Assembly: GCA_022117465.1 (NCBI GenBank)
Contig: JAHCGZ010000005.1
Coordinates: 7,544 to 71,543 of the forward strand
Direction of reading: 5' to 3'
From: Candidatus Nitrosopumilus limneticus
Lineage (GTDB): Archaea > Thermoproteota > Nitrososphaeria > Nitrososphaerales > Nitrosopumilaceae
DNA: 64,000 bases
Shown here: positions 1-64,000 of the stretch, piece after piece
Numbering within the stretch: the stretch's first letter is position 1
Layout of the letters: the number at the start of each line of letters is the position of its first letter
Notes under the pieces: model-generated
Databases searched by the model: none
What the model saw: only the letters and a program-made list of their open reading frames with translations
Told to the model about the DNA's origin: nothing
Translations under genes and position numbers: made by a program

Positions 1-247
1 TCTAGGCTTATTGGCTCAATTGTAATGCTATGGCCTCCCATCTCTTCAGTAGCACTTTGAGATGTGTTATATCCAACAAATACTGCAACAATTAGAAACA
101 TTGCAATGACTAGTCCAATTAGGATATTTACCATGTTATTTTGAATTTTGATACTAGGTGAGTATAAACATTATGAAAACCAAAAATCTCAATTGATCAT
201 TTTGAAAAAATTAATTACACCACAAAATATGGAGATATTATAAAATC

Positions 248-1558
248 ATGATTGAAACTGAACTTGGAACTTTACGCAGATCCCACTACTCTAATGAATT
301 AAGTGCATCAATGGATGGAGATACAGTTACTGTAATGGGGTGGGTTTTGACAGTTAGAGGACATGGTAACATTAGCTTTGCAACTATAAGAGACAAAAAT
401 GGTGACCTTTCAGTTGTTGCAAAAAAAGGAGATTGCCCTGATGAGATACTTGAAAAAATATCTTCACTAAAGGCACATTCATCAATTGCAGTTATTGGAA
501 AAATAAAAGCATCTGAAAAAGCACCAAGTGGATTTGAAATTATTCCAAATGAATTAAGAGTATTTTCAGAAGTTACAAAAATTCCTCCTTTTGAGCCAAC
601 TGCAAAAACTGTAAAAAACATTGATACGCGTTTAGAGGTAAGACCTATTGATTTAAGACGAAATGTATTACAACATGTTTTTAAAATTAGAAGTTTAGTT
701 TTAAAAACAATAAGAGATTACTTTATAGAAGAAAATTTTATTGAAATTAATACTCCAAAAATGATTGCAACTGCAACAGAAGGTGGAGCTGCATTGTTTC
801 CAATATTTTACTACAACAAGGAGGCATTTTTAGCTCAAAGCCCCCAATTATACAAAGAGCAACTAACAATGAGTTTTGAAAAAGTCTTTGAGATTGCTCC
901 AATCTTTAGAGCAGAGCCATCAAGAACCAACAGACATTTGGCTGAAGCAATTTCAATAGACCTCGAAGAAGCCTTTGTTGATTACAATGATGTAATGAAT
1001 CGAATTGAGGAGATAATCAAAGTTTCAGTAATTGCAGCAAATAATTATATTAAAAATAATCCAGATTCTGAATTTACCCAAATTATAGTACCAAATAGCA
1101 TTCCAAGATACACCTATGATGATCTTGTTGATAAAATGCAAAAAGCAGGTGCAAAAACAGAGTGGGGAGATGACTTGTATCCTTCAAATCTTAAAAAAAT
1201 TGGATTAGATGGATTTTACTTTATTACTGATTGGCCTTTAGGACCAAAGCCATTTTACGTAAAAGGAAGCAAAACAAATCCTAAACTTTCAGAGTCATTT
1301 GATTTAATGTTTGGAGATTTAGAATTATCTTCAGGAAGTACAAGAATTGAAAAACGTGAGGAGTTGGCTCAAAGAATGAGTAACAAAGGTATGAAAACAG
1401 ACTCTTTTGAGTATCATCTTAACGCATTTGATTATGGTGTACCACCACACGCAGGTTTTGGTATTGGTCTTGAGCGATTAATTATGGTTTTAACTGGAAC
1501 TGAAAATATTCGTGATACTACATTTTATCCAAGAGATGTTGATAGATTAACTCCATGA
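248..1558 (+). CDS. aspS: Aspartyl-tRNA synthetase, archaeal type, probably non-discriminating
   Basis: N-terminal OB-fold anticodon domain; class II motifs LAQSPQLYK, FRAE and PPHAGFGIGLERL; gatCAB lies nearby. Confidence 0.97.
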   Translation: MIETELGTLRRSHYSNELSASMDGDTVTVMGWVLTVRGHGNISFATIRDKNGDLSVVAKKGDCPDEILEKISSLKAHSSIAVIGKIKASEKAPSGFEIIPNELRVFSEVTKIPPFEPTAKTVKNIDTRLEVRPIDLRRNVLQHVFKIRSLVLKTIRDYFIEENFIEINTPKMIATATEGGAALFPIFYYNKEAFLAQSPQLYKEQLTMSFEKVFEIAPIFRAEPSRTNRHLAEAISIDLEEAFVDYNDVMNRIEEIIKVSVIAANNYIKNNPDSEFTQIIVPNSIPRYTYDDLVDKMQKAGAKTEWGDDLYPSNLKKIGLDGFYFITDWPLGPKPFYVKGSKTNPKLSESFDLMFGDLELSSGSTRIEKREELAQRMSNKGMKTDSFEYHLNAFDYGVPPHAGFGIGLERLIMVLTGTENIRDTTFYPRDVDRLTP

Positions 1559-1560
1559 GT

Positions 1561-1902
1561 TTATTCTAAAATTTCTTTGTAATCTTGTATTTCCATCATT
1601 AAAGATAAATCATTTTGTAAAGGATTATGACAGTGTGCAAAATTAAGATTGTCTAAAAGTGAATCTATCAAAGAACATTTATTTTTTGTATATTGATAAT
1701 ACCTATCAAAAGCCATATCAAATGAATAACATTTTTCAATTTGATTCCAATACTCCCCCCTTATTGCAACATATTCTACTAAAAAATCATGTATGGGTGA
1801 TTCAACAATAGGTGCCAGATTAAATCGTAAAAGTTTTATCAAAATTGTTTCAAACTCTTTATCCAGATTTGCATCATAGATTTGTGTGTAAATACTAGTC
1901 AT
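1561..1902 (-). CDS. Hypothetical protein
   Basis: 113-aa ORF with normal composition; no family recognised. Confidence 0.6.
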   Translation of the reverse strand: MTSIYTQIYDANLDKEFETILIKLLRFNLAPIVESPIHDFLVEYVAIRGEYWNQIEKCYSFDMAFDRYYQYTKNKCSLIDSLLDNLNFAHCHNPLQNDLSLMMEIQDYKEILE

Positions 1903-2121
1903 ACATTATCACGTAAATACCATGACTTCGTATTTTTCAAATTTTTCTTTTAATTTTTCTTTCTTTCTATCTTTTGTATTTTTCACGATTTATCGATGTG
2001 ATAATGGAATTTAATGTAGATTGTATAAAATGTAAACAAATTTTTAGGATAATAAAAAAAACTACATAATTTCTGAACGTTTGTTAAAAATACGAGTTTA
2101 GAAAAAAGAAGAGTTTGGAAA

Positions 2122-2385
2122 TTACTTCCAAGCATACCATAGACCAAGACTAGTACCAATTTGGTATTTTTCTTTTGCACATTGGTCTAGCATTTTATAC
2201 ATGCTTTTGCTATCAGTAAAGTCACCCATAATGAACACTTTGTAATTTGTGCCTTCGTATTGAGTGCCTATACATTTTACTTTGGTTGCTTGTGCATGAT
2301 AACTTGCATAGCTTTCAGGAATTGCTACTGCAAAAATCATTAAACCAAACATTAGGGAGATTCCTAATATTGTTATTTTATTCAT
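2122..2385 (-). CDS. Small secreted hypothetical protein
   Basis: Signal peptide MNKITILGISLMFGLMIFAVAIPESYA; two Cys. Confidence 0.7.
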   Translation of the reverse strand: MNKITILGISLMFGLMIFAVAIPESYASYHAQATKVKCIGTQYEGTNYKVFIMGDFTDSKSMYKMLDQCAKEKYQIGTSLGLWYAWK

Positions 2386-2407
2386 TATCTCAATTCTGTT
2401 TTTTATG

Positions 2408-2440
2408 ACTTAAGCATTATTCACTAATGTGAGTTTAGAA
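2408..2440 (-). promoter_or_regulatory. 33-bp element duplicated at 3304-3336; contains a TATA-like GCTTAAGT and the boundary motif
   Basis: 32/33 identity between copies; TTAAG lies about 23-29 nt upstream of the next start codon. Confidence 0.75.
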
Positions 2441-2459
2441 GTTAATTATTATTTTTATT

Positions 2460-3281
2460 TTAATCTAACCCTTTTGCACCAGTAAGGTTTGCTCTTCTAA
2501 GGTCTGCATCACTAAGGTTTGCACCAGTAAGGTCTGCACCAGTAAGGTCTGCATCTCTAAGGTTTGCACCAGTAAGGTTTGCACCAGTAAGGTCTGCATA
2601 ACCAAGATATGCACCACTAAGGTTTGCACCAATAAGGTCTGCATCTCTAAGGTTTGCACCAGTAAGGTCTGCACCAGTAAGGTCTGCATAACCAAGATTT
2701 GCACCACCAAGGTTTACATCTCTAAGGTTTACACCACCAAGGTTTACACCACCAAGGTTTACACCACCAAGGTTTACACCACCAAGGTCTGCACCTCTAA
2801 GTTTTACACCACCAAGGTCTGCACCTCTAAGGTCTGCACCACTAAGGTCTGCACCACTAAGGTTTACACCACTAAGGTTTGAATTTTGAAAGTTTGCACC
2901 ACTAAGTTTTGCACCACTAAGGTCTTTTCCATGTAAATCCATTTCATGAAAATCACAATTTGTCAGTAATGCACCTTTATTCAAACTCGCACATTTGCCT
3001 GTAGGCTTTGTAGATTGTGTACTTTCTTTTGGTGTTGTAGATTGTGTACTAGAAGTTTTTAAATTAGTATTTTCCGTTTTTAATTTAGCATTTTCATTTT
3101 TTAATTTATAATTCTCTTTTTTTATTTTAGCACTTTCAGAAAGTAAATCCTTGATCTTTTTTTCAAGTGATTTGATTTTATCCATTAATTTTTGCTCAGA
3201 TTCTGGACTTGCTGAAATTGAAGTAAAAGATACGCTTAGAAGAATAACTGATAGAATAGTAAATAATATGATTTTATTCAA
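2460..3281 (-). CDS. Secreted pentapeptide-repeat protein with an N-terminal coiled coil
   Basis: TTG start, signal peptide, K/E-rich coil, about 30 A(D/N)LxG repeats encoded by 15-bp DNA repeats. Confidence 0.9.
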   Translation of the reverse strand: MNKIILFTILSVILLSVSFTSISASPESEQKLMDKIKSLEKKIKDLLSESAKIKKENYKLKNENAKLKTENTNLKTSSTQSTTPKESTQSTKPTGKCASLNKGALLTNCDFHEMDLHGKDLSGAKLSGANFQNSNLSGVNLSGADLSGADLRGADLGGVKLRGADLGGVNLGGVNLGGVNLGGVNLRDVNLGGANLGYADLTGADLTGANLRDADLIGANLSGAYLGYADLTGANLTGANLRDADLTGADLTGANLSDADLRRANLTGAKGLD

Positions 3282-3303
3282 TAATTCTATAAATTTTGTA
3301 TTA

Positions 3304-3336
3304 ACTTAAGCATTATTCATTAATGTGAGTTTAGAA
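3304..3336 (-). promoter_or_regulatory. Second copy of the 33-bp promoter-like element
   Basis: Matches 2408-2440 at 32/33 positions. Confidence 0.75.
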
Positions 3337-3337
3337 T

Positions 3338-3577
3338 CTACTCTTTGTGCTTTGCATTATCTTTTAGCGTCTTATCTAGAGGCACAGTAATTGTTCTATC
3401 TGAGCCTTTACAATAATTTTTTCCTTTGAAATGCTTGTGGATTTTGACTTTAGCCATCATAACACTATCTATTCCATAGTTTCCATGATGATCTGTAATT
3501 TCTTGACTAACAATATGACAAGTTTCAAAAACATTACACCATTTACACATAATTTTTATTTTTTTCTCACTAGTCAT
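3338..3577 (-). CDS. Small putative Zn-binding protein (CxWC...HKHF...CKGSD); frame is open to 3661
   Basis: Paralogous to 6357-6569; start at MTSEKK chosen by alignment to that paralog. Confidence 0.65.
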   Translation of the reverse strand: MTSEKKIKIMCKWCNVFETCHIVSQEITDHHGNYGIDSVMMAKVKIHKHFKGKNYCKGSDRTITVPLDKTLKDNAKHKE

Positions 3578-3678
3578 AAAGTCTCTTTCAGAATTTGATC
3601 TTTCTGTTTTAGCAATATCATAATTAATTTTATGATAAATTTTGCTTAAAAGCCTAAGCATTTTTTACAATTATGAAT

Positions 3679-4590
3679 TTAGAATCTCTTTCTAATTCCA
3701 ACAATTACAACAGCTGGAATTCCAATATACATTGCCAAATTTAATGCAATAATTGAAAGTCCTAATCCTAAAACTTCAGACTCTGAATTTGCATTTTCCA
3801 TAATTGATAGTGTTGTAATCATTGGTGTAATTGCAAACTTTACTGCTTCTTTGAAAATTGGTGATTCTCTTTCGTAATCAGCTATTGTTGGTGAAAATGT
3901 ATAGTAAATGTCATTAAATGTTGCCATAAATGCAGAACCTGATTCTGTTTGCAATAATGAATTATCTCTAATTTCTCTAAGTAGTTGAACTTGTGGTGCA
4001 AGTTCAGAACCATATGTTGCTGTTGCAATTAGACAACCGCCGCCATTCTCTTCAGACTCTTGAGTAGCAACAACTGTTTCTTCTACAACTTGTTCCTCAA
4101 CAACTGTTTCTTCTACAACTTGTTCTTCAACAACTGTTTCCTCTGCAACTTCACTATGAGTTTCCATTTTCTCATGAGTTTTTTCTGTTGCCTCTTGTAC
4201 TATGATTGTTCCTTGCATCCAAGGATGAATCATATCAAAATAAGGAAATTCACCTACATTTTCTGGTATCCATTGAAAAGAACTACCTGGTTCAAGCATT
4301 CCAGAATTAAATTCTACACCAATAACATCATCTGAAGGTACACCTGATGAAAAAGTATGTGATACACTTTCAGTATTTGAAAATATTATAACACTGCCAA
4401 CATAAACTGTTACAGGATTTGGACTGTAACATCCTTCTTCTGTAAGTTCACAACCTGAATCTGAACCTGAACCAGATATTGGAGTGATTGTAATCTCATG
4501 ATGATCTGCAAAAGCATTAGGAGCAATTGAAATCATGGATATTGATATGGTAAATAATAGAAAGATTGAGCTTATTGCTTTAGTCTTCAT
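3679..4590 (-). CDS. Cupredoxin (plastocyanin-like) domain protein with CFI-box-CTERM anchor; the Cys ligand is replaced by Asp
   Basis: Signal peptide, SHTF...YFDMIHPWM loop, EETVV linker repeats, GGGCLIATATYGSELAPQVQLLRE and a C-terminal TM helix. Confidence 0.88.
   Translation of the reverse strand: MKTKAISSIFLLFTISISMISIAPNAFADHHEITITPISGSGSDSGCELTEEGCYSPNPVTVYVGSVIIFSNTESVSHTFSSGVPSDDVIGVEFNSGMLEPGSSFQWIPENVGEFPYFDMIHPWMQGTIIVQEATEKTHEKMETHSEVAEETVVEEQVVEETVVEEQVVEETVVATQESEENGGGCLIATATYGSELAPQVQLLREIRDNSLLQTESGSAFMATFNDIYYTFSPTIADYERESPIFKEAVKFAITPMITTLSIMENANSESEVLGLGLSIIALNLAMYIGIPAVVIVGIRKRF
4071..4150 (-). repeat. 30-bp tandem repeat encoding an EETVVEEQVV acidic linker
   Basis: caactgtttc at 4071, 4101 and 4131. 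Confidence 0.85.
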
Positions 4591-4689
4591 TAATTCACTT
4601 GAAAATGCTATACATAAAAACGTCTCTAAAATAGTAAATTAATTTTTAATAACGGATTTGTGATATTTATGATTTGATCAAATGCGAGT

Positions 4690-6267
4690 TTAGAATCTCT
4701 TTTTAATTCCAACAATTACAACAGCTGGAACACCTAGATACATTCCAAGATTTAGTATGATTAATGAAATTCCAATACTCAATACTTCAGACTCTGAATT
4801 TGCATTTTCCATTAAAGATAATGTAGAAATCATTGGTGTAATTGCAAGCTTTACTGCCTCTTTGAATACAGGATTTTCTCTTTCGTAATCAGCTATTGTT
4901 GGTGAAAATGTATAGTAGAAATCATTGAATGTTTTCATGAATTGTATACCTGATTCTGTGTTTAGTAATTGGTTATCTCTAATTTCTCGAAGTAGTTGTA
5001 CTTGTGGTGCTAATTCACTACCATAAGTTGCAGTTGCAATTAGACAACCACCTCCTTCTACAGATGTAGTAATTTCTGATTGTATCTCCTCAGACTCTGA
5101 TGCAATAACCTCTGTCTCTAAAGATTTTTCAGCAGCAGCTATTGGTAAAATTCTATAAATTACACTTTCACCATGTGATACCAAGTAAAGAAATCCGTCT
5201 GGACCTCTTTCAATATCTGTAATACATCTAAAACCTGTTCCAAGCATAATTTCATCTGTAGAATCATTTTCATTAACTAAATTATCTTGCAAATCTGGAT
5301 TTGAAAATACAAATCCATCTCTACTTTGATTTAATTGAAATTTATACAAATGTCCATTATTACAATCACCTACAAAAATAGAATTATCATAATCTCTAGT
5401 TTCTTTAAAATTTCCAAAACTTATTGCTGCAGGTGCAACAACCTCTTGCCAACTAAATTTTGGATCCGCATATTGGTAATCCTCGTATACTGGTAGACTG
5501 GCAATTTCTGATTGAGTTGCAGGTCCCATTATCATCTCCCATCCACTGTTAAATTTATCTTGAATTAAATTAATTTCATCAAAATCATCATCCCCATTTT
5601 CTGTATCCCATAAATTTCCATTAACTGGATCTATTGCAAGACCAAAACTATTTCTAATTCCCATTGCATGATATGGTCCTTCAGGGTCTACACGTAAAAT
5701 TACACTAGTATCCATGTAATCTTTCGTTCCTGGTGGATAAAGCTTCTCAAGGGATTGATTTTGAAGTGGACCATATTTTCCAGTATCACCAACTACTGCA
5801 TACACTTGTCCATCTAAACCAGTAACCATAGCTCCACTGTTATGATATTCATTAGATGGTAACTCTTTAATCAAAACAGGATTTACTAATTTTTCACCAT
5901 TCCAATCATACTTGTAAATTCTATTACCTAATTGTTCTTTTTCTGAATTAATTTCTGTAAAATAAAGATAAACTGTAGACCCAACACTTGTAATACCTAG
6001 CAAACCACTTTCTCTAATTGGATTAACATCTATTTGTAAAACTGGGTCTGTTTGTATTACACCATCACGAATTAATTTAACATTGCCTAATTTTTCTACA
6101 AGTAAGATATCATCACCAACAAATGTCATTGTAGTGTATCCCCAACCAATTTCACCTGCATATACTTCAATAATCAAATTATCATCATACAATACAGGTT
6201 GAGCAAATGCACTTGGAAGCATAACTCCAAGAATTGCAACTATTGCAATGACAAATAGAGAATTCAA
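4690..6267 (-). CDS. PQQ-dependent glucose/sorbosone dehydrogenase-like beta-propeller with CFI-box-CTERM anchor
   Basis: ESGLLGI, HNSG, GIRNSFGLAIDP, WDTENG and DEINLI motifs; CFI-box C-terminus. Confidence 0.9.
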   Translation of the reverse strand: MNSLFVIAIVAILGVMLPSAFAQPVLYDDNLIIEVYAGEIGWGYTTMTFVGDDILLVEKLGNVKLIRDGVIQTDPVLQIDVNPIRESGLLGITSVGSTVYLYFTEINSEKEQLGNRIYKYDWNGEKLVNPVLIKELPSNEYHNSGAMVTGLDGQVYAVVGDTGKYGPLQNQSLEKLYPPGTKDYMDTSVILRVDPEGPYHAMGIRNSFGLAIDPVNGNLWDTENGDDDFDEINLIQDKFNSGWEMIMGPATQSEIASLPVYEDYQYADPKFSWQEVVAPAAISFGNFKETRDYDNSIFVGDCNNGHLYKFQLNQSRDGFVFSNPDLQDNLVNENDSTDEIMLGTGFRCITDIERGPDGFLYLVSHGESVIYRILPIAAAEKSLETEVIASESEEIQSEITTSVEGGGCLIATATYGSELAPQVQLLREIRDNQLLNTESGIQFMKTFNDFYYTFSPTIADYERENPVFKEAVKLAITPMISTLSLMENANSESEVLSIGISLIILNLGMYLGVPAVVIVGIKKRF

Positions 6268-6356
6268 TAATATGGTGAGTTTTTTACTATATTTAAAAAA
6301 AATTATCTTTAAAAAAATGATTAATTACTAAATACCCCACAAATTTAGATAACAGT

Positions 6357-6569
6357 ATGGCAAATTCAGGTAATTTTCACATGTCAAAATCTAATGCTCC
6401 AAAGATATTTTGTGCATGGTGTCAGAAATGGAAAACTGGTCACATTGTTTTAAAATTTCCAAAAGGCGCAAACTGGCAAATTCATAAGCACTTTAATGGT
6501 GAAAAGCCGTGTAAAGGCTCAGATAAGGTGGTAATGAAGCCCCATTCTGATGAATCACCTAAAAAATAG
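6357..6569 (+). CDS. Small putative Zn-binding protein, paralog of 3338-3577
   Basis: KIFCAWC...GHIV...IHKHFNG..PCKGSD. Confidence 0.65.
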   Translation: MANSGNFHMSKSNAPKIFCAWCQKWKTGHIVLKFPKGANWQIHKHFNGEKPCKGSDKVVMKPHSDESPKK

Positions 6570-6578
6570 ATTATACAA

Positions 6579-6674
6579 TTACAAACTTCCAATTTGATAT
6601 CCGCAGTTTGTACAGCGATTAGCTTTTTTATCAAATCTTAATTCCTTACAAGAATTGCATCTAGTAAAAGCCAT
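6579..6674 (-). CDS. 31-aa Zn-ribbon micro-protein MAFTRCNSCKELRFDKKANRCTNCGYQIGSL
   Basis: Translated by hand; two CxxC motifs; ATG to TAA. Confidence 0.5.
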   Translation of the reverse strand: MAFTRCNSCKELRFDKKANRCTNCGYQIGSL

Positions 6675-6874
6675 AGTTGTTTATTTGTAATCTGATTATA
6701 AGAGTAAATCTAATTTCTTTTATTAAAATAAAGTACAATTAATTTTCAAAGTGTATTTCAATATCTAAAATTAGCGCCATAAAATCAAAATTATATTGGA
6801 TTTAGAGCATATTTGATTTTGTTTAAATTCATTTTATCTTAAAATTTTTATTGAAATCAAAATTCTAAGAATAC

Positions 6875-7402
6875 ATGCCATTTGTAAAAGAGGGGAACAT
6901 AATGAATCCTGAGATTGCAGCATTGTATAAAGAAATTAATGATGAACTCCAAATTGGAAAAATTCCAAATATTTTAAAAACTACCTCAATTGATCCACAA
7001 ATTGCAAAATGGTTTTGGGATGGAGTAAAAATTATTTTACTTCGTGAATCATCTATTCCAAGAATTTTAAAAGAATCTATTGCAGTTGTAGTATCCAATG
7101 CTAATTCATGTAAATATTGCACACAAGCTCATGGAATGTTACTGCAATTAATGGGATTTACTGATGAGAAAATTTTAGACCTTAAAAATAATTTTACTAG
7201 TTTTTCAGATAAAGAAAAAGCTGCACTAAACTATGCATTAAAAATTAATGATTCTGCAAACATGACAACAAATGATGATCATCAAATTTTAAAAAAACAT
7301 GGATATGATGATAAACAAATTGTGGAGATAACATCTGTTGTTGCAGCATTTAATTGGGCAAATATTATTGCTGATGCATTAGGTACTGAACTGGAATCCT
7401 GA
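6875..7402 (+). CDS. AhpD/carboxymuconolactone decarboxylase family peroxidase-related protein
   Basis: KESIAVVVSNANSCKYCTQAH CxxC motif; C-terminal EITSVVAAFNWANIIADALG. Confidence 0.85.
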   Translation: MPFVKEGNIMNPEIAALYKEINDELQIGKIPNILKTTSIDPQIAKWFWDGVKIILLRESSIPRILKESIAVVVSNANSCKYCTQAHGMLLQLMGFTDEKILDLKNNFTSFSDKEKAALNYALKINDSANMTTNDDHQILKKHGYDDKQIVEITSVVAAFNWANIIADALGTELES

Positions 7403-7436
7403 CTAATAGTTTTAATGATAATTTTTTGATTTGATA

Positions 7437-7474
7437 ATCAATTTTTTGATTGTTTTTTTATTTTATGAAAATTT
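7437..7474 (+). repeat. 38-bp T-rich direct repeat, copy 1, terminator- and TATA-like
   Basis: 37/38 identical to 7592-7629. Confidence 0.85.
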
Positions 7475-7489
7475 AGAGATACAAGTCAA

Positions 7490-7561
7490 GCCAAGATTAG
7501 AAAGGATCATGAAAAGAAGGGGGATTTGAACCAAACTGGAATTCATGTTAATCTAGGCATA
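7490..7561 (+). ncRNA. Candidate small hairpin RNA 1
   Basis: GCCAAGATTAG/TTAATCTAGGC outer stem and CATGAA/TTCATG inner stem; TTTTAT 29 nt upstream; no ORF. Confidence 0.35.
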
Positions 7562-7591
7562 AATTTTGTATAAACCAAAATTACTGTAATT

Positions 7592-7629
7592 ATCAATTTT
7601 TTTATTGTTTTTTTATTTTATGAAAATTT
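7592..7629 (+). repeat. 38-bp T-rich direct repeat, copy 2
   Basis: 37/38 identical to 7437-7474. Confidence 0.85.
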
Positions 7630-7645
7630 TTCAAATCAATACATT

Positions 7646-7716
7646 GCCATAGGTAATGCTGGGCTGCGATAATTCAACTAACGCATCTTTCCGAATTATC
7701 GCGCTACCTTGTGGCC
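7646..7716 (+). ncRNA. Candidate small hairpin RNA 2
   Basis: GCCATAGGTA/TACCTTGTGGC outer stem and a perfect 10-bp GCGATAATTC/GAATTATCGC inner stem; GC-rich patch; TTTTAT 30 nt upstream. Confidence 0.45.
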
Positions 7717-7793
7717 AAATTCTAAAAATAATTACATGTAGTGCCTACATTTTATAGGAAGATTGATAGATTAACCAAATGTGAGTATAGAAA

Positions 7794-8057
7794 ATGGTTA
7801 CTGTTGAAGAAATTGAACATGTTTCAAAATTAATGAAAATAGATGTTGATGATAATGCAGAATATTTAGAAAAAGTTCAAACAATAATTAGTTATTTTGA
7901 TATTTTAGATTCTGCAGGAGTAGAGTCTGAAGAAATCTCGATGCCAGAAATTTCAATTGAAGAATTAAGACGTGATGAATACATTCCCTTTGCTGAAAAG
8001 CTTATTGAAAAAATGAATCATTACAAAGGAACCTATGTACGAGCACCAAAGATGTAA
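7794..8057 (+). CDS. gatC: Asp-tRNA(Asn)/Glu-tRNA(Gln) amidotransferase subunit C
   Basis: EEIEHVSKLMKI...LRRDE...YVRAPK; directly upstream of gatA. Confidence 0.9.
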   Translation: MVTVEEIEHVSKLMKIDVDDNAEYLEKVQTIISYFDILDSAGVESEEISMPEISIEELRRDEYIPFAEKLIEKMNHYKGTYVRAPKM

Positions 8058-9506
8058 TGATGAATCTCAAAATTTCTGCCCTTGAATTTGTCCAAGAAGC
8101 TAAAAACGGTAATATTTCTGTTGAAGAATTTATTGGAAAAACACTTGAAAGAATTAATAAAGTTGAGGATAAACTTCATGCATTTTTATCAATTAATGAT
8201 AAAGCACTTGATCAAGCTCGGTAACATTGATAAAAAAATTAAATCAGGTGAAAAACTTGGTGCATGTTTTGGAATGCCAATATCAATTAAAGATAACATA
8301 TGCATAAAGGATAGTAAAACTACATGTGCATCAAAAATGCTTGAAAACTTTATTGCACCATATGATGCAACAGTAATTTCAAAATTAAAAAAACAAGATG
8401 CAATTTTTATTGGTAAAGTAAACATGGATGAATTTGCCATGGGACTATCAACTGAATTTAGTGCATTTGGTCCAAGCAAAAATCCCTGGAATACAGAATA
8501 TGTGCCAGGTGGTTCATCAGGGGGAAGTGCAGTATCTGTAAGTTCCTATGAATGTGTTGCATCATTGGGTTCTGATACTGGGGGTTCTGTTAGAAATCCT
8601 GCTAGCTTTTGCTCTACTGTTGGCTACAAACCAACTTATGGTTTAATCAGCAGATATGGATTAATTTCATATGCAAATAGCATTGAACAGATAGGACCAC
8701 TTGCTAGAACTGTAAAAGATACTGCATTTATGCTAAATCTGATTGCAGGAATTGATCCTAACGATAACACTACAGTAAACAACAACAATGAGGATTATTT
8801 GGCAAATATTGATGCAGGAATCAAGGGCAAAAGAATTGGAATAATTACTGAAATGATTGGTGAGGGCATAGATCCAGAGGTAATGACTGCTACAAAGGAG
8901 GCAATTTCAAAACTTGAGGGGCTAGGGGCAATTTGTGAAGAGGTATCATTGGGGATGGTAAAGTATTCTGTTGCTGCATATTATACAATTACTGCAACTG
9001 AGGCAGGAAGTAATTTAGCTAGATATGATAATTTAAGATATGGATATGAAATGCCAGTTGAAGGTTACGAGTTTAATTCATACATTTCAAAAACAAGAAA
9101 AAAATTTGGACCTGAGGTAACACGTAGAATGATAATTGGAGGATTTGTACCATCTGCAGGACATGCTGGAAAGTATTTTCTTAAAGCAATGAAAGTAAAA
9201 AGTAAATTAACTAAAGAAATCAATGAGGCATTTAAGAAATTTGATTTACTTATTTCACCAACAGTTCCAATATTGCCATTTAAAATTGGAGAAAAAATTA
9301 ATGATCCTGTATCTCTATTTTTAGTTGACATTAATACAGTTACAGCAAATCTAACTGGAAAACCTGCAATTTCAATTCCATTTAAAATAGTAAATGGATT
9401 ACCAATTGGAATTCAACTCTTAGCAAATTCAATGAATGATAAATTACTATTACAAGCAGCATATGCTTTAGAACAAACTGTTAAACTACCTGAGGTACCA
9501 ATATGA
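8057..9506 (+). CDS. gatA: Amidotransferase subunit A, with an apparent +1 frameshift at about 8220
   Basis: Amidase signatures GGSSGGS and GSDTGGSVR; the natural N-terminus MMNLKISALEF starts at 8057 in another frame and stops at 8222-8224. Confidence 0.95.
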
Positions 9507-10909
9507 CAAAAATTGGTTTAGAGATTCACTGTCAATTAACAAATTTACAAAGTAAATTATTTTGTTCATGTAAGGCAAACTATCGTGAATTCAAACCAAA
9601 TGAAAATATCTGTCCTGTATGTGCTGGAATGCCAGGAAGTTTACCAAGACTAAATCAGGAAGCAGTAAAAAAAGCAACAATGATTGCAATGGCGTTAAAT
9701 TGTACTACTCCTGATAAAATTGCATTTTTTAGAAAAAATTATTTTTATCCTGATTTACCTAAAAATTTCCAAATTACTCAATTAAACATCTATGGAGATA
9801 CAAGTGTCGGTGGTTCAGGAACAATCTTAGTTGGAGATAAAAAAATTAGAATTACTAGAATTCAGCTAGAAGAGGATCCTGGCAGAATTATCTATGAAGG
9901 AAGCTCCTCAAAGAATCAAATCACACTAGTTGATTACAATCGCGCAGGTACTCCTCTTGTAGAAATTGTTACAGAACCTGACTTTGAGACTCCAAAAGAG
10001 GTGCGTGATTTTCTTAACATACTATCAGATTTACTAAAAAATCTAGGGGTAGCAGACCCAAGCTTAGAAGGTGCAATGAGGGCAGATGCCAACGTATCTA
10101 CACATGGAGGACATAAAGTTGAAATCAAAAACATTGGTTCCTTTCATGATTTAGAAAAAGCTGCACATTTTGAAATTACAAGACAAGAGAGTCTACATGA
10201 TAGAAACATACCAGTTGTACAAGAAACACGTCATTGGGATGATAGACGAAAAATAACTGTATCATCACGTTCAAAGGAAGAAGATATGGATTATCGTTAT
10301 TTTCTTGAAGGTGATATACCATGGGTAAAAATTAATCCTGAAATTAAAACTGAATTAAAATTAAAAATGCCTGAAAGTATTAGCTCAAAAAAAGATAGAT
10401 ACATTACAAAATATCAAATTCCAGAACAAGTTGCAGATGTTTTATCTTCAGATAAATTTTATTCAGATTTGTTTGAAAAATCACATTCACAATCAAATGC
10501 AAAAGAGATTGCAAATATTATAACAACTGAATTAATGGGATTAGAAGATACTAGAGAGAAACGTGAAGCCTCAAAACTTACTGCAACTCATTTAAGAGAT
10601 TTAGCTGATGCAATTCAAACAGGTAAGGTATCTAGAAATTCTTCAAAAAATGCATTACATCAAATTTTAAAAACAGGAAAAAGTGTATCACAGATAATTT
10701 CTGAATTAGATTTAGGAAATGTATCTGATGAAACAGAATTACTAAAAATTATTGGTAAAATAATTGCTGATGAATCAGAAGCTGTAGTTCAAGCAAAATC
10801 TAACCCTCAAACTATCAACTATCTAGTAGGTAAGGTAATGCAAGCTACTAAAGGAAAAGCTGATCCTACATTAACATTGAATCTATTGAAAAAACAAATC
10901 GGCATATGA
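9503..10909 (+). CDS. gatB: Amidotransferase subunit B
   Basis: IGLEIHCQL, KNYFYPDLPK, LEEDPG, DYNRAGTPLVEIVTEPD, YRYF; C-terminal YqeY-like tail. Confidence 0.96.
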   Translation: MTKIGLEIHCQLTNLQSKLFCSCKANYREFKPNENICPVCAGMPGSLPRLNQEAVKKATMIAMALNCTTPDKIAFFRKNYFYPDLPKNFQITQLNIYGDTSVGGSGTILVGDKKIRITRIQLEEDPGRIIYEGSSSKNQITLVDYNRAGTPLVEIVTEPDFETPKEVRDFLNILSDLLKNLGVADPSLEGAMRADANVSTHGGHKVEIKNIGSFHDLEKAAHFEITRQESLHDRNIPVVQETRHWDDRRKITVSSRSKEEDMDYRYFLEGDIPWVKINPEIKTELKLKMPESISSKKDRYITKYQIPEQVADVLSSDKFYSDLFEKSHSQSNAKEIANIITTELMGLEDTREKREASKLTATHLRDLADAIQTGKVSRNSSKNALHQILKTGKSVSQIISELDLGNVSDETELLKIIGKIIADESEAVVQAKSNPQTINYLVGKVMQATKGKADPTLTLNLLKKQIGI

Positions 10910-11169
10910 CAGATTTATCACTAGAAGATATAGAATTTATTAAAATTCTTGCGCATTCTGATTCTACTATTTTACAAGCAGGAATGAATGATGCAACAAG
11001 AAAAAGATTAGATGAGCGAGTTGGGGTGATATTGAGGGAGTATTATCGTGAAAATACCCAAAATTTGGGTACAAAATATACAGAACAATTAATGAAATAT
11101 GGAATTACAGAAGATGATGGAAAATCAGCAATTGCATGTGCAAGACGTCTTGGAATAGATATTTCATAA
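10906..11169 (+). CDS. Hypothetical protein
   Basis: 87 aa; ATGA overlap with gatB. Confidence 0.7.
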   Translation: MTDLSLEDIEFIKILAHSDSTILQAGMNDATRKRLDERVGVILREYYRENTQNLGTKYTEQLMKYGITEDDGKSAIACARRLGIDIS

Positions 11170-11180
11170 ATAATTAAAAT

Positions 11181-12407
11181 CTATTTTGATCTTTTTTTAA
11201 TTTGTTGTAAAACCATTGGCAAAAATGCTCCAACATCAGATACAATGCCCAAAGCTTGCCATGTTCCTCTATCCATTAATTTAGTAACTGTTGGTTGACT
11301 AATGTCTACAACAATTACCTTTACGCTAGCTGGGAGCATATTTCCAGTTGCAATTGAATGAAGCATAGTTGAAATCATTATTACCATATCTGCACCTTTG
11401 AGAATTTTCTTGTACTCTCTTTGAGCGTCTGCAACATCAGTAATTACATCTGGTAATGGTCCATCATCACGAATAGAACCTGCTAAAACAAATGGAACAT
11501 TATTTTTTACACATTCATACATTATTCCTTTAGTTAATTTTTTACTTTTAACCATGTTAGAAATTGATCCTGCCTTGAATACTGCATTAATCGTATCCAT
11601 ATGATTTCTATGACCATGATATGCTAATGTTGCATCTTTTACATTCATTCCCAATGATGTTCCAAGTGTTGCATATTCTATATCGTGAACTGCAAGTGCA
11701 TTTCCTGCTAAAACTCCATCAACATAGCCTAATCTAATTAATTCAGCTACAGAATCATCAGCACCAGTGTGGACAATTGCAGGACCTCCAACGATTATAA
11801 TTTTACCGCCCTTCTTTTTTGTATTAAAGATATCATAAGCAACTTGTTTTGCAATATGTTGAGTTGGTCTTTCACTTGAACTTGAACTTCCCATAAATTC
11901 AAATACATTTACCCCCTCTCTTGGACGCTCTGGTGGTGTAATTTTAACTCCATCATCACCTACAACAATTTGATCATCTTTTTTTACATCACGTACTGGA
12001 ACACAGTATGCTTTGTTTCCTTTTAGAACAATACATTTATCCATCATCATATTTTCAACTGAAATCCACTTGCCATTAAGGAAAACTTGAGTGTGATTGT
12101 TTGTAGTGCTGTAAAAATTATCTGGCATTACAAAATTTTTTGGTGATTTTTTTAATTTAATTTCTTTTTGTATTTTTGATATTGCACCTTGACGATAAAC
12201 TGTATTTAGAATTTCATCTAGGTGAGCTTGATTTTTTCCAGTAATTGTTAATCTTGCATAAGATTGGTCTTTTTTCTTTGATCCAACATTAATCTCATCG
12301 ACATTAAACTCCCCTTTCAAATCCATAATTTTATCAAAAATCTTTGTTAGGATAGATGAATCAATCAAATGTCCACTAACTTCAATTTCTTGGGAAAATT
12401 TACTCAT
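11181..12407 (-). CDS. TIGR00300 family protein (LOR/SDH-like, related to the ornithine cyclodeaminase module of ArgZ/AgrE)
   Basis: GHLIDS, PDNFYSTTN, GGPAIVHTG, GNALAVHDIE and LAGSIRDDGPLP motifs. Confidence 0.85.
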   Translation of the reverse strand: MSKFSQEIEVSGHLIDSSILTKIFDKIMDLKGEFNVDEINVGSKKKDQSYARLTITGKNQAHLDEILNTVYRQGAISKIQKEIKLKKSPKNFVMPDNFYSTTNNHTQVFLNGKWISVENMMMDKCIVLKGNKAYCVPVRDVKKDDQIVVGDDGVKITPPERPREGVNVFEFMGSSSSSERPTQHIAKQVAYDIFNTKKKGGKIIIVGGPAIVHTGADDSVAELIRLGYVDGVLAGNALAVHDIEYATLGTSLGMNVKDATLAYHGHRNHMDTINAVFKAGSISNMVKSKKLTKGIMYECVKNNVPFVLAGSIRDDGPLPDVITDVADAQREYKKILKGADMVIMISTMLHSIATGNMLPASVKVIVVDISQPTVTKLMDRGTWQALGIVSDVGAFLPMVLQQIKKRSK

Positions 12408-12489
12408 TTTGTTACTATTTGTATATGATAACTAAAGGTTTTCTTTGTATGATTTTATTAGATTTGACTTTATGCTCTAAAATCAGTGC

Positions 12490-13107
12490 CTAAATTATAG
12501 AAGTTAGATGATTGACCACAAATTGATGTTTAAACAAATACAGGTCTATTGCTTGTTGTTGAGATTTTTCTTTATTGACAATATTTTGTAATTTTTTAAT
12601 TATTTTGCAATACATGTTTATGCATTTAGTATGATCCTCGTTTGCTAGAGAAATCATATTTTTTGGAATTTTATTAATTGATTTGTAATATGTGATAAGA
12701 AAAGATAATTGTTGAATACGGTCTAAAATTAAACTAATGTTATCTAAAATATCAATTCCTTTTTTATTTAGACTAGTTGTACCAGAATTATTTTCAAATA
12801 AAGTTGATTGCACTGATAAATTTCTATAACATAATGTCAATATCCCGTTAATGCCTTTTAAATAATTATTTACTTGCATGTGAATTGTATCATAATTTGT
12901 TGGTTCTAATGAATATCTGTGTGGAGTATTATCTTTGTTTACTAGAATAAATCCTAAAGGGTCTGATGCTGTTTTAGAATTCTTGCTAATAATATTTGTC
13001 AAATCTTTATCTGTACATTTGAATAGTTTTTTCATTTCATCATGTGTTGAAAATTTAACTTTAGTTAAATGTAAAAAGATTTTTTTCTCAAGTTCTGGTT
13101 TTGTCAT
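12490..13107 (-). CDS. Hypothetical protein, possible N-terminal winged helix
   Basis: 205-aa ORF; weak HTH-like pattern. Confidence 0.65.
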   Translation of the reverse strand: MTKPELEKKIFLHLTKVKFSTHDEMKKLFKCTDKDLTNIISKNSKTASDPLGFILVNKDNTPHRYSLEPTNYDTIHMQVNNYLKGINGILTLCYRNLSVQSTLFENNSGTTSLNKKGIDILDNISLILDRIQQLSFLITYYKSINKIPKNMISLANEDHTKCINMYCKIIKKLQNIVNKEKSQQQAIDLYLFKHQFVVNHLTSII

Positions 13108-13165
13108 ATTATTGAAAATTTACTATCACTGAATTTAAGGGACACAAAAATTATTTATTAAAAAT

Positions 13166-13513
13166 TTAAATTGGAAGTATAACTTTGCCTTCAAATTTTG
13201 CTATATTGTCTTTTTCAAATACTTTTTCTAGATTTTCTTTTTGTAATTGTGTAACTCCTTGAACTATTGTCTTTGAAGACCCAGAGTTATCAACTAATGC
13301 AAGGATATACCCGCTATTATCAGTTAAAATGAATCCTGCTGATTCATCAACAAATGCATAGAGATTTTCTTCACCTACTGGTGTCCATACGTTAGATTTT
13401 GTATCAATTAATGCAAGTGCAGGCATTGCTTTACCATTTGTTAATGTATTGAGATATTCTCTTGCTTGTGCAACACGTTTTTGACCTAATTTTAGTGCCT
13501 GAAAGTACTGCAT
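13166..13513 (-). CDS. Hypothetical protein
   Basis: 115-aa ORF with protein-like composition. Confidence 0.7.
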   Translation of the reverse strand: MQYFQALKLGQKRVAQAREYLNTLTNGKAMPALALIDTKSNVWTPVGEENLYAFVDESAGFILTDNSGYILALVDNSGSSKTIVQGVTQLQKENLEKVFEKDNIAKFEGKVILPI

Positions 13514-13580
13514 ATTGATTAAATTATCTAGTTGTTATAAAAACATCTCAAAAGATAGTTATACAAATCATCTCTAAAGG

Positions 13581-13880
13581 GTGGTATTGCCATTAACAAA
13601 CCCAGTAATAATAAAATTAAATGAAATTACAACTTTTGTTCAAGATAAATCAAAACTTACTGAAATCGAAGTTGAAGAGATCAAAAAAATTTTCAGAGGT
13701 CTTATTGAAAAGGGTGAAAGATATGATGTTGATGAAATTGAATTTTGGTTTGAAAATGAGGGAAGCTGGAAAATAAAAGAACCACGAGTAAGAATTACAA
13801 ATCTTTCAGGTTATGTTCAAGATAAATATCAACAAACAGCTCATCTAAGAATAATTCCTGATGATAACTGCGGTTGTTAA
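13581..13880 (+). CDS. Hypothetical protein
   Basis: 99-aa ORF, GTG start, ends DDNCGC. Confidence 0.7.
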   Translation: MVLPLTNPVIIKLNEITTFVQDKSKLTEIEVEEIKKIFRGLIEKGERYDVDEIEFWFENEGSWKIKEPRVRITNLSGYVQDKYQQTAHLRIIPDDNCGC

Positions 13881-13882
13881 AA

Positions 13883-14107
13883 TTAAGTTTCTAACTGCTC
13901 TAAGAGTCTTCCAACAATTTTAGAATTTTCTTTTCGCTCATCTAATATTGCTTGAATTCTTTTTGCATTTTTTGTTGAATCAGTAATTATTTTAAAATAC
14001 TCTTCATCAAGATCATTATTTGTCTGTAATCTCTTTATGACTTCAAATAGTATACCAATAATTTGTTTTTGAGCATCAATTAATTCATCTTTTTCAGTTT
14101 CAGACAT
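13883..14107 (-). CDS. Hypothetical helical protein
   Basis: 74 aa, immediately downstream of the HD hydrolase. Confidence 0.7.
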   Translation of the reverse strand: MSETEKDELIDAQKQIIGILFEVIKRLQTNNDLDEEYFKIITDSTKNAKRIQAILDERKENSKIVGRLLEQLET

Positions 14108-14112
14108 TTTTC

Positions 14113-14649
14113 TTATTTATCTTCAACTATCATTGTAAATATTTCTTTTAATTTAGGATGGGTAATGTCTATTTTTGCAGATTCTATAAATGGAGTAACA
14201 TTTTCTTGAGATGACCCCTCTTTTTGGTATATTTTTGCTTGTAATACCATCTCCAATTTATCAATTTGATGTACAATATGTGATTCAGGTGAAGTGTTAT
14301 TTTGATACTCGTTCCAGATTTCATTATATTGATGTTTTATGCTGTCAGGTAATTTTTTAGTTATTTCATAAAATGCATCATTTTCCATTTTTTCTTTTTT
14401 GATTTTACTTATTTGATCAGGTGTAAAATCCCCAATTTTTGATTCTGCTAAATCATGTAAGAGAACCATTTTCATAATTTTTTCAGAGTCATAATTTTCT
14501 AAATCAGATATCACCATGGCCATTATGGCCATTGAATAACTATGGTCTGCAACAGATTCTGGATGTTTTATAGATAATTTGTCAATCCATCCCTGTCTAG
14601 GTATGTTTTTTAAATTTGATGCATTTCTAAAAAATTCTAAAATTGTCAT
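14113..14649 (-). CDS. HD-domain hydrolase (YfbR/HDDC2-like 5'-nucleotidase family)
   Basis: RQGW, ESVADHS, LLHDLAES, DKLEM. Confidence 0.87.
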   Translation of the reverse strand: MTILEFFRNASNLKNIPRQGWIDKLSIKHPESVADHSYSMAIMAMVISDLENYDSEKIMKMVLLHDLAESKIGDFTPDQISKIKKEKMENDAFYEITKKLPDSIKHQYNEIWNEYQNNTSPESHIVHQIDKLEMVLQAKIYQKEGSSQENVTPFIESAKIDITHPKLKEIFTMIVEDK

Positions 14650-14711
14650 AAACTACTTGTATTATTTTCTACTAATGAATTTTGAGTTTAATTTTTCGAA
14701 TTGTATAATAG

Positions 14712-15269
14712 TTGAGAGAAAACAACAAAGTTATGAAAATTTATACAAAAACTGGTGATGATGGAAATACTGGATTACAAGGAAATGTTAGAATTTCAAA
14801 ATCACATTCAAGAATTATGGCATATGGCACAGTAGATGAAGCAAATGCTGCAATTGGTGTTGTTTTAACAAATGTATTAGATAAGGACATAATTGATGTT
14901 TTAAGTAAAATTCAAAATGATTTATTTATACTGGGTTCTGATTTATCCAATCAAAATCTCAATGATCTAAAAAATAGAATTTCTTTAGATATGATTGAAA
15001 AGATAGAGGGTATTATTGATAATTTTGAATTAGAATTGTCTCCAATAACAAATTTTATTTTACCGGGAGGGGATACTGCTGCTGCACAAATACATCAAGT
15101 TAGGACAATAATTCGCAGAGCTGAAACACTAGTAGTAAAATTAAGTGATAAAGATGAAATTAATTCTAATTGTATCATTTATCTCAATAGACTGTCTGAT
15201 TTGATGTTTGTAATTGGTCGTTTAATCAATAAACGCAATGGTATTCAAGATATTATTTGGAAACCATAA
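14712..15269 (+). CDS. pduO: ATP:cob(I)alamin adenosyltransferase, PduO type
   Basis: KIYTKTGDDGNTGL, YGTVDEAN, FILPGG, RRAET, YLNRLSD. Confidence 0.92.
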   Translation: MRENNKVMKIYTKTGDDGNTGLQGNVRISKSHSRIMAYGTVDEANAAIGVVLTNVLDKDIIDVLSKIQNDLFILGSDLSNQNLNDLKNRISLDMIEKIEGIIDNFELELSPITNFILPGGDTAAAQIHQVRTIIRRAETLVVKLSDKDEINSNCIIYLNRLSDLMFVIGRLINKRNGIQDIIWKP

Positions 15270-15312
15270 AAAGACAAACTTTAATGCCCTCATCTAAAGT
15301 ATTTTTTTTAGT

Positions 15313-15389
15313 GCCGAGGTAGCTCAGCCTGGAAGAGCACTCGGCTGAAGACCGGGCTGTCGCTTGTTCAAATCATGCCCTCGGCACCA
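15313..15389 (+). tRNA. tRNA-Phe (GAA) with encoded CCA
   Basis: Acceptor stem GCCGAGG/CCTCGGC; anticodon arm CTCGG-CTGAAGA-CCGGG; T loop TTCAAAT. Confidence 0.92.
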
Positions 15390-15468
15390 TTTAAGATTCC
15401 AGGCAATTTTATCATCATAATACAATTACCTCAGCTTTTAGGCTCAATATGGACAAGTTTATGATCTT

Positions 15469-15639
15469 ATGATTTGTAATATTTTAGGTTGTAATACCGA
15501 ATCGCATTTTAGAATATTATATTCACATTACAATAATTCCAAAAAACCATTTGCTAAAGAAATCATGAGAGTATGTGAAAATCATGCTAGAATGATTGCA
15601 GATGAGGATAGCAAGATATTCGCCCAGGTATTACATTGA
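15469..15639 (+). CDS. 56-aa putative Zn-finger micro-protein MICNILGCNTESHFRILYSH...RVCENHARM
   Basis: Translated by hand; Cx4C...CxxH pattern. Confidence 0.5.
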   Translation: MICNILGCNTESHFRILYSHYNNSKKPFAKEIMRVCENHARMIADEDSKIFAQVLH

Positions 15640-15803
15640 GAAAAATAGAAATAAAATTACAGGACAAGGATTATTTTGATTTTCTGAGTATTAGTTTGGA
15701 TAAAGAATTATCTGTAGAAGATAATTTAAAAAATATTATAAAATATCATCTTATAATTTATCGAAATAAAAATAAAATAAAAAATCAAAAATTATGTGGG
15801 TAG
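15636..15803 (+). CDS. 55-aa ribbon-helix-helix-like micro-protein MRKIEIKLQDKDYFDFL...
   Basis: TTG start overlaps the previous TGA (TTGA); alternating hydrophobic N-terminal strand followed by helices. Confidence 0.45.
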   Translation: MRKIEIKLQDKDYFDFLSISLDKELSVEDNLKNIIKYHLIIYRNKNKIKNQKLCG

Positions 15804-15814
15804 AAACATCTTGT

Positions 15815-16147
15815 TTATGCATCCACTAAATTAAAGAAGTTCTTTCCAGAGGTAGATTTTTCTAAAACACATTTTACATTAAGTGTTTCTTTACCTGAAT
15901 TGATATCCTCTCTGAGTTTTTGATTGGAAAATTTTTTTACAATGGCTACACGAGTTGTATGAAATTTACTCATTTGATTTCCATCAATTGAAAATGATTC
16001 TTTCATAGTTAGTTTTACGCCTTTGGTAACCTCATCCCCTTGAGTATAGTTTGAATCCTCGATTTGGACTATTGTAAATGATTGACCATCAATTTTTGCC
16101 AATGATGCTGAATCTGTATGTATTTGATAATCTGCTAATTTTGCTAT
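15815..16147 (-). CDS. Hypothetical beta-rich, possibly OB-fold protein; probable ATA start
   Basis: Frame is open upstream of the TTG at 16102 as far as ATA at 16147, which lies 6 nt downstream of GGGAGGTGA. Confidence 0.65.
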   Translation of the reverse strand: MAKLADYQIHTDSASLAKIDGQSFTIVQIEDSNYTQGDEVTKGVKLTMKESFSIDGNQMSKFHTTRVAIVKKFSNQKLREDINSGKETLNVKCVLEKSTSGKNFFNLVDA

Positions 16148-16293
16148 TTGCTTTCACCTCCCATCATAAAGTTAAATCTATAATTTTAGATAAGTTCATT
16201 GAAGAGTAAATTGTTGACACCAATGTAGGGCTTTTTCAATTATCTCAAAAATTATCTAGTATGAAATAAATCCAAGGTAAAAATCAAAAAATC

Positions 16294-16518
16294 ATGATTG
16301 AAGATGAATCAGAAGAATGGATTACTCAATTTCATCCTACAGTTGAAAAGGAAGTTTTAGATGTATTACGCTCAAGAGCACAATACGCCATATTGGATCA
16401 GCTAAATTACATGGTTTCAAATCACATGGGAACACCAGATGAAGTTAAGAAAATGGTTTTAGATGAAATTACTAAAATCACATATGATCCAATTGATATG
16501 GATATGGATGAAAATTAA
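16294..16518 (+). CDS. Acidic hypothetical protein
   Basis: 74-aa ORF. Confidence 0.65.
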   Translation: MIEDESEEWITQFHPTVEKEVLDVLRSRAQYAILDQLNYMVSNHMGTPDEVKKMVLDEITKITYDPIDMDMDEN

Positions 16519-16581
16519 ATAAAAAAGAGTCAAAAAAAGTGCAAAATACTTAAAAGCAACTCAATCACAAGATTTTCGATA

Positions 16582-16857
16582 TTGATGGTTGAAAAAAAAG
16601 GTACCAAGACAAAACCTAAAAAAGTTACAAAAGAAAAGCCTAAAAAAGTTACAAAAGAAAAGCCTAAAAAAGTTACAAAAGACACTCCAAAAAAAGTCAC
16701 TAAAGGTAATTCTAAGAGTAAAAAAATCAGAGAAGAGTCTAGTAATGATGGTGGAATTGTCATAGTTGATGATGACCTCATAATTGATCAAGAAAAGGTC
16801 AATGAAGAGCGTAGAGCATATCTTGAAGAAGCAAGATCCCAAGAAGCATCAGACTAG
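16582..16857 (+). CDS. Lys-rich repeat protein (KPKKVTKE repeats) with an acidic C-terminus
   Basis: 24-bp tandem repeat, 3-4 copies, at 16615-16706. Confidence 0.7.
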   Translation: MMVEKKGTKTKPKKVTKEKPKKVTKEKPKKVTKDTPKKVTKGNSKSKKIREESSNDGGIVIVDDDLIIDQEKVNEERRAYLEEARSQEASD

Positions 16858-16891
16858 TAATGCTTATCAGATTCAGTAGCGTATCATTTGT

Positions 16892-17131
16892 GTGCAGGCA
16901 TTATGTTTGATTACTGTCAAACCTGGAAAAGTTGATTCAGTTGTTGAGATATTAAAGAAAAAAAGGAAGGTACTCAAGCAAGTGATGATAGTTACAGGTA
17001 GAGCAGATATTAGCGTAATATTGCAAGGGGAAATTACACAAATTAATCAAATGGTAATTGATTTTAAAAATATTAGAGATATTGTCACAACAGAAACTCT
17101 AATTGAAGTGGAGGTTGATTTAGGATGGTAA
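16892..17131 (+). CDS. Lrp/AsnC ligand-binding (RAM) domain protein
   Basis: ITVKPGK...VTGRADI...TTETLI pattern. Confidence 0.8.
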   Translation: MQALCLITVKPGKVDSVVEILKKKRKVLKQVMIVTGRADISVILQGEITQINQMVIDFKNIRDIVTTETLIEVEVDLGW

Positions 17132-17343
17132 GGGCTATAATTTTAGTAAAATCTCCAAAAAAATTAATTGCAGTAAAATTAAGAAAATTACCAAACATAA
17201 GTAATTCATTTCCAACTAGCGGTCAATTTGACGCAGTTGCAGTTATTGAGGTTAATCAATTATCTCAAATAAAAGAAGTTACAAACCAAATTCAAAAAAT
17301 CAGTGGAGTTGAACGCACTGAGACCATGGTTGAAGTTGAATAA
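17125..17343 (+). CDS. Lrp/AsnC ligand-binding (RAM) domain protein
   Basis: TSGQFDAVAVIEV...IQKISGVERTET. Confidence 0.8.
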   Translation: MVRAIILVKSPKKLIAVKLRKLPNISNSFPTSGQFDAVAVIEVNQLSQIKEVTNQIQKISGVERTETMVEVE

Positions 17344-17410
17344 AAGCAGTTTTTATAATATCTATAATAAAAATGGCAATTGATTTAAACAACTTTGATC
17401 CATATTTGTT

Positions 17411-17824
17411 GTGAATATCAAGAAAGTTGGAAATGTAATCTTGGCAGTCAAAGATTTAGACAAATCCATTAAATTCTACAATGAAATTATTGGCTTACCA
17501 ATCAAAGAACAAAGAAAATCCTGGGTAGATTTAGGTATAACTGGATCATTGTTGAGTTTACATCCTGCATCATCAACTGCACCACATACTGGTAGTTCAG
17601 TTGAAAATGGAATAAGTATAGGATTTCTAGTAGGAGATTTGAAATCTGCACTAGATGAACTAAAGGCTAAAGGTGTTACAATTCATCGTGACATGATTGA
17701 AAAGGATGCAGGAAAAAATGCAGTAATTTTAGATCCAGACCAATACATGATTTCATTGTTTGAACCAATTTTCAAAGACAAAGATCAACAAACAAGCGGA
17801 TATTACGGATTTACACCAGCTTAG
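17411..17824 (+). CDS. VOC/glyoxalase family protein
   Basis: VILAVKDLDKSIKFYNEIIGL...DPDQYMISLF. Confidence 0.87.
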   Translation: MNIKKVGNVILAVKDLDKSIKFYNEIIGLPIKEQRKSWVDLGITGSLLSLHPASSTAPHTGSSVENGISIGFLVGDLKSALDELKAKGVTIHRDMIEKDAGKNAVILDPDQYMISLFEPIFKDKDQQTSGYYGFTPA

Positions 17825-18207
17825 ATTATTTTTTTTATTAATGAAACAATCTTATCTAAATTTTTTTCCTTTGAATTAATTGAAACATAAAAAGTTACAT
17901 TGTTTTTTTGAAAAACAATAATGTTAACTTTTGAGTGTTTCAAAATAATATAATCTAATTTGCCTAAAGAAGTTTCATTATTTTTTCGTAATGAAAATAA
18001 AGTGGAAACTATGAAAAATTCATGTTTTACTTCTTCAGATTTTAAAAGGGGTTTGAGAGTAGGATTTATTATTCCAGTTAGTGTTCTACCGTAATTATTG
18101 ATTACTCCAGAATATCTAATATTTTCAGATACCTTAAGAATTGACTGGCATTGTTGTCTGTATTTTAGTATAGTATTTTTCCATGCATCTGCAGCAGTTT
18201 TTACCAT
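17821..18207 (-). CDS. Roadblock/profilin-like thaumarchaeal protein (DUF6659-like)
   Basis: IRYSGVINNYGRTLTG...LGKLDY pattern. Confidence 0.65.
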   Translation of the reverse strand: MVKTAADAWKNTILKYRQQCQSILKVSENIRYSGVINNYGRTLTGIINPTLKPLLKSEEVKHEFFIVSTLFSLRKNNETSLGKLDYIILKHSKVNIIVFQKNNVTFYVSINSKEKNLDKIVSLIKKII

Positions 18208-18264
18208 ATTAAAAATTCAAAATAGATTGTAATAAGGCTTATCAAAATTTTAAAATTTTATTGT

Positions 18265-18645
18265 TTATGGATTATGTCTATCGTTAGGTCTTGAGTTTAA
18301 TTTTTTCTTTAACTCAATATTTTCTTTAACTAATTTATCGTTTTGAGTTTTTAGAGTTTGAATAGAATTTCTACTAGTAAATAGAGGATGTCCTGATGGA
18401 ACTACTGAAGTTTCAGGAGATAATAGCCCTGAAGCATAATCTTGATACATTCTTTGAAATCCCTGTAGTTTTTGATTAAGAGTTTCATTATGTTTGGATA
18501 ATTGTGATTTCATCTGATTTTGGTAAACTGGTGATAATGGGTGATTGAATCCTGGAGGTAATCTTGGAAATTGAAATGCCATTGGAGGTATGTTTGGATT
18601 TAATCCATATAGGTCCTGTAGATGTCTCATTACCATATTATCCAT
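18265..18645 (-). CDS. Pro-rich hypothetical protein with a C-terminal coiled coil; may extend to an ATG at 18689 through a 1-nt indel
   Basis: 126-aa ORF; upstream MPKVSHKYSKFKTS is in an adjacent frame. Confidence 0.65.
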   Translation of the reverse strand: MDNMVMRHLQDLYGLNPNIPPMAFQFPRLPPGFNHPLSPVYQNQMKSQLSKHNETLNQKLQGFQRMYQDYASGLLSPETSVVPSGHPLFTSRNSIQTLKTQNDKLVKENIELKKKLNSRPNDRHNP

Positions 18646-18782
18646 GAACTTGTTTTAAATTTGCTATATTTGTGGCTTACTTTAGGCATTTGATATACAG
18701 GCTAGTCTAATTTCTGTCAGTTTTGCTCAATTAATTCAGATCGCAGATCCTTATACTCCACATATTTTGATCGCATGTATTC

Positions 18783-18929
18783 ATGGATGAATTAAAAAAG
18801 TCTTGTTTACGTTGTAAAAAAGATATCAAAGCAGAGGATTTACACAAAATTGTAATGTATGTTGTTGGAGAAAAATTTACAGAGCATCATTATGAACATG
18901 TTGAATGTCCTGGTAAATTTACAATTTAA
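18783..18929 (+). CDS. 48-aa putative Zn-binding micro-protein MDELKKSCLRCKK...HYEHVECP
   Basis: Translated by hand; CxxC plus HxxC. Confidence 0.5.
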   Translation: MDELKKSCLRCKKDIKAEDLHKIVMYVVGEKFTEHHYEHVECPGKFTI

Positions 18930-18950
18930 TTTAAGATATTATTAATGAAA

Positions 18951-19727
18951 TTATCCTTCAAATTCATATACTTTATAAATTTCTCCAGATAGTCTAGAGC
19001 GATATTTCCATTCATCGTTTTTCCATATAATTTGTTTATACTCTTTTTGGGAGTTTGGATGAAGTCTATCATAAACATCTGAACCAATCAAAATTTGATT
19101 AGGTTTTGCCATACTTTGAATTTTTGCAGAAATATTCATTACCGGTCCAATTAAATCTACATGAGAATTAACTTTGTCAGCACCATATCTGACAATAATA
19201 TTTTGACCAAAATCAACACCGATTTTCACCTTTAAATCTGGATAATCATATTGGTTTAGAATTGGATTTATCCCTTTTTGAATAACAGAAATCATTGATT
19301 TTGCACAATTGACTGCATTAGCTGTAGTTAACAGCGAATCATTTTCAGCAACAAAATATCCAATAACTGCATCACCTACAAATTTCAAAACATATCCATG
19401 ATGCTGTCTAATTACAGAACCCATCTCTTGTGAAAATGAACTAATTATAATTGCAATTTTTTCAGGAGGTAATTCTAAAGCCATAGTAGTAGAACCCACT
19501 AAATCTACATACAAAACTACCATATCTAATTTACAAAATACATGTTTTCGAAGATATGTATCAGATTCATTAACTACCCCAGAATACTCGTATCCTGTTT
19601 TTAAAGAACCCCAAACTCTTTTTTGAGTATCTAAAATCATAGAATCAAAATCAATAACTTCTTCAACATTTCTACTTAGTAACATATCAACTACATTATT
19701 TTCAGCAGAATCAATTTTTTCAGTCAT
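18951..19727 (-). CDS. Class III adenylate/guanylate cyclase domain protein
   Basis: VLYVDLVGST, KFVGDAV, IGVDFG, DLIGPVMNISAKIQ. Confidence 0.88.
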   Translation of the reverse strand: MTEKIDSAENNVVDMLLSRNVEEVIDFDSMILDTQKRVWGSLKTGYEYSGVVNESDTYLRKHVFCKLDMVVLYVDLVGSTTMALELPPEKIAIIISSFSQEMGSVIRQHHGYVLKFVGDAVIGYFVAENDSLLTTANAVNCAKSMISVIQKGINPILNQYDYPDLKVKIGVDFGQNIIVRYGADKVNSHVDLIGPVMNISAKIQSMAKPNQILIGSDVYDRLHPNSQKEYKQIIWKNDEWKYRSRLSGEIYKVYEFEG

Positions 19728-19736
19728 TTTTCATTA

Positions 19737-19859
19737 TTACTCCAATGGAAAATCAATTTTACAATTAATACATTTACCTCTAATTCCATGGTAAATTTTA
19801 TCATAGTATTCAATTATTTTACCATTACAGTTGTAGCACATTATTTTTGATTCTTTCAT
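19737..19859 (-). CDS. 40-aa Zn-ribbon micro-protein MKESKIMCYNC...GKCINCKIDFPLE
   Basis: Translated by hand; two CxxC motifs; ends 9 nt before the cyclase start. Confidence 0.55.
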   Translation of the reverse strand: MKESKIMCYNCNGKIIEYYDKIYHGIRGKCINCKIDFPLE

Positions 19860-19980
19860 GCCTGATATTAGTGATTTATCTATTTAGATATTGTATATTA
19901 TTTTGAAATCTTCAAAAATAATTAAAATAAGATTTTGATTGTAAATGAAGGTTTAAGGATAAGAATTATGGGGTATTTTT

Positions 19981-20820
19981 GTGCGATTAGGTTCAAGATC
20001 CCCTGATGAATTCATGCAAATGTTAAATAAAAAAAATGAATTGATTCAACAAGATCTTTTAGTAAAGATTCTTGAATTAACAAAAACAGTTAATGTCAAA
20101 GTTATGCTTGGTGATGCAACAATCACCGAACAAAAAACATTTGATCCTAAACTAGTAATCGATTATCTTGAAAAATTAAATCAAAAATTAACTGGTTGGG
20201 AATTACAAGATGTATCAATTACAAATAATCAGGATCTCAGAAGAGTGTTTACAAAATTTCAAATTATTGAAGGAAATTATTTGATATCAGGACATATTTC
20301 ATTGCAATTTCATGTATTGTTATACTATAAACCTCTACAAAGAGTAATAGAGTGTCAAAAGGAATTAGCAGATATTGTAGATATTACAAAAAATAAGGAG
20401 ACAGAATTATCAGATAACAGTGACCAATTTGTATTAAATAAATTAAAAGAGATGGGATACAAGGATTTTGATCATCAAAAATTATTTGAAGTATTTTATG
20501 ATGATGAAGAATTTAGTAAAAAAGTATATGCAGAAATTGAAAAAGATTCAGGTGTAGAATTTAAAAAATTAACTGAAAGAAAAAATATATTGTTTAAAGA
20601 ATTAGATTCATTGTTAGTTGAAACATATCAAACAAGTTCAGTTCTAATTGATGATGCACGATTAGTTTCAGGAGAAGAAGGCTGTCTTAGTACATTGGAT
20701 ATAGAATTTATTAAAAATAGTAATCGTGAAGGCTTGTTTGATCCTAGAAAGATGTCAAATATGGTTAAAGAGAATATTTTAAAAAAATTAGATGAACTAC
20801 AATTGGTAATTAAAAATTAG
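19981..20820 (+). CDS. Hypothetical protein
   Basis: 279-aa ORF, GTG start. Confidence 0.75.
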   Translation: MRLGSRSPDEFMQMLNKKNELIQQDLLVKILELTKTVNVKVMLGDATITEQKTFDPKLVIDYLEKLNQKLTGWELQDVSITNNQDLRRVFTKFQIIEGNYLISGHISLQFHVLLYYKPLQRVIECQKELADIVDITKNKETELSDNSDQFVLNKLKEMGYKDFDHQKLFEVFYDDEEFSKKVYAEIEKDSGVEFKKLTERKNILFKELDSLLVETYQTSSVLIDDARLVSGEEGCLSTLDIEFIKNSNREGLFDPRKMSNMVKENILKKLDELQLVIKN

Positions 20821-20855
20821 GCTTGAAAATTTTAAAAAAATGAAAAAACATATCG

Positions 20856-22100
20856 ATGAACTCAAATACTACAAAAAACGAGCAAGTCTCCATGAATCCA
20901 ACATATGATGAAATAGTAAAGGCAAATTCATTGAGAGGTAATGTAATTAGAAAAACACCTTTATCATATTCTGTCACATTTAGTAAGTTAACAAATTCAG
21001 AAATTTACTTAAAAGAAGAGTTTAGACAAAAAACAGGGTCATTTAAGATTAGAGGAGCATACTATAAAATTAAATCATTATCAGATAAAGAAAAAAAACA
21101 CGGAGTAGTAGCTGCATCTGCAGGAAATCATGCACAAGGCGTTGCATTAGCATCATCTTTAGAAAATATACCCTGTACAATTGTAATGCCAAAAAATGCA
21201 TCACCAGCCAAAGTATCTGCAACACGAGGATATGGTGCAACTATTATCTTGGAAGGAACAAATTATGATGAAGCATATTTTAAAGCAAAAGAAATTGCAA
21301 AAAAGACTGGTGCAACAATAATCCAAGCATTTGATGATCCTCAAATCATTGCAGCTCAAGGAGTTATAGGATTAGAAATATTAGAGGATCTACCAGATGT
21401 TGATGAGATTTATCTCCCAATTGGTGGTGGTGGTTTGGCTGCAGGAACTGTAATTGCCATAAAAGAAAAAAACCCAAATATCAAAGTAATTGGAGTTCAA
21501 TCAAAATCATTTCCATCAATGTATGAATCAGTAAAACAAAATGCAAGAACCACATCAGGTGGAGAAAGAACAATAGCTGATGGTATTTCTGTTAAAATGC
21601 CTGGGGAGTTGACCTTTGAGATAATAAAAAATCTAATTGATGAAATTGTCTTAGTTGATGATAATGAAATTACCAAAGCAATGTTTCTATTAATGGAAAG
21701 AATGAAATTTGTAATTGAACCTGCTGGGGCAGTAGGATTAGCTTATTTGATTTCAAAAAAACCTTCACCTGGAAAAAAAGTAGTTGTAGTTTTAGCAGGA
21801 GGAAATATCGACATGTATCTTTTAGGTCAAATTGTAGATAAAGGACTTGCAGCAATGAGCAGATTACTAAAATTATCTGTATTGTTGCCAGACAGACCTG
21901 GTGCATTTAAAGAAATTGTAGATCTTATCACTTTAGCCAATGCAAATATTGTCGAAGTTGTTCACGATAGATTAAGTTCTGATGTAAATGCAGGTTCTGC
22001 AGCAGTTACACTCAATTTAGAAACTCAAGGAAAGGAACAAGCTGAATCTCTAATAAAATCATTAGAAGAAAATTGTGTGAAATTTAAATTATTGACATAG
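20856..22100 (+). CDS. ilvA: Threonine ammonia-lyase with a C-terminal ACT domain
   Basis: TGSFKIRGA PLP lysine, SAGNHAQG, PIGGGGL, EPAG; LPDRPG ACT domain. Confidence 0.93.
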   Translation: MNSNTTKNEQVSMNPTYDEIVKANSLRGNVIRKTPLSYSVTFSKLTNSEIYLKEEFRQKTGSFKIRGAYYKIKSLSDKEKKHGVVAASAGNHAQGVALASSLENIPCTIVMPKNASPAKVSATRGYGATIILEGTNYDEAYFKAKEIAKKTGATIIQAFDDPQIIAAQGVIGLEILEDLPDVDEIYLPIGGGGLAAGTVIAIKEKNPNIKVIGVQSKSFPSMYESVKQNARTTSGGERTIADGISVKMPGELTFEIIKNLIDEIVLVDDNEITKAMFLLMERMKFVIEPAGAVGLAYLISKKPSPGKKVVVVLAGGNIDMYLLGQIVDKGLAAMSRLLKLSVLLPDRPGAFKEIVDLITLANANIVEVVHDRLSSDVNAGSAAVTLNLETQGKEQAESLIKSLEENCVKFKLLT

Positions 22101-22114
22101 AATAATTAAAAATT

Positions 22115-22342
22115 ATGCCTCTTTTTTGTAAACAATGTAAGGGTAGAAGATTACCAAAGACAACAAAACCAGAAAATATTACTTTGTGGCTGTGTGAAAA
22201 TTGTAAAAATTTTGTAAATTCTGAGGATTTTATTGTTAGAGAAGCTCAATCTAGTGAGTATGATGAATCTCAGGAGGATTATAAGAAATGGGTAAAATCA
22301 ATTCCTCCAACTGAGGGTACTAAAGATTCATTTCGATTTTAA
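22115..22342 (+). CDS. Zn-ribbon protein
   Basis: CKQC...CENC. Confidence 0.65.
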   Translation: MPLFCKQCKGRRLPKTTKPENITLWLCENCKNFVNSEDFIVREAQSSEYDESQEDYKKWVKSIPPTEGTKDSFRF

Positions 22343-22347
22343 GAAAA

Positions 22348-22443
22348 TCAAAATTTTATTTCAATGCCTAAAACAATCAACTGAACAAGAAATACAACAC
22401 CTAACAATACGGAGGCTAAAACAATTTTGAGAATTTTAGACAT
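22348..22443 (-). CDS. 31-aa single-TM micro-protein MSKILKIVLASVLLGVVFLVQLIVLGIEIKF
   Basis: Translated by hand; one hydrophobic helix. Confidence 0.4.
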   Translation of the reverse strand: MSKILKIVLASVLLGVVFLVQLIVLGIEIKF

Positions 22444-22485
22444 AGTACATTAGATATTTTTAGTGCATTTTAATGAATTCATCTA

Positions 22486-23628
22486 GTGGCAAAGATTTTG
22501 GGAATTATTGGGGGAGGGCAACTTGGAATGATGCTTACAGAAGCAGCTAATAAAATGCCTGAACACATATCAAAAGTTATAGTTTTGGATCCAAATAGAA
22601 ATTGTTCAGCATCATTAGTTGGAGCAGAACAAATAATTGCAGATTTTAAAGATAAGGATGCAATCATAAATCTCTCAAAGCAAGTGGATATTATCACATA
22701 TGAAATAGAATCAGGGAATAGTGATGTCTTAAAATCTGTAGAAAATAATGCAGAAATTAATCCATCTCCAGAAACACTAAAAATAATTCAAGATAAATTT
22801 TTACAAAAAACATTTTTAGAAAATAACAGCATACCAGTATCAGAATTTATAAAAATAGACAACATTGAGGAATTAAAACAGGGTTTGAAAAAATTTGGAT
22901 ATCCTGCATTACTAAAAGCTAGAAGGGATGCATATGATGGAAAAGGAAATTTCAAAATTGATTCAGAAAACAAAATTCAGCAAGCATATGATTATTTTAA
23001 AGATCAAAAACTAATGTTAGAAAAATTTGTTCCATTTAAAATGGAAGTTTCAGTAATTGCTTCAAGAAATACAAAAGGAGAAATTAAGACATATCCATTA
23101 GTTGAAAATATTCATGAAAAAAATATTTTACGTCAAACCATTGCCCCAGCTAGAACATCAAATGAGGTTTCACAAAAGGCTGAAAAAATTGCTACTGATA
23201 TAATGGATGTGTTAAAGGGAGCAGGAGTTTTTGGCATAGAGATGTTTGTAACACAAGATGATGAAATTGTAATTAATGAGATTGCTCCAAGAGTACATAA
23301 TTCTGGTCATCATACACTACAATCAGGTAAAACATCTCAATTTGAACAGCATTTACGAGCAATTTTAGGATTAGATTTAGGGGATACCAAATTAATCTAC
23401 AATACAATAATGTACAATATTTTGGGAAACTTAGATTTTGAGGGTGAATATAAAAAATTAGAACTTTCTGAAAAAAACATATTTTTAAAAATGTATCAAA
23501 AGAAAATTTCTAAACCACTAAGAAAATTAGGACATTTGAATATTGTTGGAACAGATGCACAAACAATTGATGAATTGTTACTAGAACTAGAAAAAATCAA
23601 AAATAAAATAAAAATAGAATCAATATAA
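22486..23628 (+). CDS. purK: N5-carboxyaminoimidazole ribonucleotide synthase
   Basis: GGGQLGMM, AYDGKG, EIAPRVHNSGH, SQFEQHLRA, RKLGH. Confidence 0.93.
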   Translation: MAKILGIIGGGQLGMMLTEAANKMPEHISKVIVLDPNRNCSASLVGAEQIIADFKDKDAIINLSKQVDIITYEIESGNSDVLKSVENNAEINPSPETLKIIQDKFLQKTFLENNSIPVSEFIKIDNIEELKQGLKKFGYPALLKARRDAYDGKGNFKIDSENKIQQAYDYFKDQKLMLEKFVPFKMEVSVIASRNTKGEIKTYPLVENIHEKNILRQTIAPARTSNEVSQKAEKIATDIMDVLKGAGVFGIEMFVTQDDEIVINEIAPRVHNSGHHTLQSGKTSQFEQHLRAILGLDLGDTKLIYNTIMYNILGNLDFEGEYKKLELSEKNIFLKMYQKKISKPLRKLGHLNIVGTDAQTIDELLLELEKIKNKIKIESI

Positions 23629-23661
23629 TTGGTTTAAATATTGTAAAATTTCAATTCAAGC

Positions 23662-24033
23662 ATGGCACTAAAAGCATCAATGATACTTGCAGCAATATCC
23701 ATTGTATTATTAGTGATGTATGGTGCTGATGTTGCAGTTTCAATGGGTAATTCTGAGAAGCAAGGATTCTTACCATTAGATGACAAGACACGTGGAATGA
23801 TACTTGGTGGTCCAGCAATAGTTTTACCAATTATTGCATTTTTCATTGCTTTAAAAGAAAAATCAAAAGGTTTAGGGGGATTAATAATAATTTCAGGCAT
23901 TTTAATTATAATTGGAGGATTAGCAATGATTGCAATTCCTGCACCAGAAGGTACAGAAAGAAATCCAATAATGTTATTTGCACCAGCAGTTATTCAAATT
24001 GCATTAGGTGCTATCAAGATTGTAAAATCCTAA
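23662..24033 (+). CDS. Membrane protein with about 4 TM helices
   Basis: Hydrophobic segments. Confidence 0.7.
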   Translation: MALKASMILAAISIVLLVMYGADVAVSMGNSEKQGFLPLDDKTRGMILGGPAIVLPIIAFFIALKEKSKGLGGLIIISGILIIIGGLAMIAIPAPEGTERNPIMLFAPAVIQIALGAIKIVKS

Positions 24034-24046
24034 GAGGATTATACTT

Positions 24047-24193
24047 ATGCCAATTTGTGTAAAATGTAGTAACGATGTAAAAAAAGTATATGATTGTGAT
24101 CATACAAAATTTGAAGATTATTGTGTTGAATGTTATACAGAACTACATTATTACATAACAGAGAATAATTCTGATGAAAATGTTAACTGCTAG
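24047..24193 (+). CDS. 48-aa Cys-rich Zn-finger micro-protein MPICVKC...CDH...YCVECY
   Basis: Translated by hand. Confidence 0.5.
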   Translation: MPICVKCSNDVKKVYDCDHTKFEDYCVECYTELHYYITENNSDENVNC

Positions 24194-24422
24194 AGAAGTT
24201 GCAATTTATGCATTAGGTAAGACTGAAGGGGTTAATTCACTAGCAGAAACACTTGGAAAAGGTATGGATGATGAAAAATATATCGAATCATGGAATAAAA
24301 CTATGAAATTATTAGGAATTGAAATGCCATTAAAAGATCTAGAGTCAATCTATAATGAATTTGCAAAAAAAATGGAGGATATTGTAGTAAATTCACCAAC
24401 TGATGACACTCATAAAAAATGA
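24174..24422 (+). CDS. Hypothetical protein
   Basis: 82-aa ORF. Confidence 0.65.
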   Translation: MKMLTAREVAIYALGKTEGVNSLAETLGKGMDDEKYIESWNKTMKLLGIEMPLKDLESIYNEFAKKMEDIVVNSPTDDTHKK

Positions 24423-24461
24423 GATAATTTTGATATAGTCAAAAAAATAACAAATTAGTAA

Positions 24462-25130
24462 ATGAAAGCAATTATTTTAGCAGGAGGAAGAGGCAACAGA
24501 TTAAAACCAATTACTGATTACGTTCCAAAATCGCTAGTTCCAATTAAAAATATACCAATAATAGAATGGCAAATAAAATATTTAAAAAAATTTGGCATAT
24601 CAGAGGTAATAATTTGTTCAGGATATAAGACAGAAATGATAGAAGATTACCTTAAAAATAGAAAATTAGGTATTAAAATTACTTTTTCGATAGAAAACAA
24701 ACCCCTGGGTACTGGAGGAGCAATAAAAAAAGCAGGTAATAAAATTAAAGAAAAATCATTTCTAGTAATTAATGGAGACATTATAACAAATATTGATTTA
24801 AAACAATTACTAAAAAAAGAAAATTCTATAGCATCAATACAATTAAAATCAAAATTTGGAATTTTACAAACAGATCAAGACAAAATAATAAAATTTGATG
24901 AAAAAAAAGAGATACCAGACATATGGATGAATGCCGGAATTTATTATCTCAATAAAGAAATTATAAAAGACTTGCCAAATATTGGGGATATTGAAAAAAC
25001 AGTATTTCCAAATTTTGCAAAAAAAGAAAAATTATTTACAATAAAATTCAAAAATATTAAATGGTTTTCTATAGATTCCTTCAAAGATATGGAAGAATGT
25101 TCATCAGTAATAGAGAAAATAATAAAATAA
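24462..25130 (+). CDS. Sugar-phosphate nucleotidyltransferase (NTP transferase family)
   Basis: AIILAGGRGNRLKPITDYVPK, PLGTGGA, INGD, WMNAGIY. Confidence 0.87.
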   Translation: MKAIILAGGRGNRLKPITDYVPKSLVPIKNIPIIEWQIKYLKKFGISEVIICSGYKTEMIEDYLKNRKLGIKITFSIENKPLGTGGAIKKAGNKIKEKSFLVINGDIITNIDLKQLLKKENSIASIQLKSKFGILQTDQDKIIKFDEKKEIPDIWMNAGIYYLNKEIIKDLPNIGDIEKTVFPNFAKKEKLFTIKFKNIKWFSIDSFKDMEECSSVIEKIIK

Positions 25131-25141
25131 AATTATAGAAT

Positions 25142-25297
25142 CTATGCACCAGTTCTATGTAATGTTACCATCATGTATGCCACTTCCTCTACAAATGATT
25201 CATCGTCACTAGAAGAAGCATATTTTGTTACATTTTTCCAAAATGAATCATTTTTACATGATTTTTCTACAATCTCTTGTTCTGACAATATCGTCAA
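25142..25297 (-). CDS. 51-aa hypothetical protein MTILSEQEIVEKSC...
   Basis: Translated by hand; TTG start; fills the intergenic gap. Confidence 0.45.
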   Translation of the reverse strand: MTILSEQEIVEKSCKNDSFWKNVTKYASSSDDESFVEEVAYMMVTLHRTGA

Positions 25298-25389
25298 TCA
25301 ACAAATTATGCAATAATGAATAACCTCAATCAAAATTAACCTATTACTAAAAGAGATACACTAGAATATCCATTATTCATAATCTCGTC

Positions 25390-26358
25390 ATGCGTATAGC
25401 ATGTAGTTTAGGCTCACTATTGTCAGTAGATGAGGTTCTTCAATGCACAGAAATGATGTCAAAAACAAAAATTGATTCAATTTGGATACCTGAAACATGG
25501 GGAATGGAAAATTTTTCAATATTAGCAACTGTAGCAAATAAAACTAAAACTCAAAAAATAGGCTCATCTATAATCAATATTTACTCTAGAAGTCCATCAA
25601 TGATTTCTATGGGAGCAGCTACTATTGATATTCTATCAGAGGGACGATTTATTCTAGGATTAGGAACAAGTAGTATTCCAATAGTTGAAGATTTTCATGG
25701 AGAAAAATTTGATTATCCAGTGCAAAGAATGCGAGAATATGTAGAAATTATTAGGTTATCATTAGCAAAAAAACAAATTGACTACACAGGGAAAATTTTC
25801 AATTTAAAAAATTTCACTTTGTTAATTGAACCCAAACGAAAATCAATTCCAATATACTTGGCTGCAATAAATCAAAAAATGGTTAATTTGACTTGGGAAA
25901 TAGGTGATGGAGTAATATTTTATTTGCGTCCTATAGAAGAGATGAAAAAAACAATTTCAAAAATGCAATTAGGAAAAAAAATTGATGTTGCCTGTCAAAT
26001 CATTACATGTATTTCTAATAATTCAGAACATGCAAAAGAGCGAGCTAAAAAAACACTTGCATTTTATGTATCAGTTGGAAAAATTTATAGAGAATTTTTA
26101 TCTAAAAATGGATTTAAAAATGAAACTGATAATATTTTTGACGAATTTAAGAAATCAGGATTCATATCAAACCATGAATTAGTTACAGATTCGATGTTAA
26201 ATTCGCTTTGTATTGCAGGATCACCAGATGAAGCAAAATTACAATTAAAAAAATTTAGAGATGCAGGAATTGATTTACCAATAATTCAATTTAATCCAGT
26301 AGGAAATACAATTGAATCATTTTCATTATTGAAAAAAACACTTTTGGATGAACAATAA
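25390..26358 (+). CDS. Luciferase-like monooxygenase (LLM) class, probably F420-dependent oxidoreductase
   Basis: SIWIPE, IGSSIINIYSRSP, SEGRFILGLG, IPIYLAA. Confidence 0.88.
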   Translation: MRIACSLGSLLSVDEVLQCTEMMSKTKIDSIWIPETWGMENFSILATVANKTKTQKIGSSIINIYSRSPSMISMGAATIDILSEGRFILGLGTSSIPIVEDFHGEKFDYPVQRMREYVEIIRLSLAKKQIDYTGKIFNLKNFTLLIEPKRKSIPIYLAAINQKMVNLTWEIGDGVIFYLRPIEEMKKTISKMQLGKKIDVACQIITCISNNSEHAKERAKKTLAFYVSVGKIYREFLSKNGFKNETDNIFDEFKKSGFISNHELVTDSMLNSLCIAGSPDEAKLQLKKFRDAGIDLPIIQFNPVGNTIESFSLLKKTLLDEQ

Positions 26359-27467
26359 TGATAAAAGTAGGAATTGTAGCATATGGAACCACCCCATTTA
26401 CAAAAGATGATCATAAAATAGAATCAATATTGCACAAATCAACAAATAATCTTTTTCAAAAATATCCCAAAATTGATAAAAAAGAAATTGATGCAGTGTT
26501 AGTTTCTACAAATGATAATTCAAAATATTTATCAGCAATTCTTTCTGAAATGTCTGGAATTCAACCAAAAATAGCACATTCAATTGAAAGTTTGTGTAAT
26601 TCAGGAACAAATTCGATTGTTTCAGCATTTTCATACATTTCATCAGGACTTGCTGACATGGTTTTAGTTTCAGGTGCTGAAAGATATGATAGTCCAGGTC
26701 AGATATTGGAATGGGATAACTCTAGAGGAGAATTCAAACATCCCATTTTTTGGGCATCAATTTTTTCAAAATCATATAAACAAGAATATGGAATTACTGA
26801 GGAAGATTTAGCAATTGTTTCAGTAAAAAATCATAAACAAGCAAAAGAAAATCCAAATGCATTATCTAAAAAAACTTACACAGTAGATGATGTTATGAAT
26901 TCTAAAAAACTAACAGATGATTTAAGACTATTAGATTGTTCAAGACCATGTACAGGAAGTGCATCAATACTATTGGCATCAGAGGAAATGACTAAAAAAT
27001 TAACAGATATGCCAATATGGATTACAGGTATAGGTCAAAAAACAATTTCAGCAGGATTTACAAAAAATATTTCATTGTCATCAATGGAATCAACTAAAAT
27101 TGCAGGACAATCAGCATTAAAAATGTCAAATCTAGATATTTCACAAATTGATGTTGCAGAAGTACATGATGCATTTTCAGTTTGTGAACCAATGGCATTA
27201 GAATCACTAGGATTTACAAAATCAGGACAAGGAATCAACATGATAAAAAATTTACATGAAACAAACAACTTTAAAATTAATCCCCGAGGAGGATTAATTG
27301 GATGTGGTCATCCATTAGGTGCTACAGGAATTTCACAAACTATAGAAATTATTCAACAATTACAAAATACAGCAGATAATCGTCAAACAGATAATCCAAA
27401 AACAGGATTAATTCATAATATGTCTGCTGCAGCAACATCATCAACAGTTTTAATTTTAGAAAAATGA
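26358..27467 (+). CDS. Acetyl-CoA C-acetyltransferase (archaeal thiolase)
   Basis: ESLCNSG, VKNHKQA..NP, EVHDAFS, INPRGGLIGCGHPLGATG. Confidence 0.9.
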   Translation: MIKVGIVAYGTTPFTKDDHKIESILHKSTNNLFQKYPKIDKKEIDAVLVSTNDNSKYLSAILSEMSGIQPKIAHSIESLCNSGTNSIVSAFSYISSGLADMVLVSGAERYDSPGQILEWDNSRGEFKHPIFWASIFSKSYKQEYGITEEDLAIVSVKNHKQAKENPNALSKKTYTVDDVMNSKKLTDDLRLLDCSRPCTGSASILLASEEMTKKLTDMPIWITGIGQKTISAGFTKNISLSSMESTKIAGQSALKMSNLDISQIDVAEVHDAFSVCEPMALESLGFTKSGQGINMIKNLHETNNFKINPRGGLIGCGHPLGATGISQTIEIIQQLQNTADNRQTDNPKTGLIHNMSAAATSSTVLILEK

Positions 27468-27772
27468 GTTTTGAAAAGGAATTAGAAAAAGGGCAATTTT
27501 GTATTCCTGAATGTATATCATGTAAAAAATTGATATGGCCGCCATCAGAATTTTGCAATTTATGTAATAGGGAATTAACATTAAACAAGAGTGAATTTGA
27601 GGGTAAAATTATCGAATTTTCAAGACAAGATGAAAATTATTTTTGTATAGTAGAATTTAATGAAACAGTTAGATTAATTGCTAAAATGGAAACATGTCCA
27701 AAAAAAAATCAGACTGTAAAAATTTCAAAATGTGGAATATCTCAAGGAAGTTATTATTTTCATATTATTTAA
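27464..27772 (+). CDS. DUF35 Zn-ribbon/OB-fold thiolase partner
   Basis: CISC..WPP..CNLC; ATGA overlap with the thiolase. Confidence 0.8.
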   Translation: MSFEKELEKGQFCIPECISCKKLIWPPSEFCNLCNRELTLNKSEFEGKIIEFSRQDENYFCIVEFNETVRLIAKMETCPKKNQTVKISKCGISQGSYYFHII

Positions 27773-28592
27773 AATTCGTAAAAATATACGGTGTTTCAAC
27801 CATTTGATCAAATGTCCATACAGTAGGTAATGAAACGGTTTCAAGAACTTTCAATTTGTGTTGTTCTATCAAATCTCTCCAACCACCATCAGATAAATTT
27901 CCTGATAATTGTCTTTTAGTGTCAGTACCTGTAAAAACTAATCCAGTATTTACCCTTAAATTTTTAATTGAATTAATTTTTTCAATAATGCCTGCAGCTA
28001 GTATATCTCCACCCATCTGAGGCAATCCACCAATAAAAAATGCAGGACTTTTTAAATTTAATTTTGAATAATCAAATTCTAATGCATCACTACATATTGG
28101 ATTAAAATTATGTTTTGTTTCCATACATATTTTATTTTGTAATTCAACTAAAACATCATCAATTTCTATACTATGTGAATTTAATTCTAAAATATCTCCA
28201 CAAAATGCAATTCGCCCATCCCCTGAACCTATATCAACAAGATCAGAGTAACCCAATTTTTTAGCAACAGATGCCATTAGATATGCAGACATTATCCATG
28301 TTGGATAAAATGGCTGACAACTAGAACCATGTTTTATGCTGTTTAGCCAATATTCGTTAATGTCTCCCTCATAAACTACACATTGAATTTCAGAAATATT
28401 TTCTACGTATGAATTAAAGTAAATAGGATTTTTTTCTGCAAAAATATGAAGTTGTTTTAAATGATTTTCATCTATAGGAAATTCTTTTGATGTATCAGAA
28501 GGAATAATTTCTTGAATATGCGCATTTCCAGAATATGTTTTTGAAAATTTTTGTTTAATTTTAACTAAATTGGAAACTAATTCATCAAACAT
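27765..28592 (-). CDS. Putative class I SAM-dependent methyltransferase-like protein
   Basis: LVDIGSGDGRIA motif I; SIEID motif II. Confidence 0.7.
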   Translation of the reverse strand: MFDELVSNLVKIKQKFSKTYSGNAHIQEIIPSDTSKEFPIDENHLKQLHIFAEKNPIYFNSYVENISEIQCVVYEGDINEYWLNSIKHGSSCQPFYPTWIMSAYLMASVAKKLGYSDLVDIGSGDGRIAFCGDILELNSHSIEIDDVLVELQNKICMETKHNFNPICSDALEFDYSKLNLKSPAFFIGGLPQMGGDILAAGIIEKINSIKNLRVNTGLVFTGTDTKRQLSGNLSDGGWRDLIEQHKLKVLETVSLPTVWTFDQMVETPYIFTNFK

Positions 28593-28625
28593 AAAATTTC
28601 TAAAACTTTTGGGTGTGATAAATGC

Positions 28626-29408
28626 TTAAGACCAAGTCACAACTTTTTCTCCATGTTTAGAAAAAGCTAAAAACAATCCTAATGTAATGCGCTTATTTGC
28701 CTTGACTGGAAGTATTTCATGATAATAAATTGGATTAATTATGATCAAATCCCCCTGATTTGGCTTTATCTTTACAGATTCATTGCAATCTAAAATTACA
28801 TCTCTTGAATAACCAAAATCGATGTTACGAAACTTTTCGTCTGATTTTTTCCATGATTTTTTGTGCAATACTAATTCTCCACCTTTTTGAGATTGCTGAA
28901 TATACAATACTGTAGATAGTTGAATTGAAAATTTAGAAATATCAAAACCTTTTGCTTCATAACTTGCATTGTCTCTGTGTATTGGAGCAAAATCTCCTAG
29001 TTCATGCAGTCTAATTACTCCACAAGCATATTTTTTCCCATTTTCAACTGCTATTGTGACCTGCTTTTCAGGAAAGAGTAGTTGTAATGTTTTATGAATT
29101 TTTTTCCTTGGATCCTCCAATCCTGAAAAAACTTGACGTACTGTTTTTCTTAATGCATCGGCTTGAACAAAATATTCTGCCTTATTAGAAATGTATGATG
29201 TAAGGGAGACACCAATTTTTTTCATTTTTTCATTATCTTCAAAAGTTTTTGCCTCGATTCTTTTCGATATTATTTTGCATGAATCATTGTTGTAAAAATT
29301 TCTAATTATTAGGGCAGATGATTCTCCTGTAATGATTTTCTCTATGATATTTTCATTTTGACCTATCTCTTTGTAGTCTATTTCTATTTGATTCCACTTG
29401 AAATTCAA
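28626..29408 (-). CDS. 2-oxoglutarate/Fe(II)-dependent dioxygenase
   Basis: HxD (PIHRD), distal His (YHEILPV), Arg (KRITL), GGEL and GDL strand motifs. Confidence 0.8.
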   Translation of the reverse strand: MNFKWNQIEIDYKEIGQNENIIEKIITGESSALIIRNFYNNDSCKIISKRIEAKTFEDNEKMKKIGVSLTSYISNKAEYFVQADALRKTVRQVFSGLEDPRKKIHKTLQLLFPEKQVTIAVENGKKYACGVIRLHELGDFAPIHRDNASYEAKGFDISKFSIQLSTVLYIQQSQKGGELVLHKKSWKKSDEKFRNIDFGYSRDVILDCNESVKIKPNQGDLIIINPIYYHEILPVKANKRITLGLFLAFSKHGEKVVTWS

Positions 29409-29693
29409 CTAGTATCCGCCTTGACCTGAATGTGAGACAATTGATTTTAGAACTCCGTCACCTTCTTTGTCTTTAATTTCACATTTTACAAATGATCCGG
29501 CTAAATTTTCTTCTACTTGCTCTTTTGTGTATACACTTGGATCTGCAGGTAGACTCATTATGTCAATTTGATGAATCCTTATTTTCTCAATTTCTGAATA
29601 TTTTCCTTTATTTCCATCTTTTCGGTGTGTTACATTTAACTCAAAAATCTGACCTGATAGAACATTTCCCACATTTCCCCAAATTATATCCAT
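29409..29693 (-). CDS. Hypothetical protein, possibly a degenerate thermonuclease (SNase)-like fold
   Basis: Pattern similarity only (see findings); abuts the dioxygenase start. Confidence 0.55.
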   Translation of the reverse strand: MDIIWGNVGNVLSGQIFELNVTHRKDGNKGKYSEIEKIRIHQIDIMSLPADPSVYTKEQVEENLAGSFVKCEIKDKEGDGVLKSIVSHSGQGGY

Positions 29694-29837
29694 AAACCCA
29701 TTTGTGTTTTCTCGTATTTATTGTCCAAATTTTTTCTCATCTAGTGGTAGCGTTTTTAGACTGGATTCAATATTACATTTCTGTTAGTTATAATGTAATT
29801 ACCTACTTTACTAAATACAATTTTAATAAAAAAGAGT

Positions 29838-30401
29838 ATGGAGAAAAAATTAGCATCAATTACAATTATGGAACAAAAATTTCTTCAAAAAAGTACCAAT
29901 CATCAAAAAGCAGCAAGAATACGAAGGCAAAGAGGATACCAATGGGAAGATACCATTGTAAAAAGATTCAAGAAAGCAGAAAGTTGGAAGGCATTTAGAC
30001 TAGGTTCACCAAGTATTGCATTACCTGACATATTGGCAGTAAATACAGAAAAAAGTAGCATATTTACCATTGAGGCAAAATCAGGTACAAGTACATCATT
30101 ACCTGTACCCGCAGATCAAATTGAACGATGTCTAGACTGGATCAAAACATTTGACATTTACAAAAACAAACAGGTTCTATTAGCATTCAAATTCTTATCA
30201 AAGAAACGAATTGATGTAGGAGTTTACAAAAATAGAGAATTACGAGAATTTTTCAAAATATGGGATGAAACATTGGAAATTACTGATTGTGTTTGTACAT
30301 ATGAAGGAAAAATTTATTGCAAAGTCAATGGAGTAAAAAAAGAATTATTTCTAAAAGAATGTAAAATGCCATTTAAAACAAAACAGAGAACTAGTGCCTA
30401 A
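29838..30401 (+). CDS. Hjc-like Holliday junction resolvase, PD-(D/E)xK family
   Basis: RGYQWE, LPDILAV, IEAKS, CLDW. Confidence 0.75.
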   Translation: MEKKLASITIMEQKFLQKSTNHQKAARIRRQRGYQWEDTIVKRFKKAESWKAFRLGSPSIALPDILAVNTEKSSIFTIEAKSGTSTSLPVPADQIERCLDWIKTFDIYKNKQVLLAFKFLSKKRIDVGVYKNRELREFFKIWDETLEITDCVCTYEGKIYCKVNGVKKELFLKECKMPFKTKQRTSA

Positions 30402-30452
30402 ACTCATTAATATTTTCAAATGATTATTAAGGATAAATAAATAACGTATGTC

Positions 30453-30902
30453 ATGTCAGAAGAAAATTCCAAAAAAGAACAAGTTGCGTCAAATACAGAG
30501 TCCCTTTTAGAAACAATATCAGATGCTGAAGTTAATTCAAGAATAGTCTTTGAAGAATTTACTGACGAAAGGGCTTTGGTAAGTCAAGATACATTTGGCA
30601 AAAAACAAATGAAAATTAAGGTCTTGGAAGTTTCTGATGAAAATCCAGTATTAAAATGGAAATTTGGAGACCGTGTCAAAGTTACAAAAATACTAGTTAC
30701 TATTAAACATCTTACAACACAGCAAGTAGAGGAGGGTGAATTTAACATAGAAGAAATTGAAAGAGAGTTATCTGAAAAAAGACATTATACATCAACTAAC
30801 AGATGGATACCAACTTCCGATATCAAGAACGGTTATGTGGTAGCTGATAAACATACAAGATTAATCAGTGATGCTTCAGCTCTAGACTACATAGTATTTT
30901 AA
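30453..30902 (+). CDS. Hypothetical protein
   Basis: 149-aa ORF. Confidence 0.7.
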   Translation: MSEENSKKEQVASNTESLLETISDAEVNSRIVFEEFTDERALVSQDTFGKKQMKIKVLEVSDENPVLKWKFGDRVKVTKILVTIKHLTTQQVEEGEFNIEEIERELSEKRHYTSTNRWIPTSDIKNGYVVADKHTRLISDASALDYIVF

Positions 30903-30960
30903 TATAAAAAAAGCAATTCATTACTAAATTTTCTCTGAAAAACATTATAAACATCACAAT

Positions 30961-31350
30961 TTGAAAATGATTATGAGTACAAAGGAATTTGATGTTAATG
31001 GAACCGATTATAAAATTACAATTACGGAACAGGTAATTGGACATGTAAATAATTTAAAAAGTCTTTACAGCGCAGCATATGAGGACCCTGAAAGTTTTGA
31101 AGATGTCAGTTCAGAAATATCAAGCACAATTACAGATATTGCAAGTACAGTTCAACCCGAAGTACAAGATAGTGATCTTGATGGATTAATTCAAGAAATA
31201 ATAAAAGCAGTAGAAAACAAGGCGGCACAAATAGAAAAAGAATTATCAACAAAAGAGAAACCTGCAAAAGAAAAAGCTACAAAAGAAAAATCAATAAAAG
31301 GAAAACCTACAAAAGAAAAAGCTACAAAAAAACTAAAATCAAAAAAATAA
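30961..31350 (+). CDS. Hypothetical protein with a Lys-rich repetitive tail
   Basis: KEKPAKEKATKEKSIKGKPTKEKATKK. Confidence 0.7.
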   Translation: MKMIMSTKEFDVNGTDYKITITEQVIGHVNNLKSLYSAAYEDPESFEDVSSEISSTITDIASTVQPEVQDSDLDGLIQEIIKAVENKAAQIEKELSTKEKPAKEKATKEKSIKGKPTKEKATKKLKSKK

Positions 31351-31424
31351 TTCTAAATTGACTATAAGTTCATACCATTTTAGGGCAAGGCATAAATTCT
31401 AATTAAAACTATACTCCAAAGGAT

Positions 31425-31541
31425 ATGTCTAAAAGTTGTGAATGTGGTATATGCAATCACTATGAAGAATCAGAATGTATTAAAAAAGAATGTAAATGTT
31501 GTTTAAATTTTCATGAAAGATCAGGATCAAAAAGAAAATAA
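31425..31541 (+). CDS. 38-aa metallothionein-like peptide MSKSCECGICNHYEESECIKKECKCCLNFHERSGSKRK
   Basis: Translated by hand; 7 Cys and 2 His. Confidence 0.55.
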   Translation: MSKSCECGICNHYEESECIKKECKCCLNFHERSGSKRK

Positions 31542-31544
31542 TTA

Positions 31545-31643
31545 TCACTTGTAGCAATTACATTTCTTTGAAAAGTGTTTAGAGCAACCAATAAGACGGT
31601 GATCCACACATCCACATAAAACACATTTTTTTTGTTCAGTCAT
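31545..31643 (-). CDS. 32-aa metallothionein-like peptide MTEQKKCVLCGCVDHRLIGCSKHFSKKCNCYK
   Basis: Translated by hand; 6 Cys and 2 His; ATGA overlap with the upstream gene. Confidence 0.55.
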   Translation of the reverse strand: MTEQKKCVLCGCVDHRLIGCSKHFSKKCNCYK

Positions 31644-32035
31644 AGATTTACTAACAATTCCTTTACATCATCCATCATATTTTTGTTTTTTAAAGCTTCT
31701 AAAATCTTCATTCTCATATTTTTAATTCTAGATACATCATTAGAGTATAAGGGAGCCATAGTTACAATTTCTTTTTCAAAAGAATAATTTTCAAGATATT
31801 CAGAAAATTTTATTTTAAGTTTTTTAAAATCAGATAATGGTATTTTTTCAGGTTCAATTTTATTAGACACAACTTTTATGAATCCTGCAATTTTCAACAT
31901 CTCTTTTTCTATTTTAGCAAGATCCCCAGGCTTATCCTCAATAGTCTCAAGTATAGTGTATGAATCAACAATATGAGTTAAAATATTTTTAAGATGTTGT
32001 GAATATGTAACCATGAAAATATCAAAACAATACAT
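31640..32035 (-). CDS. Hypothetical helical protein
   Basis: 131-aa ORF; the real start is probably an internal Met. Confidence 0.7.
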   Translation of the reverse strand: MYCFDIFMVTYSQHLKNILTHIVDSYTILETIEDKPGDLAKIEKEMLKIAGFIKVVSNKIEPEKIPLSDFKKLKIKFSEYLENYSFEKEIVTMAPLYSNDVSRIKNMRMKILEALKNKNMMDDVKELLVNL

Positions 32036-32119
32036 CCATCTAAAGTTTAGGAAATTAGCTTGACTCCTGTAAAAGTTTCACGTTTGCTTTAAATTATTAG
32101 AAATTATCATCAATTACAA

Positions 32120-33448
32120 ATGCAAGAAGATGCTTATCTAAAATGTGTAAATCCAAAATGTGCTCTAGAGTATCCAATTTACAGTACCAATGTGCAATGT
32201 GAAAATGGACATGTATTGGATGTAATATATCAAAATGAACCATCTACAAAATTAAAGAATACATTTTATGAAAGAAGAAATTCTAAAGGCAGTATATTTA
32301 ATGAAAGTGGAATATGGCGATTTCGTGAATTATTGAATTTTTGTCAAATTGATACTGAAAATATTGATGAATGTTCAAAATATTTAGTTTCTCTAGATGG
32401 AGCAGAAGGAAGACAATCAAAACCATATCACATGTCAAAGGCAGCAGAATTTTTAGGAATAAATTCAGATGGATTGTGGTTGCAACCAGAGGGATACAAT
32501 CCTAGTGGTTCTTTCAAAGATAACGGAATGGTTACAGCAGTTACACATGCAAAAATGGTGGGTGCTAAAAAAATTATTTGTGCATCAACAGGTAACACTT
32601 CAGCTTCAGCTGGAATGTTTGCAGCAAATGAAGGAATAGATTGTGATGTGTATATTCCTGCAGGACAAATAGCACCAGGTAAACTTAGTCAAGCATACCA
32701 ATTTGGAGCACAAATTATAGAAGTAGAGGGCAATTTTGATGATGCGTTAAAACAATCACTAGATGATGCAAAAAATCATAATGGCTATACAGTTAATTCA
32801 GTAAATCCATTTAGAATTGAAGGTCAAAAAACAATTCCTTTTAGAGCATTGGAATATTTGGATTGGGAAGCTCCCGATTGGATTGTTTATCCGGGAGGAG
32901 CTTTAGGAAATACATCTAGTTGTGGAAAAGCATTAATGGAATTATACGAATGGGGTTGGATTAAAAAAATTCCTAGAATTGCAGTAATTAATTCTGATGG
33001 TGCAAGTACATTATCAGATTTGTATAATGGAAAATTTGAAGATGAAGAATTAAGATGGAATAAAGGTAATCCAAATACGGAATTAATTTCCAAGTATTAT
33101 GATCATATGGACAAAGAAGGAATAAGACCAAAAACTAAAGCAACAGCAATTCAAATTGGAAAACCTGCAAATATTTTAAAAGGATTGCGAGCATTAGAAT
33201 TTACAAATGGTGTTGCAACAACTGTAACAGATACTGAAATGCTAGATGGAATGGCTGTTGTGGGTTTGAATGGGTTTGATTGTGAGATGGCATCAGGAGC
33301 TTCTGTTGCAGGAATTAAAAAATTAGTTAGTGAAGAAATAATTAAAAAAGATGATACTGTAGTAGGAATTCTTACGGGTAGACAAAAGGATGCTATGATA
33401 CCTGTAGATTATCATAAAAATCCTAAAAACATATTTTCACATCATTGA
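32120..33448 (+). CDS. thrC: Threonine synthase
   Basis: EGYNPSGSFKDNG, CASTGNTSASA, NSVNPFRIEGQKT, ATAIQIG. Confidence 0.93.
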   Translation: MQEDAYLKCVNPKCALEYPIYSTNVQCENGHVLDVIYQNEPSTKLKNTFYERRNSKGSIFNESGIWRFRELLNFCQIDTENIDECSKYLVSLDGAEGRQSKPYHMSKAAEFLGINSDGLWLQPEGYNPSGSFKDNGMVTAVTHAKMVGAKKIICASTGNTSASAGMFAANEGIDCDVYIPAGQIAPGKLSQAYQFGAQIIEVEGNFDDALKQSLDDAKNHNGYTVNSVNPFRIEGQKTIPFRALEYLDWEAPDWIVYPGGALGNTSSCGKALMELYEWGWIKKIPRIAVINSDGASTLSDLYNGKFEDEELRWNKGNPNTELISKYYDHMDKEGIRPKTKATAIQIGKPANILKGLRALEFTNGVATTVTDTEMLDGMAVVGLNGFDCEMASGASVAGIKKLVSEEIIKKDDTVVGILTGRQKDAMIPVDYHKNPKNIFSHH

Positions 33449-33600
33449 AAAATTTAATTTAGTATTAGACTCAAATTATATGTCCGGTTAAATAATTTGA
33501 ATAGTTTAAATGATTGTAGTTTTAAATCAGTATACCTTAAGATGGTGCTAAAAAACTAAATGTGTCATACAAGTTCTAAAAAAGATTCAAAGAGAATATC

Positions 33601-34854
33601 ATGGTAGAGTTATGGATTGAAATTTCAGCTTTAGCTGTTTTATTAGGATTATCAGCATTTTTTAGCGGTTCAGAAGTTTCAATTATTGGAATAGGAAAAT
33701 CAAAAGTGAATCAGTTATTTGCTGAAGGTAAAAAAGGTTCTAAAGCATTACACAAATTAAAAATGAATCCAAGTTGGATGATGTCCAGTGTTAATCTTGG
33801 AAATAATTTAGTAAATGTTGGGGCATCTGCAATTGCAACTAGTGTGGCAATTAGATTATTTGGAAATGATGGATTAGGAATTGCTGTTGGAATTATGACA
33901 TTTTTAATTTTAATTTTTGGAGAAATTACTCCAAAGATATATTGTAATGCAAATGCAACAAGAGTATCTTTACGAGTTGCACCAGTATTACTTGTTTTTA
34001 GCTATATATTTTATCCAATAGTAAAATTCTTTGAAATAATTACTACAGGGGTTGTAAAAATAACTGGTAGTAGTCATACACCACCTGCAATAACAGAAGA
34101 TGATATCAAGGGAGTTATTGATCAAGGATTGGCTGAAAAAGCCTTAGAAAAAGAAGAGAGGGAATTAGTTCATGGTGCATTAAATTTTGATGATACTGTT
34201 ATTCGTTCAGTAATGACACCAAGAACAAAGATGTATACATTAAATTCAAAAATGTTACTTTCTGAAGCACTATCAAAAATTAATCATAGTGGACATTCAA
34301 GAATTCCAATTTTTGGAGAGAATAAAGACGATATTGTTGGATTCATACATGTCAGAGATGTGTTAACAGAATTAGAAAAAAACAACAGAGAAGTTAGTTT
34401 AGAACAAATTGCACGAAAACCAGTCTTTGTATCACAAGAAAAAATGGTTAGTTCACTACTAAAAGAAATGAAAGGTAGAAAAACACACATTGCAATTGTA
34501 CTTGATGAACATGGAGGAGTTGAGGGATTAGTTACTTTAGAAGATTTGTTAGAAGAGATTGTAGGAGAAATTGAAGATGAAACAGATCATACAAGAAAAA
34601 AAGGGTATGAAAGAATTGATCATGATACAATAATAACAAATGGAGATCTACCAATTCACATAATCAACGATATTTTTACTACAAAAATTCCTAAAGGAGA
34701 AAATTATGCATCGCTTAACGGACTTCTTCATGAAAAACTGAAAGATATTCCTAAAGAGGGAGACAAAATAGAATTAAATGATCTTAGAATTATTATTGAA
34801 AAAGTAACTAAAAATTTTCCAGAAAAAATACGAATTGTAAAAACTTCAAGTTAA
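33601..34854 (+). CDS. CNNM/HlyC-CorC family membrane protein (DUF21, CBS pair, transporter-associated domain)
   Basis: SAFFSGSE, FGEITPK, VMTPR, SRIPI, DEHGGVEGLVTLEDLLEEIVGEI. Confidence 0.9.
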   Translation: MVELWIEISALAVLLGLSAFFSGSEVSIIGIGKSKVNQLFAEGKKGSKALHKLKMNPSWMMSSVNLGNNLVNVGASAIATSVAIRLFGNDGLGIAVGIMTFLILIFGEITPKIYCNANATRVSLRVAPVLLVFSYIFYPIVKFFEIITTGVVKITGSSHTPPAITEDDIKGVIDQGLAEKALEKEERELVHGALNFDDTVIRSVMTPRTKMYTLNSKMLLSEALSKINHSGHSRIPIFGENKDDIVGFIHVRDVLTELEKNNREVSLEQIARKPVFVSQEKMVSSLLKEMKGRKTHIAIVLDEHGGVEGLVTLEDLLEEIVGEIEDETDHTRKKGYERIDHDTIITNGDLPIHIINDIFTTKIPKGENYASLNGLLHEKLKDIPKEGDKIELNDLRIIIEKVTKNFPEKIRIVKTSS

Positions 34855-35903
34855 TTATTTTTTGCAAAATATTTTTCTAATATTTGTTTTTTCTCAGTCA
34901 TATGAAAAATTGATTCAGTATGAGTAAATGCATCAGTATACGATTTATCAAACAACATTGCTTGCATTAACATATGATTTTCAGGAATTACAACTCCAGT
35001 TTGATCATCAGAGTACATCATTTGAACAGTGTCTCCAATGGAAGTTGTCATGTTAGCATGAATGTGAATCATGTTTGTATCTGTAAAACTAAATCCCATA
35101 TTTTGAGCACAATTTCTAATATCCTGAGTTCCTTTGGCAGTCCATAAAGTAGCTACACCAAACTCATTAGTAAAAATATCATGGATTTCTGAAGGCTTGG
35201 GGGCAATTCTTTTGAATCGAATATCCATAATATGTAAGTGCATTTGCCTAGTAGGAACTTTAATTGCACGAACGTATAATGGTGCATCCTTACCAAAATA
35301 TAATTTAACATCATCACCATGATGAGGTTTTTCACTCATTTCTATAGTATCTATAACATTTTTTTCAGTTTGTTCAATATCTGCCCATCTTCTAATCAGC
35401 GTTACATCAAATCGAATTAATTCATCTCCAAATTTTTCACGTAAAGGTTCCAAGATTCTACCCATTCCTGTAACATTACAACTTCCTTGCATCACATGTT
35501 TCTTACCTGATGCAAGATCATAATTTGCACGAGAATTAAAAAGTAAATCCGAAACAGATTCAGAACCAATTGTGGATTCACCGCCTTGATAAATTGCAGG
35601 TATATTTTTTGGCTCATACAATATTTTTTTATTCTTATAACCGTGTCCACCAGGTGATGCGTCTATTACAAGATCACATTTATCCAATGCAGATTCAATA
35701 CTTCCAGATATTTTATAATCTGAAAAATCATTTACTTTTTTTTCTGGTACATATACATTAAGACCACGAGAAATAGCGACATTTACTTTTTCATCAGGTG
35801 AATATTTTCCAATACCAATAACAGTAATTTCAGGATCATCCTTTAGAAATGAAGTAATTCTACTACCAATAGAGCCATATCCGTTAATGAATACTTTTTT
35901 CAC
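34851..35903 (-). CDS. gap: Type II (archaeal) glyceraldehyde-3-phosphate dehydrogenase
   Basis: INGYGSIGSR, YQGGE, GSCNVTG catalytic Cys, RRWAD, HHG.D, IPEN. Confidence 0.9.
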   Translation of the reverse strand: MKKVFINGYGSIGSRITSFLKDDPEITVIGIGKYSPDEKVNVAISRGLNVYVPEKKVNDFSDYKISGSIESALDKCDLVIDASPGGHGYKNKKILYEPKNIPAIYQGGESTIGSESVSDLLFNSRANYDLASGKKHVMQGSCNVTGMGRILEPLREKFGDELIRFDVTLIRRWADIEQTEKNVIDTIEMSEKPHHGDDVKLYFGKDAPLYVRAIKVPTRQMHLHIMDIRFKRIAPKPSEIHDIFTNEFGVATLWTAKGTQDIRNCAQNMGFSFTDTNMIHIHANMTTSIGDTVQMMYSDDQTGVVIPENHMLMQAMLFDKSYTDAFTHTESIFHMTEKKQILEKYFAKNN

Positions 35904-35977
35904 ACATTATTTCAGATTAACTTACTTATTTACTAATTGAACAAAAGACTAAATGTGCTTTAAAAAATTATAATTTA

Positions 35978-36682
35978 TTGTTACATGTTCCTTCACTTGC
36001 TATAGGTGCCGTGATTGCATCAATTACAATCGTAGCAGTGATTTTTGGAATTAATGGTTCACTAGATAAGCAAGAATTGTTAATTGAGCCAACACCAAAA
36101 ATAGATCAAATTGGGCCAGCAAAAATTACAATGAATACTTTTGTTTCAAATGGATCTCCAATATTGGGCAATCCTAATGCACCTATCACATTAGTAGAAT
36201 TTGGAGATTATCAATGTCATTATTGTAATGTATTTTTTCAATCCATTGAAGGAGATATAATAAAAAATTATGTTGAAACTGGAAAAGTAAAAATAATTTT
36301 TAAGGATTACAATATTATTGGACCTGATTCAATTAATGCATCACATGGAGCACATTGTGCAACTGAACAAGGATTGTTCTGGGAATACCACGACATATTG
36401 TATTCCAATTGGACAGGAGAAAACAATGGATGGGCTTCTACTAGTAATTTAACAATATTTGCACAAGAGATTAATGCAGACATGGATATGTGGACTGAAT
36501 GTATGAATAAAAAAACATATTCAAAGACAATCATGGAAAGTAATAACGATGCAAAAACATTAGAGTTAACTGGAACACCAGCATTTTTTGTAATTAATTC
36601 AAATGGAGAAGTCTCAAAACTTTTTGGTGCACAGCCATTTGAAGTATTTCAAAGAGTATTTGATGAACAATTACAAAAATAG
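35978..36682 (+). CDS. DsbA/DsbG-like thioredoxin-fold oxidoreductase with an N-terminal anchor
   Basis: EFGDYQCHYC, GTPAF, GAQPF. Confidence 0.88.
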   Translation: MLHVPSLAIGAVIASITIVAVIFGINGSLDKQELLIEPTPKIDQIGPAKITMNTFVSNGSPILGNPNAPITLVEFGDYQCHYCNVFFQSIEGDIIKNYVETGKVKIIFKDYNIIGPDSINASHGAHCATEQGLFWEYHDILYSNWTGENNGWASTSNLTIFAQEINADMDMWTECMNKKTYSKTIMESNNDAKTLELTGTPAFFVINSNGEVSKLFGAQPFEVFQRVFDEQLQK

Positions 36683-36784
36683 TGATCGTTTGTTCCTAAA
36701 ATAATAAAATATATAAAAAAAATTGTTCCTAGTTAATTCGAATTTACAACAAATACTTAATTACTCTGAGAAGAGACGAGGCTT

Positions 36785-38185
36785 ATGACAGCAGGCATAG
36801 ATGATATTGCAATCTATATTCCAAGATTGTATTTAGATGCAGGAGATTTTGCAAATGCAAGAGGTTTAGACCCAGTAAAATTGCAAAAAGGTCTAGGAGT
36901 GTCTCAAATGGCAATTGTAGATGCTAACCAAGATCCAGCATGCTTGGCAGCAAATGCATGTTTACGAGTAATGCAAAAAAATAATCTATCTCCAGATGAC
37001 ATTGGACGATTATACATTTCAACAGAATCAGCATTTGACGAATCAAAAGCAATGAATTCCTATGTTATTGGAATGCTTGAGCAAGTTTATGGTCAAGGTT
37101 CATTTGGACACTGTGGCGGTGTCGAAACAAAATTTGCATGTGTAAGTGGTTCCTATGCATTGTATGACAACACAAATTGGATTAGAGCAGGTGAAGCAGA
37201 GGGTAAAAGTGCACTAGTAGTAGTATCAGACATTGCAAAATATGATATGGGTTCTAGTGGAGAAATGACACAGGGAGCAGGTTCAGTAGTAATGCTGCTA
37301 AATGATAATCCAAGATTATTAGAATTTGATCCTAAAGTAACAGCAACATCAATTAAAGATGAATATGATTTCTACAGACCATTTGGTAAGGAGACACCAA
37401 TTGTACATGGTCAATACTCTAATTTGTTATACATGATTCAAGTTAGAAAAGCTCTAGAAGCATACAAGAAAAAAGTTGTTGCAACAAATTTGATTAAAAT
37501 GAAAGAGGGGGAAACAATTTTAGATCATATGGATTACATTAACATGCACTTACCATATAGTAATATGGGAAAAAAGGCATTAGCATATTTAGTTAGACAT
37601 GAGTGGCGTCAACTTCCAAGATGGAAACAAATTTTAGAAAAAATTGGATTAGAAGAACCAATTCCAAAGGATCCTCGAGGTACAATTGAATCTGTTTTAG
37701 CTGATGAGGAATTTATGGCAAAAGATCATGAGTTTACTAAAATGTTTACCAAAACACAAGAGTATCAAGACGTCTATGAATCAAAATTATCTAGTTCACT
37801 TATTGCATCTACAATGATTGGTAATTTGTATACGGCATCACTTTATCTTGGATTTAGAAGTTGTTTAGAATTTGAATATCAAAAAGGTGTAGATTTAGAA
37901 GGTAAAAGAATTGGATTTGGATCATATGGTAGTGGAAGTAGTGCAATGGTATTCAGTGGAGTGGTTAGACCTGAATTCAAAGAAGTTGTAAAGAGTATGA
38001 ATCTTGAGGCAGAAATAGGACCAAGAAGAAGATTAACATGGAGTGAATACGAGGAACTACATGAAAATAGATTATCTCCAGAAGAATCCAAAGTACATAC
38101 AAAAAAAGAATTTGTCTTAGTGGATATAAAACAGATAAAGAATCTAGAGGAGAAAGACGATATGTCTTTACCCAATAAATTTTAA
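36785..38185 (+). CDS. hmgB: Hydroxymethylglutaryl-CoA synthase; C-terminus probably frameshifted, true stop likely 38176-38178
   Basis: STESAFDESK, ETKFACVSG, TQGAGSV, HLPY, IGNLYTAS, GSYGSG. Confidence 0.93.
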   Translation: MTAGIDDIAIYIPRLYLDAGDFANARGLDPVKLQKGLGVSQMAIVDANQDPACLAANACLRVMQKNNLSPDDIGRLYISTESAFDESKAMNSYVIGMLEQVYGQGSFGHCGGVETKFACVSGSYALYDNTNWIRAGEAEGKSALVVVSDIAKYDMGSSGEMTQGAGSVVMLLNDNPRLLEFDPKVTATSIKDEYDFYRPFGKETPIVHGQYSNLLYMIQVRKALEAYKKKVVATNLIKMKEGETILDHMDYINMHLPYSNMGKKALAYLVRHEWRQLPRWKQILEKIGLEEPIPKDPRGTIESVLADEEFMAKDHEFTKMFTKTQEYQDVYESKLSSSLIASTMIGNLYTASLYLGFRSCLEFEYQKGVDLEGKRIGFGSYGSGSSAMVFSGVVRPEFKEVVKSMNLEAEIGPRRRLTWSEYEELHENRLSPEESKVHTKKEFVLVDIKQIKNLEEKDDMSLPNKF

Positions 38186-38269
38186 AATTAAAACATATAG
38201 CTCACTTTCCGTCATTAAACTATTCTTAAAATGAGTAACTCACGCATGAAATTTAGAATCTAAATTGTC

Positions 38270-38473
38270 TTATCCCCACCACCAAAACCTTCCAGTTGTT
38301 TTGATCAGGGATTTGATACCTGCAATATTTTTAGGATTCAATTCAATTTCTTTATGTTCTGCTAAAACGTGTTCTTTAACCATTAACATTAATTCTTCTT
38401 CATTATTTGTTGTTGATGATGCTGACCAACTACAATCTTTGCCTGCATCTTTGCAACTAATTGATTTAGTCAT
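38270..38473 (-). CDS. DUF1059 family small metal-binding protein
   Basis: SISCKDAGKDC...EEELM..VKEH...H. Confidence 0.75.
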   Translation of the reverse strand: MTKSISCKDAGKDCSWSASSTTNNEEELMLMVKEHVLAEHKEIELNPKNIAGIKSLIKTTGRFWWWG

Positions 38474-38517
38474 AATCTTTTAACTTTTTATTTGAACTTA
38501 AGCGTATGGTTTAGAAT

Positions 38518-38658
38518 CTAACTGCATTTTGGACATTGACAAGATACGGTTCTAAGGTCTTCTTCATCTTGAAACCACATACTATGACTTGAATTGCTAT
38601 GAATATCTAATTTACAAGAACTGCAAATAAATTCTAAATTAAGAAATAGTAATTTTAT
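38518..38658 (-). pseudogene. Zn-binding micro-ORF (CSSC...CQCPKC) with no canonical in-frame start
   Basis: Translated by hand; a TTG at 38662 would join the frame if one T were removed. Confidence 0.35.
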
Positions 38659-40046
38659 TCAACGTAGTGATGATGATTAAGATTGTCATAGAATCTAACC
38701 GATTTTATGTTTACAAATTCAAGCATCCCATATCTTGATAATTCTCTTCCAAATCCACTTTGTTTTATTCCGCCAAATGGAATTCTTGGATCTGAAATTA
38801 CCACATTATTGACACTAACTATTCCAGATTCTATTTGTCTTGATATTTTTTCAGCTTTATTTAGATCATTAGTCCAAATACTTGCCCCTAATCCAAATTT
38901 TGTATCATTTGCTAATCTTATAGCTTCACTTTCATTTTCTACTATTGTTATAGGAGCAACTGGACCAAATGTTTCTTCTTTTGCAATTCTCATATTTGAT
39001 TTAACATTTGTAAGGATTGTTGGTTGGTAAAAGTAACCTTTCCCATCTATATCTGAACCACCTAAAAGAATTTCAGCACCATTTTTTTTTGCATCTTCAA
39101 CAATTCCAGAAATTGTTTCTAACCCGCTTTTACTTGATAAAGGTCCAATATCAGTTTCCATTAAAGTAGGATCTCCAACTTTTAATTGTGATGCTTTTTT
39201 GATAAATAATTCAATAAAATCTTTAGCAATATTTTTACCAACAAAGAATCTTTTTGAAGCAACACAGCTTTGACCACAATTAATGAATCTGCCTTTAACA
39301 GCTCCTTCTGCGGCTTTTTCAATAATTGCATCATCTAATACAATAAATGGATCACTACCTCCAAGCTCCAAAACACATTTTTTTAAATTTCTTGCAGCTC
39401 TTTCGCCTACCTGGGCACCTGCATCTGTGCTACCTGTAAATGTCACTGCATTAACATCAGAATCTATGAGATGATTAGCAGCATCTACACTTCCAACTAT
39501 CGTCTGAAATATTCCATCTGGCATACCTGATTCAGTAAATGCTTTTTCAATTTCTATTCCCGATTGAAGGGTAATTCTAGATGGTTTCATCACTATTACA
39601 TTTCCTGCCATTAAACATGGTGCAGCAAATCTCAGAGCTTGCCAATAAGGAAAATTCCAAGGCATGATTGAACCAATTACGCCAAGGGGTTCAAAAGTAA
39701 GAAAACTTTTTCTTGCATCTGTGTTTAATACCTCATCAGAAAGAAAACTATCTCCATGATCTGCATAAAACTCCAAAGCCCATGCGCATTTTTCAATTTC
39801 ACTAATTGACTCTTTAATTGCTTTTCCCATTTCAGATGTTGCAACTTTTGCCAATTCCATTTTGTTCTTTTTTAAATATTCAACTAAATTGTAAACATGA
39901 CTTCTACGTTTTTCATAATCTTTTTTCCATTCTGGAAAAGATCTCTTTGCTTTTCCAACTAACTGAAATACTTGCTCTTTATCCATTGAGGAATATTTTC
40001 CAATCTCTTCCCCCGTTGCAGGATTTGTGGTAGTTATTTGATTCAG
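38655..40046 (-). CDS. NAD(P)-dependent aldehyde dehydrogenase (succinate-semialdehyde dehydrogenase-like); probable CTG start at 40046
   Basis: PWNFP, FTGS, LELGGSDP, GQSC, EETFGP, FGGIKQSGFGRE; in-frame upstream NQITTTNPATGE. Confidence 0.92.
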   Translation of the reverse strand: MNQITTTNPATGEEIGKYSSMDKEQVFQLVGKAKRSFPEWKKDYEKRRSHVYNLVEYLKKNKMELAKVATSEMGKAIKESISEIEKCAWALEFYADHGDSFLSDEVLNTDARKSFLTFEPLGVIGSIMPWNFPYWQALRFAAPCLMAGNVIVMKPSRITLQSGIEIEKAFTESGMPDGIFQTIVGSVDAANHLIDSDVNAVTFTGSTDAGAQVGERAARNLKKCVLELGGSDPFIVLDDAIIEKAAEGAVKGRFINCGQSCVASKRFFVGKNIAKDFIELFIKKASQLKVGDPTLMETDIGPLSSKSGLETISGIVEDAKKNGAEILLGGSDIDGKGYFYQPTILTNVKSNMRIAKEETFGPVAPITIVENESEAIRLANDTKFGLGASIWTNDLNKAEKISRQIESGIVSVNNVVISDPRIPFGGIKQSGFGRELSRYGMLEFVNIKSVRFYDNLNHHHYVE

Positions 40047-40350
40047 GTTTTTACTAACCCATTCTCTTATTTAATTCAGTGATTTTATCAAATTTTTGTG
40101 TACCCTGAAAGTATTTTTCTAATCAAATAATGTTATGAGATATCAATAGTGACCATTGATTCAAGTTTACTCAATTTTTCTTCTAATACAATTTTTTTAG
40201 ATTAATTAAATTTAATTTAAAATAAAATTATATCTAGTTAGTAATTTGATATTTTTTAATTTTTTATCTTAAAAAGCCCATAACTAATTGATTATTATCA
40301 AATAACAATCAAATAATTAGATTTTAATGAAGAAAGGCTAGACATAAAAT

Positions 40351-40898
40351 ATGGATGAGGAGATAAATCCAATAAAGGATTTCTTATTTGAATATATTAA
40401 AAAATCAAATACGATTTTAAAATTAATTTCTGAAAAAAAATTTGATGTAATTATTAATGAAATAGTTGAGAACTGTTATGACAAAGTTATCTTGATGGAC
40501 AAAAAGGATGTAGCCGTGGGAATTTTAGGCACAGGAATACTACATTATTTACTTACTAATGCCCTAATTAACAGTCAAAGAAAAATAGATTATCAAGGAT
40601 TAGAATTAGACATTGTAATTCCAGACATTAGAACACTGGAAAAAGATGCCAAAATGACACTTTTAGTTTTAATTCCAAAATCATCAGATAAAAAAATCAT
40701 AAATAAAAAATTTCTGAATTAAGTGAGATACAACCAATAAAAGAAAATATTTGGGTTATATTATCTGAAGAAATACAACTTGATTACAAATCATTTGTAT
40801 TATCTAAAGAGAACAACACATTTTCAAAAATAATTTTTGATATTGCACAATTTACTAATGTTAGTAAATCAAATAAATTTAAAATTTTACGTATATAA
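40351..40898 (+). CDS. Hypothetical protein with an apparent 1-nt deletion in the A-run at 40705-40710
   Basis: Reading continues ...KKISELSEIQPIKENIWVIL to TAA at 40896-40898 in the adjacent frame. Confidence 0.65.
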
Positions 40899-40906
40899 TT
40901 TCTAAA

Positions 40907-41590
40907 TTATTTTAATAATAATTTCATGTCAATATTTTTTTTAAAAATTCGATGTAATGAATCATCACTCATATCTTTAATAAACGGAATTGAACCTAAA
41001 ACTTTAATTCCAGTTAAATTTTCTAAATCTTTTTTCAATTGATCAACAGGATAGCCATCATCAAAATTATTAATTATAATTCCTTTAATTGGAATATTAT
41101 ATTTTTTACACATCATTACAGTCATTAAAGTATGATTTACAGTTCCAATCCTACTTCTAGTTACAATAACTGTTGAAAGTTTCATATCTTTTATCAAATT
41201 TGCAACATAGTAATCTTTGAGAATAGGAGTCATAGTACCACCCATACCTTCAACAATCATTACTTCATGAATTTTAGCTAGTTTTTTAAAACTAGAAAGA
41301 ATTAATGAGATTTTTGGTTTTATTTTTAATTTTTTCCATGCAGTATATGGAGATGCAGAAATTGGAAAAAATTGAGGATTAACTAGAGATTCTGGATCAT
41401 TAATTTGAGCGGCATTACATAAAATCTCAACATCTTCAGACTTGAATCCCTTTTTTTGTGCAATACCTGCAGCAAATGGTTTCATTATACCAACATCCAT
41501 GCCCATTTTTCTTAAAGTAATTGCTAATCCAGCAGCGATGTATGTTTTACCTACATCAGTATCAGTTCCAGTAATGAATAATGATTTCAA
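40907..41590 (-). CDS. bioD: Dethiobiotin synthetase
   Basis: FITGTDTDVGKT, MKP, VEGMGG, GTVNHT. Confidence 0.93.
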   Translation of the reverse strand: MKSLFITGTDTDVGKTYIAAGLAITLRKMGMDVGIMKPFAAGIAQKKGFKSEDVEILCNAAQINDPESLVNPQFFPISASPYTAWKKLKIKPKISLILSSFKKLAKIHEVMIVEGMGGTMTPILKDYYVANLIKDMKLSTVIVTRSRIGTVNHTLMTVMMCKKYNIPIKGIIINNFDDGYPVDQLKKDLENLTGIKVLGSIPFIKDMSDDSLHRIFKKNIDMKLLLK

Positions 41591-41771
41591 TATTTCATCA
41601 AAACATCATTCATTGATTAATTCATCGGTTTTTCAAATTAATGATGAAAATAAGGAAAAAAAATTTATCTTCAGAATAACTAGATCAAATAGCATAATTG
41701 AGATATTTTTAGATTAATTATATCAAAATAACAACAACAAATTATTACCTTCTGAAATTTATGAAAATAAC

Positions 41772-43086
41772 TTGAAAGTTCTGTATGGCATCCAAATACA
41801 CAAATGAATGAATGGGAAGAATTGATAAAATAACAAAAGGTAAGGGAATATGGCTAATTGATTCTAAAGGTAACAAAATAATAGATGCAGTAGGATCGAT
41901 GTGGTGTAATGTTTGGGGTCATTCTAATCCTCAATTAATTAATGCAATTACAACACAAAGTAAAAAAATTCAACATTCATCATTGTTTAATCTTACAAAT
42001 GAGCCAATAGAAAAATTAGCGAAAAACCTCACAAGAATTTCTCCTGGAATGAACAAGGTATTTTTTTCAGATAATGGTTCTTCAGCAATGGAAATTGCCA
42101 TAAAAATGGCATTACAGTATTGGAGTAATATTGGAGAAACAAAAAAAACACAAATTGCAACACTAGAAAATGGATATCATGGAGACACATTTGGTGCAAT
42201 GTCAGTTGGATATGTTCCAGAATTTTTTGGAAAATTTAAAAAACAATTATTTTCAACAATTCAATTTCCAGTTCCTAACAAATACAGAGTTCCAAATGGA
42301 ATTACATTAGTAGATTATCAAAATAATTGTTTAGATAAAATTGAAAAAAGATTTTCAAAAAATAATGATATTGCAGCATTCATAATGGAAAGTGGTGCAC
42401 AAATGGCAGGTGGAGTTATAATATATCCACAAGAATTTCAAAGAAAAATTAGTAAATTATGTAAAAAATATAACATATTATTTGTACTAGATGAAATTGC
42501 AACAGGTTTTGGACGATTAGGATCGATGGTACAATATGAAGAGCAAAAAAGTATTCCAGACATTGTGGCTTATGGTAAAATGTTAACAGGAGGGTATCTA
42601 ACAATGGCAGCTACACTTGCAAATAAAAAAATCTATGATTCATTTTCAGGAGAATTTTATGATTGGAAACATCTATTTCATGGACATACGTTTACAGGAA
42701 ATCCAATTGCAGCATCAGTAGCCAATGAAAATATTCTCATGTATGAAAAATATAATTTAATTAAAAAAATTCAAAAAACATCAAAAATATTTTCTAAATA
42801 TTATCAAGAAATTTTAGATATTGACATTGTTGGGGATATAAGACACAAGGGAATGCTTATGGGAATTGAACTGGTATCAAATAAAGAAAAGAAAATTCCA
42901 ATTCGTACAAAAAAATCAATCAATAAAGTATTTTTTGAAGAGGGCAAGAAACAGGGAATTTATCTTAGAACACTTGGAAATATTGTGATGTTAGTACCAC
43001 CGTTATCTATCAAGGAAAATGAACTTGATATGCTACTATCAAGAACAATTAAGACTATTCAGGCAGCAAAATCAAAGATAATCTGA
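41772..43086 (+). CDS. bioA: Adenosylmethionine-8-amino-7-oxononanoate aminotransferase; N-terminus affected by apparent indels
   Basis: WHPNTQM upstream in another frame; SMWCNVWGH, SDNGSSAMEIA, GYHGDT, DEIATGFGR, GKMLTGG, HGHTFTGN. Confidence 0.93.
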
Positions 43087-43087
43087 C

Positions 43088-43117
43088 TGTTAACTGCTAA
43101 AAATTCAGGGGTTAACA
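43088..43117. promoter_or_regulatory. Inverted repeat TGTTAAC-N16-GTTAACA upstream of bioB (BirA-operator-like)
   Basis: Exact 7-bp arms, about 11 nt upstream of TTTATAAA (43129-43136) and the bioB ATG at 43158. Confidence 0.65.
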
Positions 43118-43157
43118 ATTACCATATTTTTATAAATGGAATAAAAAATATTTCAAC

Positions 43158-44135
43158 ATGAGCAGTTTGGAATTCATTAAAGAATGTCAAGAAAAAGTAT
43201 TTTCTGGAGAGAGAATTTCAACAGAAGATGCAAAAAATTTATTCAATGTACCAGAAGAAGATCTTAAAGAATTAGCAAAGTGTGCCAATGAAATAACTAG
43301 AGAATATAATGGAAGTAAAGTCGATGTTGAGCAATTAAATAATATTAAAAAAAATGCATGTAGTGAGGATTGCACATTTTGTGCCCAATCAGCATTTTTT
43401 GATACTGGTATTGAAACATACCAACTACCTACACCAGAGATGGTTGTAATTAAAGCAAAAAAAGCAAAAGATGAGGGAGCAGAATCATATTGTCTAGTTG
43501 CAGCATGGAGACAACCATCATCAAAAGATTTCATAGAGGTATGTAAAATTATAACACAGATAAATGAGAAAGTTGGAATTAATGTTGAGTGCAGTTTAGG
43601 TTTTCTAACAAAGGAACAAGCAACAAAACTAAAAGAACTTAAAGTAAAAAGATATAATCATAATTTAGAAACAGCAAAATCCAAATTTCCAGAAATTTGT
43701 ACAACTCATACATATCAAGATAGACTGAATACACTTGAAATTGCAAGAGAAGCTGGATTAGAATTATGCACTGGAGGAATTATTGGTTTAGGCGAAACAA
43801 GAGAACAAAGAATAGAATTGACATTAGAATTGGCAAGAATATATCCAGAAGAAGTTACAATAAACATACTAGTTCCAGTACCTGGAACACCATTAGAACT
43901 GCAAGTAAATTTACCTAATTCGGAAATTATCAGAATATTTTCAGTAATACGTTTTCTATTACCAGAATCTGTAATTAAAATTTCAGGAGGTAGAGAAACT
44001 AACTTGGATGATTCAGGAGAGGAATTACTGCAAAGTGGAGCAAATGGAATTATCACTCAAGGATATCTAACAATGGGCGGAAATGATGCTCAAAAAGACC
44101 GTAAAATGATTGAAAGAATTGGTCTTGAAGCATAA
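43158..44135 (+). CDS. bioB: Biotin synthase
   Basis: CSEDCTFCAQS radical SAM motif, YNHNLET, CTGGIIGLGE, ISGGRE. Confidence 0.95.
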   Translation: MSSLEFIKECQEKVFSGERISTEDAKNLFNVPEEDLKELAKCANEITREYNGSKVDVEQLNNIKKNACSEDCTFCAQSAFFDTGIETYQLPTPEMVVIKAKKAKDEGAESYCLVAAWRQPSSKDFIEVCKIITQINEKVGINVECSLGFLTKEQATKLKELKVKRYNHNLETAKSKFPEICTTHTYQDRLNTLEIAREAGLELCTGGIIGLGETREQRIELTLELARIYPEEVTINILVPVPGTPLELQVNLPNSEIIRIFSVIRFLLPESVIKISGGRETNLDDSGEELLQSGANGIITQGYLTMGGNDAQKDRKMIERIGLEA

Positions 44136-45249
44136 ACTCAATTTCATCGATGTAGAGTTAGATAAAATTAAAGAGAATAATTTATACCGAAAATTGCAAT
44201 ATGGAAAAGCACAAGGATCGCACATTACAATCAGAAATAAAAAATTAATCAACTTATGTTCAAATGACTATTTAGGAATTCCAATTACAAAAATACAAAC
44301 AAATCAACTCCAATCAAGTTCAAGATTAGTTTCAGGAAACGATGAATCATATAAAAAATTGGAAAAAATTCTTGCAAAACACAAATCACAACAAAATAGT
44401 TTGATTTATCCTACAGGATATATGGCAAATTTAGGATCAATTTCAGCAATAGCAAAAAAAGGAGATTTAATTCTTAGTGATGAATTTAACCATGCCAGTA
44501 TTATAGAATCATGTAAATTATCTGGAGCCAATATATCGATTTACAAACACAATGACATGCATGATTTGAATCAAAAAATAAAAAAACAAGGAAAAAATAA
44601 GTTTATCATTACAGAGGGAGTATTTAGTATGGATGGAGATTTTTCATCATTAAATGAGATTACAGAAATTTCACAGAAAAAGAATGCAATAACAATTGTG
44701 GATGACGCACATGGAGATTTTGTAATAGGCAAAGAAGGAAAGGGAACACCTGAATATTTCAAAGTAGCAAAAAAAATTGATTTGTATGTCAGTAGTTTAA
44801 GTAAGGGATTAGGATCTTTTGGCGGATATGTTGCATCGCAAAATAACGTAATTGATGCATGTATAAATAAATCAAAATCATTTATCTATACTTCAGCATT
44901 ACCATCGTTTTTAGTAGAACATTCTATTAAAAGAATAGAATCAAACAGAGAAATTCAGAAAAATAAATTAGAAAACAACATAAAAAAATTATCAAATGGA
45001 TTAAAAACAATTGGATATGAAATAAATTCAAAAACACAGATAATACCAATAATTGTAGGAGACGAAAAGAAAGCAATGGATTTTGGTAAATTTTTATTTA
45101 AAAATGGAGTATTTGCACAACCAATTAGATATCCAACTGTTCCAAAAAATCAGGCAAGATTAAGAATATCAGTTACTGCATGGCTAAAAAATTCAGAGAT
45201 AGAAAAATCCTTAAAAATATTTGAAAAGGGTTACACGAAATTCTTTTGA
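44110..45249 (+). CDS. bioF: 8-amino-7-oxononanoate synthase
   Basis: NLCSNDYLG, TGYMANLG, NHASII, FSMDGD, DDAHG, SLSKGLG, IRYPTVP. Confidence 0.92.
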   Translation: MKELVLKHKLNFIDVELDKIKENNLYRKLQYGKAQGSHITIRNKKLINLCSNDYLGIPITKIQTNQLQSSSRLVSGNDESYKKLEKILAKHKSQQNSLIYPTGYMANLGSISAIAKKGDLILSDEFNHASIIESCKLSGANISIYKHNDMHDLNQKIKKQGKNKFIITEGVFSMDGDFSSLNEITEISQKKNAITIVDDAHGDFVIGKEGKGTPEYFKVAKKIDLYVSSLSKGLGSFGGYVASQNNVIDACINKSKSFIYTSALPSFLVEHSIKRIESNREIQKNKLENNIKKLSNGLKTIGYEINSKTQIIPIIVGDEKKAMDFGKFLFKNGVFAQPIRYPTVPKNQARLRISVTAWLKNSEIEKSLKIFEKGYTKFF

Positions 45250-45372
45250 TTATCGTGCAGCATCAGCAGCACCAAAGTCTAAATTTAAAGGATTTGCCGG
45301 TGAACCAATAATTACTGCAAAGACGATGACAATAGCAAGAGCTATGCCTACAAGAACAAATCGAGTTTTCAT
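45250..45372 (-). CDS. 40-aa single-TM micro-protein MKTRFVLVGIALAIVIVFAVIIGSPANP...
   Basis: Translated by hand. Confidence 0.45.
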   Translation of the reverse strand: MKTRFVLVGIALAIVIVFAVIIGSPANPLNLDFGAADAAR

Positions 45373-45467
45373 ATATAAAATATCAAATGCCTAGATAAAA
45401 ATGGATTGTGTGAGCATTAGTCAAAATTTGTAAGAAGGCTTTAAAATAAAAATAATGAATCCACCAT

Positions 45468-46199
45468 ATGGCTGATCCCACAATTCTAATAGCATTTTCA
45501 GCAGGATTGGCGTCATTTATTGCACCATGTATTTTACCAATGATCCCAGCATTTTTGGCATATATTTCAGGAACAACATTAACAGAAATTAATAATGGAC
45601 AAAAATCTAATTTTAAAATAAATAAAATCAATATTATATCAAATACAATATTTTTTGTTTTAGGATTTTCTGTTGTTTTTTCAATTTTAGGAGTTTTAAT
45701 CAACAGTATATTATCAGAAAATATTAATCAATTTGCAAATAGTCTTAATTGGGTAGCTGGAATTATTATAATTATTTTTGGAATATTTTTATTATTATCT
45801 ACAAAAATTAACTCATTAAACAAAGAGAAAAAATTTCATATTAAGAATTTTAAATCAAGTTATCCAATGTCATTTGTATTTGGTTTAGCATTTGCAATTG
45901 GATGGACACCATGTGTAGGACCAATATTAGGAACAATACTTACTTTAGCTGCAACAACTCCATCAACATCATTTACTTTACTATTATGCTATTCCATAGG
46001 ATTAGGAATTCCATTTATCTTAATAGGAACATTTTTTTCAAAATCTACAAAAATTATTTCTTCAATGACAAAACATTTAAAATATTATAACATAGTTCTA
46101 GGAGGATTTATTATTCTATTAGGTATTCTAATATTTACAAATCAACTTGCATATATTGCAAATTTTCCACTTCTTAACGAGCTTGTGATGTTAGGATGA
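45468..46199 (+). CDS. ccdA: Cytochrome c biogenesis CcdA / DsbD transmembrane domain
   Basis: SFIAPCILP, WTPCVGPILG; about 6 TM helices. Confidence 0.9.
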   Translation: MADPTILIAFSAGLASFIAPCILPMIPAFLAYISGTTLTEINNGQKSNFKINKINIISNTIFFVLGFSVVFSILGVLINSILSENINQFANSLNWVAGIIIIIFGIFLLLSTKINSLNKEKKFHIKNFKSSYPMSFVFGLAFAIGWTPCVGPILGTILTLAATTPSTSFTLLLCYSIGLGIPFILIGTFFSKSTKIISSMTKHLKYYNIVLGGFIILLGILIFTNQLAYIANFPLLNELVMLG

Positions 46200-47269
46200 A
46201 TGTTGAAATAAAAACAGGAATAATTTTTGGAGGAATTATTGTTACTGCAATAGTATTTCTGATGTTTCTATTCATAGGATTAGATGAATTTACGCTAACA
46301 AATCAAGATTCAGATACTAAAAAAGCACCAAATTTAGTAGGAATATCACATTATCTGAATACAAATAATGTTGAATTAGCCAATAAAATGGAGGGTAAAG
46401 TGGTACTGTATGATATTTGGACATATAGTTGCATTAATTGTATCAGAACATTACCATACATCACATCATGGAATGAAAAATATTCAGAACAAGGATTATT
46501 GATTATTGGAATACATTCACCAGAATTTGAATTTGAAAAAGATCCACAAAATGTTAAAATTGCAATTGAAAAGTATGGAATAACTTATCCAGTAGTTATG
46601 GATAATGAGATGAAAACATGGAAAGCATTTGAAAATAATTATTGGCCAAGAAAGTATATAGCTGATCATGAAGGAAATTTAAGATATGATCATATTGGAG
46701 AAGGATCCTATCAAGAGACAGAAAAAATTATTCAACAATTACTTGCAGAAAGATCAGTAGCCATGGGTTTAGAAAATACATCTGAAAATGAGTTAGTAGT
46801 GATTGAAGAATTTGAACATACATTATTTAGAACTCCAGAATTATATTTTGGTTATAAATTTGCACAGAATAGAAATCAATTAGGAAGTGAAGAGGGATAT
46901 CAACCCGGCAAAATTGTAACATATGGTAAACCAAGTAATTTCGAATTAAACAAATTTTATCCAATTGGAAGTTGGAAAAATTATGAAGACAGTATGGAAT
47001 TGACAGAATCAACAGGTACTATCAAAGTTTCATTCAATGCAAAAGAAGTAAATATTGTTACTAAAAATAATGCACGATTAGAAATATTTCTTGATGGAAT
47101 TCCATTAACTAGTGAGTATGCAGGTTCAGACATTAATTTTCAAAATATAATGAATGTGTCTAATCCAGGTATGTATAACATCATAAGCAGTGAGACAAGT
47201 ATATCCCGTATAATGGAAATAAAGATTGAAGGCAAAGGATTTCAGGCATTTACTTTTACTTTTGGATAG
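46196..47269 (+). CDS. Membrane-anchored redoxin (DipZ C-terminal-like)
   Basis: DIWTYSCINCIRTLP, GIHSPEF, NNYWP, RTPELYFG. Confidence 0.88.
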   Translation: MNVEIKTGIIFGGIIVTAIVFLMFLFIGLDEFTLTNQDSDTKKAPNLVGISHYLNTNNVELANKMEGKVVLYDIWTYSCINCIRTLPYITSWNEKYSEQGLLIIGIHSPEFEFEKDPQNVKIAIEKYGITYPVVMDNEMKTWKAFENNYWPRKYIADHEGNLRYDHIGEGSYQETEKIIQQLLAERSVAMGLENTSENELVVIEEFEHTLFRTPELYFGYKFAQNRNQLGSEEGYQPGKIVTYGKPSNFELNKFYPIGSWKNYEDSMELTESTGTIKVSFNAKEVNIVTKNNARLEIFLDGIPLTSEYAGSDINFQNIMNVSNPGMYNIISSETSISRIMEIKIEGKGFQAFTFTFG

Positions 47270-47310
47270 GCTGTAACTGCAAATAGTGTAACTGTAGGTA
47301 CAATTACAGC
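47270..47310. promoter_or_regulatory. Three TGTAAYTG boxes upstream of cdvB
   Basis: TGTAACTG at 47272 and 47287; inverted CAATTACA at 47301. Confidence 0.4.
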
Positions 47311-47362
47311 AGATACAAATTACTTTAAAAGAAAAAAATCAATAGTATTTGTTGAAAATAAG

Positions 47363-48013
47363 ATGTTAAGTAATTCATGGAATAAAACACAGGGAGAAAG
47401 CATATCTCATAGATTAATGAGTAAAGTAAAGCCAGATGAGCCAATAAAAAACAAGATTGATTTTGCACAAAAACAATTACAATTACAAATTTCCAAGTTA
47501 TCAGGAATCAATGAAAAATTAACAGCAAAACATGATGAATTATTTAATAAAATAGTTGATGCACAAAGAAACAACAAACCGGTTTATGCACAAGCATATG
47601 CGGGAGAATTAACTCAAGTTAGAAAAATGAAAAACATGGTCAGTGGAGCAAAATTATCAATGGAGCAAGTAAAATTAAGATTAGATACAGTTTCAGAACT
47701 TGGAGATATAGTAGTTACATTAAGTCCATGTATGTCAATAATTAAAGGATTAAGCCCATCTCTAACTGGACTTATGCCAGAAGCAGGTTTAGCAATGCAA
47801 GACTTGTCAATGATACTTGGAGATGTAATGTCAGGATCATCTGTAGGAATGAATAATACATTTACTACAAACACTGAAACCAATTCAGATACACTTGCAA
47901 TATTAGAGGAAGCTCATGGCATTATTGCAGGACAAACAGAATCAGCAATTCCAGACATTCCATCTGAATTAAGACAGCATGTATCTCAAAGAAGAACAGA
48001 TATTTTCATTTAG
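47363..48013 (+). CDS. cdvB: ESCRT-III (Snf7-like) cell division protein
   Basis: Helical hairpin, AYAGELTQVRKM, EQVKLRLDT, ILEEA; acidic Pro-containing tail. Confidence 0.85.
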   Translation: MLSNSWNKTQGESISHRLMSKVKPDEPIKNKIDFAQKQLQLQISKLSGINEKLTAKHDELFNKIVDAQRNNKPVYAQAYAGELTQVRKMKNMVSGAKLSMEQVKLRLDTVSELGDIVVTLSPCMSIIKGLSPSLTGLMPEAGLAMQDLSMILGDVMSGSSVGMNNTFTTNTETNSDTLAILEEAHGIIAGQTESAIPDIPSELRQHVSQRRTDIFI

Positions 48014-48347
48014 ATTTTTTCTTACTCTTTTGAATTAGGATTTTTTTAATTCTTGATATTGTAGGATAACTGTATCCTCTTCGTCTGTAATTTGAAATCA
48101 TCATTTTCCAGTTCTTTAATCTCCATTGAGCTTGTTCAGTTGTAACTGAATGTACTTCTTTTTGAACCATACTTTTTCGTCCAACTTTTAAAGTTCCTGC
48201 ATCCTTTGCAGTCCATCTACTTTGTGCAAATTTAAGACCACTAAGAATTTCCGTGATTGGCATGTCTTTAAAATATTCTTTTAATTTTTTTAATTCAAGA
48301 TCTGTAACTTTTGTTAAAATTGGTAGTTCTACGGTAAACTTTTCCAT
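48006..48347 (-). CDS. Basic hypothetical protein
   Basis: 113-aa ORF. Confidence 0.7.
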   Translation of the reverse strand: MEKFTVELPILTKVTDLELKKLKEYFKDMPITEILSGLKFAQSRWTAKDAGTLKVGRKSMVQKEVHSVTTEQAQWRLKNWKMMISNYRRRGYSYPTISRIKKILIQKSKKKSK

Positions 48348-48472
48348 ACGATTTCTAAAATAACATAGTTTAAGAATTTTGAAGATCTAGTATTACGTAC
48401 ACTAGTTTGAACATATTTGTAAGTTAATTCTTCAAGAATGACTTTTTTTACTACTAATTATACAAAATTGAT

Positions 48473-48661
48473 ATGGTTAACTCAAATCAAGAATCAGATA
48501 AATTTGAAACAATATCGATTGAATCAAAAATTAGAGAAGGAGTTTTTCATAAAGTTGTAAAGAATATTGAAACTGGAAAGGCTGTATCTTGTTCTTGTAA
48601 ATGTTGGAGTAAAGGGAACAAACCATGTTATGGTATGAAAACTATTGGTTATGAAAGTTAA
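48473..48661 (+). CDS. SWIM-like Zn-finger small protein
   Basis: SCSCKC.....PC. Confidence 0.55.
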   Translation: MVNSNQESDKFETISIESKIREGVFHKVVKNIETGKAVSCSCKCWSKGNKPCYGMKTIGYES

Positions 48662-48691
48662 TTTTTTTTCTTTTTTTAAAGGAAATAAACA

Positions 48692-49290
48692 ATGACACTA
48701 TTAAAAAATGCAGAATTATTTGCAAAGGCTAAACATGCAGGTAAACTGAAAAAAAGTGGTACAACATATTCAAATCATTTAGAAAATGTAGTAAGTAGGC
48801 TCAAAAGTTTAGGAGTAATTGATGAGGAAGTACTTTGTGCCGCATGGTTACATGATATTTTAGAAGATACAGATACAAGTTTTGATGAATTATTTGAAAA
48901 ATTTGGAAGAAGAATAGCAGTAATGATATTATCATTAACAAAAACTAAATTTGTTATAGATACAGATGATGATTCAACTTTATCATTAACAAAAAAAAGA
49001 GCGATACCAGAAAAACAAAGAGAAAAAGAGTATGCAATAAAAATTAAAGAATCAGATATAGAAGCAAAACTAATTAAATTATGTGACATTTCTGCAAATT
49101 TGAGCGATTTAAAAAAACAGACAATATCTAAAACCAAAAAAGAAAGATTCTTAAAAAATTTAGACATTATATTTCAATAATTGAAAAGGATCTAAAAGAG
49201 AATACAGAATATCCAAAAACAATTATGTTATTAGAAACAATAAATGAAAGCCTAAAAATTCAAACTCAAAATGGAATTAAAATCAAGTAA
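48692..49290 (+). CDS. RelA/SpoT-type HD hydrolase (Mesh1/small alarmone hydrolase-like) with an apparent 1-nt deletion at 49136-49141
   Basis: AKAKHAG..K.SG..Y..H, AAWLHDILEDT, KLIKLCD..ANL. Confidence 0.8.
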
Positions 49291-49471
49291 ATCAAAATAA
49301 AATAAAGTTATTTGCAAATACATATAAAAAATTTAATTTTGAATAAAGATAAATAATAGAAAATTTTCACAAAGGTATGAATTTAAAGAAAAGTCTTGCA
49401 AAGTTTTGCATTATGAAAAAAGTAAGAGACAAAGCTAACGAGCCAGAAGAAAAATAAGTTATTTTTTATTA

Positions 49472-49591
49472 CTAACAGCCTATAGGGATATTTGCATTTT
49501 TACATACTGTGTTAAAAATTCCAAATCCAAAGATTATGGATGCAAAAATTGCTAATGGAACCAATATCAAAATATTTGTTTTACGTCCCAT
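49472..49591 (-). CDS. 39-aa single-TM micro-protein with a C-terminal Cys pair
   Basis: MGRKTNILILVPLAIFASIIFGFGIFNTVCKNANIPIGC, translated by hand. Confidence 0.45.
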   Translation of the reverse strand: MGRKTNILILVPLAIFASIIFGFGIFNTVCKNANIPIGC

Positions 49592-49632
49592 AAAAAATCA
49601 AAATGAATGGCAGTATAAAGTTGTGACAGTAT

Positions 49633-50049
49633 TTAATCAACTGTAATAATTAGAAGTCCTTTTGTTTTTGGATTTTGTAACTTTGAAATCATTTCTCTAG
49701 GCACTAAATTGGATGCCTTATCACATTTAACAGACAAGGTCCTTGGGCATGTAAAATCACTTTTTCTTAGTACAATATCTTCATTATGTGTTAAAGTTAA
49801 ATTTGCATTACCTTTTCCTTCCAAAGTAAATTCATCATCTCCGACTTTGATTAAAAAATGAATGTTAGTTTCAGAATTTTTTAATTTGTCTTTTAATTTT
49901 TCAGGTAAAGTGGCACAAGAAAAATTAGCATTTACACCAATGATACAATCACCTCGAGTGGTTAGATGAGAATCTTTTGTAATTTCTATTGTTTTTGTAT
50001 GATTTGATCTGATATTTTCATGGCCAAAAAATTCAATTTCGTATCTCAC
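49633..50049 (-). CDS. DUF371 family protein
   Basis: GHENIRSNH.KTIEITKD.HLT.RGDCIIGV. Confidence 0.85.
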   Translation of the reverse strand: MRYEIEFFGHENIRSNHTKTIEITKDSHLTTRGDCIIGVNANFSCATLPEKLKDKLKNSETNIHFLIKVGDDEFTLEGKGNANLTLTHNEDIVLRKSDFTCPRTLSVKCDKASNLVPREMISKLQNPKTKGLLIITVD

Positions 50050-50101
50050 GCTATATGAAATAGGCTAGACTTAAATTAATCCTTCATAGCATTTTGATTA
50101 A

Positions 50102-50839
50102 ATGCTTCCTGCACAACAAGGTTATGATCGGGCAATTACAGTATTTTCACCTGACGGCAGATTATACCAAGTAGAATATGCAATTGAAACAGTAAGAAGA
50201 GGATCAATTGCAGTAGGAGTAAAGTGTAAAGATGGAATTGTCATAGCAGTTGAAGAAAAACCTAGAAAATTGCAAGTTTCTGAAATAGCACAAAAAATAT
50301 TTCAAATTGATGATCATGTAGGAGTTGCAGCAGCAGGATACATTCCAGATGCAAGAAGTCAAGTAGATAATGCAAGATTCTTTTCTCAAAGTAATAAAAT
50401 GATTTATGATGAATCTGTAGAAGTTGAAACAATTGCAAAACATTTAGCTGATCAATGTCAACAATATACTCAGTATGCAGGAGTTAGACCATACGGAGTA
50501 GCTTTAATTTTAGGAGGAGTTGTAAACAAAAAACCTCAATTATACCTAACAGATCCTAGTGGAACATACATCTCATATGATGCAATAGCAATTGGCTCAG
50601 GTTCAGATGTCGTAACTGACTTTTTAGAAAAAACATACAAGGATAATCTAACATTAGATGAAGCATCAGTTTTAGCATCTGCAGGAATATACCTATCAAG
50701 TGAAGACAAGGAAGGAACTGGTCACATTAGAATGGCACATATTAAAACTGAAACTGGCATGTATGAATTAGTTTCAAATCAAAAAATTGTAAGTTATGCA
50801 AATTCTGCAAAAGAAAAATATCCACAAGATAAGAAATAA
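50102..50839 (+). CDS. psmA: Proteasome subunit alpha
   Basis: YDRAITVFSPDGRLYQVEYA, RPYGV, TDPSG. Confidence 0.96.
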   Translation: MLPAQQGYDRAITVFSPDGRLYQVEYAIETVRRGSIAVGVKCKDGIVIAVEEKPRKLQVSEIAQKIFQIDDHVGVAAAGYIPDARSQVDNARFFSQSNKMIYDESVEVETIAKHLADQCQQYTQYAGVRPYGVALILGGVVNKKPQLYLTDPSGTYISYDAIAIGSGSDVVTDFLEKTYKDNLTLDEASVLASAGIYLSSEDKEGTGHIRMAHIKTETGMYELVSNQKIVSYANSAKEKYPQDKK

Positions 50840-50871
50840 TTAATTATAATTACCTGTGAGATTGAATTACA

Positions 50872-51684
50872 TTGAAAATATCTGTTGCAATTCCCACATC
50901 TTCACTACAAGATGAATCATTAAAGATAGATAAAACACGAAAGATTTCTGTTTTAGCAAGAGCGTGTGCAATTTTTCAAATAGAAACAATCTACGTGTAT
51001 CAAGAAGGGAATAATGGATCAGATGGGAATTTCATAACCTTAATTTTAAGATATTTAGAAACACCACAATTTCTACGAAGAAGATTGTTTCAAAAAGTAA
51101 ACGATTTAAAATTTGCAGGAGTGTTGCAACCATTAAAAATTCCAAGTCATAACACACCAACAAATGCAAAGAACATAGTTGTAGGAGACATTAGAGAAGG
51201 AGTTGTTGTAATAGTCAAAGGTAAAAAATTTGTTGACGTAGGAATTAATCAACTAATTCAATTTTACGGCAAAACCCCAACAGGTAAAAGAATAACAATT
51301 CAGTTTAAAGAAGGATATCCAAAATTATCAGTCAAAGAAATTGAAAAACCAGAATCCAAGACATATTGGGGATACGACGTAAAAGAAAGAGCAAATTTAT
51401 TTTCTTTACTATCAGAATGGAAGGGAAATATAATCATAACATCTAGAAAAGGCAAAACGGTTACAAAAGAACAATTAGAAAAATATACAAAATCAGATGA
51501 AGCATTATTGGTTGTTTTTGGGTCTCCAGAAAAAGGCGTTCATGAAATTATTGGTGGAAAAATGAATAAAGTACAAAATTCAAAATCGATAAATTTTTTC
51601 CCAAACCAAGCAACCGAAACAGTACGTCTTGAGGAGGCATTACTTGGAACATTGGCTATCATTAATGCTCAAAGAGTATCATAA
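50872..51684 (+). CDS. SPOUT-family RNA methyltransferase (DUF171/SPOUT1-like)
   Basis: RACAIF, YLETPQFLR, FAGVLQPL..P.H, NQATETVRLEEA. Confidence 0.88.
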   Translation: MKISVAIPTSSLQDESLKIDKTRKISVLARACAIFQIETIYVYQEGNNGSDGNFITLILRYLETPQFLRRRLFQKVNDLKFAGVLQPLKIPSHNTPTNAKNIVVGDIREGVVVIVKGKKFVDVGINQLIQFYGKTPTGKRITIQFKEGYPKLSVKEIEKPESKTYWGYDVKERANLFSLLSEWKGNIIITSRKGKTVTKEQLEKYTKSDEALLVVFGSPEKGVHEIIGGKMNKVQNSKSINFFPNQATETVRLEEALLGTLAIINAQRVS

Positions 51685-51686
51685 AA

Positions 51687-51794
51687 ATGGCAGAAAGAAA
51701 AAATTTCCTAATATTTGCAATGGGAATAGGAATCATGGGCGCAATAATAGGAGCCATAACTATTATGAATATTATTTCAGATGCACTGAAATAA
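51687..51794 (+). CDS. 35-aa single-TM micro-protein
   Basis: MAERKNFLIFAMGIGIMGAIIGAITIMNIISDALK, translated by hand. Confidence 0.45.
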   Translation: MAERKNFLIFAMGIGIMGAIIGAITIMNIISDALK

Positions 51795-51810
51795 AAATAA
51801 TTTCAGTAAT

Positions 51811-51844
51811 GATGGTTAACCACAATATTTTAGATGGTTAACCA
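51811..51844. promoter_or_regulatory. Tandem GATGGTTAACCA boxes, period 22 bp, upstream of the ribosomal protein operon
   Basis: Two exact 12-mers, each containing the palindrome TGGTTAACCA; TTTAATA at 51857-51863. Confidence 0.65.
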
Positions 51845-51889
51845 TAACTAATAGGGTTTAATAGAGGGAATTCGAGATTCGATTTAACA

Positions 51890-52885
51890 ATGGGAGCTAG
51901 AAAACGACATCAACCACGTAGAGGTAGTTTAGCATATTCAAGAAGAATGCGCGCAAAATCTATGGAGGCAAGAATTAGAGCATGGCCAAGTAGATCAGCA
52001 ACTGACGAGCCAAAAATTTTAGCTCATTGCGGTTTCAAAGCTGGTTGTGTACAAATAGTAAGTATTGATGATCGTGAAAAAACTCCTAATGCAGGAAAAC
52101 AATTAGTTAGTTTGGGAACAGTTTTGGTAACACCACCAGTATTAATTTTAGGTATTAGAGGATATTCAAAAGACTATGATGGAATTCATGCAGAATTTGA
52201 CGTGTATGCAGAAGATATTCCAAAATATATTTCAAAAGAAATGACATTCAAAAATAAAGAGGGTGCATTAGAAAATGCAGAAAAGGGATTGAAGAAAATA
52301 AAAGAAATATTTGCCATAGTTGCAATATCACCAAGTGCCGCAGGTCTTGAAATGAAAAAACCATATATTTTTGAAGCAATGGTTAGTGGAGGAGATATTC
52401 AAAAACAATTTCAACATGTCAAAGAATCATTAGGAAAAGAAATTAAAATTGATCAAATTTTTGAAACAGGATCTACAGTAGATGTTGCAGCAATTACAAA
52501 AGGTCACGGATGGCAAGGTGTAATGAGAAGATGGGGAGTTAAGAAAAAACAACACAAGTCTAGAAAGACAGTTAGAGAAGTCGGTTCATTAGGTCCAATT
52601 TCACCAGGATCTATCATGTATACAGTCCCAAGAGCAGGACAAACAGGTTTCCATCAAAGAATTGAATATGACAAAAGAATTATGGTAATGGGTAACACAG
52701 ATAACAATAAATTAAAAATTAATCCCGATGGAGGATTCAAACACTTTGGTTTAGTTAAAGGTGATTTTATTATTTTGAAAGGTTCAGTACCAGGAACATA
52801 CAAAAGATTAATCAAAATGAGAAGTCAAATTAGAAATGCACCACCTAAAGTAATTAAACCAAATATTTTGGAGATAGTAATATAA
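51890..52885 (+). CDS. rpl3: 50S ribosomal protein L3
   Basis: PRRGSLAY, GFKAG, TKGHGWQG, GFHQR. Confidence 0.97.
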   Translation: MGARKRHQPRRGSLAYSRRMRAKSMEARIRAWPSRSATDEPKILAHCGFKAGCVQIVSIDDREKTPNAGKQLVSLGTVLVTPPVLILGIRGYSKDYDGIHAEFDVYAEDIPKYISKEMTFKNKEGALENAEKGLKKIKEIFAIVAISPSAAGLEMKKPYIFEAMVSGGDIQKQFQHVKESLGKEIKIDQIFETGSTVDVAAITKGHGWQGVMRRWGVKKKQHKSRKTVREVGSLGPISPGSIMYTVPRAGQTGFHQRIEYDKRIMVMGNTDNNKLKINPDGGFKHFGLVKGDFIILKGSVPGTYKRLIKMRSQIRNAPPKVIKPNILEIVI

Positions 52886-53697
52886 TGAAAGTTACAACTT
52901 TTACAACTGCAGGAACAAAAGATGGAGAAATGGAACTTCCATTAATTTTCTCAACACCATTTAGAAGAGATTTGATTCATAAAGCTTGGACCAACATAAC
53001 ATCACACAAATTCCAACCTCAAGGAAGACATCCAAGTGCAGGTCAAGATGTTGTTGCAGATTCAAACGATCCACCAACAGGTCAAGGCGTAGCACGTGTT
53101 GCCAGAAGTAGAGGTGGTGGCGGTGGACGACAAGGTCAAGGTGCAGAAGTTGCATCAACAAGAGGAGGAAGACAAGCACATCCACCAATTGTAGGTAAAG
53201 TAATTTACAAAAAATTAAACAAAAAAGAAAATAAACTTGCATTATGTTCGGCAATTGCAGCCACAGCATCAAAAGATCTCATAAAAGCTAGAGGTCATAA
53301 AATTCAAGGCATAGAATCATTTCCAATAATAGTTTCAAATGATATTGAATCCATTTCTAAAACAAGTGATATTTTAAAAATATTAGATGCATTGAACTTA
53401 ACACAAGATACAAAGAGATTAGAATCAAGAAAATCCCGTTCTGGACAAGCAAGACTAAGAGGAAGAAGTAAGAAAGTAGGAAAAAGTGTTTTAATTGTTA
53501 CAAAAGAACCAGCAAAAATTTCAAAAGCAATTAGTGCCTTACCAGGAGTGGAAGTTAGAGGAGTAAAAGACTTGAGTGTCATAGATTTAGCTCCAGGTTC
53601 ACATCCAATAAGATTAACAGTATACTCAAAATCAGCAATAGAAGAAATTGCAAAAATTAAATCAACACATCTAGAATTAATGGTGAAATTACAATGA
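52885..53697 (+). CDS. rpl4: 50S ribosomal protein L4
   Basis: TGQGVARVAR, TRGGRQAHPP, LAPG. Confidence 0.96.
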   Translation: MKVTTFTTAGTKDGEMELPLIFSTPFRRDLIHKAWTNITSHKFQPQGRHPSAGQDVVADSNDPPTGQGVARVARSRGGGGGRQGQGAEVASTRGGRQAHPPIVGKVIYKKLNKKENKLALCSAIAATASKDLIKARGHKIQGIESFPIIVSNDIESISKTSDILKILDALNLTQDTKRLESRKSRSGQARLRGRSKKVGKSVLIVTKEPAKISKAISALPGVEVRGVKDLSVIDLAPGSHPIRLTVYSKSAIEEIAKIKSTHLELMVKLQ

Positions 53698-53960
53698 ATG
53701 TAGAGCAAGCAATGAAAATCATTTTGAAACCATACATCACAGAAAAAACATTTGCAATGATTGAAAATGAAAATAAAATTTGTTTCATTGTAGAATTAAA
53801 TGCAAAAAAGCCACAAATTCTGGAAGCTGTAACTACACTTTACAATCAAAAAGCTATCAAAGTAAACACTGCAAGAACAATTTATGGCAAAAAGGCATTT
53901 GTTAAATTTGAAAGTACTGAAAAAGCAAGAGATCTTGCAACAAAAATAGGAATGCTCTAA
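53694..53960 (+). CDS. rpl23: 50S ribosomal protein L23
   Basis: PYITEK, KVNT, KKAFVK. Confidence 0.95.
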   Translation: MNVEQAMKIILKPYITEKTFAMIENENKICFIVELNAKKPQILEAVTTLYNQKAIKVNTARTIYGKKAFVKFESTEKARDLATKIGML

Positions 53961-54004
53961 TATGGACTATAAAAATCGAAGTACGTTAAAAGTGGAGAAA
54001 AAAA

Positions 54005-54400
54005 ATGGTTAAAGAATTTGAATATAGAGGATTATCTAAGGAAGCACTAGATAATACATCATTAGAAAAATTATTCTTATTATTTAATTCAAGACAACGA
54101 AGATCCCTTACAAGAGGAATTACAGATGAAAAAAGAAAGTTAATTGAAGAAATAAAGTCTGCAAAAGCAGGTAAATTAAAAACCCCTATCAAAACTCACC
54201 GAAGAGATTTGATAATTCTACCATACATGATTGGCGTCACAGTAAATGTTTTCTCAGGAAAAGAATTTCGTCCAGTAAATATTAAAACTGAAATGGTTGG
54301 CCGATATTTGGGAGAATATGTCATAACAAACAAAAAGGTTCAACATGGCGCACCAGGTGTAGGCGCATCAAGATCCAGCCTTTACGTACCATTAAAGTGA
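54005..54400 (+). CDS. rps19: 30S ribosomal protein S19
   Basis: KTHRRD, EMVGRYLGE, GASRSS. Confidence 0.96.
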   Translation: MVKEFEYRGLSKEALDNTSLEKLFLLFNSRQRRSLTRGITDEKRKLIEEIKSAKAGKLKTPIKTHRRDLIILPYMIGVTVNVFSGKEFRPVNIKTEMVGRYLGEYVITNKKVQHGAPGVGASRSSLYVPLK

Positions 54401-54405
54401 TTATT

Positions 54406-54864
54406 ATGGGTAGATTCAATTATGCTTTCCAAAATTATGATGCAACTAGACATGTTAGATCATCAGTTAGAGAAAAAGACATTTCACCTAAAGATGCACG
54501 AGAAGTTGCAGTTGCAATCAAAGGATTGTCAATTGAAAAAGCAAGAAATTTCTTACTTGCAGTAATTGATAAAAAAAGAGCAATTCCTTTTAGAAGATAC
54601 AAAAGTCAAGTTGCACACAGATCTGATCCGGGAGTAATGGCAGGTCGTTATCCACAAAAAACTGCAAAAGAGTTTATCAAAGTATTAGATAATTTAGAAT
54701 CAAATGCAGAATACAAAGGAATGGACTTGGATAGATTAAGAATAGTAAACGCAACAGTACACAAAGGAGTTATTGTAAAAAGATTTACGCCAAGAGCAAT
54801 GGGTAGAGCAACTCCAAAAAATAATGTATTGACACATGTAGAATTGGTGGCACAGGAGATTTAG
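54406..54864 (+). CDS. rpl22: 50S ribosomal protein L22
   Basis: [21 protein letters not shown]; ATG at 54406 preferred. Confidence 0.95.
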
Positions 54865-54866
54865 AA

Positions 54867-55658
54867 ATGGGTGCAGTTAGAAATGTAATTAAAGACAACT
54901 ACAACATGATGTTGTTAAAAGATTATCTAAGAGAGCAAATTAAAGATGCAGGATTTTCACATGCAGAAATATCAAAGACACCATTAGGTACCAGAGTAAC
55001 ATTAAACGTAACCAGACCAGGAATTGTCATAGGAAGAAAAGGTTCAGGTATCAGAGAACTTACAGAGAAACTTGCAACAGAGTTTGGATTAAAAAATCCA
55101 CAAATATCAGTTAATGAAATTGAAAAACCAGATTTGTCACCTAGTGTAATGTGTAATAGAATGGCTTCTCATTTAGAAAGAGGAACAGCTTTTAGACGTG
55201 CAACAATGTGGACAATGAAGCAAATTATGGAAAGTGGTGCAATGGGAGTTCAAATTACAATTTCAGGAAAACTTAGAGGTGACCGTTCAGCATTTGAAAA
55301 ACATGCAGCAGGAATTTTACCAAGAGCAGGACATCATGCAGAGGTAATAGTAGATGAAGATATTGCTCATGTACAAACTGCAATGGGATTAATTGGAGTT
55401 AGAATTAGAATTGCAATAAAAGAAAAATTAATTCCAGAATTTTCATTAATCAAAAAAGTTGAAGCCAAAAAGAAGATTGAAGTCAAACCAATAAAGAATG
55501 TTGAAGAAGTTAAAATTGATGGAGATATGAAAATTGAAGTTATCAAAGTTGCTGGAGGATCAAATAAAGCAAAATCAGAATCAGAACAAATTGCAATTGA
55601 AGCAGAGAAAATGAAATCAATTGATACATTAGAAGAAGATGAGGCAAGTATGAAATGA
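54867..55658 (+). CDS. rps3: 30S ribosomal protein S3 with a charged C-terminal extension
   Basis: [21 protein letters not shown]. Confidence 0.96.
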
Positions 55659-55861
55659 CCAAGATAAGCATGAAGACAGTTAGAAATTTAAATGAAAAAG
55701 ATCTTAGAAGTAAGTTATTAGATAGTAGAACAGATTTAGCAAAACTTCGAGTGGATTCCTCAAAAGGTACATTAAGAAAAGAAAGTGGTAAACTAAAATC
55801 AATACGTCACAATATTGCAAGAATGCTAACTAGATTAAATGAAATGGAGAAAAAGAAATGA
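55655..55861 (+). CDS. rpl29: 50S ribosomal protein L29
   Basis: Position after S3; [10 protein letters not shown]. Confidence 0.92.
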
Positions 55862-56124
55862 TTACTGCAGATACAATTACAAGACATGAATTTATTGGAT
55901 TACAGACTCAAATTGTTAATTCCACTAATCACCAGGTTATAGGATTAAATGGAACAATCATTAATGAAACAAAATCGATGTTTACAATAAATACACAAAA
56001 AGGTATGAAAATGATTCCAAAAATAACAAACGAATGGGCATTTACCATCAAAGGTGAAAACTTGATAGTAAAAGGATCATCTATTGCAAAAAGACCAATT
56101 GAAAGAATAGGAGCAAAAGCATGA
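55858..56124 (+). CDS. rnp1: Ribonuclease P protein component 1 (Rpp29/Pop4)
   Basis: HEFIGL, GTIINETK, RP.ERI; canonical position in the cluster. Confidence 0.9.
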   Translation: MITADTITRHEFIGLQTQIVNSTNHQVIGLNGTIINETKSMFTINTQKGMKMIPKITNEWAFTIKGENLIVKGSSIAKRPIERIGAKA

Positions 56125-56450
56125 CTAGAAACATTGGAATTAAAGTAAAAGCACCAAAGGGAGAAGCAAAAGAAGGAGATAAAAAAAATCCATTCAATGG
56201 AACACTATCAATTCGTGGAAAATTATTTGAAGGTACAGTAGTAAAAGCAAAAGGAAAATCTACAGTTGTACTAGAGAAAGAGGATCCAATTTACTTTAGT
56301 AAATATAAAAGATATGCTAGGGGTACAAGTAAAATTCATGCACATGTGCCATCCAACTTGCACGTTAATGAAGGAGACAAAGTTGTTGCAGCAGAGTGTA
56401 GACCACTAGCAAAATCAGTATCATTTGTAGTAATCGAGGTAAAAGAATAA
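56121..56450 (+). CDS. rps17: 30S ribosomal protein S17
   Basis: KYKRY, ECRPLAK. Confidence 0.95.
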   Translation: MTRNIGIKVKAPKGEAKEGDKKNPFNGTLSIRGKLFEGTVVKAKGKSTVVLEKEDPIYFSKYKRYARGTSKIHAHVPSNLHVNEGDKVVAAECRPLAKSVSFVVIEVKE

Positions 56451-56451
56451 C

Positions 56452-56874
56452 ATGGCAAAACAAGCAGGAAAAGGAGTAAAGGAATTCCGTCCTTATGTAA
56501 CAAGATCAATTCCAGTAGGTGCTAACATTGTTTGTGCAGATAATTCAGGTGCTAAAATTTTAGAAGTAATTAATGTTCCAAGACATAAAACAAAATCATC
56601 AAGACTCGCAGCAGGTGCTGTTGGAGACTTTTGTAATGTTGTAGTAAAAAAAGGTCCAGCAGAATTAAGAAAACAAGTTTATGGTGCAGTAATTATTAGA
56701 CAAAAATATGCAATTCACAGATTAAATGGTGTAAGAGTTTGTTTTGAAGATAACGCAGCAGTATTGATTACTCCAGAAGGAGAAACAAAAGGTACTGACA
56801 TCAAAGGACCAGTTGCTGCAGAAGCTACAGAAAAATGGCCAAGAGTAGCTAACTTGGCATCAATGGTGATATAA
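56452..56874 (+). CDS. rpl14: 50S ribosomal protein L14
   Basis: [15 protein letters not shown]. Confidence 0.96.
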
Positions 56875-56875
56875 G

Positions 56876-57316
56876 ATGGTAAAGCCAACTAAAATGCGTA
56901 ATCAAAGGATTTACCAAGCAACCCTCCAAACACGAAGTAAACAAATGGGAAGTTCATTATCAAAAGATTTACAAAAAAAATATGGTAAAAAAAGTGCCAG
57001 AGTTGTTGAAGGTGATACTGTAACAATTCTAAGAGGTGAATTCAAAGGTGTTGATGGTAAAATCGCAAGAATTTCTACACAAAAATCAAGTGTTGCAATT
57101 GATGGAGTAAAAAAAGAAAAAACTAAAGGAGATAAATTTGATGTTTATATTCACACATCAAATCTTGTTATTACTGCATTAAATTCTACAGATAAATGGA
57201 GAATTGCAAAATTAGAGGGCAAAGATCCAAAAAAGCAACCTAAACAAACAGCAACAGAAAACAAAACTGAACCAAAGGTAGAAAAAGAAGTCAAAAAAAA
57301 GGAAGTTGAGAAATAA
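56876..57316 (+). CDS. rpl24: 50S ribosomal protein L24 with a K/E-rich tail
   Basis: [18 protein letters not shown]. Confidence 0.95.
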
Positions 57317-58032
57317 TGGTAAGTATCGCAGGAAGTAAAAAACTCAAACGACAAATGGCACCACTATTTTGGGGTATTGCTAGAAAAGATAAACGATTTG
57401 TAATTACAACAAGACCAGGACCACACAAAAAGAACTTTGCAATACCAACAGCAGTTTTTCTTAGAGATACAATAAAAATAGTTACTAGTCTAAGAGAAGC
57501 TAAAGCAACAATATATTCAGGTAAAGTCAAAATTGACGGTGTTGTTAGAAAATCACTGCATCATGCAATTGGATTAATGGACGTAATAGAATTAGAAAAT
57601 GTTTCAGATATTTATCGACTAGTTCCAACTGATGGAAAAATTCTCAAACCAATTAAAATTAATGAATTAGAAAAATCTAAAAAACTTGTAAGAGTTGTAA
57701 CTAAAACATCCATTAAAAAAGGAATCACACAAACAGGATTTCATGATGGACGTTCAACACTTGCAGAAGTTAAAGCAAAAGTTGGAGATACATGTGTAAT
57801 GCAAATTCCTGATCAGAAAATTTTAGAAATTATAAAATTAGAAGCAGGATGTCAAGCATTAGTTACAAGAGGAATTAATGCAGGTCAAATAGGTAAAATT
57901 GAAACTGTAGAAGAAGGTACATTTATTCTTCCAAAAAGAGTTATTCTAGTTTTAGGGGATAAGAAAATCGAAATTCCGGCAGACATAATCATGCCAATAG
58001 GTAAAAAGGAACCTGTAATACAATTAAAGTGA
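57316..58032 (+). CDS. rps4e: 30S ribosomal protein S4e
   Basis: LKRQMAP, PGPH, IGLMDVI. Confidence 0.95.
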   Translation: MVSIAGSKKLKRQMAPLFWGIARKDKRFVITTRPGPHKKNFAIPTAVFLRDTIKIVTSLREAKATIYSGKVKIDGVVRKSLHHAIGLMDVIELENVSDIYRLVPTDGKILKPIKINELEKSKKLVRVVTKTSIKKGITQTGFHDGRSTLAEVKAKVGDTCVMQIPDQKILEIIKLEAGCQALVTRGINAGQIGKIETVEEGTFILPKRVILVLGDKKIEIPADIIMPIGKKEPVIQLK

Positions 58033-58036
58033 TAAT

Positions 58037-58558
58037 ATGTCTCAAGTAACTAAATCTCCAATGAAAAAAATCTATTTAGAAAAAGTAGTACTAAACATGG
58101 GTTTAGGTAAATCAGGTGATGTTATTACTATTGCAAGAACAGCATTAGAACAAATTTCTGGAAAAAAACCATCAGCACGCAATGCAAAAGAACCTCAGAG
58201 AGAATGGGGAGTTAGAAAAGGTGAACCAATCGGAGTTGCAGTAACAATTAGAGGAAATGATGCAATGGCATTATTGAAAAGATTACTAGAATCTAAAGGA
58301 AATATAATGAACGATAGATCATTTGATAATTTTGGAAATTATTCATTTGGAATTAAGGAACATATTGATATTCCAGGTGTCAAGTACGATCCGCAAATTG
58401 GAATTTTAGGTCTTGGTGTATCAATTGCATTAACTAGACCAGGTTTTTCTATACGCAGAAGAAGTAAACATAAAGCTAGTGTAGGTAAAAAACACATTAT
58501 TAGTAATCAAGAAGCAAAGAATTATTTTGAAAAAGAATACGGAGTCAAAGTAGTATAA
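58037..58558 (+). CDS. rpl5: 50S ribosomal protein L5
   Basis: LEKVVLNMG, GEPIG, FGIKEHIDIPG..YDP. Confidence 0.96.
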   Translation: MSQVTKSPMKKIYLEKVVLNMGLGKSGDVITIARTALEQISGKKPSARNAKEPQREWGVRKGEPIGVAVTIRGNDAMALLKRLLESKGNIMNDRSFDNFGNYSFGIKEHIDIPGVKYDPQIGILGLGVSIALTRPGFSIRRRSKHKASVGKKHIISNQEAKNYFEKEYGVKVV

Positions 58559-58737
58559 TGGCTAAAGATAGATCCTACGAAGCTACTGGAAGAAAAAAAC
58601 ATGATTTTGGCAGAGGTTCAAGATGGTGTAAACGATGTGGAGATTATACAGCTGTAATTCAAAAATACGACTTGATGTTATGCAGACGATGCTTTAGAGA
58701 GGTAGCAACATCTTTAGGGTTCAGGAAAAATCAGTGA
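58558..58737 (+). CDS. rps14: 30S ribosomal protein S14 (Zn-binding type); absent from the ORF track
   Basis: GRGSRWCKRCG...LCRRCFREVA..LGF; 59 aa translated by hand. Confidence 0.95.
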   Translation: MAKDRSYEATGRKKHDFGRGSRWCKRCGDYTAVIQKYDLMLCRRCFREVATSLGFRKNQ

Positions 58738-58742
58738 TATAG

Positions 58743-59135
58743 ATGGCTGCAACAAATGTTTTAGCAAATTTATTTAATACAATTTACAATAACGAAGCAA
58801 GAAGAAATCCTGATTGTTTAATTATTCCAACTTCAAAATTGGGTGTTGAAGTACTAAAAACACTTCAAAAGGATGGATACATTGGTGAATTTGAGCACAT
58901 AGATGATAAACGTGGTGGTAAATTCAAAATAGAATTATTAGCAAAAATATCAAAATGTGGTGCAATTTCACCAAGATTCAAAGTAAAAAGTGATGAATAC
59001 AATCAGTGGGAACAACAATATTTGCCATCTTACAATAGAGGAATGCTTCTTGTAACAACTAATCAGGGTGTAATGTCACATCACGAAGCAGTTGAAAAAG
59101 GAATTGGAGGATTTTTGGTGGGATATGTCTACTGA
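58743..59135 (+). CDS. rps8: 30S ribosomal protein S8
   Basis: GYIGEFE.IDD.RGGK, TTNQGVMSH. Confidence 0.96.
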   Translation: MAATNVLANLFNTIYNNEARRNPDCLIIPTSKLGVEVLKTLQKDGYIGEFEHIDDKRGGKFKIELLAKISKCGAISPRFKVKSDEYNQWEQQYLPSYNRGMLLVTTNQGVMSHHEAVEKGIGGFLVGYVY

Positions 59136-59682
59136 GCAACTCGAAAAATTCCAAGATGAATTAGTCATTCCAGAAGGAGTTACAGTTACACAGCAAAAAA
59201 ACATGTTAACATTTGTTGGTCCACTTGGTAAAACACACAAAAGTTTCCGTTTAATTCCAGTAAAAATTGAAATCGCAGGAAATAAGATTCTCCTAAAAAC
59301 AATTAATTTCAAAAAAAGTGATTATTCAATTTTACATACTGCAAAATCAATTATTAGAAATATTTGTGAAGGTTTGATTACAGGTTATACAATTAAAATG
59401 AAAATTGTTTTTGCACACTTTCCAATTACATTAAAAGTTGACGGAAAAAATATCATCATTGAGAACTTTCAAGGTGAAAGAGCAGTAAGAAAAACTATGG
59501 TTGTAGGAAATACTAAAGTTATTCCAAAAGGGGAAGACGTAATACTTACAGGAGCAGTGTGGACAGATATCACACAAACTGCAGCAAATATTGAATTAAA
59601 AACTAGAGTAAAGAATAAAGATCACAGGGTATTTCTTGATGGTATTTATTCATTTGAAAAGAAGAAAGGCATCGAAAAATAA
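59125..59682 (+). CDS. rpl6: 50S ribosomal protein L6
   Basis: FAHFPI, ENFQGER, D.RVFLDGIY; ATG at 59125 preferred. Confidence 0.95.
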   Translation: MSTEQLEKFQDELVIPEGVTVTQQKNMLTFVGPLGKTHKSFRLIPVKIEIAGNKILLKTINFKKSDYSILHTAKSIIRNICEGLITGYTIKMKIVFAHFPITLKVDGKNIIIENFQGERAVRKTMVVGNTKVIPKGEDVILTGAVWTDITQTAANIELKTRVKNKDHRVFLDGIYSFEKKKGIEK

Positions 59683-59698
59683 ATTTTACAAATAACCA

Positions 59699-59989
59699 AT
59701 GAACATAGATCCTGAGTTTGTTAAAACTACAAAAGAGTTTATTGATAAAACTTTAGAAGCATACAAAGCTGCAGGGGTTTCACCATCAGTTGGCGAGATA
59801 TGGGATTGTGAAAATGTTGGAGATTTTCTATGTGGATTTTTTGTTGGTGAATTAGTTGGTTCAATACTTAGTGCATTTCAGTATTCACAAAAAAGAGACC
59901 CAACTGCAGATGAACATTTAGAAATTGTAGGATTAGTTGAAAGTCGTTCCAATGAAATAAAAGATTTTTTTTCAAAATTTAACAATTAG
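59699..59989 (+). CDS. Hypothetical protein
   Basis: 96-aa ORF. Confidence 0.7.
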   Translation: MNIDPEFVKTTKEFIDKTLEAYKAAGVSPSVGEIWDCENVGDFLCGFFVGELVGSILSAFQYSQKRDPTADEHLEIVGLVESRSNEIKDFFSKFNN

Positions 59990-60056
59990 CAATAGTATTT
60001 ACACATATTTTGATAGTAGGAAAGATTAAATCACTTTTGCCAAGGGTTAATCTAGT

Positions 60057-60130
60057 GCCTCCCTAGCTCAGCGTGGTAGAGCAACCGGCTGTTAACCGGT
60101 TGGTCACCAGTTCAAGTCTGGTGGGAGGCG
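60057..60130 (+). tRNA. tRNA-Asn (GTT)
   Basis: Acceptor stem GCCTCCC/GGGAGGC; anticodon arm ACCGG-CTGTTAA-CCGGT; T loop TTCAAGT. Confidence 0.95.
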
Positions 60131-60134
60131 CTTT

Positions 60135-60162
60135 TTATTTCTATATTCGAATTTAGAAATAT
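60135..60162. repeat. 28-bp palindromic element, copy 1 (26/28)
   Basis: TTATTTCTATATTCGAATTTAGAAATAT. Confidence 0.85.
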
Positions 60163-60202
60163 TGATTTGATAGACGTTAAACATTTCACCAAAAGAAATA
60201 AT

Positions 60203-60230
60203 TTATTTCAATATTCGAATTTAGAAATAT
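60203..60230. repeat. 28-bp palindromic element, copy 2 (25/28)
   Basis: TTATTTCAATATTCGAATTTAGAAATAT; 68 bp from copy 1. Confidence 0.85.
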
Positions 60231-60317
60231 TGATCGGTTGTATGTAATTGGTGTACTCAATTAGACAACATAGATCTAATACATGATCGCTTAAGAACAA
60301 CATGCAGGAGATTTACA

Positions 60318-60566
60318 TTGGTTAGAACTAGAAGAGCCAATAGATATTGCATTGATTGTAGTGCAAGATTGGTGTATTATCCCAGGTTGTCAAACCCAAA
60401 AGCACCAAATGAACACAGAGTACTAGTGTACGCATGCCCAGATTGTACAGATGATTTTGAAAAACCAAAAATGTTCTCAATTAGACGTAATCAAGTAGAG
60501 GATCCACTTGAAACAGTAGAAGTAGAAATTACACAGTTACAAAAAAAAGTAGCTTTAGCAAAATAA
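60318..60566 (+). CDS. Zn-ribbon protein
   Basis: CIDC...CPDC; TTG start preceded by AGGAG. Confidence 0.7.
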   Translation: MVRTRRANRYCIDCSARLVYYPRLSNPKAPNEHRVLVYACPDCTDDFEKPKMFSIRRNQVEDPLETVEVEITQLQKKVALAK

Positions 60567-60570
60567 TTCC

Positions 60571-60798
60571 ATGGCCAGTTCAGAAAAAACAAGAAGTAAT
60601 TATTGGTATTTACTTCCTATATTTTTTTCAATAATCGGCGGAATTGTCGGATATTTAATTATTCAAAAAGATGATCCTCGTAAAGCAAAAAATTGTATCT
60701 ACATTGGAATTATAATGATAATAATTGGCATAATTTTTAATATCATGATATTAAATTTGGATGTTGTAAGTAGTCCAGGTTTTAACGTCAATGTATGA
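60571..60798 (+). CDS. Small 2-TM membrane protein
   Basis: WYLLPIFFSIIGGIVGY...KAKNCIYIG. Confidence 0.7.
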   Translation: MASSEKTRSNYWYLLPIFFSIIGGIVGYLIIQKDDPRKAKNCIYIGIIMIIIGIIFNIMILNLDVVSSPGFNVNV

Positions 60799-60832
60799 TT
60801 GAATTAACATATCTGCGGGCACTAGATTTACA

Positions 60833-60860
60833 ATATTTCTAAATTCGAATTTAGAAATAT
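60833..60860. repeat. 28-bp palindromic element, copy 3 (perfect palindrome)
   Basis: ATATTTCTAAATTCGAATTTAGAAATAT equals its own reverse complement. Confidence 0.9.
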
Positions 60861-60925
60861 CTCTAATTAATACTAGTGATCAAGTAGATTTAGAATCATA
60901 TAGAAGTAATTTTAAAAATCAAATT

Positions 60926-61375
60926 ATGAGCACATCAAGAATGAGAGATAATGTAGAAAGATGGCTAATTCATGAAAGTTTACCATTTGATCAAGTAAAA
61001 AATGAAGAAAATTCGTTTCAAATTTTAGTAAAGCATGCAGGGCGGTATGGAATACCTATAGAAATTTTTGAACCAAAAGCCCAATTAGGAATTCTAGTAT
61101 TAGGAGTCAAAATAGAAATGAAGAATAATCAAATTATAAGATATAGAGAGTTTAACCAGGATGAAAAAGCTAAATTTGCAAATAAAGTGTCAGATTTTTG
61201 CAACTCTATTGAAGCTATTAGTAAAATAATCACCGAAGATGGAAAGCAGAAAATTGCAATTTATGTTGTATTAGATGATAAAGAAAACATTAACCAGCAA
61301 TCAATGTTTAATGCAATAGACAGCATATCAGAAAAACATGAAAAAACATCTAGATTTTTACTAAAAACATTTTAA
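60926..61375 (+). CDS. DUF2299-like protein
   Basis: DNVERWLIHE; family resemblance recalled, not searched. Confidence 0.6.
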   Translation: MSTSRMRDNVERWLIHESLPFDQVKNEENSFQILVKHAGRYGIPIEIFEPKAQLGILVLGVKIEMKNNQIIRYREFNQDEKAKFANKVSDFCNSIEAISKIITEDGKQKIAIYVVLDDKENINQQSMFNAIDSISEKHEKTSRFLLKTF

Positions 61376-61578
61376 AAAATTAAAAAATGATAGATTAAAA
61401 CTTCAAAGACATGAACACGAGTAAAATATGTAGGGGTAAACAAGCGATTTTTGTTTGAAAAAATCAAAACACCAATAAAAAAATATTACAATGTCAAATT
61501 TTTGAAAAGTAACTAATCCAAATTATAAAAAAATTAGCATAAATTAAGAAATAACTAAAAAAAGAGTAATTTTTGAAA

Positions 61579-61754
61579 TTATGCCTAGATGTTAACCCCC
61601 CACTGCAAATAATGGAGTTTGAGCATATGGTGAAATTTTGGAAAACAAGCATTTGGATGGGGGGTTGTACAGTTATGCCTAGATACAAAAGGCAAGGGTA
61701 ATTCCACCAAGGTATCACAGCAAAAGAGGGGCAATCTTTCATAATTAGGCATAA
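61579..61754 (-). ncRNA. Candidate tandem hairpin RNA(s) ending in ATCTAGGCATAA boxes; strand inferred
   Basis: TTATGCCTAGAT at 61579 and 61673; inverted TAGGCATAA at 61746; AACCCCCCA/TGGGGGGTT stem. Confidence 0.35.
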
Positions 61755-61926
61755 AAGCTAAACCCCCAAAAATTAGACAAATTTAACGAGAAAAATTGGA
61801 ATTGAAAGAGAATTGATAGACAAAATCAGTTATTAAAAAAATAAGATGTAAGATTTTTGCAACAAATACCCCCCTATTTTGACATCAGTTTTAATAAATA
61901 ATGAATAAAAATCAAAAATTTGAATC

Positions 61927-62457
61927 ATGAAATTACGTATCAACTATATATCAAAAAAAAATGTAAATTTTATGGTTCGTTTGGGCATAGTACTAGTAAT
62001 TGGTGTAATAATTGGTTCAATGATACTTGCAAATTTCATGTATATGCAATATCAAACAAAACTCATTGAAACAAATGCAGGAGAACCTGTAATGGTAGGA
62101 CCAGTGGAATACATAATAACATTTGACGGTACGCATGAAGGAAGTAAAGATGTAAAACCAGAAAACATATTTGTGATGATTGGAATTGTTGCAAAAAATA
62201 CAGGTGATGAAAAAACACTGCTATCAGGGGGACAATTTTACTTAATTGATGAAAAAAATCAAAAACATGAAGCAGTTTTTGGTGAATTTACACCAAAAGA
62301 TCTACTTTTACAAGAATTAGAATCAAACAAGTCAATTGAAGTTACAACACAATTTGATATTCCGTTTGATGAAGATGCAAATTATAAAATTATAATCAGA
62401 CCACAAAAAGAACAATCAACTGTAGATACAGCATCAATTTGTTTAATAAATTGCTGA
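61927..62457 (+). CDS. DUF4352-like Ig-fold membrane-anchored protein
   Basis: N-terminal TM helix; KNTGDE...QFYLIDEKNQK...FDIP. Confidence 0.7.
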   Translation: MKLRINYISKKNVNFMVRLGIVLVIGVIIGSMILANFMYMQYQTKLIETNAGEPVMVGPVEYIITFDGTHEGSKDVKPENIFVMIGIVAKNTGDEKTLLSGGQFYLIDEKNQKHEAVFGEFTPKDLLLQELESNKSIEVTTQFDIPFDEDANYKIIIRPQKEQSTVDTASICLINC

Positions 62458-62558
62458 TCGATAAATTGTAAAAATCAAAAAAGTGTCAAATTTAATTATT
62501 ACTAGCGTAGTATTGTGTGACTTTTACCATATAACACTTACAATTTTAGAAAAAAGTC

Positions 62559-62858
62559 ATGGCAACATCTAAAGCCAAAAGATCTGAGGCAGCTAAGAAA
62601 GCAGCAAGAACTCGAAAGAGAAATGCAGCAGCAAAAGCAGCAGCAGCATCAAAAGCAGCAGTAAGTCGTAGAAGAAAGGCAGCAAGAAGTCGTAGTAAAT
62701 CTGCAGGTAAAAAAGCAGCTCCAAGAAGAAAGGTAGCAGCAAAACGCAGAGCCGCTCCAAAACGAAAATCTGCAGCAAAAAAAACAGCTCCAAGAAGAAA
62801 GGCAGCAGCAAAACGCAGAGCCGCTCCAAAGAGAAAGGCAGCTAAACGTAAACGTTAG
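62559..62858 (+). CDS. Highly basic K/R/A-rich histone H1/Hc1-like protein
   Basis: Almost no acidic residues; 69-bp internal duplication. Confidence 0.75.
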   Translation: MATSKAKRSEAAKKAARTRKRNAAAKAAAASKAAVSRRRKAARSRSKSAGKKAAPRRKVAAKRRAAPKRKSAAKKTAPRRKAAAKRRAAPKRKAAKRKR

Positions 62859-62902
62859 TCTGTCTATTCACCTTTTTTCTATTTTACTATACTAAATTTA
62901 TT

Positions 62903-62930
62903 ATATTTCTAAATTCGAATTTAGAAACAT
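62903..62930. repeat. 28-bp palindromic element, copy 4 (27/28)
   Basis: ATATTTCTAAATTCGAATTTAGAAACAT between convergent genes. Confidence 0.9.
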
Positions 62931-62949
62931 GATTAATCTTTACAGTAAT

Positions 62950-63372
62950 TTAATCAATCATTTTTAATTCAGGTAAAACAAAAACTTTTTCAGGTTTAAT
63001 TTTTAGAATAATTCTTTTTTCATCAGGACGTTTAAAGGGATAATGTTCACGACCCATGTATTGTTGAGTTAATTTATCTGCATGATTGTAATTAGCATCT
63101 GAAATTATTTCAACTACAATACCACGAATAGTTGTCATGTCAAGTGGATTATTATTAGAAGTAACAGAAACAGCTACACGAGGGTCACGTAAAATATTTT
63201 TATGTTTTATTCTACCCTCAGCTGTGTTTACTAAAATAAAACCATCTTGATAATTTGCCCATACGGGAGATAATTGAGGTGAGCCATCCTTCATAATTGT
63301 TGCAATAAAAACAAGATTTTGTTCTGAAAATAATTTTATCACTTTAGAGTCGATCATATTTTCATACATCAT
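62950..63372 (-). CDS. PPOX-class (pyridoxamine 5'-phosphate oxidase-like) probably F420-dependent protein
   Basis: IATIMKDGSPQLSPVW, KHKNILRDPRVAVSV. Confidence 0.87.
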   Translation of the reverse strand: MMYENMIDSKVIKLFSEQNLVFIATIMKDGSPQLSPVWANYQDGFILVNTAEGRIKHKNILRDPRVAVSVTSNNNPLDMTTIRGIVVEIISDANYNHADKLTQQYMGREHYPFKRPDEKRIILKIKPEKVFVLPELKMID

Positions 63373-63498
63373 TTATCAGTATTAGTAAATTTCTAAATTA
63401 TCATACTAATCATAATTTGAAATATTTTTTATTCAATTTTCGTGAAAAAATATTACTGATTGATCGCAATATAAGAAAAATCCATCAAAAATACGAAA

Positions 63499-64000
63499 TT
63501 ATTTTGCATTAGACTTTTCTAGGACGTTAGTCATTGCTCTATTCATTATCTCCATGACTAGATATTGCGAGTATTCCACAGATTTTTTACCCTTGGAGTT
63601 ACTAGTTTTAGGTCCTAAAGATTTGAGAATTTTTTCTATTTTTGTAGACGTAGTGTCAATGATTTTTGAATATGTTAAATCAAAGTTTGCAGGAGTTTGA
63701 AAATCCAATAGTTTAGTAGACGTACTATAGAATTTAGTAATAGCACCTCTAGATTCTTCAATTCTTACAATTTCAATCAATCCAGAATTTTTTAAAATTT
63801 CTAAATGATGTCTAACAGTAGTTAATGCTTTTTTAAAACCATGTTTCTTCAATGAAATAGAAATTTGATCAGCAGATAATGATTGATGGTATAAAATTTC
63901 AACAATTTTTCCTCGTGCAGGGTCTTCAATTGCACGGGCATGCTCTAAACTCGTAGCAACCGTTCGATTTACCTTAATCTCTTTTTCTAATAATGTTGAC
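63499..64000 (-). CDS. ArsR-family winged-HTH regulator, 5'-truncated by the window edge
   Basis: Frame is open to 64000: AIEDPARGKIVEILY...SADQIS...TVRHHLEILKNSGLIE. Confidence 0.87.
   Translation of the reverse strand, partial: STLLEKEIKVNRTVATSLEHARAIEDPARGKIVEILYHQSLSADQISISLKKHGFKKALTTVRHHLEILKNSGLIEIVRIEESRGAITKFYSTSTKLLDFQTPANFDLTYSKIIDTTSTKIEKILKSLGPKTSNSKGKKSVEYSQYLVMEIMNRAMTNVLEKSNAK

What the first reader, a model, noticed from the sequence alone, without database searches (positions are those of the whole stretch)
2089..4695. Cassette-like gene array with the same 15-bp motif at five consecutive gene 3' ends
In gene orientation the motif reads TTCTAAACTCGCATT (4681-4695, overlapping TAA), TTCTAAATTCATAAT (3670-3684, overlapping TAA), TTCTAAACTCACATT (3322-3336, 1 nt after TAG), TTCTAAACTCACATT (2426-2440) and TTCTAAACTCGTATT (2089-2103). 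It follows five unrelated genes. The consensus TTCTAAAYTCRNATT equals the left arm, spacer and start of the right arm of the 28-bp palindrome at 60-63 kb. Shorter TTCTAAA(C/T) copies also directly follow 3' ends at 31351, 38252-38258, 38510-38516 and 40900, and follow the hairpin at 7720. A conserved site overlapping the stop codon of each cargo gene recalls integron attC inverse cores (RYYYAAC), but the sequence differs and no integrase is in the window. Inference: either an undescribed site-specific gene-capture system or an undescribed sequence-specific 3'-end or termination signal.
Basis: partly seen in the sequence, partly recalled or inferred. Interest (0 to 1): 0.72.

Follow-up and report, generated by a model that had tools for sequence, protein, structure and literature searches.

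The report
Boundary motif framing swappable small genes
The repeated 15-base motif is real. It is the local form of an undescribed short DNA signal found across this group of marine ammonia-oxidising archaea; it sits on or just after the stop codon of small accessory genes, and genes are gained, lost and exchanged between strains and species at the repeated spacers that carry it.

Summary
The five copies are confirmed and far exceed chance. They are not a private oddity of this array. The extended motif TTAGATTCTAAAYTC, whose core TTAGA-T-TCTAA is a near-palindrome, occurs about 390 times in 151 genomes of the genus. A reversed control pattern occurs about 20 times. Copy number is patchy (0-19 per genome) and copies cluster among small accessory genes.

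The motif lies on or just behind stop codons, including between convergent genes. It is often followed by a T-run or by a TATA-like box (CAATAYGCTTAAGT) 22-30 nt before the next start codon. Motif, box and leader form a constant 48-62-nt spacer between unrelated ORFs.

Same-species metagenome contigs show genes present or absent between repeated spacers (a pentapeptide-repeat gene, a small membrane protein). A helicase or Mrr insert brings its own spacer copy. The largest content swaps, however, cross over inside the multi-copy CFI-box-CTERM coding tails, and other island versions lack the motif.

One unit in the window (38.25-38.52 kb) is 93-99% identical across species whose core genes are about 80% identical. 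This genome has no tyrosine or serine recombinase, and the spacers do not fold like attC.

Best reading: a 3'-end/boundary signal inside a portable terminator-promoter spacer, shuffled by host homologous recombination. The function is inferred, not shown.

The parts
4681..4698 (-). Motif copy 1, AGATTCTAAACTCGCATT. TTC-TAA are the last codon and stop codon of the GSDH/CFI-box-CTERM gene.
4690..6267 (-). Glucose/sorbosone-dehydrogenase-like secreted protein with a CFI-box-CTERM tail. The tail is a recombination substrate between strains.
3670..3687 (-). Motif copy 2, AGATTCTAAATTCATAAT, overlapping the stop codon of the cupredoxin/CFI-box-CTERM gene. It is followed at the standard spacing by AATGCTTAGG.
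3679..4590 (-). Cupredoxin-like protein with a CFI-box-CTERM tail. In other strains the same tail and flank follow 506-, 549- and 1855-aa proteins.
3281..3339 (-). Spacer A: motif copy 3 (TAG-A-TTCTAAACTCACATT), then AATGAATAATGCTTAAGT, then 22 nt up to the TTG start of the pentapeptide gene. In contig L066 the same spacer, up to the start codon, precedes a different gene.
3338..3577 (-). Small Cys/His (Zn-ribbon-like) protein gene of 79 aa by comparison with orthologues (the longest ORF runs to 3661). It is 80-89% conserved in the genus. The motif follows its stop codon in several species although the downstream gene differs.
2460..3281 (-). Signal peptide + coiled coil + pentapeptide-repeat protein. 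It is present or absent between the two 33-nt repeats among strains, and its repeat number also varies.
2385..2440 (-). Spacer B: motif copy 4 (TTCTAAACTCACATT), then AGTGAATAATGCTTAAGT, then 22 nt up to the ATG of the 87-aa gene. As in spacer A, the motif starts 55 nt before the start codon.
2122..2385 (-). Gene for an 87-aa secreted protein of unknown function.
2089..2103 (-). Motif copy 5, TTCTAAACTCGTATT, 21 nt after the stop codon of the 87-aa gene. It is preceded by the degenerate copy TTCCAAACTC and followed by a decayed box (AACAAACGTTCAG).
1561..1902 (-). 113-aa gene at the aspS edge of the island. In other strains a helicase or an Mrr-type insert with a fresh spacer copy follows its stop codon.
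38496..38521 (-). Canonical genus-type spacer start: TTAGATTCTAAAC-C-ATACGCTTAAGT. The TAG inside it ends a 20-codon Cys-rich mini-ORF.
38270..38473 (-). 67-aa gene (MTKSISCKDAGKDCSW...). With its spacer it is 93-99% identical to copies in six other species.
38249..38263 (-). Canonical motif TTAGATTCTAAATTT, 6 nt after the stop codon of the 67-aa gene and facing a convergent gene.
60135..62930 (.). Four copies of the palindrome ATRTTTCTAAAYTCGAATTTAGAAAYAT (60135-60162, 60203-60230, 60833-60860, 62903-62930), made of two inverted TTCTAAAYTC halves. They lie after tRNA-Asn, after a small membrane-protein gene and between convergent genes. Locus and sequence are conserved across the genus. Related by sequence only; a shared function is not shown.

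Best explanation
The 15-mer is the local variant of a genus-wide boundary motif, TTAGATTCTAAAYTC. This motif is the first box of a constant 48-62-nt intergenic spacer. The spacer consists of the motif, 0-19 nt, a TATA-like box CAATAYGCTTAAGT, and about 22-30 nt up to the next start codon. It separates self-contained, mostly small accessory genes.

Shown: the motif sits on or within about 35 nt after the stop codon of the upstream gene. It often supplies that stop codon itself (TAG or TAA). Because its core is nearly palindromic, two convergent genes can both end in one copy.

Inferred: the motif, often with a following T-run, is the 3'-end (termination or insulation) signal of each unit. The box is the promoter of the next, essentially leaderless, mRNA.

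Inferred: because the same spacer recurs between unrelated ORFs, the host's own homologous recombination between spacer copies inserts, deletes and swaps genes. The same happens between the about 370-nt CFI-box-CTERM coding tails, two of which end in the motif. The result is a cassette-like, strain-variable array between aspS and gatCAB without a dedicated recombinase. Whole units also pass between species.
For: Motif real and local. Genus-wide excess: about 390 hits against about 20 for the reversed control in 151 genomes, patchy at 0-19 per genome and clustered. TT precedes the 13-mer in 58 of 72 distinct instances, although the search did not require it.

Gene ends: an ORF of at least 45 aa stops at the motif in 35% of instances (forward strand) and 20% (reverse strand), against 6-7% at shifted control positions. 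Among 32 instances with a called ORF on both sides, the upstream gene is co-oriented in 24, and 12 of these are convergent pairs with no downstream promoter to serve. Two convergent stop codons lie inside one motif copy.

TTTT lies within 9 nt downstream in 33% of instances against 8% background. TATA-type words peak 26-35 nt before start codons in this genome, so the GCTTAAGT box sits at the TATA position of leaderless mRNAs.

Recombination: the pentapeptide gene is absent in many contigs, and the junction lies inside the 33-nt repeat. A small membrane-protein gene lies between spacer copies in L066 but not in L040. The helicase and Mrr inserts carry their own spacer copy. Crossovers inside CFI tails are visible as a switch from 100% identity with this gene's own tail to 100% identity with another paralogue's tail.

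Transfer between species: the 67-aa unit is 93-99% identical across species whose gatAB genes are 78-80% identical. Homology starts in the motif or box and ends at stop+2. No PF00589 or PF00239 recombinase was found in this genome.
Against: Termination is therefore inferred from position only. The motif itself is not T-rich, and two thirds of copies lack a T-run; most of the five copies studied here lack one too. Within this genome the signal beyond the array is weak: TTCTAAA at +3 to +16 after stop codons occurs 31 times against about 15 expected, and there is no overall strand bias. Most genes clearly terminate without the motif. Six of 32 classifiable instances lie between divergent genes. 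ORF calling for very small genes was crude. In the 67-aa unit the conserved block carries the motif at its 5' end, together with the promoter box, which would equally suit a promoter-side role. The junctions of the helicase insert are not inside the motif.
Confidence: 0.45

Rival explanations
1. The motif is an operator or upstream activating site. A dimeric DNA-binding protein recognises the TTAGA-N-TCTAA core and controls the GCTTAAGT-type promoter just downstream. The same protein may bind the conserved TTCTAAAYTC palindromes at 60-63 kb. The motif lies behind stop codons only because intergenic regions are short.
For: The core is a near-palindrome. A GCTTAAG-like box follows in 23 of 72 instances, at discrete spacings of 16 or 29 nt, and 25 nt in this array. 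In the array the motif starts 55-56 nt before four different start codons. In the horizontally exchanged 67-aa unit the motif travels at the 5' side with the promoter. The related palindrome sits a constant ~69 nt before the DUF2299 gene in most (6 of 9) genomes compared.
Against: Twelve of 32 classifiable copies face a convergent gene and two thirds have no promoter box. The distance to the upstream stop codon is tight (median about 4 nt), whereas the distance to the next start codon is broad (4-109 nt). Motif-to-box spacing is not fixed. The unit persists without the motif in G105, G016 and G034.
Confidence: 0.2
2. The motif is the crossover site of a dedicated site-specific gene-capture system (integron-like in logic), run by an unrecognised recombinase or one supplied in trans by mobile elements.
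For: Arrays of co-oriented units are each bounded by the motif. Genes are present or absent precisely between motif-bearing repeats. One unit has moved between species into different contexts, with homology ending in the motif. Copy number is patchy and lineage-specific. Several copies lie inside an integrase-bearing element in G104.
Against: No tyrosine or serine recombinase is present in this 95%-complete genome, and none appears in 20 population contigs around the island. There is no attC-like fold (z-scores -1.1 to +0.8). The repeats flanking the indels are 33-75 nt long and imperfect, as expected for homologous recombination. The main swaps cross over in CFI tails. Other island versions have no motif. 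The junctions of the helicase insert lie outside the motif.
Confidence: 0.12
3. The motif is an RNA-level signal. The arrays are transcribed as long precursors and a sequence-specific endoribonuclease or RNA-binding protein cuts or binds at UUAGAUUCUAAACUC, which separates or stabilises the cistrons.
For: Constant short repeats separate variable units in co-oriented arrays. The motif is oriented with the upstream gene in 24 of 32 cases. There is no stable DNA or RNA hairpin, so recognition would be by sequence.
Against: Each unit appears to have its own promoter box. The near-palindrome and the use by convergent genes point to double-stranded DNA. No RNA data are available.
Confidence: 0.08
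4. The motif has no function of its own. The copies are relics of duplication, namely the 3' end of one CFI-box tail subfamily (..AGA TTC TAA) plus its flank, copied around by recombination.
For: Two of the five copies, and a third elsewhere on the contig, are CFI tail ends. AGATTCTAA reads Arg-Phe-stop. CFI tails end in the same motif in other species as well (G074 and G114). The array's spacers are visibly homologous, at different stages of decay.
Against: Among 72 instances from other species the upstream 30 nt are unrelated and only a few are CFI tails, yet the 15 nt are sharply conserved while both flanks are not. A 20-fold excess persists across species whose core genes are about 80% identical. 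In the population the motif is invariant while the adjacent box is polymorphic.
Confidence: 0.08

Closest known systems
Integron gene-cassette arrays (attC sites, IntI)
   Same: Co-oriented, unrelated accessory genes each carry a conserved short site at the 3' end. Units are gained and lost between strains and the arrays are hypervariable. TTAGAT resembles the TTRRRY part of the integron core site.
   Different: There is no integrase, no attI and no attC-type folded inverted repeat. The site here is a constant 15-mer with a promoter box, not a variable 57-141-nt attC. Units carry their own promoter. Copies are dispersed in several clusters per genome and also occur between convergent genes.
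Archaeal intrinsic terminators (oligo-T tracts; Term-seq studies of Methanosarcina, Sulfolobus and Haloferax, cited from general knowledge)
   Same: Position directly behind stop codons, frequent T4-5 run right after the motif, no hairpin required, and use between convergent genes.
   Different: A specific, nearly invariant 15-nt sequence that is not T-rich. It is used by only a few to about 19 genes per genome, mostly small accessory genes. Two thirds of copies lack the T-run.
Bacterial REP/BIME extragenic palindromes
   Same: Short, partly palindromic repeats found after genes and between convergent genes. Copy number varies between lineages. They can act as recombination patches and as 3'-end elements.
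   Different: The motif is much shorter (15 nt, 5-bp arms, no stable hairpin) and has far fewer copies. It frequently overlaps stop codons and is coupled to a promoter box. A RAYT-type transposase was not searched for. This is an archaeon.
Flexible (additive/replacement) genomic islands of marine picoplankton, e.g. Prochlorococcus and SAR11 islands
   Same: A fixed chromosomal slot (aspS to gatCAB) holds different gene sets in co-occurring strains. The contents include surface proteins and defence-type genes (Mrr nuclease, Schlafen-like helicase).
   Different: Here the crossover substrates can be read directly: repeated 33-62-nt spacers and about 370-nt sorting-signal coding tails. No tRNA or integrase is involved at this slot.

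Membership tests
Integron cassette array | Adjacent IntI-type tyrosine recombinase | tested here: not met
   PF00589 has no match in the whole genome, while all 14 control genomes match. None appears among the called genes of 20 population contigs.
Integron cassette array | attC: imperfect inverted repeats (R''-L''...L'-R') that fold as single-stranded DNA | tested here: not met
   Both strands of four spacers were folded as ssDNA. Z-scores were -1.1 to +0.8 against shuffles.
Integron cassette array | Core sites GTTRRRY / RYYYAAC at the cassette boundaries | tested here: inconclusive
   TTAGAT fits TTRRRY, but the preceding base is G in only 11 of 72 instances. TCTAAAC differs from RYYYAAC at two positions (read directly from the sequence).
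Integron cassette array | Strain-to-strain gain and loss of single units exactly at the site | tested here: inconclusive
   The pentapeptide and small-membrane-protein units are bounded by repeated spacers. The helicase insert and the CFI-tail swaps have junctions elsewhere.
Archaeal oligo-T terminator | Run of T (at least 4-5) at the 3' end of the transcription unit | tested here: inconclusive
   TTTT lies within 9 nt after the motif in 24 of 72 instances against 8.4% background. It is absent from most of the five copies in this array.
Archaeal oligo-T terminator | Mapped transcript 3' ends at the site | not testable with these tools
Palindromic transcription-factor operator | Dyad symmetry and a fixed position relative to the TATA box or start site | tested here: inconclusive
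   The core TTAGA-T-TCTAA is symmetric. Spacing to the box falls in classes of 16, 25 and 29 nt. Twelve of 32 copies have no co-oriented downstream gene.
REP-like extragenic palindrome | Hairpin-forming imperfect palindrome of 20-40 nt, many copies, associated RAYT transposase | tested here: not met
   The arms are 5 bp and there is no stable fold. There are 0-19 copies per genome. A RAYT transposase was not searched for.
CFI-box-CTERM proteins (the two genes whose stop codons lie in copies 1 and 2) | Match to NCBIfam NF041770 above the curated cut-off | tested here: met
   78.1 and 79.8 bits against a cut-off of 40. About 10 paralogous tails are present in the genome.

The most novel reading that the evidence does not exclude
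These ammonia-oxidising archaea may possess a so far undescribed cassette system that works the opposite way round from integrons. A constant 50-60-nt 'expression frame' (boundary motif + special promoter box + leader) is repeated along arrays, and the ORFs between the frames are the exchangeable part. Exchange would occur by very short-homology recombination, or by an unrecognised motif-specific enzyme. Units would move between strains and between species whose core genes are only about 80% identical. The conserved TTCTAAAYTC palindromes next to tRNA-Asn would be the chromosomal docking sites of the same factor.
Probability: 0.2. Interest if true: 0.85.

Novelty: new variant of a known kind. 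Interest (0 to 1): 0.62.

Why it matters
Ammonia-oxidising archaea are among the most abundant microbes in the ocean, yet almost nothing is known about their cis-regulatory signals or about how their flexible genome islands turn over. This work gives a concrete 15-nt signal, about 20-fold over-represented, that can be tested directly by Term-seq, protein pull-down or in vitro transcription. It also shows at base resolution two kinds of repeated sequence at which co-occurring strains exchange surface-protein and defence genes: spacer modules and the coding tails for a protein-sorting signal. If the motif is a sequence-specific terminator or insulator, it would be unusual for archaea. If it is a recombination site, it would be a new route of gene capture in a lineage in which this genome has no detectable tyrosine or serine recombinase.

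Tried and rejected
- Chance: rejected by shuffles and by the reversed-pattern control.
- General terminator for all genes: rejected. TTCTAAA has no strand bias in intergenic DNA and only about 20 genes in this genome have the motif near the stop codon.
- attC-like or hairpin structure: the folds are no better than shuffles.
- Known RNA families: only the two tRNAs matched in the window.
- Dedicated recombinase: PF00589 and PF00239 are absent from the genome.
- Viral origin: a scan of viral contigs gave only single hits per contig, consistent with chance for an AT-rich 15-mer.
- Casposon ends or target: the published target ATTGATAAAGAGT and the TIR end TTCTA (PMC8464041) share only AAAGAG(T) and TTCTA with this locus. 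The geometry does not fit and there are no TIRs.
- Literature: no archaeal paper contains the motif. A Red Sea metatranscriptome paper gave no usable promoter or terminator information.
- The pattern scan of the species-representative genome collection found nothing beyond this genome.
- The box GCTTAAGT is not a general promoter word in this genome.
- The hits at 7778-7792 (abutting the gatC start codon on the other strand) and at 36735 were judged chance matches.

Full report
**1. The observation**

The window is contig C5:7544-71543 of a 1.19-Mb, 30% G+C archaeal genome. Its gene content points to a Nitrosopumilus-type ammonia oxidiser: CFI-box-CTERM proteins, TATA words about 30 nt before start codons (so largely leaderless mRNAs), and an archaeal ribosomal-protein operon. 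This is my inference, because the tools give no organism names.

All five copies are at the stated coordinates on the minus strand, in the orientation of the genes they follow. Shuffles expect 0.83 matches at up to 1 mismatch, and 14 are seen. Eight of the 14 belong to the palindromes at 60-63 kb, five to the array, and the remaining hit at 7778 together with the near-match at 36735 is at chance level. In the whole genome the exact pattern occurs 9 times, 8 of them in this window.

The genes, in order of transcription on the minus strand:
- a GSDH-type dehydrogenase with a CFI-box-CTERM tail (4690-6267);
- a cupredoxin-like protein with the same kind of tail (3679-4590);
- a small Cys/His protein (3338-3577);
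- a signal-peptide/coiled-coil/pentapeptide-repeat protein (2460-3281, TTG start);
- an 87-aa secreted protein (2122-2385);
- a 113-aa protein (1561-1902).

**2. Two local reasons why the copies look alike**

(a) Copies 1 and 2 are the last codon, stop codon and first flank bases of two paralogous CFI-box tails (...AAG AGA TTC TAA AYTC). A third paralogue at the end of the contig has the same ending, whereas about seven other tails in the genome end differently.

(b) Copies 3 and 4 are part of a 33-nt repeat, TTCTAAACTCACATTA[A/G]TGAATAATGCTTAAGT. In both cases the start codon of the next gene lies exactly 55 nt after the first base of the motif. Copy 2 has the same layout (motif, 15 nt, GCTTAGG). 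Copies 1 and 5 are decayed versions of it.

TATA-type words (TTTATA, TTATAT, TTTAAA, and also TTAAGT) peak 26-35 nt before start codons in this genome. The GCTTAAGT box therefore sits where the TATA box of a leaderless mRNA should be.

**3. Is the motif a general signal in this genome?**

No. TTCTAAA occurs 1318 times and shows no strand bias in tandem, divergent or convergent intergenic DNA. Close to stop codons there is a modest excess: 31 copies at +3 to +16, against about 15 expected from farther positions or from the opposite strand. Most of the apparent enrichment of the longer word comes from this array and from the TAA contained in the motif. Only about 20 genes carry it.

**4.

A pattern scan of metagenomes and two exact-protein look-ups returned 24 contigs of the same species (97-100% protein identity). 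The interval between aspS and the AhpD-like gene/gatCAB is a hypervariable island. Close relatives hold an NRAMP-like transporter there instead.

Three kinds of junction are seen.

(i) Inside CFI tails. In L041, L043, L045, L048 and L042 the GSDH gene is 100% identical to the window gene up to a point 200-350 nt before the stop codon. From there on in L041, L043 and L045 it is 100% identical to a different CFI paralogue of this genome (C1:118756, C3:5218 or C5:93322), including that paralogue's downstream flank. Likewise, the gene before the small Cys/His gene can be a 303-, 506-, 549- or 1855-aa protein, each ending with the identical tail, motif copy 2 and intergenic region. The about 370-nt tails are thus portable homology that swaps everything downstream. 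The alternative island contents reached in this way carry no motif at their gene ends.

(ii) Between repeated spacers. The pentapeptide gene is absent from many contigs. The junction is a hybrid of the two 33-nt repeats: the upstream flank of copy 3 joined to the downstream polymorphisms of copy 4. In L066 a small membrane-protein gene lies between spacer copies that are adjacent in L040. There the same spacer as before the pentapeptide gene, up to and including the TTG start codon, drives a different ORF.

(iii) Inserts that bring a spacer. After the stop codon of the 113-aa gene, some strains carry a Schlafen-like helicase and others an Mrr-type nuclease plus further genes. Both inserts begin with 18 nt plus a fresh spacer copy: TTCTAAACTCGTATTTGTAAATAATGCTTATTG or TTCTAAACTCACATTTGTGACAAATGCTTAAGT. 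In the second case a TTG start codon follows 56 nt after the first base of the motif. The junctions themselves are not inside the motif.

L066 has six motif copies in a row, all behind co-oriented genes. In the population the motif is invariant, whereas the box is polymorphic (GCTTAAG, GCTTTAG, GTTTAAG, GCT-AAG).

**5. The motif is genus-wide**

Orthologues of the small Cys/His gene in other species are again followed by (A/T)TTCTAAAYT, although the downstream gene differs.

Searching for the slightly longer word AGATTCTAAAYTC in 151 genomes of the genus gave about 390 hits, against about 20 for the reversed control. Copy number ranges from 0 to 19 per genome, often in same-strand clusters 170-450 nt apart.

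In 72 distinct instances from other species the two bases before the word are TT in 58 cases, and the flanks beyond are unrelated. The full motif is therefore TTAGATTCTAAAYTC, whose core TTAGA-T-TCTAA is an 11-nt near-palindrome.

Position relative to genes:
- ORFs of at least 45 aa stop at the motif in 35% (same strand) and 20% (opposite strand) of instances, against 6-7% at positions shifted by 150 nt.
- Among 32 instances with called ORFs on both sides, 12 are tandem, 12 convergent, 6 divergent and 2 reverse-tandem. The distance to the upstream stop codon is tight (about -10 to +37 nt) and the distance to the next start codon is broad.
- The stop codon is very often the TAG or TAA of the motif itself. 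In one case two convergent genes both stop inside one copy.
- TTTT follows within 9 nt in 33% of instances, against 8% background.
- A GCTTAAG-like box follows in 23 of 72 instances at two discrete spacings, 16 and 29 nt. The array in this window uses 25 nt.

Several copies lie in an element of genome G104 that carries a tyrosine integrase and a PD-(D/E)XK nuclease.

**6. A canonical unit in this window, and transfer between species**

At 38.25-38.52 kb the minus strand reads, in order: a 20-codon Cys-rich mini-ORF ending in the TAG of TTAGATTCTAAAC; one base; ATACGCTTAAGT; 22 nt; the ATG of a 67-aa gene; TAA; 6 nt; TTAGATTCTAAATTT. The unit faces a convergent gene.

This unit is 99, 98, 96, 96, 96 and 93% identical to copies in G105, G048, G114, G116, G115 and G104. 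The gatAB genes of the genomes checked from this set and of other genomes of the genus (G104, G115, G072, G090, G042, G074) are 78-80% identical to the window, and the closest relatives carry the 67-aa gene at about 82%. Homology starts in the motif or box and ends two bases after the stop codon. The contexts differ: behind a CFI tail in G114, and inside arrays with nearly identical 60-nt spacers on both sides in G116 and G115. This is best read as recent horizontal exchange of a spacer-framed unit.

**7. What it most likely is**

Shown:
- a sharply delimited, over-represented, partly palindromic 15-mer at the ends of small accessory genes;
- its frequent fusion to a TATA-position box in a constant 48-62-nt spacer;
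- strain-level gain and loss of genes between spacer copies;
- crossovers in CFI tails;
- transfer of one unit between species;
- absence of tyrosine and serine recombinases from this genome and of any attC-like fold.

Inferred:
- the motif is the 3'-end signal of each unit, acting by termination, by a protein roadblock or as an insulator;
- the box is the promoter of the next unit;
- ordinary homologous recombination on these short repeats produces the cassette-like behaviour.

I put this at about 45%. The rival readings and my odds are: a promoter-side operator (about 20%), a dedicated recombination site (about 12%), an RNA processing site (about 8%), and a functionless duplication relic (about 8%). 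The remainder is left unassigned.

**8. Relation to the 28-bp palindrome**

ATRTTTCTAAAYTCGAATTTAGAAAYAT consists of two inverted TTCTAAAYTC halves. It is conserved in sequence and position in every genome of the genus examined, including genomes with no copy of the 13-mer. It lies after tRNA-Asn, before the DUF2299 gene (a constant ~69 nt before the ATG in 6 of the 9 genomes compared, 57-68 nt in the others), and between the convergent basic-protein and PNPOx-like genes. All these positions are also behind 3' ends. This is compatible with a two-way version of the same signal or with a shared binding protein, but nothing here tests that.

**9. Limits**

ORFs were called by a simple longest-ORF rule, which is unreliable below about 40 aa. 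Instances were collected by exact match, so variation inside the motif is under-sampled. Genome handles are anonymous, so I cannot say which cultured strains carry many copies.

Noticed in passing
window 3679-4060 and 4690-5070; genome C1:118756, C3:5218, C5:93322 and others: The about 370-nt coding tails for the CFI-box-CTERM sorting signal are present in about 10 paralogues (80-88% identical). In same-species contigs they are mosaic: a gene switches from 100% identity with its own tail to 100% identity with another paralogue's tail plus that paralogue's flank. The sorting-signal tail acts as portable homology that exchanges surface-protein bodies and downstream genes.
   Followed up: yes
window 60135-62930: The 26-28-bp palindrome ATRTTTCTAAAYTCGAATTTAGAAAYAT is conserved in sequence and in synteny across the genus (tRNA-Asn, Zn-finger + membrane protein, DUF2299, DUF4352, Ala/Lys-rich basic protein, PNPOx-like). 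The stretch between the second and third copy varies from 2 to 5 kb among species.
   Followed up: partly
window 61560-61800: An ORF-poor, G+C-richer stretch with long-range CCCCCC/GGGGGG pairing lies between the DUF2299 and DUF4352 genes. It is a possible structured RNA; no Rfam match at gathering score.
   Followed up: no
window 7425-7574: A non-coding stretch upstream of gatC is 88-89% identical in other species, which is more conserved than the neighbouring genes. It overlaps the tandem promoter-plus-hairpin units flagged by another first-stage note.
   Followed up: no
window 38270-38473: The 67-aa gene (MTKSISCKDAGKDCSW...) with its spacer is 93-99% identical in six species whose gatAB genes, where checked (G104, G115), are 78-80% identical, which suggests recent horizontal exchange.
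   Followed up: yes
window 38524-38586 (minus strand); L066:866-925: A 20-codon Cys-rich mini-ORF (MWFQDEEDLRTVSCQCPKCS) ends in the TAG of the motif. A homologous mini-ORF sits in the variable island of another strain.
   Followed up: partly
whole genome G000: No tyrosine recombinase (PF00589) or serine recombinase (PF00239) was detected in this 95%-complete genome.
   Followed up: partly
window 2460-3281 versus L038:102-419: The pentapeptide-repeat protein varies from 105 to 273 aa among strains through changes in repeat number, with a different low-complexity linker.
   Followed up: partly
L059, L060, L061, L068 and L066, L067 (same species), after the 113-aa gene: Defence-type genes (a Schlafen-like helicase of 654 aa, or an Mrr-type nuclease of 478 aa with further genes) occupy the slot between the 113-aa gene and aspS in some strains. 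In this genome the two genes abut.
   Followed up: partly

Follow-up and report, generated by a model that had tools for sequence, protein, structure and literature searches.

Nitrosopumilus and its relatives rank with Earth's most abundant archaea, and to our knowledge almost nothing is known of their regulatory RNAs. The locus described here belongs to a freshwater ammonia oxidiser of a Nitrosopumilus-type genus, with a genome (G000; 1.19 Mb, 30% G+C, 95% complete) that is recovered from many lake metagenomes. In the window, by which we mean the whole stretch of 64,000 nucleotides that was analysed (contig C5:7544-71543 of G000), the region bounded by a 175-aa ORF (6875-7402) and by gatC (7794-8057) carries two copies of a direct repeat, each followed by a hairpin. 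The original prediction read these as two promoter-plus-hairpin units for small RNAs of a guide-like or antisense family. This raises the question whether the hairpins are genes in their own right and, if so, what kind of RNA they encode and how it might act. As described below, RNA1 and RNA2 are real, previously undescribed small RNA genes with a private promoter. All features of the locus lie on the plus strand:

7434..7474, plus strand: promoter copy 1, with ATCAAT at 7437-7442, a T-run, the TATA-like ATTTTAT at 7460-7466 and then GAAAATTT

about 7488..7559, plus strand: RNA1, about 72 nt with both ends deduced; terminal stem GCCAAGAUUA/UAAUCUAGGC, 5' bulge GAAAGGAU, inner stem CAUGAA/UUCAUG and a 28-nt apical loop with GGGGGAUUUGAACC

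7589..7629, plus strand: promoter copy 2, with ATCAAT at 7592-7597 and the TATA-like ATTTTAT at 7615-7621

7643..7715, plus strand: RNA2, 73 nt; AUU, then a terminal stem formed by GCCAUAGGU and ACC-U-UGUGGC, 5' internal loop AAUGCUG, upper stem GCGAUAAUUC/GAAUUAUCGC and a 17-nt apical loop

7737..7757, plus strand: short hairpin ATGTAG-TGC-CTACAT followed by TTTTATA, as read from the sequence

7794..8057, plus strand: gatC, an 87-aa ORF, given for context only

The repeat had been described as 38 bp long. A repeat search found it to be slightly longer, namely 41 bp with 39 of 41 positions identical (95%), in plus-strand copies at 7434-7474 and 7589-7629 that are spaced by 155 nt and both end at their 3' side in TTTTATGAAAATTT. 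Among 50 RNA2 promoters the consensus was aATCAAtTTTt.cat..tTTTTTtatTTTA, with a constant distance to +1 and a conserved block spanning about -52 to -23, counted from the A of AUUGCC. The element of promoter copy 1 was likewise found upstream of every RNA1 ortholog. Next, a pattern derived from the repeats, ATCAAYTTNTN{6,7}TTTTTTNATTT, was searched in 121 genomes of the genus. It gave 51 matches in 43 genomes, with a maximum of two per genome, and the reversed control pattern gave none in the same 121 genomes. RNA1 or RNA2 follows at a fixed distance after all inspected promoter copies except G024:C66 and G354:C8, and the genomes with two promoter copies are exactly those with RNA1. In the case of G000, neither a gap-free scan of the whole genome for the complete 38-nt promoter (at most nine mismatches allowed) nor the side-hits of BLAST revealed additional copies, and the tRNA genes of this genome carry ordinary TTTAAA/TTTATA boxes without the ATCAAYTTTT element.

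RNA1 and RNA2 are two separate plus-strand genes for small non-coding RNAs, each under a promoter of its own. This much of the original prediction held, as each promoter is conserved and the units recur in dozens of genomes; their features lie far beyond chance. The promoter is dedicated to these two RNAs. The ATCAAYTTTT element is probably a site for a specific transcription factor. Upstream of RNA1, the conserved block extends into the inverted repeat TTGAT-N6-ATCAA, which is of the type that dimeric regulators bind, and it is from this pattern that we infer a regulator. Reading the region as protein-coding was rejected: in the small ORFs at 7431-7529 and 7656-7757 the indels are not multiples of three, and most orthologs have UAG in place of the AUG of the 33-aa ORF.

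Both hairpins folded better than shuffled controls. Hairpin 2 (7646-7715) reached -24.6 kcal/mol (z -3.45), a value equalled by none of 200 shuffles, and hairpin 1 (7490-7559) reached -16.5 kcal/mol (z -2.7), with 3 of 200 shuffles as good. The minus strands gave weaker folds (z -1.1 for hairpin 1 and z -2.2 for hairpin 2). The predicted folds reproduce the layout initially proposed for both: a GCC...GGC stem closes the hairpin, a bulge of 7 nt interrupts only the 5' strand, the inner stem stacks on the 3' side, and a large loop caps the structure. The perfect 10-bp stem of hairpin 2 was confirmed (GCGATAATTC/GAATTATCGC), as was its high GC content (0.45 in RNA2 vs 0.30 in the genome). The flanking motifs are present as described, i.e. 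ATA after hairpin 1 and AAATTCTAAA after hairpin 2, but neither is conserved in relatives.

To describe the distribution of the units, BLAST and covariance models were used. BLAST against relatives found both units, including the promoter, in several genomes of the same genus, with compensatory changes in the stems. A covariance model of RNA2 (R1) matched 42 of 301 genomes of the family, with one copy in 41 of the 42 and two in one draft genome; the matches comprised 29 of 38 same-genus genomes among those listed, plus members of the genera g38 and g20. Model R3, built on 36 sequences and applied to 401 genomes across the order, found RNA2 only in the genera g1, g20 and g38 and thus did not widen its range. 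With this model 33 genomes of the genus matched and at least 14 did not, so that RNA2 must be dispensable.

Compensatory changes among homologs, which the original prediction had called for, were clearly seen in the case of RNA2. In the alignment of 36 sequences, 97.1% of the cells were standard pairs, vs 25-51% when the partner strand was slid, and 7 of the 17 pairs had changed on both sides, e.g. from U-A to G-C in 11 sequences. The covariation score was reached by none of 500 shuffles. RNA2 is a genuine structured RNA gene. Conservation also extends to single-stranded positions: the AUU, which lies outside the helix, is present in 34 of the 36 orthologs, the internal loop carries a GG-containing motif (AGCUGG, replaced in some species by UGAAGG), and the apical loop has one or two occurrences of ACG(N)CAU.

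RNA1 has a narrower distribution. Its model (R2) matched only in a small subclade of 11 genomes (G000, G010, G100, G327, G001, G008, G016, G022, G341, G344 and G376). In these orthologs 97.6% of the cells were paired and two pairs had changed on both sides, a result that 25 of 500 shuffles matched; the terminal stem of G341 shows a clean swap from C-G to U-A. The covariation of RNA1 is weak because the RNA is so conserved. Among the contigs of the RNA runs, no transcript of RNA1 was found. The RNA2 model scored RNA1 at 3.4 bits (E 2.7), i.e. it did not recognise it, and in genomes of the G000 type RNA1 and RNA2 paired no better than shuffled sequences. Their terminal stems, however, resemble each other (GCCAUAGGUUA/UAUCUGUGGC vs GCCAAGAUUA/UAAUCUAUGGC). 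This similarity and the promoter duplication are the two observations that point to paralogy, and they suggest that RNA1 is a subclade-specific paralog of RNA2 with a diverged interior. The idea of a family with a fixed frame and variable content accordingly shrinks to just two paralog-like genes, with at most two per genome and usually one.

Important insight into the ends of RNA2 was gained from X25, a lake metatranscriptome (random-primed, paired). Here, an isolated contig of 103 nt was found at depth 12, with no flanking sequence attached. Positions 1-29 of this contig correspond to 7686-7714 and positions 30-103 to 7642-7715, both on the plus strand, and its first and last 30 letters are identical. 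As 73 and 30 add up to 103, the contig is what an assembler with k=31 puts out for an isolated 73-nt cycle, where k=31 is our assumption for Logan's assembler. The junction reads ...CUUGUGGC|AUUGCCAUAGG..., i.e. ...CUUGUGG(C)AUUGCCAUAGG..., without extra bases. Positions 7642 and 7715 are both C; the junction may be written as 7715 to 7643 or equally as 7714 to 7642, and the RNA as 7643-7715 or 7642-7714. Of four DNA runs, three came from the study of X25; all four gave colinear contigs of 4.5-11 kb at depths of 29-199, in which the sole ‘joint’ was the promoter repeat. The head-to-tail form of RNA2 is thus present at the RNA level and absent from the DNA.

Other runs added to this picture to different degrees. 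In the sister run X39, a contig of 79 nt is identical to 7673-7715 over its first part and ends in an unrelated, A-rich stretch of 36 letters, which could be non-templated or the sequence of another strain; the 3' boundary at 7715 is common to X39 and X25. Culture transcriptome contigs carrying the RNA2 locus of G171, a genome with an RNA2 homolog at 783,251-783,334 of its contig, were colinear (depth 2.7-33), and those of four marine runs were colinear or of low depth; both sets gave no information on the ends. At the 5' side, A7643 is preceded by a C and is located about 25 nt past the centre of ATTTTAT in promoter copy 2, about 25 nt being the usual TATA-to-start distance in archaea, and this 5' end is therefore probably the transcription start. 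The start, initially placed at GCCA, thus moves 2-3 nt upstream to A7643 and, by analogy, to A7488 in RNA1, a position chosen because it lies exactly 155 nt, the repeat spacing, before A7643.

The AUU kept outside the helix fits a ring, because it would form the triloop that closes the terminal stem. Furthermore, a random-primed library would be expected to keep a linear RNA of 73 nt only rarely, and to keep the rolling-circle cDNA that a ring would yield. Altogether, we consider RNA2 to be probably circular, a reading that comes from one contig in one run.

How such a ring would be closed is not explained by the ligation routes that we considered. G000 encodes RtcB (597.7 bits); a primary 5'-triphosphate end, however, is not an RtcB substrate. 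A search of this 95%-complete genome for an ATP-dependent RNA ligase (Pfam RNA_ligase, PF09414) gave a sole match of 21.4 bits, below the cut-off of 27, in an ORF of 591 aa, probably the DNA ligase. A BHB at the ends of RNA2 was considered and rejected, as the candidate strands of the central helix (7637-7640 and 7710-7713) pair at two of four positions and, with the junction placed by hand, the would-be bulged bases are paired in the covarying helix.

Small circular RNAs have been described in other archaea. In Sulfolobus, circRNA-seq revealed a set of them (PMC3326292), and in Thermococcus kodakarensis box C/D sRNAs are reported to be circularised in an Rnl-dependent way (PMC9014305). Circular RNAs excised at a BHB, i.e. 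tRNA introns and pre-rRNA circles, involve the splicing endonuclease and RtcB (PMC7714728). Like the circular C/D sRNAs of archaea, RNA2 is about 70 nt long and independently transcribed, and, if the ring is real, its two ends come together at the foot of the terminal helix to be joined. Unlike them, it has no K-turn, no guide-target match and no Rnl3-type ligase above the cut-off, a box C/D test found no C, D, C' or D' boxes in RNA1 or RNA2, its dedicated promoter includes an upstream element, and it is found in the Nitrosopumilaceae. With the BHB-excised rings, RNA2 would share the circular product, and the ligase of that pathway, RtcB, is encoded, whereas the ends of RNA2 do not lie in a BHB, show no 3-nt bulges or 4-bp central helix, and include a 5' end that is a predicted transcription start. 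CsrB/RsmZ, Y RNAs and 6S RNA resemble RNA2 in design only, as stable rods with short conserved single-stranded motifs on helices; RNA2 is much smaller than 6S or CsrB, and its protein partner is putative. A literature search returned no report of RNA1 or RNA2, nor of small circular RNAs in Nitrosopumilaceae.

If RNA2 were linear, the junction would be a library artefact, in which reverse transcriptase jumped from the 5' end of one molecule to the 3' end of the next, or else a rare by-product, and the genes, the promoter and the structure would stand as described. The cycle was indeed seen in a single run, and few junction reads suffice for a cycle in the assembly graph, so that two or more precise end-to-end template-switch reads would be enough. 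In addition, the X39 form stops at 7715 before its unrelated tail, and neither a BHB nor an Rnl3-type ligase is at hand to explain ligation. Against this stand the exactness of the junction, the expected loss of so short a linear RNA from random-primed libraries that would keep ring-derived cDNA, the almost invariant AUU in a place that fits a closing loop, and ends at the base of the helix, as in the circular C/D sRNAs of Thermococcales (PMC9014305). On balance a linear RNA2 seems rather doubtful, and we retain the circular form. The place of the pair immediately before gatC and in the orientation of that gene, in G000 and its closest relatives, together with some RNA-library contigs that run colinear through the region, could also speak for a cis-acting leader, attenuator or terminator of the upstream CMD-like ORF or of gatCAB. 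However, RNA2 lies next to RNA1 and gatC only in the G000/G010 clade. In 10 of 12 genomes inspected it is located elsewhere, where it follows a minus-strand gene, faces a convergent Cys-rich ORF of 84 aa and lacks a downstream gene on its own strand, and in G001, G008, G327 and G341 RNA1 and RNA2 lie on different contigs. Each RNA also has its own conserved promoter, and X25 has no contig over 7716-7802 that would join RNA2 to gatC, whose separate contig starts near 7803. As judged by synteny, the leader reading is refuted, in line with what had been predicted, and we find a cis-acting role barely credible. The convergent 84-aa ORF is absent from G000 and is therefore not an obligatory partner of RNA2. 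The hairpin at 7737-7757 may be a stop site for the primary transcript of RNA2, and the TTTTATA behind it may double as the TATA box of gatC; a terminator scan did not call this hairpin.

A different proposal was that RNA1 and RNA2 are H/ACA-like or other modification guides, with the 5' bulge as guide and the ANA as box. In its favour, each is one hairpin of about 70 nt in which an internal loop separates lower and upper stem, as in archaeal H/ACA sRNAs, the RNA1 stem is followed by A(C/U)A in 6 of 11 orthologs, and archaeal guide RNAs are circularised too (PMC3326292 and PMC9014305). The details do not support it. In G000 the internal loop is one-sided, with 7-8 nt on the 5' side vs 0-1 nt on the 3' side, and in RNA2 orthologs it is strongly asymmetric (about 11 x 5 nt), so that a two-sided pocket is missing; there is no GA/AG K-turn or K-loop, and the upper stems form regular, covarying Watson-Crick helices. 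The C-box-like AUCAUGA of the inner stem lacks the essential G, is Watson-Crick paired and covaries. The supposed ANA box after hairpin 1 varies among orthologs (ACA, AUA, ACU, AUC, GUA, AAA), the flanks are not conserved, and the 3' end of RNA2 at 7715 precedes any ANA and the TTCTAAA proposed as a 3'-end motif, leaving no conserved ACA in the mature RNA. There is no rRNA target, and with one copy per genome there is no family of guides. An Rfam search of 7000-8200 at E<=10 yielded nothing beyond C/D noise below threshold, the best match on RNA1 being snoR35 (C/D) with 14.2 bits vs a gathering score of 40; the expectation that no Rfam family would be recognised proved correct. The H/ACA guide reading is largely refuted, and a guide function of any kind appears highly improbable. 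As for tRNAs, the same Rfam search (E<=10, 7000-8200) gave no tRNA matches, ARAGORN found only tRNA-Phe and tRNA-Asn in the window and, across the whole genome, no hidden tRNA at this locus. Reading the 73-nt circle as a tRNA or permuted tRNA was rejected, since a cut in the apical loop yields a hairpin of 56 nt and no cloverleaf. More serious is the possibility that the RNAs are trans-acting antisense RNAs and that the RNA1 loop pairs with the T-arm of many tRNAs or pre-tRNAs, sequestering or sensing them. The loop sequence GGGGGAUUUGAACC is the exact complement of the T-arm sequence GGUUCAAAUCC, and GGTTCAAATCC, which also has its exact complement in the loop, occurs in 16 tRNA genes of G000. 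With 34 of 43 tRNAs the loop forms duplexes of -20 kcal/mol or below; shuffled loops did so with a mean of 5.8 tRNAs, and none of 200 scored as high. The T-arm complement is kept in 9 of 11 RNA1 orthologs, but these nine are close relatives and not independent, and the RNA1 of G008 and G327, which is without it, scores like its own shuffles. The T-loop is moreover buried in folded tRNA, the loops of RNA2 show no excess of tRNA complementarity, and scans of the genome for complements of loops and bulges gave no convincing target. A specific antisense role against tRNA-Lys (15+7 bp, -31.4 kcal/mol) was rejected, as the T-loop UCCGAAU in the tRNA-Lys genes recovered from relatives (nine genes in six genomes) is unmatched by RNA1; what is left of this idea is the generic T-arm complement. 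Overall, we regard an antisense role as unlikely. Because the loops of RNA2 lack excess complementarity to tRNAs or genomic sites, we tentatively favour a protein-binding role for RNA2, as RNP subunit or as decoy.

Taken together, these results are best explained by two small stable RNA genes with a dedicated promoter, of which RNA2 would form a 73-nt circle that acts in trans, putatively by binding protein; we give this reading a probability of roughly 0.55. RNA2 would be the ancestral gene and RNA1 an apparent paralog of one subclade, with a similar terminal stem and a different interior. Each RNA would be transcribed from its own promoter copy, consisting of a TATA-like box and a factor-bound ATCAAYTTTT element. 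In the case of RNA2, transcription would begin at A7643 or an adjacent base, and trimming would set the 3' end at C7715, with which the terminal helix finishes. This helix would bring the ends together for ligation through the invariant AUU, and the product would be a dumbbell-shaped circle of 73 nt that is protected from exonucleases. Most likely, RNA1 and RNA2 are neither guides nor leaders and act in trans via their conserved single-stranded patches; in RNA2, the patches AGCUGG/UGAAGG and ACG(N)CAU would bind a protein, which it might serve as a subunit of an RNP or titrate as a decoy.

A further-reaching version of this model can be imagined, and we consider it a long shot. Here, RNA2 would be constitutively circular, made from a primary transcript without BHB or Rnl3, and together with RNA1, with its loop antisense to the common T-arm of tRNAs, it would form a small regulatory RNA system of marine and freshwater ammonia oxidisers that is switched by a factor at ATCAAYTTTT and that monitors or sequesters tRNAs or a tRNA-binding protein.

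In conclusion, what is new at this locus is the specificity of the promoter, the phyletic range of the RNAs, the mapped ends of RNA2 and its probable circularity. The ATCAAYTTTT element provides a handle on a putative transcription factor. If the ring is real, RNA circularisation would occur in this lineage without known motifs, and a route to RNA2 without BHB or Rnl3 would, if true, add a new mechanism by which archaea form circular RNA.

The apical loop of RNA1, the first of the two small structured RNAs upstream of gatC, contains GGGGGAUUUGAACC (window 7518-7531). This motif is perfectly complementary to GGUUCAAAUCC, a T-arm sequence that 16 of the genome's tRNA genes share. Pairing between the RNA1 loop and tRNA was significantly in excess of that obtained with shuffles. 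The T-arm-complementary motif is absent from the variant form of RNA1 found in two relatives (G008 and G327).

The variant is also distinct in its upstream region. Ahead of promoter copy 1, which precedes RNA1, window 7411-7447 contains additional TTTTTTGATT repeats together with a TTGAT-N6-ATCAA inverted repeat. These elements precede the RNA1 promoter in all orthologs of the type found here, are missing from the two promoters of the G008-type variant, and occur only in part at RNA2 promoters. This arrangement could be an operator.

Regarding the 3' boundary of RNA2, a contig from the RNA sequencing run X39 (a sister of lake metatranscriptome X25) matches 7673-7715 exactly and then continues with AGTAAGAAAAAAAAAACAAAAAAAGAAAAA. 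The archaeal exosome adds heteropolymeric A-rich tails, and AGTAAGAAAAAAAAAACAAAAAAAGAAAAA may be a tail of this type or, alternatively, the flank of another strain.

Possible C/D-like elements were also detected. At a relative's RNA2 locus (L008; G004:C140), about 1.2 kb from RNA2, the minus strand carries, from locus position ~264 onward, a promoter-like TTTTATTTTATGAA and after it a stretch of higher GC content that has complementary termini (AAGCAAG...CTTGCTT) and AGATGATAA / ATCAGA motifs. A similar sequence occurs at L009 (G017), and the L008 element may represent a C/D-box-like sRNA gene. In the window, an Rfam SNORD36 match at 8052-8116 with AAUGAUGA remained below threshold (25.9 bits vs 30); it lies within coding sequence, at the gatC stop/gatA start overlap (ATGTAATGATGA), and is probably due to chance.

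The gatA gene itself appears frameshifted at 8220 (ORFs 8057-8224 and 8082-9506). Contigs of four out of four independent DNA runs, with full coverage (15-199x), are one base shorter at this position. This shows the additional base to be an assembly error in this genome record, and a real or programmed frameshift is ruled out.

Opposite RNA2, most genomes of the genus, with G000 (this genome) having none, carry an ORF of 83-90 aa rich in cysteine (CxC...CxxC):

Locus positions ~1582-1836, minus strand: Cys-rich ORF (L031, L037, L038, L040, L043, L045, L050)

Given that this ORF ends a few bases from the RNA2 3' end, the predicted 3' end of its mRNA must abut or overlap RNA2.

Follow-up and report, generated by a model that had tools for sequence, protein, structure and literature searches.

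A predicted BirA operator upstream of bioB and a twin palindrome upstream of rpl3 in Nitrosopumilus

The inverted repeat TGTTAAC-N16-GTTAACA upstream of the biotin synthase gene bioB of a Nitrosopumilus genome is very probably a conserved operator, which the biotin protein ligase/repressor BirA is predicted to bind. This reading draws on the winged helix-turn-helix (wHTH) of the ligase, the geometry of the signal, the phylogenetic footprint, the drift of the half-sites across genera, and the loss of the site where the DNA-binding domain has decayed. A second palindrome of the same build precedes the ribosomal-protein operon that begins with rpl3. Judged by its sequence, this element is real and strongly constrained, and it resembles a BirA site both in appearance and in evolution. 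The prediction that BirA binds it as a second site stands at an even chance; it is made plausible by (i) the twin site itself, (ii) its retention together with an intact wHTH, and (iii) the tracking between recognition helix and rpl3 element. The initial annotation had read the bioB repeat as a BirA-type operator, a view that our analysis upholds, but had also offered a global factor as the possible binder, and this part did not survive.

The bioB palindrome and its promoter

The window, i.e. the whole stretch of 64,000 nucleotides that was analysed, belongs to a genome of 1.19 Mb with 30% G+C. Its biotin gene cluster comprises the following features:

40907-41590, minus strand: bioD, divergent from bioA
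41812-43086, plus strand: bioA, with the TGA stop codon at 43084-43086
43088-43117, no strand: candidate bioB operator of BirA type, TGTTAAC-N16-GTTAACA inverted repeat, 30 bp
43129-43136, plus strand: predicted bioB-bioF TATA box TTTATAAA, 29 nt upstream of the bioB ATG
43158-44135, plus strand: bioB, biotin synthase with Radical_SAM and BATS domains, ATG at 43158
44110-45249, plus strand: bioF, 8-amino-7-oxononanoate synthase

The left arm of the palindrome (TGTTAAC, 43088-43094) is separated by 1 nt from the bioA stop codon, and the right arm (GTTAACA, 43111-43117) follows after a spacer of 16 nt. Both these coordinates and the distance of about 11 nt to the bioB TATA box, as originally annotated, were confirmed: the gap between right arm and TATA box measures 11 nt, and the palindrome as a whole lies 41 nt upstream of the bioB ATG. 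In relatives, the TATA box reads TTATAAATGG or CTTAATTAATGG and occupies the same place. Since it is located only 29 nt from the ATG, a leaderless or near-leaderless bioB-bioF mRNA is suggested; both promoter and transcription start are sequence-based predictions. The first 26 nt of bioF overlap the end of bioB (44110-44135), so that bioB and bioF probably form a single operon. The overlap also hints at translational coupling of the two genes.

The geometry assigned to the palindrome agrees with the published BirA signal, TTGTAAACC-[N14/15]-GGTTTACAA, as quoted in PMC545781, where N14/15 is equivalent to N16/17 between the 6-mer cores. Fourteen of the 18 consensus positions match, and two of the four differences constitute a symmetric A-to-T variant. 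A bacterial bioB site with T at the fifth position of the arm is also listed there (PMC545781).

Counting of sites was used to judge how readily such a pattern arises. The hexamer GTTAAC occurs 15 times in the window (14.3 expected) and is thus not enriched; the paired pattern, allowing at most one mismatch, was found twice against an expectation of 0.15. Throughout the genome there are 187 copies of GTTAAC, and exactly two pairs with N16 spacing, namely the bioB and rpl3 sites, where ~0.03 would be expected (~187 squared / 1.19 million). Relaxing the scan to N15-17 with at most one mismatch added just two matches, both in coding-looking sequence and neither near a promoter. Each of 41 genomes from the genus contains one or two exact N16 sites; those placed on the map lie upstream of bioB or rpl3, the exception being an isolated match in G021. 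The longer pattern GTTAACC-N14-GGTTAAC matched in 24 of 121 family genomes, often as two sites ~8 kb apart as in the source genome, while the reversed control gave 0 matches. With no more than two sites per genome, a global factor is unsupported and was rejected; BirA is the best candidate for both.

No further site of BirA type was found near birA or the acc genes, nor in the divergent bioD/bioA region (41591-41811), for which its absence had already been noted. Because bioA and bioD carry no site, they probably lie outside BirA control, which would then be limited to bioB-bioF. A search for the biotin transporter BioY (PF02632) in five genomes (G000, G010, G027, G081, and G128) returned none; these archaea appear to obtain biotin from synthesis, and BirA therefore would have no transport target there.

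The biotin protein ligase and conservation of the bioB site

The source genome encodes one biotin protein ligase, located on contig 7:

G000:C7:45460-46458, outside the window: BirA, biotin protein ligase, 333 aa

An N-terminal HTH in this ligase had been named as a check of the BirA reading, and it is present. The protein comprises HTH_11 (residues 12-65), BPL_LplA_LipB (94-216), and BPL_C (285-330), and includes the sequence GGRGRSGRKW with the GRGRxGR catalytic loop. It aligns over its full length with the solved structures of two bifunctional ligase/repressors, S. aureus BirA (E = 3e-36) and E. coli BirA (E = 3e-25), whereas alignments to monofunctional archaeal ligases start at residue 80. 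We assign it to the class II (bifunctional) ligases with a wHTH at the N-terminus. Archaeal bifunctional BirA orthologues have been mentioned before (PMC5397151), and an HTH-bearing BirA is near-universal across Nitrosopumilaceae.

Phylogenetic footprinting, likewise proposed at the outset, showed that the bioB site is conserved across the family and in other families. Both GTTAAC cores are present in 26 of 29 Nitrosopumilus species, with the spacer sequence free to differ and the outer right-hand A without conservation in most congeners. In the family, the site was found in 55 of 66 genomes (27 genera), spaced by N16 in 35 and by N17 in 19, and consistently located 11-13 nt upstream of a conserved TATA box. 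The arms drift between genera: they read GTTAAC...GTTAAC in Nitrosopumilus and its neighbours, GTAAAC...GTTTAC in genera g27, g30, g47, and g32, and take the stable hybrid form GTAAAC...GTTAAC in g24, g36, g41, and g48. In two other families of the order with an HTH-bearing ligase (four genomes), the bioB arms are TGTAAAC...GTTTACA and TGTGAAC...GTTCACA. At three Nitrosopumilus loci (L008, L010, and L025), other DNA separates bioA and bioB, and hence the operator is found ~75 nt farther upstream of the TATA box, beside a second TATA-like sequence.

The presence of the site follows the state of the ligase. Where the BirA N-terminal domain is absent or decayed, no bioB operator was found (g39, g34, g26, g29, the GC-rich G031, and G050, which belongs to another family). 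In E. coli BirA, the residues Ser32-Arg33-Ala34 are required for DNA binding, which is abolished by their mutation (PMC5640590). The residue that follows the invariant Ser-Arg in the archaeal recognition helix occupies the position of E. coli Ala34, and it varies with the bioB arms: the helix reads S-R-Ala if both arms are A-type, and S-R-Val if at least one arm is T-type. An exception to the match between helix and site is g28, which keeps an altered helix and in which no canonical site was seen.

These patterns bear on two further explanations of the palindromes. In the first, a single non-BirA regulator, shared or global, would bind both of them, and BirA would act as ligase only. The same motif does precede two functionally unrelated operons and, like archaeal activator sites, it lies upstream of BRE/TATA. 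We nevertheless consider this improbable: two sites per genome do not make a global regulator; the motif agrees with the published BirA signal and shows the spacing tolerance and the drift of half-sites typical of BirA; inside and beyond the family, it accompanies the BirA wHTH and is missing where this domain is lacking; and the wHTH itself is under strong purifying selection. In the second, the repeats would form RNA or DNA hairpins, e.g. 3'-ends or terminators for bioA and for the small gene that precedes rpl3. RNA folds of -10.6 and -13.5 kcal/mol (z-scores of -3.2 and -3.4 relative to shuffled sequence) are compatible with hairpins, as are some arm changes across families that preserve complementarity; the arms, however, keep their sequence instead of covarying, a loop of 14-17 nt would be free to vary, and the TATA box stays at a set distance. 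The hybrid bioB sites, in which two A residues would oppose each other midway along the 6-bp stem and which four genera stably keep, led us to reject a hairpin or terminator function, which is thus very unlikely.

BirA operators upstream of biotin genes are textbook knowledge in bacteria. The comparative-genomics BirA signal quoted in PMC545781 reportedly goes back to Rodionov, Mironov and Gelfand in 2002, who are said to have also predicted BirA sites in some archaea; the system described here resembles those predictions in combining a class II ligase with candidate operators at biotin genes. The bioB site would thus extend the classic BirA circuit to ammonia-oxidising archaea, the kind of site itself being already known. 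In the literature, we found no BirA operator described in ammonia-oxidising archaea and no binding or expression report for any thaumarchaeal BirA.

The arrangement is similar to E. coli bioO/BirA in the arm length and spacing of the inverted repeat, in the variation tolerated at the fifth arm position, in its placement on the promoter of biotin synthesis genes together with a cognate ligase carrying an N-terminal wHTH, and in the number of one or two sites per genome. It differs from it in several respects: (i) the promoter is of the archaeal TATA/BRE type instead of a sigma-70 promoter; (ii) the core promoter begins just downstream of the site, which does not fall between -35 and -10; (iii) only bioB-bioF carry the site, and not bioA or bioD; and (iv) a second site is located upstream of a ribosomal-protein operon, a target for which no counterpart was found in the literature searched. 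The BirA regulon members given in PMC5640590 and PMC545781 are biotin synthesis genes, bioY, and some fatty-acid genes, with no ribosomal-protein promoter among them.

In the bacterial model, little apo-carrier in need of biotin leaves BirA charged with biotinyl-5'-AMP, a form that dimerises and binds DNA; the acceptor protein removes the co-repressor (PMC5640590). By analogy, once there is more biotin than unbiotinylated carboxyl-carrier protein to take it up, the archaeal BirA would retain biotinyl-5'-AMP and dimerise, and the winged-helix domains of the dimer would sit on the two half-sites, 22 bp apart from centre to centre and facing the same side of the helix. From the end of the proximal half-site it is 11-12 bp to the bioB TATA box and ~5 nt to the expected TFB-recognition element (BRE). 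Because it ends so close to BRE/TATA, the bound dimer, which would extend beyond the 28-bp core, may cover or distort the TFB-recognition region and so block the assembly of TBP, TFB, and RNA polymerase at the bioB-bioF promoter.

Sites of dimeric winged-helix proteins beside the core promoter are generally known from archaeal repressors and activators, which act through their position relative to BRE/TATA. In archaea, activators use sites upstream of BRE/TATA more typically than repressors do. As the present site ends ~5 nt before the BRE and this position also suits an activator, the sign of regulation is ambiguous, and the case for repression comes from the logic of biotin supply; for bioB, we infer that nothing but repression would be physiologically sensible. 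In any event, the operator offers a defined cis element and a protein with which repression on an archaeal promoter can be studied.

The twin palindrome upstream of rpl3

The initial annotation had pointed to the same geometry upstream of the ribosomal-protein operon. This was confirmed, and the resemblance is not a coincidence. The features of this region are:

51815-51842, no strand: twin palindrome GTTAAC-N16-GTTAAC upstream of the rpl3 operon, extended form TGGTTAACC-N14-GGTTAACCA
51857-51864, plus strand: predicted rpl3 TATA box TTTAATAG, 33 nt upstream of the ATG, conserved as GGTTTAWTAGASGG
51890-52885, plus strand: rpl3, first gene of a large ribosomal-protein operon, followed by rpl4 at 52885 and then rpl23

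The arms (GTTAAC at 51815-51820 and 51837-51842) enclose 16 nt, and the palindrome ends 14 nt upstream of the TATA box and 47 nt upstream of the rpl3 ATG (51890). Between an RNA methyltransferase gene and the palindrome, a 35-codon ORF (51687-51794, plus strand) encodes a small hydrophobic protein; it falls below the 60-aa ORF cut-off, and its C-terminal part is conserved in relatives.

The rpl3 site is conserved better than the bioB operator. It is exact in all 24 same-genus genomes and in all 80 further Nitrosopumilus loci, with the consensus TgGTTAACC-N14-GGTTAACgA. Among these 80 loci the 12 core positions show no variation, and 79-80 loci keep the outer T and A, located two bases outside the cores; the spacer is variable and AT-rich. 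The palindrome was detected in genera g1, g25, g37, g38, and g43, and in none of the other genera and families surveyed. Within this five-genus clade, both the bioB and the rpl3 sites are T-type. One species carries GTAAAC-N16-GTTAAC at rpl3, a change within the known tolerance of BirA. In core, spacing, and consensus fit the element corresponds to a BirA site, while an adjoining biotin-metabolism gene is lacking; it is not a canonical BirA operator, since the genes downstream are rpl3-rpl4-rpl23.

The bioB operator has been lost in three Nitrosopumilus species and in all five complete g38 genomes, and the rpl3 site has been kept. The BirA helix is intact in these lineages. In g38, the rpl3 site is the sole BirA-type palindrome common to all five genomes; other exact matches are few, confined to single genomes, and fewer than those of the reversed-pattern control. 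The 64-residue DNA-binding domain of the g38 BirA shows dN/dS values of 0.02-0.06 at dS values of 0.6-1.0, indicating purifying selection. Conversely, in G031 (loci L070, L160, and L161), a GC-rich genome assigned to the same genus, the BirA N-terminal domain is decayed to the point of being unrecognisable and neither palindrome is present.

Alternatively, BirA may bind at bioB only, and the rpl3 palindrome may be the site of a different protein, with the likeness being convergent or a relic of promoter history. We regard this as a serious if tentative option, rated somewhat below an even chance. Two dimers could, for example, each read the self-palindromic GGTTAACC, two helical turns apart. 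Each T-type arm is indeed palindromic in itself, although the GTAAAC-N16-GTTAAC variant implies that a self-palindromic arm is unnecessary. The base beside the rpl3 core is G where the BirA signal has T, the rpl3 spacing is strictly N16 where bioB tolerates N16 or N17, and the rpl3 operon contains no biotin gene; against this, the core (12 positions), its spacing, and the TATA distance agree with those at bioB, the genome has no third site, and the 6-N16-6 inverted repeat is an unusual hallmark of BirA. A separate rpl3 protein would also leave unexplained why lineages without the bioB operator keep the rpl3 site along with an intact and constrained helix, and why G031 lost the helix together with both sites. 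The argument from wHTH retention is weakened, however, by the fact that the N-terminal domain of E. coli BirA supports catalysis as well (PMC5640590), so that its retention need not imply a DNA target.

BirA may have gained a second operator on the rpl3 promoter in Nitrosopumilus and four sister genera, which would let the cell hold back the making of ribosomes in line with its biotin status or with how fast protein is being synthesised; we hold this scenario and its opposite in equal balance. Holo-BirA would build up when the production of new unbiotinylated carboxylase subunits stops. The scenario is motivated by this accumulation and by the dependence of carbon fixation on biotin: to our knowledge, the sole carbon-fixation carboxylase of these autotrophs is biotin-dependent, and we know of no bacterial stringent response in this lineage. 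Ammonia-oxidising archaea are among the most abundant microbes of the ocean, serve as a source of B vitamins, and fix their carbon by a biotin enzyme. If BirA binds at rpl3, a cofactor-ligase sensor would be wired to ribosome production, providing a concrete mechanism for growth-rate control and amounting to a stringent-like archaeal control of growth run by a vitamin ligase.

Single rpl3 elements in other genera

Most other genera of Nitrosopumilaceae possess a single GGTTWACGA between the TATA box and the start of rpl3. Such an element would be a poor target for a dimeric BirA, which favours a different protein at rpl3. At the rpl3 promoters L079, L082, L085, L090, L091, L096, L100-L104, and L112-L116, the sequence reads TATATAATGG-GGTTWACGAC, the single element resembling a BirA half-site.

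The state of the single element parallels that of the BirA recognition helix. It reads GTTTAC in 13 of 13 genomes with Ala in the helix and GTTAAC in 24 of 25 genomes with Val, i.e. both agree in 37 of 38 genomes (exception: G098), where these are raw counts that ignore the tree, come from related genomes with two independent switches, and leave out, as do all counts and claims given here, the unpublished genomes G141, G155, and G156. In G143, helix and element have both switched independently of its congeners; its BirA shares 61% identity with that of G078 and 48% with that of the Ala-type clade. This tracking, including the independent switch in G143, argues against a protein other than BirA at the rpl3 promoter.

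G027 had been considered as a genome without bioB that keeps both the HTH and the rpl3 site. It was dropped as the gap is an assembly artefact, given that bioD sits on a 1.5-kb contig.

The single GGTTWACGA may represent the ancestral form of a link between BirA and rpl3. Inspection by eye of the other genera revealed no evident second half-site 15-18 nt from the single element, except in g42. Here (L097, G110), ~60 nt upstream of rpl3, two GTTAAC arms spaced by N18 flank the TATA box, an arrangement that may be a halfway state between the lone element and the Nitrosopumilus palindrome upstream of the TATA box.

Follow-up and report, generated by a model that had tools for sequence, protein, structure and literature searches.

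A 28-bp palindrome fixed at one locus in four families of ammonia-oxidising archaea and carried by their viruses is a candidate promoter-embedded operator

Described systems nearest to the palindrome

Long inverted repeats that stay nearly unchanged over a wide clade and occur in few copies, at the promoters or leaders of a handful of operons, are exemplified in bacteria by CIRCE, the site of HrcA. CIRCE, however, is laid out 9-9-9 around a spacer that is not conserved, its regulon is fixed (groE, dnaK) and its binder known, and HrcA is bacterial, whereas in the palindrome described here the centre is the best conserved part, the neighbouring genes differ by family and some sites face no gene. 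Host-repressor sites are borrowed by small phages, as in the case of the LexA boxes of Bacillus phage GIL01 and CTXphi, and the resemblance lies in regulator-less small mobile genomes that put the site of a host factor over their main promoters; to our knowledge, there is no LexA in archaea. The Xer/dif system and the plasmid sites cer and psi (known from bacteria, with XerA/dif in Thermococcales and Sulfolobus) share with our palindrome a length of 28 bp, dyad symmetry, a chromosomal locus opposite the origin and single copies on recombinase-less small circles; ColE1, for instance, carries cer. The palindrome differs in that there is no Xer-family gene, there are several chromosomal copies, the spacer is fully symmetric, and the site appears embedded in promoters and occurs also on a linear virus genome. 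The matS sites of enterobacteria, bound by MatP, are likewise short palindromes on the terminus side, and a small, division-linked DNA-binding partner is plausible here as well; matS sites, however, cover hundreds of kb, as against 1-15 kb for the 1-4 sites here, whose partner is putative. Finally, the TAGAAA arm and the T/A-rich bases following it occupy the BRE/TATA positions of an archaeal core promoter relative to leaderless starts, but an ordinary archaeal promoter lacks both a palindrome and conservation over 28 bp, and the invariant AAYTCGARTT centre would need another reader.

A literature search found no paper describing the 28-bp motif. It is a word of 22-28 bp that four families have kept fixed, at one locus in 1-4 copies and even at 55% GC, and we know of few archaeal DNA signals that are as strongly conserved.

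Copies, locus and conservation

The window, i.e., the whole stretch of 64,000 nt that was analysed, is part of contig JAHCGZ010000005.1 of a 1.19-Mb genome assembled in 8 contigs (GCA_022117465.1). A sequence-only reading had reported four palindromes in it, and all of them were located exactly where it had put them, as matches to ATATTTCTAAATTCGAATTTAGAAATAT at 60833 (0 mismatches), 62903 (1), 60135 (2) and 60203 (3), while none of 100 shuffled sequences gave any match (cf. Table 1). The genome-wide count that it had proposed returned these four copies only, all at one locus and none dispersed, even with 6 mismatches allowed. A weight matrix built from 255 orthologous sites of 80 genomes scored the four sites at 34-43.5 bits and the next-best position in the genome at -5 bits, i.e., about 40 bits lower, and no half-sites with the TCG core were found elsewhere in the genome. 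With four copies at one locus and in fixed orthologous positions, a dispersed repeat of the MITE or REP type was rejected. The 68-nt period of the first two copies, the intergenic placement of all four, their position after 3' ends and the ArsR-family gene (Pfam HTH_5), all of which had been noted before, were confirmed, whereas the first copy starts 3 nt and not 5 nt after tRNA-Asn. The 12-mer noted at 36735 does exist; however, it lacks the TTTC/GAAA arms and is a chance core, and the genome contains the 10-mer AATTCGAATT 7 times. The "partial sites" at 2-4.7 kb turned out not to be sites, the top weight-matrix score there being -7 bits.

Table 1. Coordinates of the palindromic sites and of the genes and other features considered here (positions in the window)
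Feature	Position	Strand	Description
CdvB (ESCRT-III-like) paralogue	47363..48013	+	paired with orf113
orf113	48006..48347	-	113-aa protein; invariant C-terminal GYSYPTISRIK (helix-turn-helix-like)
tRNA-Asn (GTT)	60057..60131	+	ARAGORN; Rfam tRNA 66 bits; ends 3 nt before A1
Site A1	60135..60162		2 mismatches, 37 bits; faces no gene; candidate auxiliary site
Site A2	60203..60230		3 mismatches, 34 bits; 87 nt upstream of zn82 start
zn82 leader	60231..60317	+	consensus of 77 orthologous upstream regions
zn82	60318..60566	+	82-aa CxxC...CPDC zinc-ribbon protein
mem75	60571..60798	+	small membrane protein, same orientation as zn82
Site B	60833..60860		perfect palindrome, 43.3 bits; 65 nt upstream of DUF2299 start
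DUF2299 protein gene	60926..61375	+	Pfam PF10061, E 2e-17; downstream of site B
ORF-free stretch between B and C	61376..61926		inverted motifs GGGGGGTTG...AAAGCTAAACCCCC
DUF4352 membrane-anchored protein gene	61927..62457	+	Pfam PF11611, E 4e-11
AKR99	62559..62858	+	99-aa Lys/Arg/Ala-rich repeat protein, histone-H1-like composition; ends 44 nt before C
Site C	62903..62930		1 mismatch, 43.5 bits; between convergent 3' ends of AKR99 and PNPOx; no start codon faced
PNPOx-like gene (FMN/F420-binding fold)	62950..63372	-	Pfam PF01243, E 3e-15
ArsR-family winged-helix regulator	63499..64000	-	Pfam HTH_5, E 3e-5; runs off the window

About 80 Nitrosopumilus and Nitrosarchaeum genomes have the locus as a syntenic part of their core, and its order S8-L6-p96-tRNA-Asn-[A1,A2]-zn82-mem75-[B]-DUF2299-...-DUF4352-[C]-PNPOx-ArsR is fixed within the genus and beyond. 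The block had been described as accessory and the palindromes as partitioning its genes; this does not agree with a gene order and content conserved across the Nitrosopumilus family, and the suggested strain comparison revealed no rearrangement at the sites among 80 genomes of that family. Site A2 is always followed by the conserved TGATCGGTTG, and sites B and C have extended flanks in common. Elements of the zn82 leader are TGATCGG...GATGATCG, a hairpin (ATTAGA/TCTAAT) and, 7 nt upstream of a conserved TTG start, a GGAGG box; the leader is retained in a GC-rich relative without A sites. Across the genus zn82 is 85-95% identical, with weak similarity to ribbons of the Rpb9/TFS type, and its homologue adjoins the palindrome in two further families (f4 and f9). 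The ORF-free stretch is conserved in the family, and its motif recurs in circular 4.2-kb elements; it is a part of the locus and may be an ncRNA or an origin-like element, while any link with the palindrome would be putative. An Rfam search with this stretch and the palindromes matched no known RNA family.

The motif TTTC-WW-AAYTCGARTT-WW-GAAA was present in every genome of four families (the Nitrosopumilus family, f4, f9 and f15), in 1-4 copies that were always clustered, and absent from all 16 other families of the order; 131 of 251 genomes carry it, against about zero for a reversed-pattern control. Over the 255 sites from 80 genomes the 28-mer is nearly invariant while its flanks have diverged, and it is intact in a relative with 55% GC. 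Sites A1 and A2 are missing from Nitrosopelagicus-like and Cenarchaeum-like relatives, and in the Cenarchaeum-like genome neither of the remaining sites precedes a protein gene. The genes adjoining the sites vary from family to family, with no coherent regulon visible.

Mirrored positions of the palindrome vary independently: the pair 8/21 is T.T in 43 of 58 A1 sites, the pair 12/17 is C.A in 25 of 76 B sites, and the lineage variants TA, AA and AT at positions 8-9 are mixed within single sites. Such one-sided changes break base pairs as read on either strand, no stable stem with compensatory change was seen, and the RNA hairpins are of low stability (-8.1 to -1.5 kcal/mol). Since the mirrored positions are independent and the hairpins weak, the 28-mer is, judged by its sequence, a dyad-symmetric DNA site of a putative symmetric protein and not an RNA stem. 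The earlier proposal of a sequence-specific, dyad-symmetric DNA site belonging to an undescribed system was thus supported by conservation and half-site independence, and its fallback, a simple terminator or REP-like hairpin, does not describe what was found.

Promoter geometry, carriers and candidate binders

Leaderless start codons lie about 28 nt from the edge of the palindrome in the other families and in viruses or mini-elements of three kinds. This spacing puts the arms at the BRE position and extends them into the TATA box. The bases adjoining the 28-mer are TATA-like (CAT|ATTTTAT and CAT|TTAAGAT), and, genome-wide, the window's genome shows peaks upstream of ATG for TATA-like hexamers at -30/-28 and for TAGAAA at -38. 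Divergent ORFs flank the 28-mer in 37 of 48 circular 4.2-kb elements, with starts 13-29 nt from its edges (mostly 27-28 nt). The position is similarly confined in the other families, at 26-37 nt and once at 19 nt: the gap to the orf113 start is 26-28 nt in f4 and f9 and 19 nt in the single f15 locus, and that to LLM and radical-SAM genes is 34-37 nt. In metagenome contigs, the palindrome is 31-48 nt from orf113, bioB and virus capsid-like genes. A start codon is faced by 65 of 84 site sides in viral contigs and by 15 of 28 in the other families. In the Nitrosopumilus family, by comparison, about one-third of the sides face one, at 60-90 nt and not at 28 nt; the window's own gaps at A2 and B are longer too (cf. 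Table 1).

The carriers are of several kinds. About 50 circular 4.2-kb elements have exactly one copy each, between divergent genes; the linear genome of a spindle-shaped virus has the palindrome about 60 nt before a 23-gene operon; and another carrier is an element with an Arg-rich capsid-like gene. The motif variant found on the elements matches that of the host lineage. No relatives of the host-locus proteins were found to be encoded by palindrome-bearing elements, and no protein of the 4.2-kb elements showed homology to the window's genome; these elements have no recognisable Rep or integrase, and their proteins match no Pfam or PHROG family.

The most probable explanation, held with moderate confidence, is that the 28-mer is a two-fold symmetric, high-affinity double-stranded DNA site for a host protein, built into archaeal promoters. 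It is favoured by the following observations: (i) sequence and not structure is conserved, (ii) the copies are few and clustered across four families, (iii) promoter geometry recurs in elements, other families and metagenome contigs, and (iv) unrelated mobile elements carry the site. Conservation, copy number, half-site independence and the position relative to start codons and TATA-like sequence are observed; that a protein binds there, in which direction it regulates and which protein it would be are inferences. Each half-site would have the layout (A/T)TRTTTC-WW-AAYTC|G, with the outer TAGAAA at the BRE position and the last bases of the 28-mer extending into the TATA box, and, where a gene follows, its leaderless start would lie about 28 nt from the edge. 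A bound dimer, acting as repressor or recruiter, would then control the access of TBP and TFB on one or both sides. In the window, zn82-mem75 would come under A2, and DUF2299 with the genes after it under B, whereas A1 and C, which face no gene, may be auxiliary sites aiding occupancy, e.g., by looping. The main divergent promoter region of viruses and mini-elements would contain a copied site, which would make them depend on this host factor for expression. Several findings count against the operator: C lies between convergent 3' ends and A1 right after a tRNA; few sides face a start in the Nitrosopumilus family, and those at a longer distance; the remaining sites of the Cenarchaeum-like genome precede no protein gene; the adjoining genes differ between families; and neither the antipodal position of the locus nor the skew switch described below is predicted by it.

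Candidates for the binder were named from the gene neighbourhood, namely orf113, the ArsR-family neighbour and zn82. The orf113 gene is present in all four motif-bearing families, tail-to-tail with a cdvB paralogue, and its start has a palindrome about 19-38 nt upstream in f4, f9, f15 and several metagenome lineages; it is therefore a candidate for a binder that regulates itself. One metagenome lineage has the palindrome upstream of the cdvB paralogue, while the orf113 of the window has no palindrome beside it. Sequence searches of Pfam and PDB found no relatives of orf113, and its AlphaFold model (pLDDT 52) was too poor for a structure search, which also counts against the operator reading; no orf113 was found in viral contigs.

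Alternative readings and biological meaning

The sites could instead be read as RNA hairpins that act as bidirectional terminators or processing signals, given that all four copies in the window follow a 3' end, that a T-rich tract comes after A1 in relatives and that the fold of the perfect copy is more stable than that of shuffles (z -7.4). We find this hardly credible: the stems are weak and AU-only, A2 (-1.5 kcal/mol) folds no better than shuffles, changes at mirrored positions break the pairing on both strands, the genome holds only four copies, and divergent start codons flank the site in viruses and other families. It is also very improbable that mobile DNA was inserted beside tRNA-Asn, with the palindromes as its attachment sites or cassette boundaries. 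The adjoining tRNA gene, the virus-like style of the gene content (zinc ribbon, small membrane proteins, basic protein) and the motif common to the ORF-free stretch and the mini-elements would suit such an origin, but gene order and content are fixed across the Nitrosopumilus family, no integrase was found, and the proteins have no homology to those of the elements. Moreover, the largest protein of the 4.2-kb elements was unmatched in 401 genomes of that family, so that no integrated copy, flanked by the site in the manner of IMEX, was seen; recent mobility is largely refuted, and only an ancient, now-fixed capture could fit. An operator specifically of the neighbouring ArsR-family regulator, as the sequence-only reading had considered, is distinctly unlikely. 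Winged-helix dimers do bind palindromes of such length, and the gene is syntenic with C in all genomes of the Nitrosopumilus family, including the reduced Nitrosopelagicus-like and Cenarchaeum-like loci; the synteny, however, is confined to this family, C lies beyond the 3' end of PNPOx, on the far side of PNPOx-ArsR and not in the ArsR promoter, and f4, f9 and f15 keep the same core with no ArsR homologue found within 8-19 kb of their sites.

Two further readings start from the position of the locus on the chromosome. Among the complete or near-complete genomes, which come from three families, its distance to the cdc6/ORB origin is 0.41-0.49 chromosome lengths with one exception (0.35, in a two-contig assembly); this places it in the terminus region. 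Canonical ORB boxes and the Ori-Finder 2 benchmark for N. maritimus (PMC4164010) back the position taken as the origin. In the window's genome, two canonical ORB-like boxes (CACGCYTGGAKTGGAAATAAAGGGGTAA) lie upstream of the sole orc1/cdc6 gene, on another contig; the palindrome itself was rejected as an ORB box, as it bears no likeness to one and ORB pairs lie beside orc1/cdc6 elsewhere. In a 1.23-Mb genome (G201) the GC3-skew change point falls at 575-625 kb and the sites at 577 kb, i.e., within about 35 kb, while in a congener of the same genus the whole-chromosome skew is too weak for placing the terminus, and GC skew along the window is dominated by gene orientation. One possibility, which we regard as unlikely, is a dif/cer-like crossover site at which a non-Xer host enzyme would resolve dimers or multimers, the mini-elements carrying one copy. 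The antipodal locus in three families, its coincidence with the skew switch and the single copies on about 50 circular elements without recognisable Rep or integrase would agree with this, and to that extent the earlier suggestion of a dif-type site stood; Thaumarchaea also lack xerA (Cortez et al. 2010; PMC2958812) and would resolve dimers in another way. In addition, the zn gene lies in a segment whose orientation differs between families and which has a palindrome at either end, and a small serine recombinase lies inside the locus in one Nitrososphaera-like genome and in one metagenome contig. However, no tyrosine recombinase (PF00589) was found in the window's genome or in a complete congener, with all control genomes positive, so the proposed action of XerA at the sites falls away, and a serine recombinase was absent from 14 of the 15 genomes searched (14 of the 15 being complete). 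Nor is there a single site per chromosome: the window's genome has four and the 131 carrier genomes 1-4, and where there are 2-4 copies, essential-looking genes lie between them, with no rearrangement in 80 genomes of the family. The fully symmetric spacer would give no directionality, the site occurs also on a linear virus genome, no integrated element was found in the 401 genomes, and the stereotyped 28-nt distance to start codons is left unexplained. The other reading, a terminus-organising or segregation site similar to matS/MatP, bound perhaps by orf113, which would couple the terminus to Cdv division while the mini-elements hitch-hike, is quite improbable as well. It would account for the terminus-side location, for the orf113-cdvB pair in all four families with the palindrome at the orf113 promoter in three, for the palindrome upstream of cdvB in one metagenome lineage, and for sites that are few, clustered and very strong. 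Against it, the Pfam, PDB and AlphaFold results give no support to DNA binding by orf113, this gene lacks a site in the Nitrosopumilus family, sites spanning 1-15 kb do not make a domain, the promoter geometry in viruses is left unexplained, and conserved synteny alone could hold the locus opposite the origin. Taken more broadly, a rather unlikely but consequential idea is that Xer-less ammonia-oxidising archaea use the site for terminus maintenance (dimer resolution or Cdv coupling) through a novel reader family, with orf113 as the obvious candidate, and that tiny circular viruses carry a copy for the same service.

Ammonia-oxidising archaea are among the most abundant microbes on Earth, and their regulation, chromosome termination and virus-host control are almost uncharted. 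Terminus maintenance, if true, would explain how the chromosome terminus is handled in an archaeal lineage without Xer. At least three unrelated kinds of virus of these archaea have copied the site, and the 28-mer offers both a sequence tag by which uncultured viruses and mini-elements could be assigned to ammonia-oxidising archaeal hosts and a ready bait for a putative DNA-binding protein that would define the lineage.

The palindromes and their locus

The four copies of the 28-bp palindrome described by the sequence-only reading were recovered with at most three mismatches (sites A1, A2, B, and C; cf. the table), as was the 68-nt spacing of the first two, and shuffles of the window contained no match to the 28-mer. 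No further copy was present in the source assembly (8 contigs, 1.19 Mb, 30% GC), even with six mismatches allowed, and scoring with a weight matrix built from 255 orthologous sites gave 34–43 bits for the four sites vs. −5 bits for the next-best position of the genome. The 12-mer noticed at 36735 is indeed there, but it lacks the arms and is not a full site, while the "partial sites" suggested at 2–4.7 kb scored below zero with the matrix; therefore, exactly four sites were counted. The hexamer at the palindrome centre, TTCGAA, occurs 118 times in the whole genome vs. about 400 occurrences expected from base composition, a scarcity possibly due to CpG depletion or restriction avoidance.

The palindromes had also been thought to partition accessory genes beside tRNA-Asn, a view that had to be abandoned because the gene order around them is conserved. 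The order was identical in seven genomes analyzed in detail, in 20 short loci, and in 80 Nitrosopumilus/Nitrosarchaeum loci: S8, L6, p96, tRNA-Asn, (A1, A2), zn82 (a zinc ribbon protein), mem75 (a membrane protein), (B), DUF2299, a variable gap, DUF4352, sometimes a basic protein, (C), and then PNPOx and ArsR on the opposite strand. The palindromes hold fixed positions within it across relatives: A1 lies 5–9 nt 3′ of the tRNA, A2 about 90 nt upstream of zn82 and always directly followed by TGATCGGTTG, B about 65 nt upstream of DUF2299, and C between convergent 3′ ends. Nitrosopelagicus-like and Cenarchaeum-like relatives have only B and C, and the AT-rich word is intact in the Cenarchaeum-like genome despite its 55% GC. 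In one relative (locus L009, G028:C154, 1333–1687), site B is triplicated between mem75 and DUF2299 as three copies of a 167–168-nt unit, and in another genome (G006) the whole locus is present twice, on two contigs.

An RNA stem as the basis of the palindrome was rejected, since one-sided changes prevail at the variable mirrored positions and disrupt pairing on both strands alike (T·T at pair 8/21 in 43 of 58 A1 sites, C·A at pair 12/17 in 25 of 76 B sites), and the predicted RNA hairpins are weak (−8.1 to −1.5 kcal/mol), that of A2 being no better than shuffles. On these observations, the half-site TTTC-WW-AAYTCG acts like a recognition word in which two positions are tolerant and which a putative symmetric protein would read twice.

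The zn82 leader is conserved above the neighbouring genes and is retained even in relatives without A sites. Within it lie TGATCGG...GATGATCG, a hairpin of ATTAGA with TCTAAT, a GGAGG box, and, as start codon, a conserved TTG; the whole looks like a structured, perhaps autoregulatory, leader.

Coordinates of the sites and features (window positions unless stated otherwise)
Feature	Position	Remark
Site A1	60135	2 mismatches
Site A2	60203	3 mismatches
Site B	60833	perfect
Site C	62903	1 mismatch
tRNA-Asn, 3′ end	60131	
zn82 leader	60231–60317	87 nt, between A2 and zn82 start
ORF-free stretch between sites B and C	61376–61926	inverted motifs, arms 61660–61691 and 61736–61767
Lys/Arg/Ala-rich 99-aa protein	62559–62858	69-nt tandem repeats
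CdvB (ESCRT-III-like) paralogue	47363–48013	
orf113 homologue	48006–48347	
ORB-like boxes CACGCCTGGAGTGGAAATAAAGGGGTAA and CACGCTTGGATTGGAAATAAAGGGGTAA	contig C3 of the source assembly, ~91,750–91,870, outside the window	upstream of the only orc1/cdc6

Distribution, small circular elements, and promoter geometry

A survey of 251 genomes of the order with the pattern TTTCWWAAYTCGARTTWWGAAA, one mismatch being tolerated, revealed the motif in every genome of four families, the Nitrosopumilus family and those labelled f4, f9, and f15, in 1–4 copies that are always clustered. It was absent from all of the 16 other families, and a reversed control pattern gave essentially zero matches. From genome size, GC, and gene content, we infer that f15 and f9 resemble the Nitrososphaera and Nitrosocaldus families. 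The lineages have their own variants at positions 8–9 and the mirror positions (TA in the Nitrosopumilus family, AA/TT in f4 and f15, AT in f9), and hybrids of these are common inside single sites.

A scan of viral contigs from IMG/VR yielded 51 with the palindrome (L143–L193), 49 of which are 4.1–4.7 kb long with 38–43% GC. Terminal redundancy was found in 48 of these 49 sequences, which are therefore circular, and every element of this size has exactly one palindrome copy, of the Nitrosopumilus-family variant; this variant marks them as presumed viruses or plasmids of Nitrosopumilaceae. In a representative 4.2-kb element (e.g., L153), none of the ten ORFs matched a Pfam or PHROG family or showed likeness to proteins of the window genome, and neither Rep nor an integrase was present. 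ORFs of these elements encode several small membrane proteins, Gly/Ala-rich and small Cys-rich proteins, and a basic protein, the Gly/Ala-rich ones being putatively structural. The 99-aa basic protein of the window has a histone-H1/AlgP-like composition and is detectable in some relatives only; the elements, too, have a gene for a K/R-rich protein (70 aa), for which no homology could be detected. Other genera of the Nitrosopumilus family also have the inverted motifs of the ORF-free stretch (GGGGGGTTG...GCCTAGAT...AAAGCTAAACCCCC) in the interval from B to C, and in a 55%-GC relative the motif-bearing stretch is the sole DNA separating the two sites. The stretch had no Rfam match, and AAGCTAAACCCC is present in the non-coding part of many 4.2-kb circles. 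An ncRNA or an origin-like element common to host and elements may be located there.

In 37 of the 48 circles, the 28-mer is flanked on both sides by divergent ORFs whose starts are 13–29 nt, mostly 27–28 nt, from its edges, and the bases directly after it are TATA-like. The linear 34-kb genome of a Nitrosopumilaceae spindle-shaped virus carries the palindrome in its main intergenic region, about 60 nt upstream of a 23-gene operon. Metagenome contigs supplied two further carriers, a relative of this virus and an element that encodes an Arg-rich capsid-like protein, each with the palindrome 32–35 nt upstream of a start codon. In f4, f9, and f15, the sites closely precede start codons and often separate divergent genes, with gaps of 19–28 nt to orf113 (a small protein paired with a cdvB paralogue), 34–37 nt to an F420-type oxidoreductase or radical-SAM operon, 51 nt to a small membrane protein gene, and 70–100 nt to a zn82 homologue; metagenome contigs have it also before bioB, orf113, and, in one lineage, cdvB. 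Throughout the window's genome, TATA-like hexamers peak at −30/−28 and TAGAAA at −38 relative to start codons, which is the signature of leaderless promoters, and with a gap of 28 nt the TAGAAA of the arm coincides with the BRE, and the TATA box begins at the 28-mer's edge. Site sides face a start codon in 65 of 84 cases in viral contigs, in 15 of 28 in the other families, and in 177 of 500 in the Nitrosopumilus family, there at 60–90 nt. The gap geometry and the start-facing sides thus point to compact promoters, active in one or two directions, with the palindrome as their core, and its invariant centre would call for a further reader.

Candidate functions: chromosome maintenance or a promoter-embedded operator

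The palindromes had likewise been proposed as Xer/dif-type sites. The part assigned to XerA fell away, as no tyrosine recombinase gene was found in the window genome or in one complete congener, and 14 of the 15 genomes searched (14 of the 15 being complete) have no serine recombinase. The exception is the Nitrososphaera-like genome G050, whose locus contains a gene for a small serine recombinase (YLRVST motif) among bio genes and palindromes (L117, 5689–6285); one unrelated metagenome contig has the same arrangement (L299, 166–813). Recombination is further disfavoured by the absence of an integrated 4.2-kb element from 401 genomes and by zero rearrangements among 80 Nitrosopumilus-family loci. 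However, the zn gene is inverted between families, with palindromes flanking the segment concerned on both sides, and the locus lies far from the sole orc1/cdc6, which is on another contig, has two canonical ORB boxes, and likely marks the replication origin. Among the examined genomes that are complete or nearly so, which come from three families, this distance was 0.41–0.49 chromosome lengths with a single exception, a two-contig assembly (0.35). On the whole 1.23-Mb Nitrosopelagicus-like chromosome G201 (L194–L255), replication-linked GC3 skew is negative at 0–560 kb and positive beyond 600 kb, with the best change point at 610 kb (top fits 575–625 kb) and the sites at 577.0 and 577.9 kb; its gene-strand bias and, likewise, the Ori-Finder 2 benchmark for N. 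maritimus are consistent with an origin at cdc6. Because of these points on origin, distance, skew, and inversion, a dif/cer-like or terminus-organising function stays as a minority reading, which we consider rather unlikely, and conserved synteny alone could keep the locus opposite the origin. The skew of G201 is strong, with a C-rich presumed leading strand. In a congener of the window organism it is too weak to place the terminus: at 200–1000 kb of the Nitrosopumilus genome G010 (L257–L296), hardly any skew is left, and its faint sign is reversed.

As to a protein binding the palindrome, the best lead from gene neighbourhood would be orf113, a conserved 106–114-aa protein with an invariant C-terminal GYSYPTISRIK, whose gene keeps its cdvB partner in each of the four motif-bearing families. 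In the window, the two genes are convergent with overlapping 3′ ends (47363–48347), and no palindrome is found at the pair. The protein has no relatives in Pfam or PDB, its structure prediction was of poor quality, and it is absent from the viral contigs. Among the other candidates, the ArsR-family neighbour is syntenic with the sites only in the Nitrosopumilus family, and zn82, a zinc ribbon of very high conservation, faintly resembles Rpb9/TFS ribbons. A literature search found no published description of the motif. The best-supported mechanism, to which we give about an even chance, is that the palindrome would be a promoter-embedded operator for a putative host factor, borrowed by viruses.
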